A stretch of DNA of 64,000 nucleotides. Origin: Magallana gigas (Eukaryota). This document shows, piece by piece, positions 1 through 64,000 of this stretch; positions within the stretch are counted from its first letter, which is position 1; each line of letters starts with the position of its first letter. The notes beneath the pieces are model-generated. The model did not search any database, had not been told where the DNA came from, and was given only the letters and a program-made list of their open reading frames with translations. The DNA is taken from assembly GCF_963853765.1 (NCBI RefSeq), contig NC_088858.1, positions 51,460,001 through 51,524,000 of the forward strand, written 5' to 3'. A program made the position numbers and the translations under genes.

Positions 1-13443: not shown

Positions 13444-13516
<73 letters not shown>
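13431..13516. repeat. (GA)n microsatellite
   Basis: Long, nearly pure GA run. Confidence 0.97.
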
Positions 13517-13521
<5 letters not shown>

Positions 13522-15268
13522 TATGAAAAGCCATAACAAATTTTATAGCTATATGTCATTTCCCACTTAATGAGTTGTTATAGCTGTTATCATGGTAATG
13601 TTTTGACCATCTCTCAGATACTGCATGTGCCCATACAAAAGTGTAATCTAGGACACATCTTTTGTTTTGATAATGACAGCATTTAGCTTTGTAATGATAG
13701 CTAGAGTATCTTTTTTCTTCTAATATACAGGTTTACCTGCGGCCTCCAGATGATCTGAAGATCAGGAATATAGAAAATATTGTCAATTTGATATTGCTAA
13801 TAACCCAGTCAAGTCTGCTGAAGCCCAGAATGTACTTCTTTGTCATGTAATAAACTTACAACTTGTCCTCCATATTTATACATATTTGGTTTAAGCTGAT
13901 TGAAACCCAAGCAAGGTCATCTAAATAGCTACAATGTCTTGTGTAAAAGGGAAAGGTTTGTATGGGCATCTTGTTGCAAATCTGCATGATTATCTGTATT
14001 TTAAGTGGTGGGAACCTCTGAAAGGAATACCAGGAGTTTGAAAATATCATAAACTTAACGAGATGTGTTTTACATGCACTCTCTGAGAAAATGGGATTTG
14101 CAGAAATCCCATGAATTTCTTATGCTGGAAATATGTTTATCAGATTAGTTTTTGACGCAATCTTATTTTGGTGTACATAGAATGTTGATTTTGAAACTCA
14201 TACAGACATTCATATGTTACATAAGTGATTATGACTTTGATCTTTGTTCAATATATTTAATATCTTTCTGTCCACTGGAAATCTAAATATCTTTGAAGTT
14301 ACACTATTGAAGTTACACATTCATTACATTTATCATGTGTGTGCAGAATTGATTGAGCCAGGTTTCCTGATTTTGTCATATAAGTGATACATTGTAGGCT
14401 TTAAAAAGTATATATCACTTGTGACTTACTGGTATATTAGTACATATTTCATTTGTAAAACCATTTGATAAATTTAAAGTGTTTTGTAGGACTGAAATTG
14501 AATATATACATGTAAGTATTTGATGAGTGCACAGTGTTTGCAAAAATTACATGTAATTCTCTTCACACTTTAAGCTTATTATATTTTAGTTTCCAGACCA
14601 TGACATTAATGAATATTTCTTGAATGGAATACATGAGGATTAGGATGGAACCTTATTCTGCCTTTTTACCAACTCACCCCATCTTTTCAAGATTTATGGA
14701 GCCAACCACAGAAGAATTTGTTCTATACACATCATTCATAACATTCTTATTTGTGTTCACATAATGAATACCAGCAAACTTTTTATCGAGTGCACTTATT
14801 TTGTATTTTTCCTACCCATCCATCTAACATATGTTTTTATATAACATATTCATATACATGTAACATTTTTGGAAACAGCCATTTTTTTAAATTGAAATTT
14901 AGCCTTACTATTTTATACAAATTTTCTTTTATTATGCTCTTTTCTATACAAACAGAACAAAAATACTTAGTTACAATGGGAAATGGACATAATATCTATA
15001 AAAGTGTCTGATAAATGTATAGGTCTTGTTCATGAACAAAAGAAATTGACAGAAAAATATTCAGTTTTAGCCATCAAATACAAATATTAATATTTGTTAA
15101 GAATATTATTTAATCTAAATAAGATATAAAAGTTTTTCCCCCTTTATTCCAATGTTTGGAAACAAATCCAATATATAATTAAAATTGCTGTACAGTATAT
15201 CCTATTGATTCCTATAATATATCATTTTAGTTTCTTGAACAGCATGTTAATTACTTTTTTTTTCTTAA

Positions 15269-15759
15269 AGGGTCATGGTCACAATTTTGGCCAAAAATCA
15301 TTTTTTCGATTTTAATGTTTACAATGCTTCAGTAAGGCATTTTTAATAGGCAACCAAAATTTGAGTGTCATTTGATGAGTTATAAACGAGTTACAGAGAT
15401 TACAATTCTTCACTATGTAAACAAAGCGTTTGTTTACATTTTGAATGTTGGAGTGAAAATTCCAGTTTTAGACCTAAAATGAATGTGTTCATCGTAAGGA
15501 ACTGTTTATTTATGCTTAAAATGAATAATAAGGTAGACAAATCAGCTTTAAAAGATTTTTAATGGTATATAGAATCTATGTAAACAAAAACAGGGCACGA
15601 GTCTTGTTTACATGACGAAGAATTGTAAGCCTTGTGTCTTGCTTAAAACTCAACGACTGGCACCCAAATTCCATTTGATCATTAGAAATGCATTCCTAAA
15701 GCATTGCAAATAATAAAAACAGAAAAATAAAATTTGACCAAAATCGTGACCATGCCCCT
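15269..15759. mobile_element. TTAA-flanked MITE (Kolobok-like)
   Basis: TIRs AGGG(T/G)CATGGTCAC(A/G)ATTTTGG; TTAA on both flanks (15265-68, 15760-63). Confidence 0.8.
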
Positions 15760-15972
15760 TTAAAATGATGTATACAGGGTCAATTAATTTATTTTCATTA
15801 TATTCAACTAGATACAAATAGGTTTTCCTTAAATGGTATGGAGTTTTAATTACCTTTCATATGAAAAAATAACATCAAAATCTTAAATTGCTGTACATTA
15901 TATCATATTCATCTAATGTATCACGTAATTTATGTTGAACTTCGTGTCTATTAGTATTATGATTTTTTTTTG

Positions 15973-16128
15973 AATGATATATGCAATTTCATTAATTTAT
16001 TTTTCCTTTTAAGAAAATTCATTTTAAAAAAGATCTCTTACAACCTGTGTATTTTTTTTATCAATTTACATAATACAGTGTATTAATTGAATGTAGTTGT
16101 GTAGATTTATACATGTACCTACAAGCAA

Positions 16129-16159
<31 letters not shown>

Positions 16160-16322
16160 ATGATATATGCAATTTCATTAATTTATTTTTCATTTTAAGA
16201 AAATTCATTTTAAAAAAGATCTCTTACAACCTGTGTATTATTTTTTTTTTTTTATCAATTTACATAATACAGTGTATTAATTGAATGTAGTTGTGTAGAT
16301 TTATACATGTACCTACAAGCAA

Positions 16323-16392
<70 letters not shown>
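15973..16392 (+). repeat. About 187-bp direct duplication, each copy ending in (ATT)n microsatellite
   Basis: ATGATATATGCAATTTCATTAATTT...TACCTACAAGCAAT occurs at about 15973 and about 16160. The first copy has a short (ATT)n tail, the second a long one. Confidence 0.9.
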
Positions 16393-17740
16393 ACATTTAT
16401 ATAGCGCTAAATATAATTATAATAAAATTACTCTATAGCGCTTTAAAACTACACAATGAGCATACACAAATAAAATTGATTGAGTCATTATAGGCATATA
16501 AATCTATAAAAAGAGGTTTACATATAGAAAATAGGCTAAACAGTTTTTAAAATATTCATAAAACATTTTCAGCACAGATTAAAGACTGAAGATCTAATTA
16601 AACTGATGAAAGGGTATATACATTTAATATTCACCAGATACATGTACCATCCTACTATATTTGATAAATAAATGTACTTCTTTCATGCATTTTTCATGTC
16701 TTTTACTCAATGTGATATGTATTATTTATAATTAAAATACTTTGAAAACTTTTCTCAATTTATTTATTTTGATAAGATTAAGAAAAACAGACTATAGTCA
16801 ATGCACGTTTCAAGAGTTGTCTCTCTTGGGGTCAATAATGAATGCTCCCCAGGGTTCATTACCCTGAATATTGAGTAGGCTGTGAGGTGTGATATAGTTG
16901 TTTACAAAAATTGTAATGTAGAGAATTACAATTTCTTAGACAAAACGACGTGTAAAAAACAATTTAAACTTATTCAATATCTTCAAAAATACTATTATCA
17001 ACAAAAGAAAGATACATTTGATTGAAACTTACACCAATACAACACGTATGTAAAAAATGACAATATTCGAGCTTTGTTTACAAAACAAAGAATTATGAAC
17101 TCTGTATCTTGCTTATAACTTGATATTCGACTTTCAAATTTTGACATAGCATTAAAAACTTTAAAATTTATAAGTATAAACATTGAAAATGGAAAATTAA
17201 AATTTGAAAATTTTAAGTCAAATCGTGTTCAAGTCTCTTTAATGGTCTGGCTACTGACATGAATAATGTTCAGTCCTTCTAGATATGTTCCTCTTTCTGA
17301 TCATATTATATGATACTTCTCTTGTTCCTTTGGGTACAATCCTTTATATCCTCTTGCGGACATATTCTTCTCTGTAAACAAAGGGCTTTTTCCTATCCTG
17401 TGGACATAAATCGACACATTGTCTTTTCTGGTCTAATTAAAAAGAATTTACATCTAGTCTTAGTTTCAATAAACGTATTCAAAACTGTGAAGCTATTTCA
17501 TCATTTGCTTGATTTCAAACTTTTTTTTATTTTCTCATAATTATCAAAAATATTTCCGGTTAATGTGTGACGTCTATTTATTTTTATTATTGAGCATGAA
17601 TAATTTTTTTTCGTTCTGTTGATGTGTTTGGTTAACTATTTAAAAATGATTGTTTTCCAATTGTAAATCTGGGGATTGTTTAGTTGTTGGTTAAAATATA
17701 CAGTCATGGGATTTCAATGTTGTTACATATATAAAACACT
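16330..17740 (-). mobile_element. Highly decayed non-LTR retrotransposon 3' end with (TAA)n tail
   Basis: Microsatellite tail followed by AACATTTATATAGCGC. The minus strand has a relic LFCKQSSNIVIFY resembling the CxFC...HLF zinc knuckle of L1/Tx1-type ORF2. No intact ORF. Confidence 0.35.
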
Positions 17741-17742
17741 AT

Positions 17743-18219
17743 ACTCTGTTCCGAGTTTTTGCTTCAACCACTTTTTGCTTGATATTTCAATAATAGTAAA
17801 TACTTTTGTGCTCAAACTACGTTCATCCACTAATATAAAAAATGTCCAGATTATCTGTTTTGAAACGCCCCCTCTACCGCCTCAGGTTTCAATACACATC
17901 CCGAAATTGAAAGTCTACGGAGATTTTGCATTGCAACAGCCATTAATAAGCCCGGATGATAACGTTAAATAATTGCGCGATGTATTCCGAGTGTATTCCG
18001 AATGGAGAGAAGATGTAAACATTCCCCATTATAAATCTCCGTAAGGAATCTGTTTTCGTTCCTGTTGATTTTTCTGAGTGGAAAGGGATAATTGTTAAAT
18101 GAAGATATCTTGGATATATTCCCTTTTAACGATTTCAACTGTACTTCTTCCACAGGTATGTGTAATTTTATTAAAAATCATCAAAAAGCGATGGAAGCAA
18201 TAACTTGGGACAGACTATA
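17743..18219 (+). repeat. Dispersed repeat, copy of 5072-5548
   Basis: About 477-bp near-identical match; the ORF track shows the same VLKLRSSTNIK...ISPDDNVK translation twice. Confidence 0.9.
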
Positions 18220-18484
18220 TTTATCCATGTTTTGATAGAGAAGTTCTTTTTCTGATTTGGAAGAAGTGATCCTATTTCTCTTTTTCTTTTGTTGCAACTC
18301 TACACTTTAATCTTATTTCTATCCTGATTTCACAAATTAAAATGTTCATTCCATCTGCCAAAGCTTTCACGTATATATAATATATTATGCTTTTCCAAAC
18401 GGATTTGGGTCAAAGATATTTTATTGGTCTGTTTGGCAGTGATTGATATCATTACTTTTTTATGACTGCGTTTATCATGTTAGG

Positions 18485-18627
18485 NNNNNNNNNNNNNNNN
18501 NNNNNNNNNNNNNNNNNNNNNNNNNNNNNNNNNNNNNNNNNNNNNNNNNNNNNNNNNNNNNNNNNNNNNNNNNNNNNNNNNNNNNNNNNNNNNNNNNNNN
18601 NNNNNNNNNNNNNNNNNNNNNNNNNNN
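18485..18627. other. Assembly gap (N run)
   Basis: Run of N. Confidence 1.
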
Positions 18628-18742
18628 TCGGAAACTTGTAAACAATTAAATCTTATTTCCATTCCACTTCCTTATTCCATTTATTTTTTTTGTCATATTT
18701 TTTCCAATTTAATACGATGTAGTCGTAATTTGATATAGTATA

Positions 18743-19005
18743 TGTATGGCACGCCAAATTCACAAAAATGAGCTAAACATAGTCTCACAGTCGATAAACT
18801 AGGTTTATTAAGGAATACAAGCAAATGAGATATTTTGGCGTTTTGAATTGTATTTTTTACAACTAGGTTTCACAGATGTGAAATATAGATTAACGTCGGT
18901 AACTATAGTTTACGATCCGTAAACTATAGTTAACAGCTGATAAACCTAGTTTATCGACTGTGAAACTATGTTTAGCTCATTTTTGTGAATTTGGCGTGCC
19001 ATACA
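18743..19005. mobile_element. MITE with long TIRs (about 70 bp) and TA flanks
   Basis: TGTATGGCACGCCAAATTCACAAAAATGAGCTAAACATAGT is mirrored at the right end. Related copies lie at 55280-55390 and 55530-56850. Confidence 0.8.
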
Positions 19006-20170
19006 TATGTACTCTATAGCTGATGGCATATACTCCTTTTAATCTGCACACTGCATATACTAAAAAATTTTTCCATAAGCATTTACAATGATCTTTTTCT
19101 CTCCCTCAAAATAATATTTTGTGTTCCATTCTAATTTCAGGGGGCCCATGTAGTAAGGAAACCATTCCTGTTGCATGGACATATGCATATGATTATTCGT
19201 TTTCTAATAACTCAAAAAATGTAACTTTTTAAGTCCTTAAGTATTTCGTATATATTACAATTTAGATAACTTTCGTTCTTCATTTGGTCATTGTGAAAAT
19301 GTAAATGCACATATGTCAATATAATTATCATTATCTCCTTGCTATCTCCCATATGCATGCACGGAGACGTCCTTACTATTTTTAGTAGCTACACGCTGTT
19401 CGGGAAGATAATGGAACGATCGAGTGTCACCTTAAACAACACCTAGAGTTTTCCGAGTAAATATGTTTACTAATATAAAATTGTTTTAAAATTTTTTTTA
19501 TTGAAGAATAAGAATTTTAAAATGTTCAATATTTAACTGTGCTACTTTTAAATCGATTATTATATAAACGGATTTTGAAAAATAAAGTTACTGATCAAAC
19601 TTTTATTCGTTCCTCCTTATTCAAGAAATAATATAAAACTAGAAATGATTTTAGTGAATATAATTTGAATTTCCATTTAAATGCTTTGAGCTGAAAGTAA
19701 ATCTATCAGGCTTTCTGTACGAGTTGTACAATGTTTTAGAAAGGTTAAGAAAGAAAGTCAGTGTAATCAAAACGCTGACATAAGCTTTCTTGTTGATAGT
19801 AGACTTATGTATGTTCAAACCATGACCCCATCCCCTTAATAGCACAGGAAAAGGATCAAGATAGAGTTCAAAGTTCAAGATAGAAAACAATTTTAAAAAG
19901 CTGTCCAGCATGAGGACGTTTCAAGTCAGTCCATGCCATAACTCTCAGGGGTAAAACGGATCACAACTGGGTATAGAAATTCGAGAAATGTTGAAATATA
20001 TAAGAAAGAGAATAAAGTTTTTGATTTTGATATTAAAGTATTCTTGAAAACTTATTGTTATTGCTTTGTTTCTTTCCCTCTATTATCAATTTTTCATCTT
20101 TCCCTTTTTGCAAAAACGCTTAAGCAATTTCAATAAAACTTTCAGATCTCACTATAGACGAAAGTTTTAA

Positions 20171-20512
20171 GGTACCTCACTACACCTTGAAATAGTTTGT
20201 CAAATCAGCAGAAATTTACTTGATTAGAAAAGAAAGAATGATGGATAAGAATTATATATATCAAAGAGGCGAGAAAATGTGCAATTTTAGATAAAAAATG
20301 ATATTTTCAAAAATGTCATTCAGTAAACATGAGCAAAAGCACCAAGTGGATTCGAACTCATTACCTGCGGTTCACAAGCCTGATACTTTAACCACTGAGC
20401 TATGACGATATACATCTGAATCGATTGATACAAACAGTTTAACAAAACATTTAAATCGCCATCTTGTGACGTAGTGTCTTAAAAAGTATAAGTCTCAGTG
20501 TAGTGAAGTACC
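20171..20512. mobile_element. TTAA-flanked TIR element (Kolobok-like) carrying a tRNA-like cassette
   Basis: TIRs GGTAC(C/T)TCACTACAC; TTAA at 20167-70 and 20513-16; second degenerate copy at 58807-59095. Confidence 0.8.
20343..20408 (-). other. tRNA-derived sequence (Pol III A and B boxes), not an intact tRNA
   Basis: Minus strand: TAGCTCAGTGG (A box) ... CTTGTGAA loop ... GAGTTCGAATCC (B box). The acceptor and anticodon stems do not pair convincingly. Confidence 0.65.
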
Positions 20513-21745
20513 TTAAGAAAATCACACATCACCTTTTTTTGGTCGTCACTTCCGACCCGAGATATTTAAGATTTTATGCTTTTGCTTATCCATGATTTTT
20601 TCTAAAAAGGATCAAAGATAAAACATTCAAATTTTAAGTGATATTAGATAGTCTCTAGCCGCAGTGCCATCAGTAGTATGGCTCTTTCAGTAGACCTACT
20701 TAAACTATTTTGGACCCATTCTGGTTTAAATACAATTATTTTACATCTGGTCTGAATATTAATAAACATATTTCAGGAAAAAAGGGTTTACGTCATTTGC
20801 TTGATTCAAACTGTTGTTTTACTTTGATGTGTCGTGGTCTATTCTTTCTGGTTTTATGAATGATTTAGTATTCGTTATTCATTTGTAGATTTGAGGAATT
20901 TTGTTGTTGATTGAAATATACATGGTAATTCAATGTTATTGCAGAGATGAAGTTATCCATATTTTTATCAAGAAGTGATTATATCTGAAGATTTGACTTT
21001 CTTTGCTCTTACTACGCTCTTCACTTCCTTGTTCCTATTCAGCCATTTTCTTGAGTCGAAGTCAATATATAATTTTTTAGTATGAATCCCCTCTCTAAAA
21101 TGAGGTCTCTTTTCTGACCCATATGGTATAACATGTCAAAAGAGGCACACATCAAATAAGCTTACTTCCATAATATTGCCAGCTTTTGAAAGAATTTTTT
21201 TTATATTTTTTTATTTTTTATTTTCCCCTAATAAATGTATTTCTTTAATGAGCCTTGAATTTTGATTGAAGATTCCTACTGACCCTTCGGTAATATTGTA
21301 GACTGAATTAACTTGAATATTCGGAATCACATTCAAAGAAGTTTAGGGAAAATTGTTCAAGATCCACCATAACTAAATGGATGACGGACGACAGGTAATC
21401 TGCAAAGCTCTCTCAAACGTTGGGTTTTTATTTGAATCTCCAGGTTAAAAGTTAACTGATAGCGTGCATTGAAGTTTTATTTCACTTTAGTGAATGCATG
21501 TGTTATTATTGCGGTGACAAATATCAGTTCTTATCGCTTAGTTGCACTTACCCATCGACATGTCAAAGATAACGAGAATTCACCACCATACACAACTGCA
21601 ACAAGGGGTATTCAGATGATTGGTACACCGGGATAGAGGAGAGGTCATTCAATTTTAAGCATTTTCACCTGGTTGTCTAACCTTGTGAAGATTTTAGTGG
21701 ACCAGTGGCGTTTTTCTGTCCAGGTATAAAATCTACCCGGCCAGC

Positions 21746-22723
21746 ATGAAATCCACCGCCAAAATTATTTCCATATTTGTTCTTTTCTTTGCAACTTTTC
21801 TGATTGGGATTTTACCTCATGGATTGCTTCGTCTTCTGAAGAGCAAATTTTTCAAAGAGAGGCTATATCAGCGTTACATTAGCGTGTTGAACTGCTTCGC
21901 TGGTGGCGTCTTCTTTGCGACAGCTATTTTACACTTAATTCCAGAATCGTCGGAACTTTTACATGGAATGTTCAAAATCCAGTACCCAGTATCAGGGGCC
22001 CTGTCAGGCGCAGGATTTTTTCTTCTTTTGTTCATCGAACACTTCATTGGCGCTTGCCAAGGTTCTAGTCACCATTTTACTATGGAAAATACTGAAATTG
22101 TCGTCAACGATGTTGAATTAACAAAAGTAACAACATCAGATGATAAACACAAGAGCCCAACAGATGAAAGTAAGATGGATAGCGACAAACATACACAAGC
22201 TGAAAAGAAATTAGATCAAATGGTGGAACGTGAAAAAACTATAGCGAAGGAAGAACACACTTTGTCTAAACTCAGGGCGTTTGTTTTACTTTTAGCTTTT
22301 TCCTTCCATATGGTTTTCGAAGGACTGGCTTTGGGGCTGGAGCAAACAGAGTCGGGAGTATGGAGTCTACTGGGAATTCTGGCCCTCCACAAGTGTGTGG
22401 TGGCGTTCAGTGTGGGTCTCCAGCTCAGTGAGAACCTGCATACGTTTAAGTCTGTCATTGCGTCCTTGGCGGCGTTCTCTGCTGTAGCCCCTGTTGGGGT
22501 TGTCCTTGGTTTTCTGGTGACAGAATATGGAGACAACGAGCATGCACAAGTGATTGCCGCCGGTGTGCTTCAGAGTTTGGCCACCGGCACGTTTTTCTAC
22601 GTGACATTTTTTGAGATCTTGCAGAAGGAATTAACGCATGGACACAATCTGTATAATGTTCTCTCTACTGTTGTGGGGTTTTCAGTCGTGGTGGGGGTGG
22701 AGTTTTTACATGACAGTGAATAG
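21746..22723 (+). CDS. ZIP zinc transporter, SLC39A1/2/3-like (subfamily II), 325 aa, single coding exon
   Basis: Eight hydrophobic segments; CFAGGVFFAT..LHLIPE, FHMVFEGLALG (TM4), LHK (TM5), GTFFYVTFFEIL. Splice acceptor TTTTTCTGTCCAG at 21711-21723 just upstream of the ATG implies a non-coding first exon. Confidence 0.95.
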   Translation: MKSTAKIISIFVLFFATFLIGILPHGLLRLLKSKFFKERLYQRYISVLNCFAGGVFFATAILHLIPESSELLHGMFKIQYPVSGALSGAGFFLLLFIEHFIGACQGSSHHFTMENTEIVVNDVELTKVTTSDDKHKSPTDESKMDSDKHTQAEKKLDQMVEREKTIAKEEHTLSKLRAFVLLLAFSFHMVFEGLALGLEQTESGVWSLLGILALHKCVVAFSVGLQLSENLHTFKSVIASLAAFSAVAPVGVVLGFLVTEYGDNEHAQVIAAGVLQSLATGTFFYVTFFEILQKELTHGHNLYNVLSTVVGFSVVVGVEFLHDSE

Positions 22724-23970
22724 GGATGATATATCTTGATAAAGTAAGAATACTCAAAGTATTAGCATGTCAAGGAGTTACTAGAATGTTTTGTCAAACA
22801 GTGTTTTATTTTCTGTATGTATGTCATCTAGATGTATCGAAAAAGGAATGGCTTAATATAAGATATAACAGTTCGTTAATAAATTGTGAAATTGTTGAAA
22901 TCTTATTGGTGATATTTAACACTTGCACACTTGCTACTTTTAAACTAAAATATTGTTAGAGTCAGCATGTATGAAAAATGTTTTTTAATTTCACCAATAT
23001 GTTAGAGTTTTGTATATAAAACGGCCATCTATATACCTATCAGTATACAAGTATTTGGAAAAATTCATTGAATGGTTGATATCCAGACTCCTTTCATCCG
23101 GACAACTTCAGATTAATACAGCAACATTTTCATAACACAAAAGCTTTCACATAAAAATCGTTTTGTTACTTTGGATTATTTTTATCACATTTTATTAGTT
23201 AAATGCTGAAAGCAAAATGATGCATTCCGTAATAGTTGTGAAAGTGTTTAGATAAGAAAGATATCCATGGCTTGGGTGCCATAGAACGGGTCTATACTTC
23301 GTTGTCACAAAGTCTAGAAGAAAATATATATTGTTGGAATAGATACACCTATAATTCATTAAATCTAGCATACGGTTGAGCCCGTGTGTTTTTCTAATCT
23401 TGTAATAAAATGTTGGATTTTCAATTTTTAATACAAAAAAACTGATGGTGAAATATTAAATCATAATCTTATGAGATGTAGTTCTTATTAATGTATTGTC
23501 ACATCATACATAGATCCAGTGAAAACGAACAAGGTCAGTCTTATGTATAGACATAGGGTGACATTTTCCAGGTGAAGGTCACCAACACCTGTCCATCTAA
23601 TCACCTAGTCTACCTGTATTTGATTTGTCAAAGATTTGATAACAAAACTCATCGGCTGGTATTCACATATTGTAAAGAAAAACAAAAATTGAGAATATGT
23701 GCCATATAGAAGAAAAGACGTCATATAATTAACATACAAATATAAATTACATGTAACTAGTTACACAAAGAAATATAATTGCATTCTTTTAATGTTTTCC
23801 TAAAGTTTGATTTATGTATAGATTGATTTTTTTTTATTTAGCATATTATATTAAATTACTTTTCATGTATAAAATCTAAAAGTTTACCATATCTAAAATT
23901 TATACATTGTACTTTATAATTGGTTGAATTTTGTTCGGGTATCAATGCAAATTATTTTTTTTTATATTCT

Positions 23971-24451
23971 TAGGAATTTTTCTTCTCTTGTTCATAGAAC
24001 ACTTGATTGGCTCTCGTCAATGTCCTGGTCACCATTTTACGATGAAAGTACTGAAATTGTCGTCAATGACGTTGACTTAACAAAAATAACAACACTGAAA
24101 GATGCTGATGGAAGCCAGATATGTAAAAGATGAAAAGCGACAAACATGTAGAGCTCAAAAAGGAACTGGATTAAAAAGTGAGACGTGGAAAAACTATAGC
24201 AAAGGAAGAACATACTCCTTCCAAAGTCAGGGCGTTTGTTTATAACTTCTAGCTCATTTTTCTAGGGTCTGGCTTTGGAGCTATGTCATGTTGTAGTATT
24301 TGCTGCCACACAGCTGGAGCACACAGAGTCGGGAGTATGGAGTCTGCTGGGGATCCTGGCCCGCCGCAAGTGTGTGGGTGGTGGCGTTCAGTGTGGGTAT
24401 CCAGCTCAGTGAGAACCTGCACACGTTAAAGTCCGTCATTACATCCCTGGA
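23971..24451 (+). pseudogene. Decayed tandem paralog of the ZIP gene (central part only)
   Basis: Aligns to about 22011-22470 (TTGTTCAT.GAACACTT.ATTGG; GAAATTGTCGTCAA.GA.GTTGA; GGCGTTCAGTGTGGGT.TCCAGCTCAGTGAGAACCTGCA) with indels and stops. Confidence 0.9.
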
Positions 24452-24697
24452 GTGTCAAAGAGTTACAAGAAAGATTAATCTGATTCTTTTGTTAACAATA
24501 CATTTCGGTGAAACATTTTCCACGAAAGCATCCTTGATAGATTAAAATCCAAAATTTGATATAATAAGACATATCTTACTTTCAACAGCTTTGAAAATCT
24601 GCCAAATGTCTATACATGTGTAGTACTCTCAAAGTTTTTTTCCTGAAATTTAATGATGGAATGTTCTATTAAAGTAAGGTTTTTTTTGTATGTATGC

Positions 24698-25425
24698 CAT
24701 CTACAATGAAGCGCATTGAAGTGGTAAAATTTTTCGTTTTAATGGAATGTTCCAAACTTTGTATTAGGGGGGATGTTTTCTCTAATTCAACTTTGTATTG
24801 AATGTCAATTGTTACATAAGTCACGCCCATTTCTTTTAAAAACGAGGAAAATAGCATTCGTTACAATGTATATGTACCTTCTTAGACGTACCGTTTCCAT
24901 ACTTTAAGACGGTTTTAACCCGCACTTTTAATATCCTTGGGGGTTAATACTCCCAATTGCACTTCACAATGCATCAGTTTTTGCCATTCTCTTTTGGTTA
25001 CCGAATTAACTAGAATCTTAGAACATTTTGGCATGTATAACTGGGTTTTGTTTGATATTTGAAATACAAATAAATCTAAGAACATTTTCATTTTGAAAGA
25101 AAAAAATGGGTATTAAAATCGACATAAAACTGATCCGGTGCGTGCACAAATGGTGAGATTTCTTGTTTTACCCCTGGACCCTGGCAATGTTGACAAAAGC
25201 TGCATTCCGATATTTAATAATATATAATTACATGTATGTCTTTATATTGTTTATGAAATCATCTTTATAGTATTAAACGGGGTACACTTCAAAACATTGA
25301 ATTGCAAATTCCTCGTTTCAAAAGAAATGGGCGTGTCTTATGTAACAATTGACGCTCGATACAAAGTTTAGAACATTCCATTCAAACGCAAACTTTTACC
25401 ACTTCAATGCGCTTCATTGTAGATG
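24698..25425. mobile_element. Element bounded by about 120-150-bp imperfect inverted repeats
   Basis: CATCTACAATGAAGCGCATTGAAGTGGTAAAA...CACGCCCATTTCTTTT.AAACGAGG (24698-24846) is mirrored at 25311-25425. Confidence 0.7.
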
Positions 25426-25872
25426 TATGTCTATTGATTAAGGAATTGCCCAAATACCGGTATAAGATACTTCCGATCGTTCAAAAATTATGTAATGCTT
25501 GACATCATATTGGTAATATCAAACACTTGCTTATGATAACACATGCTATCTTGTACAACTTTTAAAAATGATGTTAAGTTCCACGGATATGTCAGTATTT
25601 TTGTATAAAAAGCTATCCGCTAATCTACCAGTATTCAAGTATAAAGGAAAAAAATCATTTAACGGTAAATATCCAGTCTTTCTTAAGCTAGACAATTTCG
25701 GATCAATACTGCAACATTTTCATAGCAAAGGAGTCTTTCCTATTGTGGCTTGGGATTATTTACATTAAATGCAGAAAGTAAAGTGATGCATTCCGTAATA
25801 GTTGTGAAAGTGCTGTGATAGAAAGATATTTATGGGATGGGTGTTTTATAACGGGTCTGTGCTATGTTGTAA

Positions 25873-26032
25873 NNNNNNNNNNNNNNNNNNNNNNNNNNNN
25901 NNNNNNNNNNNNNNNNNNNNNNNNNNNNNNNNNNNNNNNNNNNNNNNNNNNNNNNNNNNNNNNNNNNNNNNNNNNNNNNNNNNNNNNNNNNNNNNNNNNN
26001 NNNNNNNNNNNNNNNNNNNNNNNNNNNNNNNN
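25873..26032. other. Assembly gap (N run)
   Basis: Run of N. Confidence 1.
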
Positions 26033-27207
26033 GCTTCAATCTAATATCCCATCTCACAATAAACGCTAGAATCAAAGGTGGCATGGGACACTTCCATATT
26101 GTGACGTTTTTAGAACTACTACCGAAATAAATAAAAGCAAAAATTATCTTATAAATGTTTTCTTTCCTAGTATTGTTACCTTGATTTGAGGGTTAGAAAC
26201 GAACCTGTATGACATTCTCTAGTCTTGGTGGTGCTTTTAAATTTTTATCTTTTCAAAATTGTTTATACATATGATGGTCTAAAATCGTGAAATCTAAACT
26301 AATGAAAAAGCATTTTGAATATAATGCACATTAATGCCAACAGTTGTCCCATAACACCTTAACAAGCGTGTGCTGGCCTCTGAATTTCTCACAATGCATT
26401 ATCATCTCAGAGTTCTTCATGCATTGTTATTCAATGCCATACATCTATCCAGTCATTTATGGCACATGGGGTCAGTCTATAAAATATACGGGAACATTTT
26501 CCAGGTGAAGGTCACCAGCACCTGTCCATGTAATTACCCCCATTCTATCTGTAGCAGACACTCGATGTGTCAAAGATTTGATAACAAAACTCATCGACTG
26601 GCCGTCTACAGGCGAAGAAAACAAGTGACAGTTAATCAAAAGTACATTGTACATGTACCTTTAGCGGCAACTAGATACATCAGACAACTGGTATCGGATG
26701 ACATTGTATATTAGAACAACATATTGATTGACATGTGTCAACTTAAGTTTTTTGTCTGAAAATCAGTAGAAAGTAATGATGAAGAAGCTTGGTGATATAT
26801 TGGAACATAAGTATATGTATGATTCACATATGTATGATTTATTCTAACTATTCTGCCTATTTCTACAAAAAGCATACGGTATACACTATACCACCTTTTT
26901 CAATGTTTATCTTTAATAAGTAAGGGGCGATAGATAAGATTTTTAATTAAGGTGTAATATCCCTCTGCTCTTAATTTTGCCATATATTTTTTAAAAAAAA
27001 ATCATATTGCATGATTTTCATCAAAGTCAATATCAACCGATTCATATGGAACAAAGTTGAAGTGATGAAGCGCTGCTAGATTTTTCAAAAATTGATAATA
27101 TTTCTAATCATGATATGAAGAAAACTAGACATAGTGATTAGAATAAGCTTAATTTTACCATCGCAGCATAAATTAAAAATATGAAATGTATATGAAAATA
27201 ATATATA

Positions 27208-28701
27208 TGCTAGCGGAAAAAAGAAACTGTGCATTATAAAATTTAGTATAATTTTTCTATATCTATTGTTTGTATTTATAAAATTTAAACAATCGATAAT
27301 GGTAATGTTTTTGATAATATCGGATGGTAACCGTCCGGGTGCATGGACTTTTTCATGGTTAGTGAGCACCTGTTGTTTATTGAAGAATTTGTACGCACGA
27401 GTTTTACGGGCCAATGCTGTTTGGAATAAGAACTGTAAAGAATTTGTTTTAACTTTTTTTTTTAAGGAAATCACTTTAGTTTCAACAAAATTTACCCCTA
27501 TATCATGCCACGACTCAACGAAAACCAACGTAATCGTGCTGTTGGGATGCTGCAAGCTGGAATGGCACAAAATACTGTAGCAAGACACTTTGGAGTTCAT
27601 CGGAACACCATCCAGTCATTATGGAGACGTTTTCAACAATCTGGCAACACTCAGGATCGACCGCGCTCTGGGCGACCTCGTGTGACGTCACATCAACAGG
27701 ACAACCACATTAGACTTGTATATCTGAGAAATCGTTTCCAGAAAGCAAGTTTGACTGCCCGTAGCATTCCAGAGCTCGACCAGTTAGTCCAAGAACTGTG
27801 CGTAATCGTCTGCGCGAGCAAAACATCAGACCAAGACGTCCAGCGGTGCGCCCAGTACTGCTTCAACGTCATCGTATCGCCAGACTAGCGTGGTGCACAC
27901 GACATCAGCTATTCAGAATACAGGACTGGACTAATATTCTGTTCACTGATGAATCCAGATTTCATTTGGATAGCAGTGACGGCCGTTGTAGGGTGTATCG
28001 TCGCGTTACCAGGACGCGTGTGTTGTGCAACGTCGACAATTTGGTAGCGTTATGGTGTGGGGTGGAATATCAGCACGTGGAAGGATCCCTCTACAAATTG
28101 TCAATGGAAATCTCACCGGCGTACGCTATCGAGATGAAAATATTCAGCATCATGTGATACCCTTCATACAGAGACATCAAAATCACATCACTCTGCAGCA
28201 AGAAAACGCAAGGCCACATGTTGCACGTTTAGTCAGGGACTTGTTTGTTCAACAGAATGTCGATGTCTTGGCTTGGCCAGCTGTTACCCCGATTTGTCGC
28301 CGATCGAGCACGTCTGGGATGAAATGGAAAGACGTTTACGCCGTTTACCAAATCAGCCAGTGACATTGGCTGATTTAGGCCAGGCTTTAACCAACATCTG
28401 GAACAACATCCCTCAAGCAATTCTGAACACTTTAGTGGCATCAATGAGGAGTCGCGGTCAAGCATGCGTGAACGCAAATGGTGGTCACACGCGTTATTGA
28501 TTTTGTGTATTCAATTTCAAATAACAGTGACTTTCGAGTGTGCTGAAATTGACGTTATTCGACGTTGACATTAATGTGTTATGAGATGTTTTTACGAATA
28601 CATGTGTTAACAGTATTACAAAAAATAAAATTTGTTCATTGTAATTTTTAAATGTTTTTTTCATATATTAAATAATGCACAGTTTCTTTTTTCCGCTAGT
28701 A
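27208..28701 (+). mobile_element. Tc1/mariner transposon (DD34E-type), 1494 bp
   Basis: 30-bp TIRs T(G/A)CTAGCGGAAAAAAGAAACTGTGCATTAT; TA target duplication; internal transposase. Confidence 0.92.
27505..28500 (+). pseudogene. Tc1 transposase, frameshifted across four ORF pieces
   Basis: Paired-like HTH N-terminus (MPRLNENQRNRAVGMLQAG...RSGRPRVT); ILFTDESRF; SVMVWGGI; LQQENARPH (second catalytic D replaced by E); PDLSPIEHVW; C-terminal GGHTRY. Confidence 0.92.
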
Positions 28702-31153
28702 TAGTTATATACATTTTCAATTCATATTACAAAACATTTTGAAGCGCTGCGCAAAGTTGTATTGGTTTGCAACAAAATTGCTTCAATCAGCAAGAGTTAT
28801 CTTTCTTTATCATAGACTATTGAAGGTTTACATACAGTGCATGGTAAATTCCCACAGTTTCTGAATTTTCAGAAAAGATTTTCTGTTTTTAAATTTGGAT
28901 AAGATAATAGTAAATGGATCCATATACTAGTATTTAAGAATCCTAAAAATGTAAACCAGAGCATTTTGTTTTAACACAAAAAGGGGATCAAGTGAATAAT
29001 CTTCCAGTAATTGGTATGATCTCAATATAGGCATATAATGTCTGGAATCAAATATGATATTGGTTTGGGTTTTTTTCAATTTTGTTTTCCCATATCTGCT
29101 CACTCAGAATAGAAAAGCCTTATTCAATTTTAAACATTTGAAATGTAATAAGTTTCAAACGATTATAACTAGAATTTGTAATTGTCTTGGTCACATTTTT
29201 CCCAATTATAATTCGTTCAGAACTGTAAACGAGCTATAAGTAGAGAAATAAAAATATTCCATCCAAATATTCTCTGGCCTAAAACATCAAACATGTACTG
29301 TACATGTACTGAACTAGTACATAAAATTTAGTTACATTTTTTAAAAAAATTAATCCATCTTGGGGGGGGGGGGGGGGGGGGGTGGAGGAATAGCCATGTA
29401 GATATTGCCTCATAAATACTTAATTATTATGATACACTTCTTGTAATATTTTGTAAAAGTTTTCTTTACTTTTTTGCTCCCTGCTTCAAAAGAATCCTTG
29501 GGTTCAGTTCGTTCCGTTCAAATTTTCTTTATCTATATTTGAATTTAAATAAGGTATCGCCTTCCAACATAATGTGGGACCCATCACCACCTCCCTTTTT
29601 GTAACATGCCCTAATGATTGTGAGTTAACAAAAACAAGATGATATTATTTTCTACAGAAGTTATCTCTCTTATCAGAGGGACATTCAACCTTAATCAGAT
29701 GCTATCTCGGTAAAAAAATGTTTGTACACGAGTTCGTATCTGAACATAAAAGCTCATGGTGTGCAAAATAAAACGTAATAGATACTACTAGATGATCAGT
29801 ATAATATAGATACTACTAGATGGCCCAGTAAAGGTCTACCAGTACATGTACAACTGTGGTCTCGTGTGCATCTGGTTACCCCCGTGTCTGGTCTTCAACT
29901 CGTCAAATATGTTGATTGTCATTGAACTAAAACTAAGCCATACTTTCTCTAATCATGTTGACAGCGAATAATACAATCTTCTGTGTGACATTAATGATAT
30001 AATATTGCCAGGATTACCATGATAAGCAAGATAAAAACAGGCTACATACACGATAAAATCCTTTGTACATATGAATCTTAATTTCTGATATAATGGCGGA
30101 CAAAGGAGTAATACACAAACTCATGAATTTCATTTTTATGACGGAATTTAACAGTTTTTATTTCATTTATGTTATGTAATTGTATACGAATTTTCTAAAT
30201 TCTACAGCCTTTAAATTTTTCGTCATTTAATTTCAGACATAATCTGATAATGTATTTTTTTTTAAAAAGAACTTGTACAATCTTTTTTAGTGATTAATTA
30301 TTTTCATGGGTGTAGCTTATAATATCGGATGTTATTGTATATACACTATCAAGTTAAGTCATTTGAAAATACACGACCTATATTATATATCAGTTGTTCA
30401 TATACCATATTTTTGGATGATAAGACGACATTTTTTCTCCGATGCGCTAGCCTCGTCCTGTCTGCAGGATAGTCTTGTCTAAGTACGTGTATATTTAAAA
30501 AAAATGAAAGTCACTGGGTGCTTTCACGCGCTCTGAAATAGTGGCGGGGTTACCCAATTGAAACCCATGCCCGTTGTTACATTGATTGGGGGTGTTTTAT
30601 ACGAGTACATTCCATGATAATATTATTAATATATTCAGATGGTTATTTTATTCTACGAATATCCTTTCATTCTATATATGAAAGTTGAAACTGTAGGAAA
30701 CTATCGTTGCTTTAGTAAAAAAAAAACCCACAAAAATGTCTGGAGTAGAATGTTACGGTAAGTTGTGACAGAGACTGCAACTCCTGGTGGTATTAAAATT
30801 AATACTGTGCAGTAAACATTTTTGTGATGTCTATTATTGAAATGATATCATACTTTAAAAATAGGTTTGAAAAAGGGTATGTATATGTTATAATTATAAT
30901 TGGTTTTCAATGCAAGCTGGTTTATCAATATTTTGTTGATGCTTGTCTATGAATAAGATACTCTCAAGCAACTTAGACAGACGTACATATGACTACATAT
31001 AAACACACTTTAGCCAATTATATATGTAAAGAAAAAATTGTTTTCATATATTTAATTTAAAAAAGATTGTCACGACAGGCACGTAGTGCTCATTGTTTTT
31101 GAAAGTGGGGGGGGGGTCAACTAAAACATATTGACACCCCCCCCCCAAAAAAA

Positions 31154-31157
31154 AATA

Positions 31158-31228
<71 letters not shown>
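31154..31228. repeat. (GA)n microsatellite within a G/C-tract MITE fragment
   Basis: Pure AG run. Confidence 0.95.
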
Positions 31229-31233
<5 letters not shown>

Positions 31234-31600
31234 CACTTTCCGGAATTCTGTGGGTTGTACGATATGGTTTTAGAGACAGGAAATATCCTTACCTGTGGCG
31301 GGAAATAAAAATGTAAACATCACCGCGTAGACGTCAACTTTTCTAAATGCAGTCAGAGAAAGCCTGTTTACATTATATGAATTGAGTAGCGGTTGGCAAT
31401 ATCTAGCTTATTTTTTTCCTGAAAGGAATCAGATATTTTTATTGTTCCTGACCCTTAAGGCATTTGGGTGAGTTTTCAAATGGCAGAGGCAAACTCATAA
31501 ACTGACAAAAGCAAATGTGTATGTGGAAAGTTAGAAATCACGTGTTTTAGATCATAAATTGTTTTTAAATATAATTGTTTACATTTTCCATCGCCAAGTC

Positions 31601-34600
31601 ATGGCATCGGCTGCAGATGAAGAGATTTGGATACAAGAAGAAATAGAAAACCAACAAATTCAGATCAATGCAGGTAGCAGCTAGCTGTTATAAATTGAAA
31701 TTTGATTCTTTCAACTATCTTCACCATTTTATTTTGATCAAGTCTGATCAATTATCACTTGTTCATTGCAAAGACTTTTATTTATATATGATTTAAGCAA
31801 ATTACTGTTGAACAGCAGGGCTGCATTCAAGATCGGGGTTCATGTGTAGCAGCTCTCCTGTTGAATGGTTTACCTAGCCACTAGTGCCACTACATATATA
31901 TTCATAGCCCGAATATTTTATGCTATGCATCTAATTTTTGATGGATACCTTAGTTACGATTTTGTCTTATAATTATGAATTTGAATTATGAATTTATATT
32001 TGTGCTTGAAATAACAAATTATGTCAATGTAATAAGTCTTTAGTCGAATATTTCCAACTTCAAAGCAGGAGACCTAGCAGCATACCTAGCTGTCTGTTGA
32101 ATAGACCTATCAATGAGGCCAAAAAAAATTATTCCTGTCTCCTGTCGCCCGACCAACCCTATCTTTTACCCTCCAACCCTAAAAGTTTTTTTGTGATCAT
32201 TGTGTGGTGATCGGTAACATCGCCTGGCCCAGAATTTCCTCAGAAAGAGAAGTGAAGGTGCCCAGTCTTCTGAGTTCACAATGGTGTAAATTAACCTCAA
32301 TGGCAAAAGAATAATAGCAAAATAATCTACAGACATTTTTATAGCATAAATCAATCTTGTGGTTAATAACTTGCGACTCTCTTATCTTCAGGGGATATAA
32401 ATATGGGTGATGCAACAACATACTGTGCATTGGAAATTACAAAAAAGATCTTTATTACTTTAAATCATGATATAACAGTTAGTTAATAACCTATTATTGG
32501 CTAATAACTTTGCAATAAATGTTAAAATTATCATAAAACGCTTTTCTTCATTGTCTTGAGAATTAACGAGGCCGGGTCTAATTTGTTCTGCTCTAGATTT
32601 TTTGATGAAACTTTTTACATGAATTTCTACTGATATAATAATTATTTTAAGATTAAAAAATAAGACATTTACCACACCGTTTGTTTAGGGGGTCATCTCA
32701 AAGTTTGTTAATCTGTAACATAGGACCCTATGGGATTTTGCTTGAAATGTTTCAATTTTGCATATTTTTTACATTTTTTCAAAACTTCTGCCCTAGGGAT
32801 TTCTTTTTCTGTTCTACATATTAAAGTTATTGCTAAAAGGCATCAAATGGTCAAATAAAAAAAACCTTTTACCTCCTGGTTTGTTCCAGGGGTCTTATCA
32901 AAGTTGATTTTTGTATGCCCAATTTCCCAGATTCGTCAGATAATGGCTTTTTTTTATTTGACAAAGGCTGAAAAGGTGATCTATATAGTATTATTAAAAC
33001 ATTCAGACATATTTAAGTAATAAAAAAATATATAACATCACATATTAAGGGTCATTGATATAAAATACATGGGTACTGTCTTGAAATATACGAATTAAGC
33101 TATATTTAGGCAGGTTAAGAAAACGTGACAGAGGGCTAGGCTTGCTGAACCCTCTTCACATTTTCGACCCGAGCCCAAATATAGCTTATACTTCGAGACA
33201 TACCGGTATATGCTTATTCCACAATATAACATTATTTTTACGCATCAAACGAGATATTTTCAACAATTTTCGCTGAATATCTGCAGTTGAAACTATCACG
33301 CCATGGCGTCAACCAAGCAAAAATATGACGTCACAATACAAATGAAACGCTGCGCGAAACTTTAAACAGATCTTCTACATAACGTACGGTAGTAAGTGGG
33401 TCAAAGGGTTGGACTAATACCCATAATACACAGATGTACAGAGACTGGTTTAATTAATATTGACATTAAAATACAATACAGAAATATTTATCCAGAAAAG
33501 GATAAATACATCCATATACATGTAGATTAAATTTTGCAAATAATATTAGTTTTTATTTATAATTTTAAAAAAAATCAATTTTTTTCTTTGCCTATTGTTT
33601 TCTATACATAACATGCATCAATAATACAAAGATCTTTGGAAATTTGAAGTCATCATTAACATACCGTACACTGTAAATATACTTCTGTCTCATTATTACA
33701 CACCTCCAAGTTTTCAAAAATAAATTTTTTTTTAAAAATAAATTTTTTTTCCTACCTACCTACCTACCCAAATTTTTTTGGTCAGGTGACAGGAATATAT
33801 TTTTTTTTTGGCCTGACCTAGTGGCTAGGCTAGCTGTGATAATCTTCAACGCAGCCCTGGCGATACCAGTGAGGGAGTCTTTGACTTTCAAATATCAGTG
33901 TCTAGTAGCAAATCAATGAATGGTCAACTTTTTAACCATGATATTCACTCAGTATTATGTTCATGACATTTTACATACTGTAGTGTGAACAAATGATGTT
34001 TCACTACTTTGAGATGGTTGGCTCCTATTCTATTACACACTGAGATGGCTTTTGTTGTAATGTTTCACTCCTAAACATGTGCTCTAATATATACATGTAG
34101 GTACAAATTGGTATCAAAATTGTAAATGATATACTGGTAAAGTTCATGAATATGTGCACAAAGAACTATTATGCATGCCTTCTTTAGCTGTGAAAAATAA
34201 ATAAACATGTTTTAGATTGGCAGCAATCAAAGAAAACTGTTAAACTAATATGAGATATTTCAGGCTGATATAAGAGCAAAACATTGAGGCGCATAACGTC
34301 TCAGCCAGGATAAATCATAATTAGGGATTCTGACACAACTACGGCTAAGACATGTATGCACACAGAAAGAAGGAAATACATGTATTGTTTTTCAAACCCA
34401 ATGTTTATGATATATGTGTTCTGGGAACTGTTCATACCCATTTGTCTTGTATAATCGATATTGTGTACTATGTCATAGGTCAGAATAATATGTGCACTGT
34501 CTGAGTGTTAGCCAATAAAATGAAGTAGTGTGCACAGGTGATGCAAGCTCTCTCTCTATTGTGACCACCACAACATTTGATTGAAAAAAAAATGGAACAA

Positions 34601-37600
34601 AGTCTTTTGTACCAATATAAAATATATATGGTATTTGGAAATTTTTAAATAGAATGAAATGTGTGGACATTTATATTTCTAATTATTTTAGGCTCTGTGG
34701 AGTTGGGGGAGATTTCCAAGAAAGATTTAAAAGACAAGTAAGATTTACCGTAATAACTCAAACTCATTCTCCCTGTTATTTTTAACTTACCTTAGCTGAA
34801 AGCTCAAATGAGCTTTTCTTAGAGTCTCTGTAAACTTTTCACATTTTCAACTTCTTATCCAGAACCACAGGACCCATTTTAACCTAACTTGGCACTAAAC
34901 ATCCTAGGTACTGTATAAATGGGATTCATGTTTGCAAAAATGAAGGGCCTTGCCCTCTTTCAGCAGGAGATAATTTTAAACTATCGTATTGATTTATTCA
35001 ATTGGCATTTTAAAAGAATTTTCCCAAAATCATTTTGCCAGAAAAGCTGAAACTTTTGTGGAAGCATCTTCAGGTTGTGAGTTTAGATGTTGTTCAAATC
35101 ATGATTCCCAGGGCTAGGGTTGGGCCACATTTTTAAATTGGATAAAAAAAATCTTTTCAATAATCATTTGGCTAGAAAAGTTGAAAACTAGTGTAGAAGC
35201 ATCCTCAGGTAGCATTGATTCAAATTTGCTAAAATCATGATCATGACAGTAGGGTGAGGCTACAATGATTAAATTTTTACATAAAAATCTTTGAAAATCT
35301 TGCTCCCTAAAGCTGAAACAACAAAAAGGGCTCTATGATTAAGTTAGTGATTAACATAAGAAATTGTTGAAAAACATAAAAATACTTTATCTCATTGTCA
35401 AGATAAATTTTTATATTTTATACTATAAAGCTGATTGATCTGAGTTCTAGCTGTTGAGGCTAAGGTGAGCGACGTGGCACCTGGGCCTCTGTTTTTGTTT
35501 ATCTCTGAAAATTTTTATGTGTAATAATATATTTTTATTATATCCAGAGTTTCCCATGGACTTGATGATTTGTTTGAGCAGACCATGTACAAGGAAAGAG
35601 TAAACCTGGTCAGAAAGAGGCAAGTAGTTTAACAAGACAGAGTTTTAGCATGATCTTTTTACCATAAGTGTTGTAATTTCTAATTTTGATGAAAAGTTAC
35701 AGTTTGTATAAAATTCTTCTCACATCTTTCCTGTAAGAGACACACGGCTCGGTAGTTAACATTGTCATAGCTTTGTATACTTTACTGATATGTATGAAAA
35801 AGACTCATTTGTCAGAAGTTGATTCATATTCATGAAACTTAATAATATTGGTAATTTGATTTTTAAATTAATAGACTGGAAAGGAGTGAGGCCATTATAT
35901 CAGAGCTGTTCAATCAACCAGAAAGAGGGGGAGGGGATGTTCTATTCCATACACCAGAACAGGCGTAAGTTCGTTATAATTGGCGGATATTCAATGTTTT
36001 GTTCTTGAGGATGATTAATTTTATTTCCATATATAAGTCAATAAAATGGGTAACAAATCAATTTTACCTACAACTACTGGTAGTTATTTCCTTTTTCGGT
36101 AACGTTCTGTCAGACCAAATCTTTATAGTAAGTATTACTTAATATCTTTTTCCAATATATTTTCCCTATACATTTGTACATGTATTTTACTTAATGTATC
36201 TGGGATAGCAGATTTGTTGACTTAAGCCACTTTTTAAAAAATGTTTGCCCTCTGCTGATTGTCTGACACAAAGTACTGGGTCTGAGTACGATTTTCTTTA
36301 ATTGATCTGTTTTCAGATTTTACAAAAATTGAACACATAAAAAAAATATTTTAAAATATTTTTAAAAGATTTTTAAAGCTGGCCTGATAAATAAATGCTT
36401 TGTTTTTTGTGGCAGTGTGAATAATAGTTGCTGAATGTATTTTAGCAGTGTACATATGTTAATAATATGAAACATGGTGTACATAGCCTGTTGCGTTGAT
36501 GTGGTTCTAAAGTCTGCTGGAGATGCATATAGTCTTTCACTGATGTTTTTGTTGACAGGTATCTGGAAAACTTGTTGGAGAGACAGTGCACACTTGTGTC
36601 CGATATCATGAGAACTCTTAAGGTTTGTTGATTGTCAAGTTCAGATTTTGGTGGTTAAAGCACCAAGTCTTTGTGTAAGTAAAGATGCATTTGGTTGGAG
36701 ACATGATTGTTTTTGATAAGGTGAGGGTGAAAGCCAATTATTTTTGAGCTGGTACAAAAATTTATAAATAAAATTGTCAAACTCAGTGAAAATTTACATA
36801 GCAGTTTGTGTAAGTTTGATTTAAAGTAAAATTTTTGAGTTTTTAAATGAATGTATTAAAGAGGATTTGTTGTTAATTCTTCAGGATTGCACAAAATATC
36901 AAGAAGAACTTGACCATGTGAAGAAAGAAAACAGAGGTTAGATTTTAAATTTTAATTTAGAGAGGCTTTTAATTCATTCACTTTGTTTTATCAAGACTTA
37001 GTTTTAATATCTTTAAATTTTCACACATTACTCTATAGAAGAGTTGACATTTTATAGTTTGGTGTGGTTTGTGTCCACACATTGTAGGCAAAATACAAAT
37101 GTATCTATTGATAAAGGATTGTCTTATCTGTTCTGTAAAGTTGTTTGCATGAGGTTGAAAGAGAAATGTAACCCAGGATAGACATTAATTTTTCAATCCA
37201 CTTGCCCTAAGGGCAAGTAAACAGAAATTCTGACTTGCTCAAATGTAAAAATTGGAAGCCTGAAAATTACAATGTAGTAAAAAAAATGTCATAAAAATCA
37301 TCTTATTTCAGAAATTAATGTTTTTAAGCAAAAATTAAGTGTTTTATTTATATTAATAAATTGGACTTTTTCCCCCAGATATATTGGTAGAAAACAGACA
37401 ATTGCTCAAAGAATTAAAAGAGAAGCAAGAAAATACAAAAAAGATCAATGATCAAGAAACTCAGAGGTAGAGTATATTGAAATTCCAAAATGAAATTCTG
37501 CAGATTGTTTAATTAAGCCTGCATACTTTCAGTCCTGGATAGAAATATGAGTTATTGATTGGGAATAAGTAACACAGTCATTTACCTTTTAATCAATTCA

Positions 37601-39463
37601 ATATTTCTGCTGCAGGTCACATGTTGAGGTATTTTAGTCTCCAGCGCACTGTTAGAAATAGTTGCACAAATTTACACTTTTTCTATGAATTTACATGTAC
37701 ATGTATTTCATTATCTTGGAAATATGCTGCCTACATATACCTTCTGACCTAGTCCTTGTTGCACCCAAAGGCACGGGCTGGTTAAGGACAAGGGATTTTC
37801 ATTCTTTTCTATTCTTGTCCCTCTTTTACACCTCTCCCCAGGTAAGGTTCATGTCTGAGTTCCTTTTCATTAGTTTGCCTTTATGTTGTTCTTGGTCAGT
37901 CTTTTCTCCTTTTTCCTGCTGGGGTCCATCTTAGTGCCACTCTTGTGTTATTGTTTTTAGGCTTTCTTCCGACATGATCAATCCATCTCTATCTGTATTT
38001 TCTTAGTAATGTCCCATTATCTGATGTTTTTATTATTATACCCCCGCTCCGAAGGAGAGGGGGTATACTGTTTTACCCTTGTGTGTCTGTCCGTAACAAA
38101 AAATTTTGTCGCATTTATCTCAGCAACTATTTATCGCAGATGCTTGAAATTTTTACACAGTGTTTGTTAAGGCATGCCATATCGTGGGATATATTTTTGT
38201 ACCATTCGGACGTCAACTTCCTGTTAAATGATGACATTGCTTATTTTTTTTACCAAAATTTTCAAACAAATTTCCGTCAAAGATTTCTCAGCAACTATTT
38301 ATCGCAGATGCTTGAAATTTTTACACAGTATTTGTATAGGCATGCCATATCGTGGATTATATTTTTGTACCAATCGGACGTCAACTTCCTGTTTAATGAG
38401 TACTTTGTTTATTTTTAGCCAAAATTTTCAAACAAATTTCCGTCAAAGATTTCTCAGCAACTATTTATCGCAGATGCTTGAAATTTTAACACACTCTTTG
38501 TTTTGGCATGCCATATTGAAGGATATATTTTTGTACCAATCGGACGTCAACTTCCTGTTAAATGAGTACTTTGTTTATTTTAGCCAAAATTTTCAAACAA
38601 ATTTTTCTCAAAGATTTCTCAGCAGCTATTTATCGCAGATGCTTGAAATTTTAACACACTATTTGTTTAGGCATGCCATATAGTGGGATATATTTCTGTA
38701 CCAATCGGATGCCAGCTTTCTGTTAAATGTCGACTTTGCTTATTTTGCATATTCACATCAGAGCGGGGGTATCACTAGTGAGCATTGGCTCACAGATATC
38801 TTGTTTTGTATAGATTTTTATTGTGATTTTTGCTGGCCAGAATATCCCCCAATATCTCTGAGGCAGCTATTATGGATTATTGATTGTATCTATCTTGGCA
38901 ATTGCTGTGTTAATGCAGGAGTAACAAAACAAAATGTTTTTAGCGTTTCAATAAAAATAATGTCTAGATTACAGAGTATACTTTGAAGGTGAGGATAACG
39001 TTTTAAAACTAAAAAAGGCTAAGGGTTTGACAACTATACCTTTCAAAAATTTGGACAGTACTATAAAGCAAAATAAAGTGTATAAACTTGTGTGACCATA
39101 GCAGCCAAATTGACTCTTTTTATTTGAATATTTTATGTACTTTAATTTACATTGTTCATTTTGAAAATTAAATCTTCTTTCAGTTGCAGAATAAATTTAG
39201 TGTCACTGTGTGGTGTCAATATATTCAAAACTTCTGAACAAGTCAGTTCATTAAGTAGAATCCCATAATTTGGTATTGACTTAACCACAATGTTCTGCAT
39301 TCTATATTGTAGTCTGTGTGAGGAGTTGGACCAGCAGCTGAGGATGATTTCTATCACACGTGCTATTCTACAGGGACTGATCGTGGGCAGTGGAGTTCAC
39401 TGGGCTGAGAACCAGCAGCTCCAAGAACTGGTGCTCAAGCTCGGGGAAGTCCTCCAAATATAA
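31601..39463 (+). CDS. CENPH: Centromere protein H-like, about 211 aa, 8 exons
   Basis: Exons 31601-31673, 34692-34737, 35548-35619, 35875-35964, 36559-36622, 36885-36936, 37379-37466, 39313-39463 are phase-consistent (636 nt). Coiled-coil protein ending ...RAILQGLIVGSGVHWAENQQLQELVLKLGE, matching the CENP-H C-terminal motif (human FQNLILGSKVNWAEDPALKEIVLQLE). Extra small exons cannot be excluded. Confidence 0.8.
32117..33813. mobile_element. Non-autonomous TIR element in CENPH intron 1 (Harbinger-like), containing nested repeats
   Basis: TIR GGCCAAAAAAAA(T)TATTCCTGTC.CCTG is mirrored at the right end; 3-bp TGA on both flanks. Confidence 0.6.
34782..35492 (+). mobile_element. Helentron-associated (HINE-type) element in CENPH intron 2
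   Basis: 5' TTTTAACTTACCTTAGCTGAAAGCTCAAATGAGCTTTT; 3' AAGGTGAGCGACGTGGCACCTGGGCCTCTGTT; degenerate internal repeats. Confidence 0.6.
38036..38803 (+). mobile_element. Helentron-associated (HINE-type) element with about 4 x 166-bp satellite-like units
   Basis: Subterminal IR CCCCCGCTC / GAGCGGGGG; GTCTGTCC tract; 3' palindrome GTGAGC...GCTCAC then CTTGTT. Unit marker CA(A/G)CTATTTATCGCAGATGCTTG at 38124, 38292, 38458, 38623. Confidence 0.85.
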
Positions 39464-39791
39464 AACCAACAGAATAATTACTGACAGTTGAAATTCCAGA
39501 AGAACACCCCCCCCCCCAGAATGCTTGAGGAAGTATTCATTAAAGGACATTGTGAGAATGAATCTGAATATCCCAGTGTTGTCCTTTGATGTCAATGTAA
39601 ACATTTACTTGTAGCAGTGTTTATTCACGCTTTGCAATTAGCGAATCAATATCAGATTGATCTGTAGACTGCAGGCATGCCGAAAATGGCATTAATAACA
39701 AAGACATTACAGTTCTGTGGTATGACCCTGAAAATTTTATTGCAATCATAATATCAATATTTGTTCTTTATATAATTTACAACATTTCTTT

Positions 39792-41392
39792 TTATATTGG
39801 AGCACCAAGAACCTTTAATTCATATATTGTTATTCTCCCAAAAAAATCTGTACTATTATTAAATATTATTTTAAATATCTTCAGGGATGTAACTTTGGGT
39901 AGTTTGAAGCTGTAACCTTGTTAAGGAGTGTAAATTTTGGACAATGACAATTAATTTTTGACACAAGATTCCTTTAAGTCTTAACTATTGGATGAAATGA
40001 TGTGGCTTATTGAGACTTTTTATCATGTTTTGACTTTGTGCAATATTTGTACGTCACATAAGTTTTATCAATTGATGTCATACTGATAGATCGTATCAAT
40101 TTCCATCCACTCCCAACTTCCATCCACTCCCAAGTTTACAATACGTTGCTTTACTTATACAGCCTATCCTCTCTGTGTTAAGTTTTAGTTTCATTTGATA
40201 AAATTTGTGAATGATATCTTTCCCCTCAGCTGTCTTTATGTATTATATGAAAGAAAATTTAAATATAATGCATGCATTACTAAATGCATGTTTTCTGCGT
40301 TGTTATGGACTGCATCATTTTTGTTTTCTTTCACATTGAACACCTTAGTCATTCTCCGTATGACAATAAAAAAGCAGGGAAGTTCTAAACACTCGTTTAA
40401 AAAATTGAGACATGTGACTTCATTGGTTAACTGATAGGTCACTCTGATGTGACCCTTATTGGAATTCTGTTTGATATTAAAATGTGGGAGTGGATGAGAG
40501 TTCTAATTTTAATTAGATTGAAATCATGTTTTGTAAATATGGTGAAACTTAAATTAAAGTAAAACAATTAATCTGACAATGAAAAATAGTGTTCTACATA
40601 TAGTTATTGGTTTGTTAAAAGGATATTTGTAAAGAGTTGACATCCTCTGGATAGAAGTCCATGATGTGATGATTTGCATTATTTTCATCTGTCATCTGTA
40701 TACAGCAGTCCTTCCCTGCAAACCCACCCTGGAATCGGATTTGAATTTCCTCGATGTTAGACAATGAGTCCAAGTTGACCTCAATCCATTGTGGAGATCC
40801 CTTAGTAATTGAAAATGACATAACATAATTATAAACGATGGGCAATGTTACACGTAATGACATGCAATTTTTTTTTTTAAAAAGCTGTTAGCACCAATTT
40901 AAAATTATCTCAAAATAACGAATGTAAGCAGGAGTTTGTGTTCATATACTTAAAGTCTGATAATAGTTAAACAGGTGGTTGGAGAGAAAACAATGATCAT
41001 CTGCCCCCCCCCCCCCCCCCTCTTGGTCATGTGTCAAAACAAAAATGGCAAAGAGTAAATGTAAATACCTGATCTGAATTCCAGCAAGTATCTTCTTTCT
41101 CATCAACTAAATGTTTTGGTCCAAACTCTTTGATTGCTCTCCTAAGTACTGAACTCACTCTGCAAATAATTTTAGAGTTTGATTGCGGATGAAGGCAATT
41201 TTTCAAAGATAATCAAGATACACATGAGAAACCGAATTTCCTCGAAAAAAAATCACGTTTTATCTTATCGACGCATTGTAACTGTCTATACCATAAATTT
41301 TAAGATTAAAATTACTATTACTATAATTTAGAATCTTGAATGTAATTGAAATACCTTAAACCGGAGTCTTTGTTAGTTAAACAGCCTGACAT
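39792..41392 (-). CDS. NR2C2AP: Nuclear receptor 2C2-associated protein (TRA16 homolog), 140 aa, 4 exons
   Basis: Exons 41392-41355, 41159-41069, 40800-40627, 39911-39792. Reads RVSSVL...FGPKHLVD...TCWNSDQGSPQW...FQGGF...FYPEDVNSLQ|SF...STDFFGRITIYELKVLG. The last intron is AT-AC. Confidence 0.93.
39912..40626 (-). other. U12-type (minor spliceosome) AT-AC intron of NR2C2AP, 715 nt
   Basis: 5' splice site ATATCCTTTT (from 40626); branch point TCCTTAAC (39927-39920); 3' AC (39913-39912). Splicing restores the frame exactly. Confidence 0.92.
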
Positions 41393-41524
41393 GTTCTGCG
41401 TAGAATCCTGATGCAGTAACGTTAGTAAACAAATTTCAAACACGCAGGAAACCTCGATCAATAAATAGTAATGCGGTCGTCAGTTTCAATAACATTTTCT
41501 CAAATATATCAAATAGCGTAAATC

Positions 41525-41710
41525 NNNNNNNNNNNNNNNNNNNNNNNNNNNNNNNNNNNNNNNNNNNNNNNNNNNNNNNNNNNNNNNNNNNNNNNNNNNN
41601 NNNNNNNNNNNNNNNNNNNNNNNNNNNNNNNNNNNNNNNNNNNNNNNNNNNNNNNNNNNNNNNNNNNNNNNNNNNNNNNNNNNNNNNNNNNNNNNNNNNN
41701 NNNNNNNNNN
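41525..41710. other. Assembly gap (N run)
   Basis: Run of N. Confidence 1.
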
Positions 41711-41982
41711 CAAATCTATATTTTTATTGTACAAGACCGATATTTGTTGAATACAATACTCGGTACAAGCTGCCTCGTTTAGATCTATTGGTCTTCTCTT
41801 TGGGGAGCTTGTAATGAATACGAAAGTAGAGAAGACGAAATCTGATGGTGATTCGTTTCGTTCTTGGATGGTATCGGATGCAGTTAAGTGTTAATGGTGC
41901 AAAGTTTTTACCATCTTTCAGACTTAACATAGATAAGGGTAGTTCTTGGATTCAAGATCTTTCCTATCACACTTCAAACTTT

Positions 41983-44234
41983 ATGCCGAAGAAAAAACAG
42001 GTAACGTTAATTCTAAGTTGTGTTAGTGTTAGATTACAAGTTTTATCTTCAGTGTGCACTCCATTTGAAACAACCTGGCTGCATGTTATGAGAATGTTTT
42101 TTATTTTTTGAATGATAGTATACGCAAATGTTGCTTTGCTTTGAAAATTTGTTTTTATAAACAAGATAAATATTTAGCAACAGGCCAAGTACAATCACTT
42201 TACAGTAAAACCGCAAAGCAGTTTATAAAAAAGCGTAAACTGTTTCAAACCATTTTATATCGTATAAAACTAATAAATATTGAATTCATTACTTATGATT
42301 TAATTTTTTTTTACGCTTCATTGTAGATATAAACGGTCATTTGAGCTTTAAAATGACGTAAAATTGTACAAAATTCAAACTTAACGTCAGGCGTATTGAT
42401 ACGTTTTTGACGTTAGTCTTACTGTGACATAGGCAACATTCTTTATACAATATAAAATAATTTTTTATCCAATCAGAAAGTGTGTTACAACCAAAAAAAT
42501 TATTTCAGTTTAATGAAATTTGCACTACTATTTAACATAATATTTTGAATAAATTTATTTTCATATAAATTTTTCGAACTCACAATCTGATCATTATAGG
42601 TATCAAAGTAATATTTTTTTATTCTAAGCCTCAATTCGTATAAGTTAAAGTCTTGTGAAAGTAAACAAATATATAGTGAATTCGCTATAGTTATTGTTAA
42701 GAATTCGTTATACGGATATAACGAATTACGGATATAACGAAGTAAATCCTTTGGTCCCTAGGACTTCGCTATAATCAAGTTTTACTGTATTTAGTAGTCC
42801 GAAATATCAGGTGTTTTCTAGCTTTTATGACAATTTTGATATTTTACACGCATTAGATATTTCGGATTTCTAAATATAGTAACTATCGATTAAGCTACAT
42901 AGCTTGAATTACCTACATATATAACTTTTTTTAAATTTAGCTATATATTTTTTTTTACCTAAAGTTGCATTTAGGTAAAGCAATAGCTCCTTCTTAATTG
43001 AACAAACAAAGAAGAACAAGTCTGATTAACATTTTAATTGATTGGTAATAATTCAGCACACTCTTCAAGTAGTCACATTTATTCATGCCTCATCGCACAC
43101 AAGGTTGTCTCCAGTTACTCAAACAATAGAAATTCATATTTTGCTTAAATCTCCTGAAAAGCATTGATGCTTTACCTATTTCAATTAGGGGTTGTTTTTT
43201 TTTTAACTACACAGTAATGACAAAGGTTGTCACTTGCAACTTTTTGTATGTTTAACATAAAAAGGCTTAAGCAAAATTGCATAAAAGTAGCTAAATATAC
43301 CTACTTCAGGTAGGTAACTAAAGCTATGTAGGTAATTCAAGCTATGTAGCTAAATCTAGTGATACCAGTAGTACTGGACCTGATTAAGATTTGCTCTGTC
43401 ATATATAATCCATTTTTTTTGGGTTTCTTTTGCTTACAAATGACTGTAAACAGTATAAAACAATCTATCATAATAGTCTGTCTTATGAATAATTAACAGA
43501 AAGATGAATCCAAAGAAGCTGGATTGGGTAAGGGAGCCAGGCATGACACACAACCAGTTCATCAGAACAAGGACGGTACAGTGTCGGTTAACATCTTAGC
43601 CAAGCCGGGAGCCAGGCAGAATGCAATCACTGGTAAAAGCATTATCATGCTATTGTTCTTCGGCATTGACAGATCTAGATCTCATTCTTGTGTTACAATA
43701 TCTGTTGTGGTTACACTTGATTTACTGAGAACGTTTTCAGACACCTTTAAAGAATATATATCAGAACCTCCATATAGCTTTTTCGATTAATATGCGATTA
43801 ATATAATTTTATAAACAATTTTTTTTTCTGTCAGGAATTTTTTTGTAATCAATAAGTTAATCCACAAAATCAAAGATCAAATGTTTGTGACAAATATTGG
43901 TATGTTGATTGAAGATATCTCGGAGGAAAGTGTGGGAGTCCAGATATCAGCGCCCCCTGTTGATGGTGAAGCAAATGCAGAACTACTAAAATTCATGTCG
44001 AAGACACTGGGAGTTAGAAAGTCTGATGTGGTATTAGGAAAGGTAGCTATGAGATATTGCATACCAGTATTCTCTTTTTAACTAGCAGCTTATATTGTAT
44101 ATTTTGTTTAATTCTTAAAATGAATTTTTTTTGAGCAGGGCTCAAAGTCTCGCTGTAAGACCCTGCTGATTCATGGGAAGGGTGTGGAGGAAGTTCTGAC
44201 CCAAATAAGAACTCAGATGCAGAATGATCAGTGA
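41983..44234 (+). CDS. C15orf40: UPF0235 protein C15orf40 homolog (YggU-like), 124 aa, 4 exons
   Basis: Exons 41983-42000, 43500-43632, 43915-44042, 44139-44234. Motifs [53 protein letters not shown]. The 18-nt first exon (MPKKKQ) is the least certain part. Confidence 0.9.
42890..43355. mobile_element. MITE-like element in C15orf40 intron 1
   Basis: AGCTACATAGCTTGAATTACCTACATA is mirrored by TATGTAGGTAATTCAAGCTATGTAGCT. Confidence 0.6.
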
Positions 44235-44473
44235 CTGTACGCATATAAGGCAAGGTTTAAAATTTAAAATAAATCAGTCTTTCTTTTTTGCAGAATTTAT
44301 TTTACATAAATACTGTGGTTGTAAAAAAAAAAACCCACAAAACACAATGCTTGCCATAATTAAAAAAAAAAGCAAACTTTAGAGCATATTCATATAATTT
44401 GTAAGAAAACCAAACTCTGTTACCTACAGTTGCCTGTAGGATACTCTTGGATATATATGCATCATGTAGAAAG

Positions 44474-46325
44474 TTATATGTTATATGGTTCACTGACATA
44501 GTATTTTCGTGCGGACGGACCGTACATTTGAATGGCATCTGCCGGGGAGATGATCCTCCCTCTCTCGGGGTACTGTCGGGCGTCCGCGTCCATGTGAAGT
44601 AGATGAGGTCCACGACTCTCCTTGTTCTCCGGTGTAGAACATCGGGGCCCACTTGCTTGGTCCAGAGAATGGAACAAGGGGAACTCATTTCCTTTGGCCT
44701 GGTCTTCAGGTTTAATGGTGTTTACAATGGTGGGTTGACTTGGGTATCTGTTGTATGGGGTGTACTTTGTAAACATCGCGTGTTGTGGCTGCCCTCCAAG
44801 TTTGGTTGAGGAGTGTTTGACACTGAAGGTGTTTGTGGATTTGCTCTCCTCTGGGATGGGCCTCAGAGCCTGACATCTTCCACTGTTTCTTCTGATTGGT
44901 TCCTGGGACCAGAGTCCTTTTCTGCCAATCATTTCCTCCTTGTGCTGCACTTCGTATCTCAGTCGTTCTTTCTGTGCTGCCCACGTAACAGAAGTGAAGT
45001 CGGAGTCTGACAGCTTCTCGATGTTTTTATCCTGTCTCTGTTTCCTGAGATGAATGAATTTACAATATCATTCAAAACTTCTAGAAAAGATAGAGGACAT
45101 GAAGAAAAGCAGGATGAAGGAAACCAATTACTTTTCAGCATTGATTTCTTTATTATGCCCCCCTTCGAAAAAGGGAAGGCATTTTGCTTTGCTGCTGTCT
45201 GTCGGTCAGTCGGTCGGTCCACCAACAGTTTCTGTTCATTTTCTTTGCAGAGGATGCACATATTGATATGAAATTTGGTATACAGATTAATCATAACTTT
45301 ATCTAGGTCAGGTTTGATTTTTATGTAGGATCGAGCAATTTTCGACAGAGTAATGCCCCTTGGATGTCGAAAAATTCCAATTATTTGCAGTTTCCACTCA
45401 TTTTCTTCAGAGGATGCACTAATTAAATTGAAATTTGGCAAACAGGTTAATCTTAATAATATCTAGGGCAGGTTTGATTTTGGGTTCAATTTAAGCAATT
45501 TTTGACAGAGATATGCCCCTTTGACGTAAAAAAAATTCCAATTATTTGCAGTTTCCGTTCATTTTCTTCACAGAGGATGCACTTTTTGACATGAAATTTG
45601 GTATAAAGGTTTATCATAATAATATCTAGGTCAAGTTTGATTTTGGGTGCGATTAAGCAATTTTCAAAAGAGTTATGCCCCTTGGACTTAGAAAAAATTC
45701 CAATTATTTGCAGTTTCCGTTCTTTTTCTTTGCAGAGCTTGAACTTACTTAAAGGAAATTTGGTATACAGATTATTCATAATAATATGTAGGTCAAGTTA
45801 ATATAGGATACGATCAAGCATTTTTTGACAGAGCTATGTGCCTTGGACTTAGAAAAATTTCAATTATTTGTAGTTTCCGTACATTTTCTTTGCAGAGGTT
45901 TCAATTATTTGCAGTTTCGGTTCATTTTTTTAACAGATGTTTCCAAGGAAGGGGGGCATATGTGTCTAACAAACATCTCTTGTTACCTTTGATAAGACTC
46001 CACACAACTCATAAGGCATGCCCTGACGGTCAGCCACAGGACTTCCAGAACAGAGATGATGGACATGCCAATCAGCAAGGAGGACACACCTCCAATGTTA
46101 GCAAGCAGTTGCAACAACTATAAGAATAAGGAAAAAATCATAGATGATGACATAAATATTCTCTCCCTCTTTTTCTCCCTCTCTCTCACATATAACTTAC
46201 TGTGGATGTGTTTTCCTCCATCAGACTTGTTTCTTTGGCATTAGAGAAATCCAAGGACACCTTTATCATTGAGGACCTGGAAAACAACATTACTTTATGA
46301 TCCTCATGAAACTATTGCAATGGTG

Positions 46326-46391
<66 letters not shown>

Positions 46392-49300
46392 GGTAAAGAG
46401 ACAGGGGCTATTTGTACCCTTCTTGGTACCTGAACTGACTGTCAGTCATAACTAGTCCCAGGTTCTGTAAGTATCTCTGCTCGTGCTTCAGGTTCCCAGC
46501 AGAAGGCCAGGGTAGGGAAGTTACTGTAGTATCAATACTGCTTGTGCTGTAAAACATAAATCACTGATATAAAACTTTGTAGCTTAACAAACTTTTACTG
46601 AAACAACAAATTTTAACATGCCATAGATTAACTATCACTTTTATGTTCATACAATTTCAACTTGTATTTTTGTAAATAAATATATATACCTGCATGGCAG
46701 TGGACATGAACAAGGTAGCTCTCCACTTGACGCTAAATATGATAGAGCAGCAGAACACACAACTGCAAACGGAGAGAAAGTTTGTTGGACAGTGCTAGAA
46801 CATTTGTATTTTGGAACAGATATACATAAGTATTACATGAACCAGTATTTTAAAATTGAAATTTGTTTCAGTTAATATCCGCCTAATTCCCTTACATTCA
46901 AATTGAACATTGATTCTGCATCTATCAGCATTGTCATTTTCAAAATTCTGTCGGCATTTACAGTATGTCTGTGAGAAATGGTCTATGCAGTCAGACAAGC
47001 ATTTCTAAAAAAACAAATAAAAAAACATATAGCATTAGAAAAATAGTTATTCTAGTTTATAAAGATTGCCTATCTTCATGATTTCTCTATTTCCTTTTAC
47101 CTTCCTATTGTAACTCTGTCTGTCTATGCAGTCCTGAAGTTTCTTTGTTTTGACAATCTGTAGGAAAGAAATACTTTAAAATTATGGGTTTTTTTATTGG
47201 TATTGATTGAGTTTGTCCAAATATTAGATTCTCAGTTAACAGCTTTTTACTTAAATTTACAAATTATGTCAAATTAAGTTATACTCACTTTTTGTAGGTC
47301 GATGATATAACTTGATCCGGGGGCCAGCATGTATTGTTGACCGTCCCTGAGGTTGGATTTCTCTGTGTGGATAAATATAACAGCCCCATGCTCAGGACTC
47401 AGGACATCCATGTACTCATCGGGCTCAATGTTCAGTCTCAGCTCAATCTTGCCTACAGACAGAAGAAGTGATCAGTTTAACACAGGACGAATAGTGCCGA
47501 CTTCTTGTACAAATAGTGTTCCTCCTAAGCACAAAACTCTTTATAATCTTTCTGTTTGGCCCCTTTTGCTGTTTGTGTACTTAGATAAATATTATTTTTT
47601 TTTGGTTATACATGTACAATGCACTTGGATAAATGATGGCAGATTTTTTAAACAGCTTTTTACAGATGAGAATGTTTTTTGTAAGTGGTGAATAACTCAT
47701 TATAATAAGATTTGTATTTCAATCAAATATGTGTATTTACATTATGAAAATGTTCATAAAGATATCAAAAATGAAAAGCATACATTATATAGTGTATCAA
47801 AGAGTAGTGTTTGCTCAGGATTTTGCTGTTTTGTACACTGAGTGTGTAACTTTATGGAGCTTCTGAGTCAGTGTTGACAAAGGTGAATACCTGAAGTTGT
47901 TCAGTCCAGTAATAAAATGGCTAAACATGAATAAAAGTTCTCTTTTATAAATTTTATGAAGATTGATGTCCTAAAGTAACTGGTTATTTAGTGAAATGAT
48001 TGAGACTATTTAATCATCATGGTTTCAATTTTTTTTCTATATACTTCTATATAGAATAGCAGCAGTGATACAACTAAAAGTGATTGGCTCTAGCATATCC
48101 ATTATAATGCATATGAAATTGTTTGCTGCTGTGTAGAGGGCGTTGTTGTATTTAATGACACATGAATTTTTATGATCTTTATCCGCTGTGGTATATAAGT
48201 CTTGAATTTAAATGTTTACTATCTTCCAGAATTAGTAACTGCTATGTTTTAATGATCATGAACTATTACTGCTATGTTATAGCAGTCACAAACTTGAATT
48301 ATTACTAACTGCTATGTTTGAATACTAACTGCCCTGCTATAGCAATTCTGGACTTGAATTATAACTAACTGCTATGTTATAGCAGTCATAAACTTGAATT
48401 ATTTCTGAATGCTATGTTATAGCGATCACAAACTTGAATTATTAATGAATGCTATGTTATAGCGTTCACAAACTTGAAATGAATTATTACTGAATGCTAT
48501 GTAATAGCGGTCACAAACTTGAATTATTACTGACTGCAATGTTAAGGCGGTCATAAATTGAATAATTACTAACTCCTATGTAACAGTGGTCATGAACTTG
48601 AATTGTTACCTACTGCTATGTTATAGCGGCCCTGAACTTGAACCATTAATGTCTGCTTTGTTATAGCCGTCACAAACTTGAATTATTACTAACTGCTATG
48701 TTATAACGGTTACAAACTTGAATCATTACTATCTGCTTTGTTATAGAGGTCTTGGAATTGTATGATTGGTATCTGGAATATTCAGTCAATGATTTTGTAT
48801 GATAACTACATCATCTACATGTACATGCTGTATCACAGTGGTTCACAACCAGCATGATAATATCTCTCATGTCAAACACACGTACCCATTTCCTTTGTTA
48901 CAGATGGAGATATCATAAAACATCGTCCATGCTCCTCATCAACAATCTCTAAAACGTCTCTGTACAAATGTAAATAACAAAATATAAGTATATAATAGAA
49001 CGTAAATATGAAATTCGGTAATTTGTTATCCGTTATTTATATCAATAGTCCGTACATAAGTAGTATTATATGCAAGTATTAATATGACACAGTTTCCCTA
49101 CACAATTGGGTCGACCATTTTTTGTGTAATTGTTACTTAAAGCTCGGAAGAGGTTCAGTACTGTTTTATATATATATTAATCTTTGGATTAGTTAAGTCA
49201 AGTGAGTCAAGTGGCAGAAATCGCACGTAAAGGAGTGATGTAAGAGACTAAGTGAGGGTAAGAGTTGTTAAGTCGGCCCTCAGCTGTCGTGTGGTGTAAC

Positions 49301-51161
49301 ACAGTATTCACACAGGTCTTAGGGAGCATTAGGCCGCTGATTATTGTTATGATTAATTTATCTATAAATGGAAAACATTATGATCAAGATGGGTAATTCT
49401 TAATAACGTACAAGGTTGTACTGTAACACGCCGGATCAAGGGACCCCATTACGTAACACAGGGCGGACCGGTCCCCCACGCACCTGCTGGCCCTCTGTTT
49501 GTTACTGTCTACACATTGTGCAATATCAAGGTTCAAGTTCCCCTACACACGTCACACCAACAATTGCTAGTGTTATATGCAATGATATTAAATGATTTTT
49601 CATTTAAATCTCTGTTATCGAAGTGTCTACAGCAAATGATTACATAATTTTGACAGTGAATTTATGTTTCTCTTTCCCTAGATCTTGGGCCAGTTGCAAT
49701 AAAAACGTATTGAAATAAGATAAAGTTAGAGCGTGCATCAACACAAAATAATATTGAAGTCAATTTAAGACGAAATTCATTTCTAGCCACGGTTACCCTG
49801 TGAAATAATGCACAATTCTATGGCCCTTATACACGTGTATATTGAATTTTTTTATCACTTGAACTTCTGAAACTTAAATTCAGTGTAATATTCGGCCAAT
49901 TAAAAAAACCCATTAATGTATATGTAAATTTAAGCTTCCCATTTATATCTGCCAACAGGGCAATTTGCGGTTTTATAGATGTACCGGTACTCTGGGAGGG
50001 TAGTCGCAGAGTAAAATATTGTCCTTTACAAAAATTTAGATTACTAGTATTGAGAAATTTCTACATGACAACTGACAATATACAAATTTTGATTCTCAAT
50101 AATCTAAATTTTTGTAAAGGACAATATATTGAAACAAACAACGTGCAAAACGCATGCGCTAGAAATATATCAAAAATGGTATAAAATGATACGTTTTGCC
50201 AAATGGTTGTCACCCGTTTTTAGATACATTTATAATAAGTAAATTGATCTTCATTGTATGCAACTTTTAGGTATGTATATTGTACATGTAAGAAGTAAAA
50301 TAGATGGTGTTCATTGTGTTTGGCTGTTATATTCAAGGATCAAGCCACTTACTGAAGACAGGGCCTTCCATTATACAGACACTGTACTAGGGTCTTGTTA
50401 GCCTGATGGCCGAACTTCCACTGCTCCTCCCTATTTGGTCTCACGGCCTGTTCTAAAATCCGGAAGCCATATCGGAGACTTGCCCTGTAGACACTGTACC
50501 AATCGTTTTGTGACGTCATTGAGGAATAAGGCTCGAAAGAAAAATCTATCTCTGACATCAGTTTGTCATATTTTTCTTTGTCTAGGACATTTCTGAGAAA
50601 AGTTTGAAATGAGGTGGATTTTATTGCGTCGGTTCCATTTTTTGTAAGAGATGGTGACAGCATGGAAGTAGTTGTCATGGGAACAAGGAGATCACGGAAT
50701 CTGTCGCCAGCGGACGCCACCACAGAGAAACGCAGTTTGTTCTTATTGCACACAGTTATAACCGGTACCTCGGATATCCTGGCACCAACTTGCTCAGTTC
50801 GAAAGCTAGAGGACTGTAGATAGTAAACTGAAAAGTTCAGGTACACAAGGAACACGAATCCACTGAAAGCAACACAAGAAATAATTATCCATATGGATGT
50901 TTCCAACACGTGAGTAGTTGTTCCCGCAATCCCAAGTCCATGAATGTCCACAGCGGGAAGCCACAGCCTGGCCCGGTCAAAATTTGAGGTGGCGTCCGAT
51001 TTGGTCAGCTCATCATTTGTGACGTCACGAAGCGTCCTCCATTTTTTCATGTGCCTGTTCTTTTCATAATTCCCGTTCCTGACACTCTCTGACTCTGAGA
51101 TGGAGGTGAAATATCTATCGCACCTGTCCTTCCACGCGCTGTACGAGTCCTCGTCCCCCAT
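44474..51161 (-). CDS. DEG/ENaC (amiloride-sensitive sodium channel family) subunit, about 726 aa, 10 exons
   Basis: Exons 51161-50353, 48959-48886, 47452-47289, 47157-47101, 47004-46896, 46762-46690, 46546-46430, 46276-46201, 46117-45987, 45044-44474 are phase-consistent (2181 nt). HG motif (DIHGL), TM1, PVITVCNKN, HGRCF, LRLNIEPDEY, CSCPLPC, WPS, TM2 LLANIGG...IGMS...LE. Confidence 0.9.
45143..45984 (+). mobile_element. Helentron-associated (HINE-type) element with about 161-bp units, in the last intron of the ENaC gene
   Basis: Subterminal IR ATGCCCCCC / GGGGGGCAT; GTCTGTCGGTCAGTCGGTCGGTCC tract. TTATTTG(C/T)AGTTTCC at about 45381, 45542, 45704, 45864; ends CATCTCTTGTT. Confidence 0.85.
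46328..46388. repeat. (TA)n microsatellite
   Basis: Pure TA run in an ENaC intron. Confidence 0.97.
48225..48750. repeat. 40-bp minisatellite, about 13 diverged units
   Basis: Consensus AACTTGAATTATTACTAACTGCTATGTTATAGCGGTCACA, in ENaC intron 2. Confidence 0.9.
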
Positions 51162-52682
51162 TATCCTACTTGTCCCCTGTCACACAAACTGACCGTGCCA
51201 CATTCAGGTATAAATCAAATTCTTGCGATGAAATCAGAATGGTTAAACTTTCTGCGTCCAGTCAACCGCTCTTCCAAAAAATGTTTTGGTATGCTTTTTG
51301 ATACCTGTCGGGTGCGCGCCGCTTTAAATGTCCACCTCTAAGTCTGGCTCTATATATCCTATTGTTATAATGTTCAATCCAAAAACGATCTGCTTTTATA
51401 TCAGTCCCGAAAGAGAGAGTGATAATTAAAATGTGAACAAAAAAATGAAATAATGTTTAGTCCAAAAGAGAAATGATAAAGCTTTTCATTTTGCTGCTCC
51501 ATTGTCTGTGTCGTTCTTTGGTCGGTTCCTCGTAATGAGAAAAAACCAGTAAAAGTTTATCAACCAGGAGTTTAAATTTCTGTATGTATAAACGGCAATC
51601 GCACCTCAATTGTTCACATTTCTCCTTCTGTAATATGAACAATGGAAAAACTCATGCATTTTTATAAATATCACAAAACAAGCGCGGTTACGTGCATATG
51701 AAACGATTACAAAATCAAAATATAAGTAGCGTAGGCACTAGGATAGTTTTGCAATCGATATTCCAGAGAGATGGGTACCGTTCTCGTTATAGCGGCGACT
51801 AAGAGTGAACGGTTGAATTATTGATGATAAGAGAGTTAAACCAGCGGATGGACCGTAAAATGACCATCAGAGCCCTCCTAAACATCGCCAAGTACAAAAT
51901 TCTCCTCGTATCAATAAGCAACTCCACACAACTCAGGTGTACAGAAGAGATTGGTTAATGTTAAACACGGTTTCTCGTTAAACCAAAAGTTGAGTTTTCG
52001 GATATATCAAAAATGATACGTGATTTGAACGTTGGGATGTTCTCAATGATAATCAGATATTAAGGAAATTAACTTAACTTTAATACTTGATGTTGTCTTC
52101 AAATTAAATACTTAATGACTCTAATGCTGTTTATATCATAAAGCTTTTTGCGTTTTAGTAAGGGAGAAAAATGTGTAAAGCGATAAAAACGCATTGGTTT
52201 GTTGGTAATTCTAACATAAGAATACAAATGAACTTAGTTCGGTTTATGTTAACTTGATATACCCCATGTATAAATTGAATTGAAAATAAATAAACATCAC
52301 AAACACATAAACAAGTCCTGTCTGCATGGTTTTTATGCATGTTGATTCTCTAAATTACTGAGAAAAACCTGTTTCTTCAAAATGAGAGCAAGTTATTCAA
52401 AATTTGCAAATCAGTCCAATGCTCTTTAATTGAAATGTATTTGTAAGAATATTGACGAAATTGCTTTGAAAATATCAGTTAAACAGTAAATATTATCTAC
52501 ACAAAAGACTCGGAAATGGCACATCAGAGCAAAACGTAACAAATCTGAGTAAAAAGTGCTACAAATTCGAACACAGAGGCAAGAAAAGCAAAACGCAAAA
52601 AATGTTCAGATCGATTGCAGCAAAAAATAAATATTTTGATTGTATCGCATATATTAAGTAAAAAGTAGTCCCTGCACCGTCA

Positions 52683-54749
52683 TCATAGGTACACAAAATA
52701 TTCATACTCCCACATATCCTCGGAGTACTCCGACTGGATACAGTCGCTCAGGTTGTATTCCGTGAGTCGGCTGTCCAGGAAATGCAGCATCTTACTGACC
52801 ATATCATCGCTACTGTCCGCCAACAAATTCTCCTGTCTCCCCGGAAACAAGAACTTCACGTGTTTCAAAAAGTCAGACTCGTCCGCCAGATGTGGGTTAT
52901 TGATGTAGAAGTTGGGGAGGCGGCCATTTTGGAGAGCTCTCTTCAGAAAGTGAATGGCGTCGGAGACCCGGGCCGAGATTTGGTCCATGGTCCACTGCTC
53001 GGCTCTACTCTCCACCAGCATATAACTGACTACAGTCTCTATCATGTAGGAGGACACCTCACCTCGGCTCAGTAAAGTCTTTCTGGACTGCGGTGCAAAC
53101 AGAAACTTCAGAATCTGGATGACTGTCTTATGACAGCCAAGGACTCCGCTATAAGCACATTTCTGGTCCATCTTGCTAAAAAAGAAATGCTCTAACTCCC
53201 CAAATGACATGCTCCAGTATAAGTCATGTGATGTGGCTTGCAGTGGCTGAGTGGCGTAGCGATCTCGAGGCGCCACCTTGCGTTTAACGTCAACGTTTGA
53301 CCACGTGGGAACGGCGTACAGGTTGACTGGGTCTATCCACTTGTTAGTGCTCAGCAGCAGGGAGGGGATGAGTTGGACTCTGATGTCGGAGCAATGGAAA
53401 CCTACCACATTTCTAGTGTCCAGCGACAAGTAAAGCCCCGGAGAGGAGGCTCTTTGTATTCTGAACGGCAAACGGTCAATCATAGGCCTGCCCTCTTTGT
53501 ACAGTTTCTGAAGAGCAATTTCGGTCAATTCACAGGCGGCGTTTAGAAATTCTTGTGGAGAAATGCATTTCTTGTCTTTGTACGTTTTTAGGAGTTTGGA
53601 TGGAACCTCATGGTTTTCGTTGTCAATGGCAATTATTACAAGTTTTCCCGGCGGAATGTCAGAGTTGGTTCTATTGTCGATGGCAGACGACAGCACAATG
53701 TCTGAGCACTGGAACAGGAAAGAAACGTCACTTTGGTTCGCGGTGCCAACTTTCGTTCCTTTCCGCACACTTCCGGTGGGAGAATACGAGACGTACCTAA
53801 GACCATGGTAAGGACTCATTGTTTTAAGAACTTTGTCCAAAAGGTGCACGGTGTAGTTCACAATGAAATTTGACAGGGTCAACTGTTCAAAGTTTACGGT
53901 ACAGGTACTAGTGCAAAATTCATATAACCTTTTGTTGTCTCCTTGTAGAGATTGTGCGAGAGACTCGGGTTGGAGCGTGTGTGTACAGACATTGTTGTAG
54001 ATTACATGTTGCTGGAACTCTCTCAGAGCAAAAGTTTCAGTGGAATCTTCACCCGTGTCACGCGAACTTCGTAAAGGGGAACTACTACGTCTCCCCGTAG
54101 TCCTTAGGACTGGGCGCCGGGGCAGACGGACAGATGACGTCACAGTGCTGTGCAGTGGTCCGTCAGACTGACCGGAGTTATTCTCTATCAGCAGTTTGTC
54201 AAGTTCCTGGAACAGGCAGTCAACTGTCCTCTTCAGGAACGAAGGAAGATCACAACCGGTGACGAGGGTGTTATGACTGGGGTGGTACTGGACGTTGTAC
54301 AGTGGAACGTTACCGGGCTGTGTCTCAGATGTCTGAGCCGTGCCGACGATGACAGTTTGATCCTCTGTAGATGGTTCATCGTGTGTATCGGCTATCTCAG
54401 TTTTTACAACTTTCCTATCACAGAAATCCAATATTTTGGCTATTATCAACGGTGTCACTAGTGTTGTCAGTACAACCAACACGAAACAGAGAGCCAGTCC
54501 ACTATGAATATCAATTTGGCCATCATAGTCACTGATCGAAGTACAGCCGCTGGGTGGTGTGTCACTGTTCTGAGTCTCCGAATACAGAACGTTTTTCCTT
54601 ACCCATGACGAGAATTCAGCTCCTAGTTTGCTCCATTCGGACACAATGGGCGGACTTCTGTCATTAGGTTCCTCGATGTAGCATTCTGATAAATCAAGCT
54701 TTACGTTCAGTCTGTAAAATCGAGTGTCATTGAATACATTCACGGCCAT
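52683..54749 (-). CDS. Membrane-anchored Mab-21/cGAS-like (cGLR-family) nucleotidyltransferase-fold protein, 688 aa, probably catalytically degenerate
   Basis: Single 2067-nt ORF; hydrophobic helix GLALCFVLVVLTTLVTPLIIAKIL. Mab-21 motifs TGSVRKGTKV...NQSDV, RVQLIP, WSMSFGELE, ILKFL, SSYMIET, LPNFY. An in-frame TGA 18 nt upstream supports the ATG at 54749. Confidence 0.85.
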   Translation of the reverse strand: MAVNVFNDTRFYRLNVKLDLSECYIEEPNDRSPPIVSEWSKLGAEFSSWVRKNVLYSETQNSDTPPSGCTSISDYDGQIDIHSGLALCFVLVVLTTLVTPLIIAKILDFCDRKVVKTEIADTHDEPSTEDQTVIVGTAQTSETQPGNVPLYNVQYHPSHNTLVTGCDLPSFLKRTVDCLFQELDKLLIENNSGQSDGPLHSTVTSSVRLPRRPVLRTTGRRSSSPLRSSRDTGEDSTETFALREFQQHVIYNNVCTHTLQPESLAQSLQGDNKRLYEFCTSTCTVNFEQLTLSNFIVNYTVHLLDKVLKTMSPYHGLRYVSYSPTGSVRKGTKVGTANQSDVSFLFQCSDIVLSSAIDNRTNSDIPPGKLVIIAIDNENHEVPSKLLKTYKDKKCISPQEFLNAACELTEIALQKLYKEGRPMIDRLPFRIQRASSPGLYLSLDTRNVVGFHCSDIRVQLIPSLLLSTNKWIDPVNLYAVPTWSNVDVKRKVAPRDRYATQPLQATSHDLYWSMSFGELEHFFFSKMDQKCAYSGVLGCHKTVIQILKFLFAPQSRKTLLSRGEVSSYMIETVVSYMLVESRAEQWTMDQISARVSDAIHFLKRALQNGRLPNFYINNPHLADESDFLKHVKFLFPGRQENLLADSSDDMVSKMLHFLDSRLTEYNLSDCIQSEYSEDMWEYEYFVYL

Positions 54750-54949
54750 TTTTAGCGCACGGTTTCATTGTTCTGACAAATAGAAAGTACAACTTACAAA
54801 ATGAAAGTTACGTTATGAAGAGGAGTTGTCTTCCTTAGAACCGACGTTGTGATATTTTTGTATTTGTACCGAAAAACTAAAAGAAAAAAAAGACACATAC
54901 ACAAAATAAAAAAAAAAAACACCCAGACGGAACGACCTGATACTCAGGT

Positions 54950-54987
54950 CGTCGATCCGATTTCTTTTCTTTTAGACGCACCTGAAA

Positions 54988-55018
<31 letters not shown>

Positions 55019-55236
55019 CGGATTAGGATTTTCATGATTTGGGGAAAAAATGTTATGGCCGGAAAGATTTTTTGTTTTGGAAGTATAGGTTTACTCCCCC
55101 CCCCCCCCCCCCCCCCCCGGATTAGGATTTTCATTATTTTGATTTTGGGAATTAGGTTTTTTTCTCTCAATATTTCTGAGGATCAGTCTAGCTCCCCCCC
55201 CCCCCCCCCCACTTTCAATTTGCTTCCGACGCCAGT
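54950..55236. mobile_element. G/C-homopolymer-rich MITE fragment(s)
   Basis: Poly-C tracts, duplicated GGATTAGGATTTTCAT, and end CACTTTCAATTTGCTTCCGACGCCAGTG. Confidence 0.45.
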
Positions 55237-55605
55237 GCATAAGGTAATATTAGGAGAGTTTTATAGTTTTTTAGATGAAAACTATAGTTGACGGATCGTT
55301 AATTAAAGTTAACGGATCGTAAACTATAGTTGGCGGTTCGTAAACTATAGTTGCCTAATTTATCAAATGTGAATTTGGCGTGCCATAGATTTTCAAACAT
55401 GTATGCGGGGTATGCTTCAAGATAAGAATACCGCAAATGTCATACAGAAGTTACACTACTCAGGAATCTGGTTCAGTATTACATGTACTATGTAATTGTT
55501 GTTTTACACTTCTAGATGATGGCGTTATATAAATTAAGTTCTATATGGTTTACAGATGTGAAATATAGATTACTAGAACTATACAAAATGTAGATTTGCC
55601 CTTAA

Positions 55606-56780
55606 GCTACGGTTAAAGCAATATGAGCTGTATTTTTTTTTAGAATTTTATTTTGCTGCAAAAACCTGCTAGTATAATATGGTGGCATATCTCTGCCCCT
55701 TGTGTGCAAGTTATTTTTCTATTAATTATGTGGACATGCAAGATAAATATGTTGACATGCAAGATAGTTATGTCAACATGCAACATAACTATGTTGACAT
55801 GCAAGAAAACTGCAATCAAATAAGAGTTATAAAAAATCTCAAATATCGCCAACATGTGACATTCAAGATGCTAGATACGCTACCTATTGATGTCAACATG
55901 CAACTTATTTATGTTAACATGCAACTTCTTTATGTCGAAATGCAACTTATTTATGTTGACATGCAACTAAGTTATGTCAACATGCAACTTCTTTATGTCG
56001 ACATGCAACTTATTTATGTCGACATGCAACCTAGTTATGTTAACATGCGACTAAGTTATGTTGAGATACAACTTATAAGTTGCATGTCAACATATTTATC
56101 TCGCATGTTAACATAACTAAGTTGCATGTCAACATATTCATCTTGCATGTCAACATAAGTAAGTTGCATGTTGACATAAATAAGTTGCATGTTGACATAA
56201 ATAAGTTGCATGTAGACATAAATAAGTTGCATGTTAACATAAATGAGTTGCATGTTGACATAAAAAGGTAGCATCTAGCATCTTGGATGTCACAAGTGGG
56301 CGATATTTGAGAATTTTTGAGATTTTGTATAATTTTTATCTGATTGCAATTTTCTTGCATGTCAACATAGTTATGTTGCATGTTGACACAATTATCTTGC
56401 ATGTCAACATATTTATCTTGCATGTCGACATATTTGATGGAAAAATAACTTGCACACAAGGGGCAGAGATATGCCACCATAGTATAATAAGTCTGCTTAT
56501 GATTTAAACTTTTATGATAAATAAGATTTGAAAAAAATCATTAATTTTTGTCAAAGGAAATATTTCTCTTCTAAGGAATATATATCAAATCAATTTTTGT
56601 ACAGGATGACAATAATTCAATTTTGCTCCAAATAAGGCTTCTTATCGGCTTTTTTTTCAAAAATATGGCTAACAGAAATTTAAAAACCATGATGTTTTTG
56701 TCATTTCAGTAGAAAAGAACATTTAAGTAAAAAAAAAAATTCAACATGAAAAATGCAGCTCATATTGCTTCAACAATCGA
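55606..56780. mobile_element. TTAA-flanked TIR element (Kolobok-like) hosting a foldback insertion
   Basis: AAGCAATATGAGCTG(T/C)ATTTT is inverted at the two ends; TTAA at 55602-05 and 56781-84. Confidence 0.65.
55679..56480. mobile_element. Foldback element with long inverted arms and 21-bp internal repeats
   Basis: Ends ATGGTGGCATATCTCTGCCCCTTGTGTGCAAG and its reverse complement; 8-bp target duplication AGTATAAT (55671-78, 56481-88). Internal ATGTCAACATGCAACTTATTT-type repeats occur in both orientations. Confidence 0.88.
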
Positions 56781-58403
56781 TTAACATAGTTTATCGACAT
56801 TAAAACTTAAACTACGTTTAGCTCATTCTTGTGAATTTGACGTATTGCTATGATCTATATATAAACACACGTGTTTAAAATCTAGAGTAAGAGATATCAA
56901 CTGACCTCATAAGGTTTGAGGTTATGTTATTAGTTGAGATAACGGAAAATCGGTCGGGGCGTCCGAAGACCCAATTTTGTGAATTTTCAGATCAAAGAAC
57001 CCCTCCCCCTCTTTCTCCCTTCCTCAAAGTTTTCGTCATGGGTCTTTGTTTACATCGCAAATGTTGCATGGGCAGTTAGTTAGAGATATTAATAAACTCA
57101 TGCATATTTTAGTTCTGACATCGTCAACTTTTTCAGAGAGAGAGTACTTTTTATTTATTTATTTAATCTCAGTACTGTTTAATTTGTGAACGGAATGAAT
57201 CAGTAAAAAATAAATCAGCTTCATGGTCATTATCAGATGGGTGGGTGGGTAACTACATGTATATATCTATATATGTATGCATACATACATAATATATACA
57301 TTAAACAAATAAGTTTGTCTAGTCTATAATCCAAAAACCCCTCACCAATGAGTCACACGGCCTAGTTTGTACGTGATGCTGACCCATTTTCTGTAGTGCA
57401 GTCATAGATAGCGAGATATATCGTTCATCGGTCATAGAGAGAGGGGGACTAGAGAGAGTGACCCTACCTACATATAGCGATGCAGACAGGTACTATAGTA
57501 TTACATATGTACATATATATTTAAGTTAACATGGACATCGTGGCGTTTTTCTTAAATTATTTTATGTTCTTTTTCATTTACTTATGTGAATGATACATGT
57601 ATTATAACATGTATAACTAATCAATTTTTTTTTGTAAGTAACAAAGTATATGACGGACAAACTACAGATCTTCACTGTGTTCCTCTAATTTCTTTCTCGC
57701 ACAGTCATTAAACTTTATTTTTATATCTTTGTTCTTGAGGCGCTCCAGGTGTCGTTCGGAGGCATAGCCTAATGCGTGTCCTCACTAACAGGGGTCACTG
57801 TTGGTGTACATCCTTGGTTTTGGTACACTGTTAAATTAGATAATGTGTTCTGGCTGGTCGTCTCTTATTTCTATTCTATCTTGTGGACGGCGCGTGCTTC
57901 TGCATGTGCATGGATTGAATGTTGACGACTGCACGCACGTCCAGTTACGTAACATATTGTTTACACTTGTTATGCGTTATGGTTTGTTTTGTTTTTTTTT
58001 GTTTTTTTGTTTTTAGAAAAACCTTTTTTTCTAAACCCATTTTATAGCCATTATACCGACGGTTCAATTTACAGTTTTCATAAAAGTTTTAATGTATGTT
58101 TTATGTGTCCAAACTTAAGACTTTTAATGTTAATTCATATTTTATCCTGTCGCTGACTAAAACGTGTTAGAATGCACTTGCCGCGGGTGTGCACAAAGTG
58201 CACGAAACATTTTTGCTATATATATAAACTACATCTGCATGTACAAAAATGTGTTGTTATAGGCCTGTATTATAATCAATACAGTAATCTTTTTAAAGGT
58301 ATAAAAATTTACGAATTATTTTTTCATAAGGGTTTAAAGTACACAAATACGTTGTATTGGCATTAATACGCACGACTTTAAGGATAGTATGTACAAGTTT
58401 GAT

Positions 58404-58649
58404 AGGCACGTAGCATCAAAATGGGGGCCCACTTTTTTGCAAGGTGAAGATCTTTCTTGAATTTACATACAAGAAATTGAATTAACATGGCGTTGGCCCC
58501 CTCACTTTTATGGGACCATGTAAAAATTGAATTGAAAATAAGGAAATAAGCAGTGAAATTGAATTTAAAGAGGTATACCCCCCCTCCCAACGGATTAGGA
58601 TTTCCGAGACTGGCCCCCCCCCCACTTTCATAAACGATGCTACGTGCCT
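58404..58649. mobile_element. Short MITE
   Basis: TIR AGGCACGTAGCATC / GATGCTACGTGCCT. Confidence 0.7.
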
Positions 58650-58806
58650 GTTTGAGCAATGAAATAGGGGTATATAGTGTAAATGGGTGGGTATGGGATA
58701 GCCTTGTCATACATTTAGGGATTTGGGGAGCGTGGATACCACCATAAAATGTGATATGGCACATGAAATGTGTATTATACTAGTATGTAACAAGCGACTG
58801 TCTAAA

Positions 58807-59095
58807 GGTAGCTCACTACACCTTGGAATAGTTTCTTAAATCAGCAAAAAGTTATTTGATTTTTGATAGATAGCATGATGGGCTGGAAATATACAGGTTA
58901 AATAGGCGAAAAAATGGTCAATTTTAGAAAAAAAACATATATTTTCAAAATGTTAATTCAGTAAATACACTGTACGAACAACCACTGGGCTATGACGACA
59001 TACAAATAAATTGGTCGATGCAAACAATTTAACGAAACATTCTTGTGACGTGTCAACAGTCTTCAAAAGTATACACCTAGATGAAGTGAGGTATC
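58807..59095. mobile_element. Degenerate second copy of the 20171-20512 element
   Basis: Shares GGTA.CTCACTACACCTTG.AATAGTTT...AAATCAGCA and ACCACTG.GCTATGACGA.ATACA; most of the tRNA-like cassette is deleted. Confidence 0.75.
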
Positions 59096-59279
59096 TTAAA
59101 TAAGATACCATAGTAATAAAAAAAACAAACTTAAGTACATTAAGCCCTAAACAGCCGTTTTCTGGATCAGTAAGGACGCAATCAGGCGTGACCAAACAAT
59201 GTAAACAGTCGGTGCTTTGATTTTTAAAGGAAACACATGGTGTAACGGGTAAACACGCGGAAACAGAGAGAGAGGGGCC

Positions 59280-60682
59280 ATGTACTGGCTCAACGTTGTA
59301 AACGGTCAGCTGTGCCCCGACCGCTTCACCAGGCAGTACGGTAAGTGACGGCTATCCCGCCCATAGGTACCGAGTCCCACCCCCGGGGCCCATCAAAGTA
59401 CATATGTTGACGGTCTCAGGTCATTCACGTCTAGGGGTTTCTTTGTGTGTTTTTTAAGGACATAAAACAAAGTACAGTGAACTCTTGTTTTTGAATCACG
59501 TAATCCCTTGTTTAGAGTTATTGGAAATCTAACAAAATTTTAAGTTTAACTTCGGGGTAGAGAGACTTATGAATAGATCTATATTTTCTCGGACAGGAAA
59601 ATATTAAAAGACTGGTGTTTTAAAAGTGAAATTTTATATATAAAAAAGATCATGCACGTCATGTAATTTGAGTCGCTTCCATTCTGTTTTAAGTTTTAGT
59701 GTTTCACATTGCTAAGGTGTGCACTGGCTGACAATATCTGCTGACGTCGAGTACAAATATACTGATGAATCATAACTCGATCTAGTTGGTTCCACCGTCA
59801 TGGTTATTTAAAGTACCGGTAACTTACAAATACTTATATTTTTCTATATTTTTAGCAAGAAGACAAGACCCCCATTCCCTCATCTTTGAAGCCATACTCT
59901 ATGGAAACAAGAGCGAGGTCCAACAGTTGATATCCGCCGGGGTGGACAAAAATGTCGTCACACATCGACACGTGCGCTGGGAGGGCGCGAGTGCGCTTGG
60001 CGCAGCAGCTTACGAGGGTCAAATGGAAATAGTTAGATATCTAGTAGACATCGGAACATCAGTGAATTTCTGTGACCCCTGCCAAAAACGGACGCCGCTA
60101 CACTGGGCGTGTCTTGGCAACCAGTATCAGGCGGCCACTTATCTCGTCACGCGCGGTGCTGACGTCAATCAAAGAGACTTGGAGCAGACGACACCACTTC
60201 TTCGCGCTGTTTTAGGAAAGAACGTTGATTTGGTGAGATATTTGATTGAGAATGGCGCCGATGTCCGTCACACTGACGTATTGGGCTGTTCTATCCTCCA
60301 CTACGCCTGCATTCACGCCGACAACACCCTGATCAGCGCCGCCATCAAAGCAGGCTGCATCTCCAACAATATAGCCATGATTGGAAAAGGCACGCCGCTA
60401 CAGACACTAGCTACACAAAACGACACGGGAAGTGTGCGTCTGTTGCTGGAGGCAGGGTATGACCTCCAGAATGACCGTCCCTGGGTGAAGTCACTCCCTC
60501 CCTCGTGTTCAAACCCGTCATTGCAACGTGTGGTAAAATTCAACAGTCAACCAATGAGTTTAAAAATACTATGCAGAAAAACTATAAGGAAAGCAATGGG
60601 AGGAGTAAAACTGGAACAGAGATTGAACAAAATTCCATGTCCAAACTTAATTCATCATTACCTTACGCTTGATGGTCTTTGA
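59280..60682 (+). CDS. Ankyrin repeat and SOCS box protein (ASB-like), 295 aa, 2 exons
   Basis: Exon 59280-59340 (MYWLNVVNGQLCPDRFTRQY, donor GTAAGT) joins 59856-60682 in phase. Multiple ankyrin repeats (TPLHWAC, TPLLRA) and a C-terminal SOCS box SLKILCRKTIRKAM...IPCPNLIHHYL. Confidence 0.9.
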
Positions 60683-61169
60683 TTTGACCAGTTTTTGTTT
60701 CAAAATTCATTGTTTAACATGCTTGTTTTGAACCTTTATTATGAGTAAAAATTTTAAAGAAAACAAAATGTAGCTCTTGTTTCTAAAAAAAAAAATCTTA
60801 CAGAATACTTTCAAAATTATCTTTATTATCAGAAAATGCATATAACAAGAAAATCATGCCATTTCTGAGGGTTGCAGTACAATGCACTGATCAATTTAAA
60901 AACTGTGAATCAAGATCTCAAATTCAGTCAATATATACAGTAGTTACCTGTTAATGCAAATTTTCCATTTAAATTCATATCTAGCAGATCTATTCTATTT
61001 TGATTGGGTTTCAAATATGCATCATAGCTCAAGGTAACAATTTTGGAATAAACAGAAAACTCAGTGAAGTGATGTTTACATTTGACACTCATCACAGCTC
61101 AGTGGTTTCCTTTATCCAGGAGTTGCTTCAGAATATAACTTAGATGAATATCATATTGAAGATAAAATT

Positions 61170-61335
61170 TTCTCTCTCACCCCCCCTCTCTCTCTCCAAA
61201 CACTACTGCTTTCAAACATCTCTCTCCCCTCTCTATTCATCCAAATACTACTGCTTTCAAACCTCTCCCTTTCCCTCTCTATATCTCCAAACATGCTTTC
61301 AAACAAACCTCTCTCTCTCCTTTCTTTCTCTCTCA
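61170..61335. repeat. Low-complexity tandem repeat (CT-rich, about 40-bp units)
   Basis: Repeated CTCTCTCTCCAAA.ACTACTGCTTTCAAAC. Confidence 0.7.
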
Positions 61336-61542
61336 CGTACTGTACAGAATGTCTCCATAGCTGTGAGTGACATTTTTTCTGATAAATAAAACATCACAAA
61401 CAATTAGGAGTCTGGATTCTCACCAAAACCAACACACACAGTATCTCAATAACTGGACCGGTCTCTTTCACAGATAGACTCCCTTCATCACGTGATCACT
61501 GACTGGAATATCTGAACAAATCACCACTAACATCTTTCCTCC

Positions 61543-64000
61543 TCACGCTAATCCGCTGGCCTGAATGGGTCGTTTGACAGGTTCGTCAATATTTTCACGT
61601 CGTATATATGTGGGAGGTTCTTTCTTGTTGACTGTGTCAGCAGTAATGATGACTTTCTCCACGTCAGGCATACTGGGAACCTCGTACATGGGCGTCAGTA
61701 GAACCTCCTCCTGTTTTAAAATACAGTAAACACAGGGTATAATATGATGTAAGGTGATAGATTTTCAATAATCTAGGGGTCTTAAGAGGGTTCAATGGTA
61801 CAGGCCATTTTTAGACTGTATTGATCTCTAGAAGAGCTTTAGGTAAAAATATAGGAAAATGTTTAAATCAAATAGTTCAAACATTGATTATTACTTTAAT
61901 AATAAATAAATAAATAATAATTTAAAGTTCAACATATCGTGTCTTAAAATTTTAGCTGGATCTGATGGTTAAATTGTTGAACACCCACCTCTTTAAATAT
62001 AGTTACAAATATATGAGCACTTCTGTTTATCAAAATGATAAAATATATGATTTTGTTTACCAGTATATGGTGAATTCCTCTTGCCCCCGTCTTCTTCTTG
62101 ATGGCTCTCTGTGCAATTGCCCTTAAAGCACTGTCTGTGAATATCAGCTGACACTGCAAAAATTATTGACACATTGTAAACATACTAGTAACTGATGTTC
62201 AAGGTCAAACAGAAGGTTGAGGTTAAGACCTAATACAGCTGAATTGCTCATACACATACATATCTTTTTATGAAGTTTAATGAAAATATAATCCTTAAGC
62301 AGATATATTTATAGAGAAAAAAAATGTTTCTTTTGCAACATAAAAGGATTGGACAAAGTTGTTGTTTTGTTGACCAAATACAGTAAACCCAATGACCTAG
62401 ACCTTTTCTTTCTACTATAAATTAATTACGGTAATATTTAATTGTCAAAGTCAAATTTAGGCATTATGACAGCGAAACAAAAGGCTCCGAGATAGCATTG
62501 GAGGATGCATTTGTATACACTACCATTGAGATGATTTTAAAAATACAAAAAATGTACATGTCAAGAGCTGTAGTTGAACTCATTGATAGAAATAAGCTCA
62601 GAAACAGAGAGATTCTACACCTCATCATAGGCCAGCAGGAACTCCTTCTGGGCTATCAGGGAGTTCTTGGTTTCTGTTAGGATTTTCACTAGGTGGTCCT
62701 CATTAAGACTGTGTAGGGGTACCACTATGTGGAACCGCCCCACAAACTCGGGGATCAGTCCAAACTTCACTACGTCTTCCGTCTCCACCTGACTCAGAAG
62801 TCGGTCATACTTGAGGTTTAACTGTTCTATGTCTGACAGAGTTCTCTCCTCTTCCTCATGTAGGATAGCTTTGTCATTGTGAACACCAAAACCAAAGTTC
62901 TGCAAAACAAATACATGGAATGTAGTCTGTCATGTAATAAGCACAATTTGAAATTAAAATTACCTGAGAAGAAAAAATGGTATGTTTATCTTAGTTCTAC
63001 TTCATCTAAATTTCTTTTGCAATTTGGTTGTCTATTAAAAGCATTAAAAATTATTAGGATTATGTAAGATATATGACATATAATTGTATAATCAAGCATG
63101 AAGAATCAGTTATCTAAACTGCAATGTCACAATATATGTGTGTTTATTTTACCCCTACCAAAAGAGGCAAACAGCTCTGTGTAGACATGCTTGATCTTCC
63201 ACTATACCTTTAGATTAGTTCTGCCTTGTATGAGATCGGTGATTCCTGTAAATGCCCCTGATGCTATAAATAAAATATTGGTGGTATCCACTTGATATGT
63301 GGTCTCGTGAGCGTTCCGTTTCCCCATTTTTTCTGTCACATTGACAACGTTGGATTCTAAGAGTTTAAGGAATGCCTGCTGAACCCCTTCACCTCCCACG
63401 TCACGGGAAGAGTTCACTCCCCTGGAGGAATTCCCTGGTACGATACTTCGGATTTTATCCACCTCATCAAGATATACAATACCTGTAGAAGTTATAATAA
63501 ACAATATATCAAAACTGGCTCATATAAAAGAACAAATTTACATAAAAAACCTATAATAATTATCATAAAGAAATTAGCATTTTATTTTCATATTTCATGT
63601 ACCGTAAATAGATTTTCATATGTTATATAAATTGTTTGACAGAATTTAGATGTTAAATTAATTCTTAATATTATTTTGGAAATGTCTCATTGATGTTTTA
63701 ATAGTCATCATATGTACGTGTAACTTTTTCTTCAATATGTTCAAACACAATTTTTGGACTACAATATTTCACCACATGAAATAACCTAAAGTCCATTTCT
63801 TGATTCATAACCCTAATTTACAGCAGATAAAATGACAAACTTTGTTTGATAAAAAAATCCTGTAAGTGCTCCTTTGATGAACAACATAAGATGTGATGCT
63901 CACCTTGTTGACACTTGTCCACATCAAACTCGGCATTCTCCAGGAGTCGGTAGATAACGGACTCTACATCCTCACCCACGTAACCAGCAGCCGTGATTGA
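61543..64000 (-). CDS. CLPX: ClpX-like AAA+ ATPase (mitochondrial CLPX family), 3' part; gene continues beyond the window
   Basis: Exons 64000-63904, 63482-63208, 62899-62621, 62153-62061, 61710-61543. Pore-1 [10 protein letters not shown], Walker [49 protein letters not shown]. Confidence 0.92.

Follow-up and report, generated by a model that had tools for sequence, protein, structure and literature searches.

The characterised membrane-anchored proteins of the Mab-21 superfamily in which the active site is dead, MiD51 and ITPRIP, are receptors or binding proteins and not enzymes (PMC3926961, PMC6550788). MiD49 and MiD51 consist of an N-terminal membrane anchor and a cytosolic, dead nucleotidyltransferase (NTase) fold with a single Asp (PMC3926961). 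MiD51, in which that single Asp is kept, binds ADP or GDP at about 3 µM and recruits Drp1 via a surface loop, and this recruitment does not need nucleotide binding (PMC3926961). The outer nuclear membrane is the site of ITPRIP, which binds IP3 receptors (PMC6550788). The competent relatives of these proteins are the cGAS-like receptors (cGLRs), which include the oyster enzyme Cv-cGLR1, and bivalves have very large repertoires of both cGLRs and STING (PMC9980059). As surveys of cGLRs select proteins with intact active sites (PMC9980059), families made up of dead members are left out of them.

The gene analysed here lies in a window of 64,000 nucleotides (the whole stretch of DNA that was examined) from the oyster Magallana gigas. 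A first, sequence-only reading had proposed that it encodes an undescribed, membrane-tethered and catalytically dead protein of the cGAS/Mab-21 fold, and indeed such a protein was found in no paper searched: the literature under the topics ITPRIP, Mab-21, cGLR, transmembrane and oyster yielded no description of the family. This family comprises about 45 clusters, and all of its named members are molluscs (bivalves, gastropods and a chiton), so that its range as seen so far in the sequences is restricted to this phylum; a scallop ortholog carries the automatic name ITPRIP. In what follows, counts for the active site and the tail refer to 37 family members, those for the transmembrane (TM) helix and topology to 35, and invariant columns to 14 orthologs.

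Gene structure, expression and selection

The coding sequence is an intronless open reading frame (ORF) of 688 codons plus stop, taken from the ORF list and with its coordinates verified by translation (Table 1). The orthologs are 688-694 aa long, and their start and end residues match those of the oyster protein. Positions 54845-52105 of the window are matched collinearly by a Logan contig (L001) at 98.8% identity and without a gap, and two contigs assembled from RNA libraries cover 52281-54791 (X2) and 52446-54766 (X8) at depths of 31.5 and 25.1. On the 3' side of the gene the bins 51651-52254 are empty in the two RNA-library runs; on the 5' side the depth is below 3 from 54822 on, and repeat-driven depth begins at 55124. 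The untranslated regions are approximately 50-100 nt (5') and 240-580 nt (3') in length. In the poly(A) raw reads the first mate lies mostly on the plus strand, which fits RNA from the opposite strand: the gene is transcribed from the minus strand. A short, out-of-frame upstream ORF (uORF) is found at a matching position in the window and in L001, L009, L010 and L011, and is absent from the Saccostrea locus L012. It falls within L001 and the X2 contig, and X8 ends just inside it.

The gene is single-copy in the oyster genome, where the next paralogs score only 49 bits. Its dN/dS of 0.13-0.22 over the whole gene indicates purifying selection, and within the Mab-21/cGAS-fold domain the ratio is 0.07-0.15 where dS is unsaturated. 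Taken as a whole, the ORF represents a real and functional gene, without introns, present once in the genome, expressed and conserved.

Table 1. Features of the gene in window coordinates, with the evidence for each
Feature	Position	Strand	Evidence or remark
Complete intronless CDS	52683..54749	-	ORF list; orthologs; collinear Logan contig L001
Unspliced mRNA, approximate extent	52105..54845	-	L001; RNA-library contigs
13-codon uORF, out of frame	54727..54768	-	Starts 19 nt before the main ATG and overlaps it
N-terminal segment, about 83 aa	54501..54749	-	Predicted lumenal or extracellular; sequon N7-D-T9, conserved C23 and C69
Sequon N7-D-T9	54723-54731	-	
Single TM helix, residues ~84-110	54420..54500	-	Kyte-Doolittle
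Conserved, predicted cytosolic helix, residues 168-193, core FLKRTVDCLFQELDKLL	54171..54248	-	AF2; invariant columns
Disordered Ser/Arg-rich linker, residues 194-236	54042..54170	-	pLDDT; invariant columns
Mab-21/cGAS-fold domain, residues 237-670, predicted catalytically dead	52740..54041	-	Pfam; PDB profiles; Foldseek; VIA
GS motif G326-S327, retained	53769..53774	-	Aligned to cGAS GS
Q339-S340-D341, replacing [E/D]-h-[E/D]	53727..53735	-	hhalign; HMMER to cGAS
Q459, replacing the third catalytic Asp (hcGAS D319 equivalent)	53373..53375	-	hhalign
Aromatic-acidic tail, residues 675-688	52686..52727	-	37-member alignment

Membrane topology and domain architecture

The N-terminal segment, put at about 85 aa in the sequence-only reading, measures about 83 aa and shows no hydrophobic signal at its start. 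Among the 14 orthologs conservation reaches at least 90% at N7, T9 and C23 and is complete at C69. Of the 35 members, 32 have an N-x-S/T sequon N-terminal to the TM helix, which in 29 falls among the first 20 residues, and exactly two Cys precede the helix in 23 of 35. The proposal of one TM helix was borne out, in that a single strong segment is the sole 19-residue window with a Kyte-Doolittle value above 1.6 (maximum 2.74), with no second, and the same single hydrophobic segment is present in all 35 members examined. In every one of these the 15 residues after the helix contain more Lys and Arg (2-7) than those before it (0-3). By the positive-inside rule this excess points to an N-out/C-in topology, with the N-terminus outside the cell or in a lumen and the Mab-21 fold in the cytosol, and the short N-terminus is probably glycosylated outside the cell or within an organelle lumen. 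A point against the predicted topology is the N-terminal segment, which has no signal peptide and at about 83-115 aa would be long in a type III protein.

The region between the membrane and the fold had been described as a disordered, Ser/Arg-rich linker. This is true of residues 191-234, where the AlphaFold pLDDT is below 50 and the Ser/Arg-rich stretch is located, but not of what precedes them, a confidently predicted helix at residues 168-193 (AF2 pLDDT 82-91) with F171, L172, F180, E182, D184 and K185 invariant in the 14 orthologs. The linker itself keeps R211, R212, R216, S223, S224 and P225 invariant in the same set, and may be a phospho-regulated segment.

The domain that follows matches the Pfam model Mab-21_C (PF20266) at an E-value of 3e-11, with 43.8 bits against a gathering cutoff of 24.1 (45.3 bits for the domain alone). 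Of the two Mab-21 models suggested for checking with HMMER this one succeeded, whereas the NTase-core model PF03281 gave no match even at E ≤ 0.01. In a profile search of the PDB, cGAS was found at 1.3e-15 and the MiD51 chains only at about 1e-3. An AF2 model of the domain built with 37 sequences reached a pLDDT of 80.8 and a pTM of 0.82 (an earlier full-length run with 14 sequences, at a pLDDT of 51.7, was unusable), and a bilobal NTase core and a helical lobe are visible in this predicted structure. The best structural match by VIA is MiD51 (4nxt_B; Z 26.7, rmsd 3.0 Å, 322 residues aligned); cGAS (7uyq_A) follows with a Z of 26.2, both alignments extending over about 310-320 residues. The model and these scores support the complete Mab-21 fold that had been read from the sequence. 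The domain is mildly basic, with a median pI of 8.3 (range 6.1-9.3) across the family, a value from which we draw no verdict on nucleic-acid binding.

The degenerate active site

For the placement of the catalytic positions the family was aligned by hhalign (probability 99.9%) with cGLR-like proteins in which the triad is intact, namely P0044, P0054, P0079 and an oyster cluster on contig C7. Q339 falls on their invariant Glu, D341 on their invariant Asp, and Q459, within the motif DIRVQLIPS, on their invariant third Asp. Confirmed are a retained GS motif, a pair that reads QSD and a third acidic residue lost in RVQLIP, as the sequence-only reading had them. The GS motif is conserved across the family (G in 35 and S in 36 of 37 members). 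Position 339 is never D or E and is occupied by Q in 20 members, R in six, H in three, S and K in two each, and V, A, C and T in one each; position 459, likewise never acidic, has Q in 13, R in seven, N in six, K in four, H in three, S in two, and C and V once each. Only the second carboxylate is kept, position 341 being D in 34 members and E in three. An intact acidic triad is accordingly found in none of the 37. The position equivalent to hcGAS R376 likewise varies.

The active site had been called rewired. Since the residues that replace the first and third acids vary from member to member, no new conserved chemistry has taken their place, and the site is better described as degenerate. With the first and third metal-binding carboxylates lost, the protein would not be able to produce cyclic dinucleotides through the canonical two-metal mechanism; judged from its sequence it is a cGAS relative that lacks two of the three catalytic residues and is predicted to be catalytically dead.

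The C-terminal tail

The best-conserved element of the family is not in the fold but at the C-terminus, S-x-[DE]-M-W-E-Y-E-[FY]-F. Translation confirms that the oyster protein ends in the acidic-aromatic tail noticed at the outset, YSEDMWEYEYFVYL. The motif of the family as a whole is [YF]-S-x-[DE]-M-W-E-Y-E-[FY]-F-h-[FY]-x-COOH, in which none of the 37 members departs from S676, W680, E681, E683 and F685, and M679 is present in 35 and Y682 in 36. The last nine residues have a pLDDT of about 54, which suggests that the tail is not confidently packed on the fold.

When compared by eye with known short linear motifs, the tail fits YxxPhi (Y682-F685) and WxxxF/Y (W680-Y/F684), by pattern only. 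A canonical LIR ([WFY]xx[LIV]) was rejected because the pattern is not conserved family-wide, and an FFAT motif is a poor fit, as its core positions 4 and 5 would be taken by Val and Phe. When the genome was scanned with a degenerate pattern for DNA able to encode M-W-E-Y-E-[FY]-F, one further site came up, at C3:7476180, which was discarded as a second tail motif: it lies in a 17-codon ORF in AT-rich DNA with a stop two codons upstream, and with about 0.05 such sites expected from base composition it is treated as a chance occurrence.

Relationship to ITPRIP, MiD49/51 and the cGLRs

Which of the described proteins stands closest depends on the method of comparison. In an exhaustive phmmer search the named relatives outside the family, P0043 and P0044 were, among those looked up, vertebrate ITPRIP proteins (33.9-41.4 bits), bar one scallop protein, and the top clusters of a language-model search were likewise ITPRIP, with a score of 0.90; TMEM102 was absent among the 27 name-checked hits of the 50 at E ≤ 1e-3. 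By single-sequence search, vertebrate ITPRIP is thus the nearest named family. The best match outside the family is P0044, with 78 bits by phmmer and 145 bits by profile. By profile comparison the family is closer to the triad-intact cGLR-like proteins, its strongest match (hhalign score 275, E 9e-36, both lobes covered), than to ITPRIP (score 140, E 3e-17), and ITPRIP in turn scores 133 against the triad-intact set. Word-indexed homolog searches returned family members only for the family profile and ITPRIP orthologs only for a lizard ITPRIP. In a tree built without ITPRIPL1/2, TMEM102, MIEF, MB21D2 and cGAS sequences, the family and ITPRIP each form a clade with 100/100 support, and the deep nodes are weak (60/23); in the best tree it is P0044, and not ITPRIP, that adjoins the family, at that same weak support. 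An AU test does not reject a clade of family plus ITPRIP (delta lnL 1.58, p 0.243). A sister relationship to ITPRIP thus finds neither support nor rejection in these data, and the protein is no clear ortholog of ITPRIP, MIEF or TMEM102.

The likeness to ITPRIP is nevertheless considerable. In both, the N-terminus is lumenal (as predicted for the family, and for ITPRIP from PMC6550788 and its sequences), a single TM helix follows and the Mab-21 fold is cytosolic; in both, the GS motif is retained and, of the acids, the middle Asp only, the ITPRIP site reading x-C-D with Asn at the third position; and both carry [LIV]-x-x-E-Y-[ST] at the end of the fold. Foldseek relates the two at E-values of 3e-16 to 8e-15, with an identity in the structural alignment of just 13-16%. 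Taken together with the searches, the name given to the scallop ortholog and the unrejected clade, this shared architecture and dead-site pattern could mean that the family is the molluscan ortholog or co-ortholog of vertebrate ITPRIP/ITPRIPL (DANGER) with the same function, for example as a membrane-anchored regulator of IP3-receptor calcium release. We regard this as doubtful, albeit the most serious alternative. HMMER's significant matches to ITPRIP are confined to the C-terminal, Mab-21_C half of the fold, the profile score is half of that to the triad-intact proteins, and the best tree, weakly, places the family elsewhere. In addition ITPRIP has a signal peptide and a lumenal coiled coil, whereas the family has neither and instead has the sequon and the Cys pair; the linker after the TM helix is much longer in the family; and the W-E-Y-E-F-F tail is not found in ITPRIP.

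MiD49 and MiD51 resemble the family in anchor, fold and single Asp, but their Pfam model MID51-like_C (PF21297) gives no match to the oyster protein at E ≤ 1. The extra-membrane segment at the N-terminus is also longer in the family than in MiD49/51, and its sequon and Cys pair point to the secretory pathway and not to the mitochondrial outer membrane. The cGLRs share the fold and are competent, whereas every member of the family lacks acids 1 and 3; the family is also anchored in the membrane, and the gene is single-copy and not expanded. With those two acids missing, the family falls outside the cGLRs as delimited by a complete active site (PMC9980059).

Discussion

We consider it probable, at roughly 60%, that the protein is a membrane-anchored pseudoenzyme that serves as a scaffold or adaptor with a docking tail, of the kind of MiD49/51 and ITPRIP. 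It would be a single-pass protein with its N-terminus outside the cell or in a lumen and a large cytosolic part made up of the helix, the linker, the dead fold and the tail. The dead NTase fold would provide a protein-interaction platform, and a partner in the cytosol would be recruited by the exposed W-E-Y-E-[FY]-F tail, acting as a short linear motif. Alternatively, the tail may pack against the domain and recruit nothing. As a counterpoint to a pure scaffold, the GS motif, D341 and the mildly basic domain leave ligand binding possible.

From these same retained residues one could argue that the dead pocket binds a nucleotide or cyclic dinucleotide, as the sequence-only reading had preferred, which would make the protein a sensor or sink at the membrane within the cGLR-STING network. 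MiD51, with its single Asp and its affinity for ADP and GDP of about 3 µM (PMC3926961), offers a precedent, and the very large bivalve repertoires of cGLRs and STING (PMC9980059) offer a setting. We think this unlikely. The lost carboxylates are replaced variably, among others by Arg or Lys and by Cys or Val, so that constraint on the lining of the pocket is not uniform, and the residue equivalent to hcGAS R376 varies as well; in MiD51 itself nucleotide binding is dispensable for the recruitment of Drp1. Furthermore, the connection that the sequence-only reading had drawn to the bivalve cGLR expansion fell away: this genome has one copy of the gene, the family has named members in bivalves, gastropods and a chiton alike, and a single-copy, mollusc-wide gene does not track that expansion.

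A related and quite unlikely reading is that of a receptor-like, transmembrane pseudo-cGLR forming an unrecognised branch of the superfamily, in which the pocket would sense a nucleotide signal, or the small glycosylated ectodomain a cue from outside, and the tail, which fits YxxPhi and WxxxF/Y by pattern and recalls the acidic-aromatic PEYFP loop by which MiD51 recruits Drp1, would recruit a cytosolic effector. Were it true, the protein would act as a regulatory node within or next to the greatly expanded cGLR-STING network of these animals.

An active nucleotidyltransferase with non-canonical catalytic residues, for which the complete fold, the GS motif and the one remaining Asp could be cited, is highly improbable, given that two of the three metal ligands are gone in 37 of 37 members with chemically heterogeneous replacements, that the NTase core of PF03281 is unmatched at E 0.01 and that MiD51, also with one Asp, binds no catalytic metal (PMC3926961). 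A chance ORF or decaying pseudogene, a reading for which we found no supporting point, is already refuted by full-length orthologs in many molluscs, by a dN/dS far below 1 and by transcription, the ORF being neither unexpressed nor neutrally evolving.

The practical gain is modest, namely a better annotation of molluscan genomes, in which the family is automatically labelled "uncharacterized" or "ITPRIP", and a defined motif. A single-copy gene under strong constraint over at least three mollusc classes, in which the highest degree of invariance lies in a C-terminal peptide and not in the pocket, suggests a conserved cellular role. The family would represent a fourth lineage of membrane-anchored, dead cGAS-fold proteins, beside MiD49/51, ITPRIP/ITPRIPL and TMEM102, and would lend itself well to the question of whether such proteins had a single origin or several.

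Architecture of the protein and its proposed role

The ORF encodes a membrane-anchored pseudo-nucleotidyltransferase (pseudo-NTase) of the cGAS/Mab-21 superfamily, a kind of protein already known, and its family has features of its own in the ectodomain, the linker and the C-terminal motif. The features listed by the sequence-only reading (N-terminus, transmembrane (TM) helix, linker, fold, GS motif, QSD, RVQLIP and tail) are all borne out in the sequence.

Features of the gene, its product and its neighbourhood (window coordinates, or residues of the protein; acids 1-3 are the catalytic carboxylate positions)
Feature	Position	Strand	Description or basis
Main ORF	52683-54749	-	688 codons; coordinates confirmed by translation
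N-terminus	~83 aa	-	translation
Hydrophobic segment	residues ~84-110		Kyte-Doolittle maximum 2.74; sole candidate in the protein
Ser/Arg-rich part of linker	residues ~194-236		predicted disordered
GS motif	G326-S327		translation
Acid 1/2 pair	Q339-S340-D341		translation
Acid 3 site	DIRVQ459LIPS		translation
C-terminal end	YSEDMWEYEYFVYL		translation
Upstream ORF (uORF)	54727-54768	-	13 codons; start 19 nt ahead of main ATG, out of frame; TGA stop overlaps main-ORF codons 7-8
Poly-G units	54877-55300		just beyond the gene's 5' end; three tracts (about 17, 23 and 32 G) in repeated units of roughly 70-90 nt
Inverted repeat	55679-56480	both	two mirrored ORF-like reads sharing their first ~45 residues (MVAYLCPLCASYFSI...), then tandem YVDMQ-type units
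Sodium channel-like ORF	50349-51161	-	270 aa; matches N-terminal part of amiloride-sensitive sodium channel family (Pfam ASC 4.4e-11)
ASB-like ORF	59786-60682	+	single exon, 298 aa; ankyrin repeats and C-terminal SOCS box

Pfam detected the C-terminal Mab-21 domain alone (PF20266, 3e-11); the NTase core PF03281 went unmatched, also with the isolated domain as query. An AlphaFold model of residues 160-688, computed from a 37-sequence alignment (pLDDT 80.8, pTM 0.82), matched the Drp1 receptor MiD51 (VIA Z 26.7, rmsd 3.0 A, 322 residues) and cGAS (Z 26.2), and Foldseek against predicted proteins returned Nematostella cGAS (E 1.5e-17), ITPRIP, ITPRIPL1 and ITPRIPL2 (E 3e-16 to 8e-15) and MiD51 (E 7e-14 to 5e-13). 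On the strength of these matches the modelled protein has a complete bilobal cGAS/Mab-21 fold, which together with the PF20266 match upholds the complete Mab-21 fold read earlier.

Each of the 35 complete members examined has a single hydrophobic segment, starting from the N-terminus at a distance of 40-130 residues, and in every one Lys and Arg are more numerous in the 15 residues after it (2-7) than ahead of it (0-3). An N-x-S/T sequon precedes the segment in 32 of the 35 (within the first 20 residues in 29), exactly two cysteines do so in 23, and a hydrophobic N-terminal signal is absent from all 35. The topology predicted from sequence is N-out/C-in (type III), with a cytosolic Mab-21 fold and a small ectodomain or lumenal domain that would be glycosylated and disulfide-bonded.

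Beyond the membrane, helix 168-193 has an invariant F/L/E/D/K pattern (pLDDT 82-91), and the disordered linker keeps R211, R212, R216 and S223-S224-P225 invariant. The tail is the protein's most conserved motif: all 37 sequences have S676, W680, E681, E683 and F685, 36 retain Y682 and 35 retain M679. With a pLDDT of ~54, its last nine residues probably do not pack against the fold. By pattern alone the tail is compatible with YxxPhi (Y682-F685) and WxxxF/Y (W680-F/Y684); it does not fit a conserved LIR or a good FFAT, and the exact motif was not found elsewhere in the genome save for one 17-codon chance match.

Characterised membrane-anchored dead Mab-21 proteins are receptors or binding proteins (PMC3926961; PMC6550788): MiD51 recruits Drp1 via a surface loop, nucleotide binding being dispensable for this (PMC3926961), and ITPRIP is a protein of the outer nuclear membrane and a binding partner of IP3 receptors (PMC6550788). 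By analogy with these two, the most likely role (probability about 0.6) is that of a membrane-anchored scaffold, whose tail would recruit a cytosolic partner and whose Ser/Arg-rich linker would be a regulatory segment, probably phosphorylated. The scaffold role fits the distribution of invariant elements, which are the free C-terminal peptide and the helix after the TM segment and not the pocket lining.

Family range and relationship to ITPRIP and cGLRs

Run exhaustively against 1.84 billion representatives, phmmer gave 50 matches at E <= 1e-3, of which the 32 at E <= 1e-30 are nearly all 680-780 aa long and aligned through to the very last residues. All named family members are molluscs: oysters, scallops, Pinctada and other bivalves (Sinanodonta, Dreissena), gastropods (Patella, Lottia, Haliotis, Pomacea) and the chiton Liolophura. 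One further homologue, P0043, is probably a divergent or truncated member.

A function of ITPRIP type, held through orthology, overlaps with the scaffold role and is possible if doubtful. Beyond the family, P0043 and a second homologue, P0044, the named phmmer matches that were looked up were vertebrate ITPRIP except for one scallop protein (33.9-41.4 bits), and language-model features, which count as a lead only, ranked ITPRIP first (0.90). Significant HMMER matches to ITPRIP are confined to the Mab-21_C half, and the family profile scores P0044 (580 aa, triad intact) at 145 bits and P0054 (433 aa, triad intact, C-terminal TM helix) at 90, against 47-62 for ITPRIP, 56-60 for a scallop cGLR and 60 for pig cGAS. 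Profile-profile alignment (hhalign) likewise places the family nearer the triad-intact cGLR-like set (score 275, E 8.7e-36) than ITPRIP (140, E 2.6e-17), ITPRIP itself scoring 133 against that set (E 6e-17). In a maximum-likelihood tree of 32 sequences (LG+C20; ITPRIPL1/2, TMEM102, MIEF, MB21D2 and cGAS left out) the family and ITPRIP each form a 100/100 clade, family plus P0044 reaches only 60/23, and an AU test does not reject a family-ITPRIP clade (delta lnL 1.58, p 0.243). Since their mutual position is so weakly supported, the sequences do not make the protein a clear ITPRIP ortholog, the identity that the sequence-only reading had set against its own proposal; a deep sister relationship stays compatible with the AU test.

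P0054 (L003 1117-2418, GCA_022702835.1), the second-closest relative outside the family, ends in a hydrophobic segment and so may be a tail-anchored, possibly active cGLR. A tandem cluster of at least three cGLR-like ORFs lies at C7:16036616-16066445 of assembly G000 (L005-L007): two, of 445 and 433 aa, are intact and nearly identical with the GS/E-F-D/D triad complete, and another is interrupted by an internal TAA stop.

Active site

When the family profile is aligned with that of the triad-intact cGLR-like set (probability 99.9%, E 8.7e-36), Q339, D341 and Q459 coincide with that set's invariant Glu, Asp and third Asp, and a HMMER alignment to cGAS gives the same mapping for the first two. 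Among 37 members, the GS motif reads G35 D1 R1 and S36 L1, and acid 2 D34 E3. Acid 1 (Q20 R6 H3 S2 K2, with V, A, C and T once each) and acid 3 (Q13 R7 N6 K4 H3 S2, with C and V once each) are never D or E. The loss of both carboxylates, confirmed by mapping and counts, is shared by 37 of 37 members and therefore points to a single early event. No specific residue replaces them, and the site described earlier as "rewired" is better called degenerate.

In MiD51, too, a single Asp is left and no catalytic metal is bound, yet ADP/GDP binding persists (PMC3926961). Vertebrate ITPRIP resembles the family in keeping GS and the middle Asp only, and has an invariant Asn at the third position. Nucleotide sensing, which also overlaps with the scaffold role, is unlikely. 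The two-metal NTase reaction is impossible without the first and third carboxylates, as established for the superfamily (PMC2794190; PMC3926961); residual catalysis is very improbable.

Evidence for the gene and its surroundings

Four lines of evidence, namely orthologs, gene structure, transcription and selection, establish the ORF as a real gene, and that it is a pseudogene is hardly credible. In oysters including Saccostrea the orthologs are full length (688-694 aa), with identities of 98, 89, 86, 68, 65, 63 and 61%; scallop orthologs stand at 34-41%, and P0074 of the pearl oyster Pinctada at 42% over the domain. The public contig L001 is collinear with 52105-54845 without a gap, and the gene therefore has no intron in that span. 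Contigs assembled from two RNA libraries cover 52281-54791 (depth 31.5) and 52446-54766 (depth 25.1); bins 51651-52254, 3' of the gene, have no coverage in these runs, and on the 5' side depth falls below 3 from 54822 and is repeat-driven from 55124. In two runs of raw poly(A) reads, which were sampled at about 1 read in 100 and so give low coverage, the first mate lies on the plus strand in most reads over the CDS, the usual signature of minus-strand RNA. With two congeners whose dS is unsaturated, Nei-Gojobori dN/dS comes to 0.22 (dS 0.25) and 0.13 (dS 0.54) over the whole gene and to 0.15 and 0.07 over the fold, far from the neutral evolution that the sequence-only reading had counted, along with absence of expression, against its proposal. 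The family profile finds a single copy in the 564-Mb assembly, the runner-up matches (only 49 bits) being the triad-intact cGLR genes clustered on contig C7.

The uORF, which may exert translational control of the main ORF, recurs at the corresponding position in four related oyster sequences (L001, L009, L010, L011), and the Saccostrea locus (L012) has a different uATG, at -11. RNA reads over the poly-G units include strand-switch joints linking 54901-54903 with 55192-55193 and poly-C loose ends, with very high depth at 55124-55274; this suggests a dispersed repeat or a hairpin element, not part of the gene's transcript. Around the inverted repeat RNA depth runs into the hundreds, with a maximum of ~700 at 55577-55727, as a repeat family would give. 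The sodium channel-like ORF probably represents exon 1 of a DEG/ENaC gene that lies immediately downstream in the same orientation; in Saccostrea echinata (L012) the ortholog is followed by this neighbour too, and synteny is thus kept.

In the literature searched we found no paper on this molluscan family, in line with the earlier claim that it is undescribed. Surveys of cGLRs retain only proteins with complete active sites (PMC9980059), which is why the family was left out of them. The family is clearly delimited and lends itself to testing.
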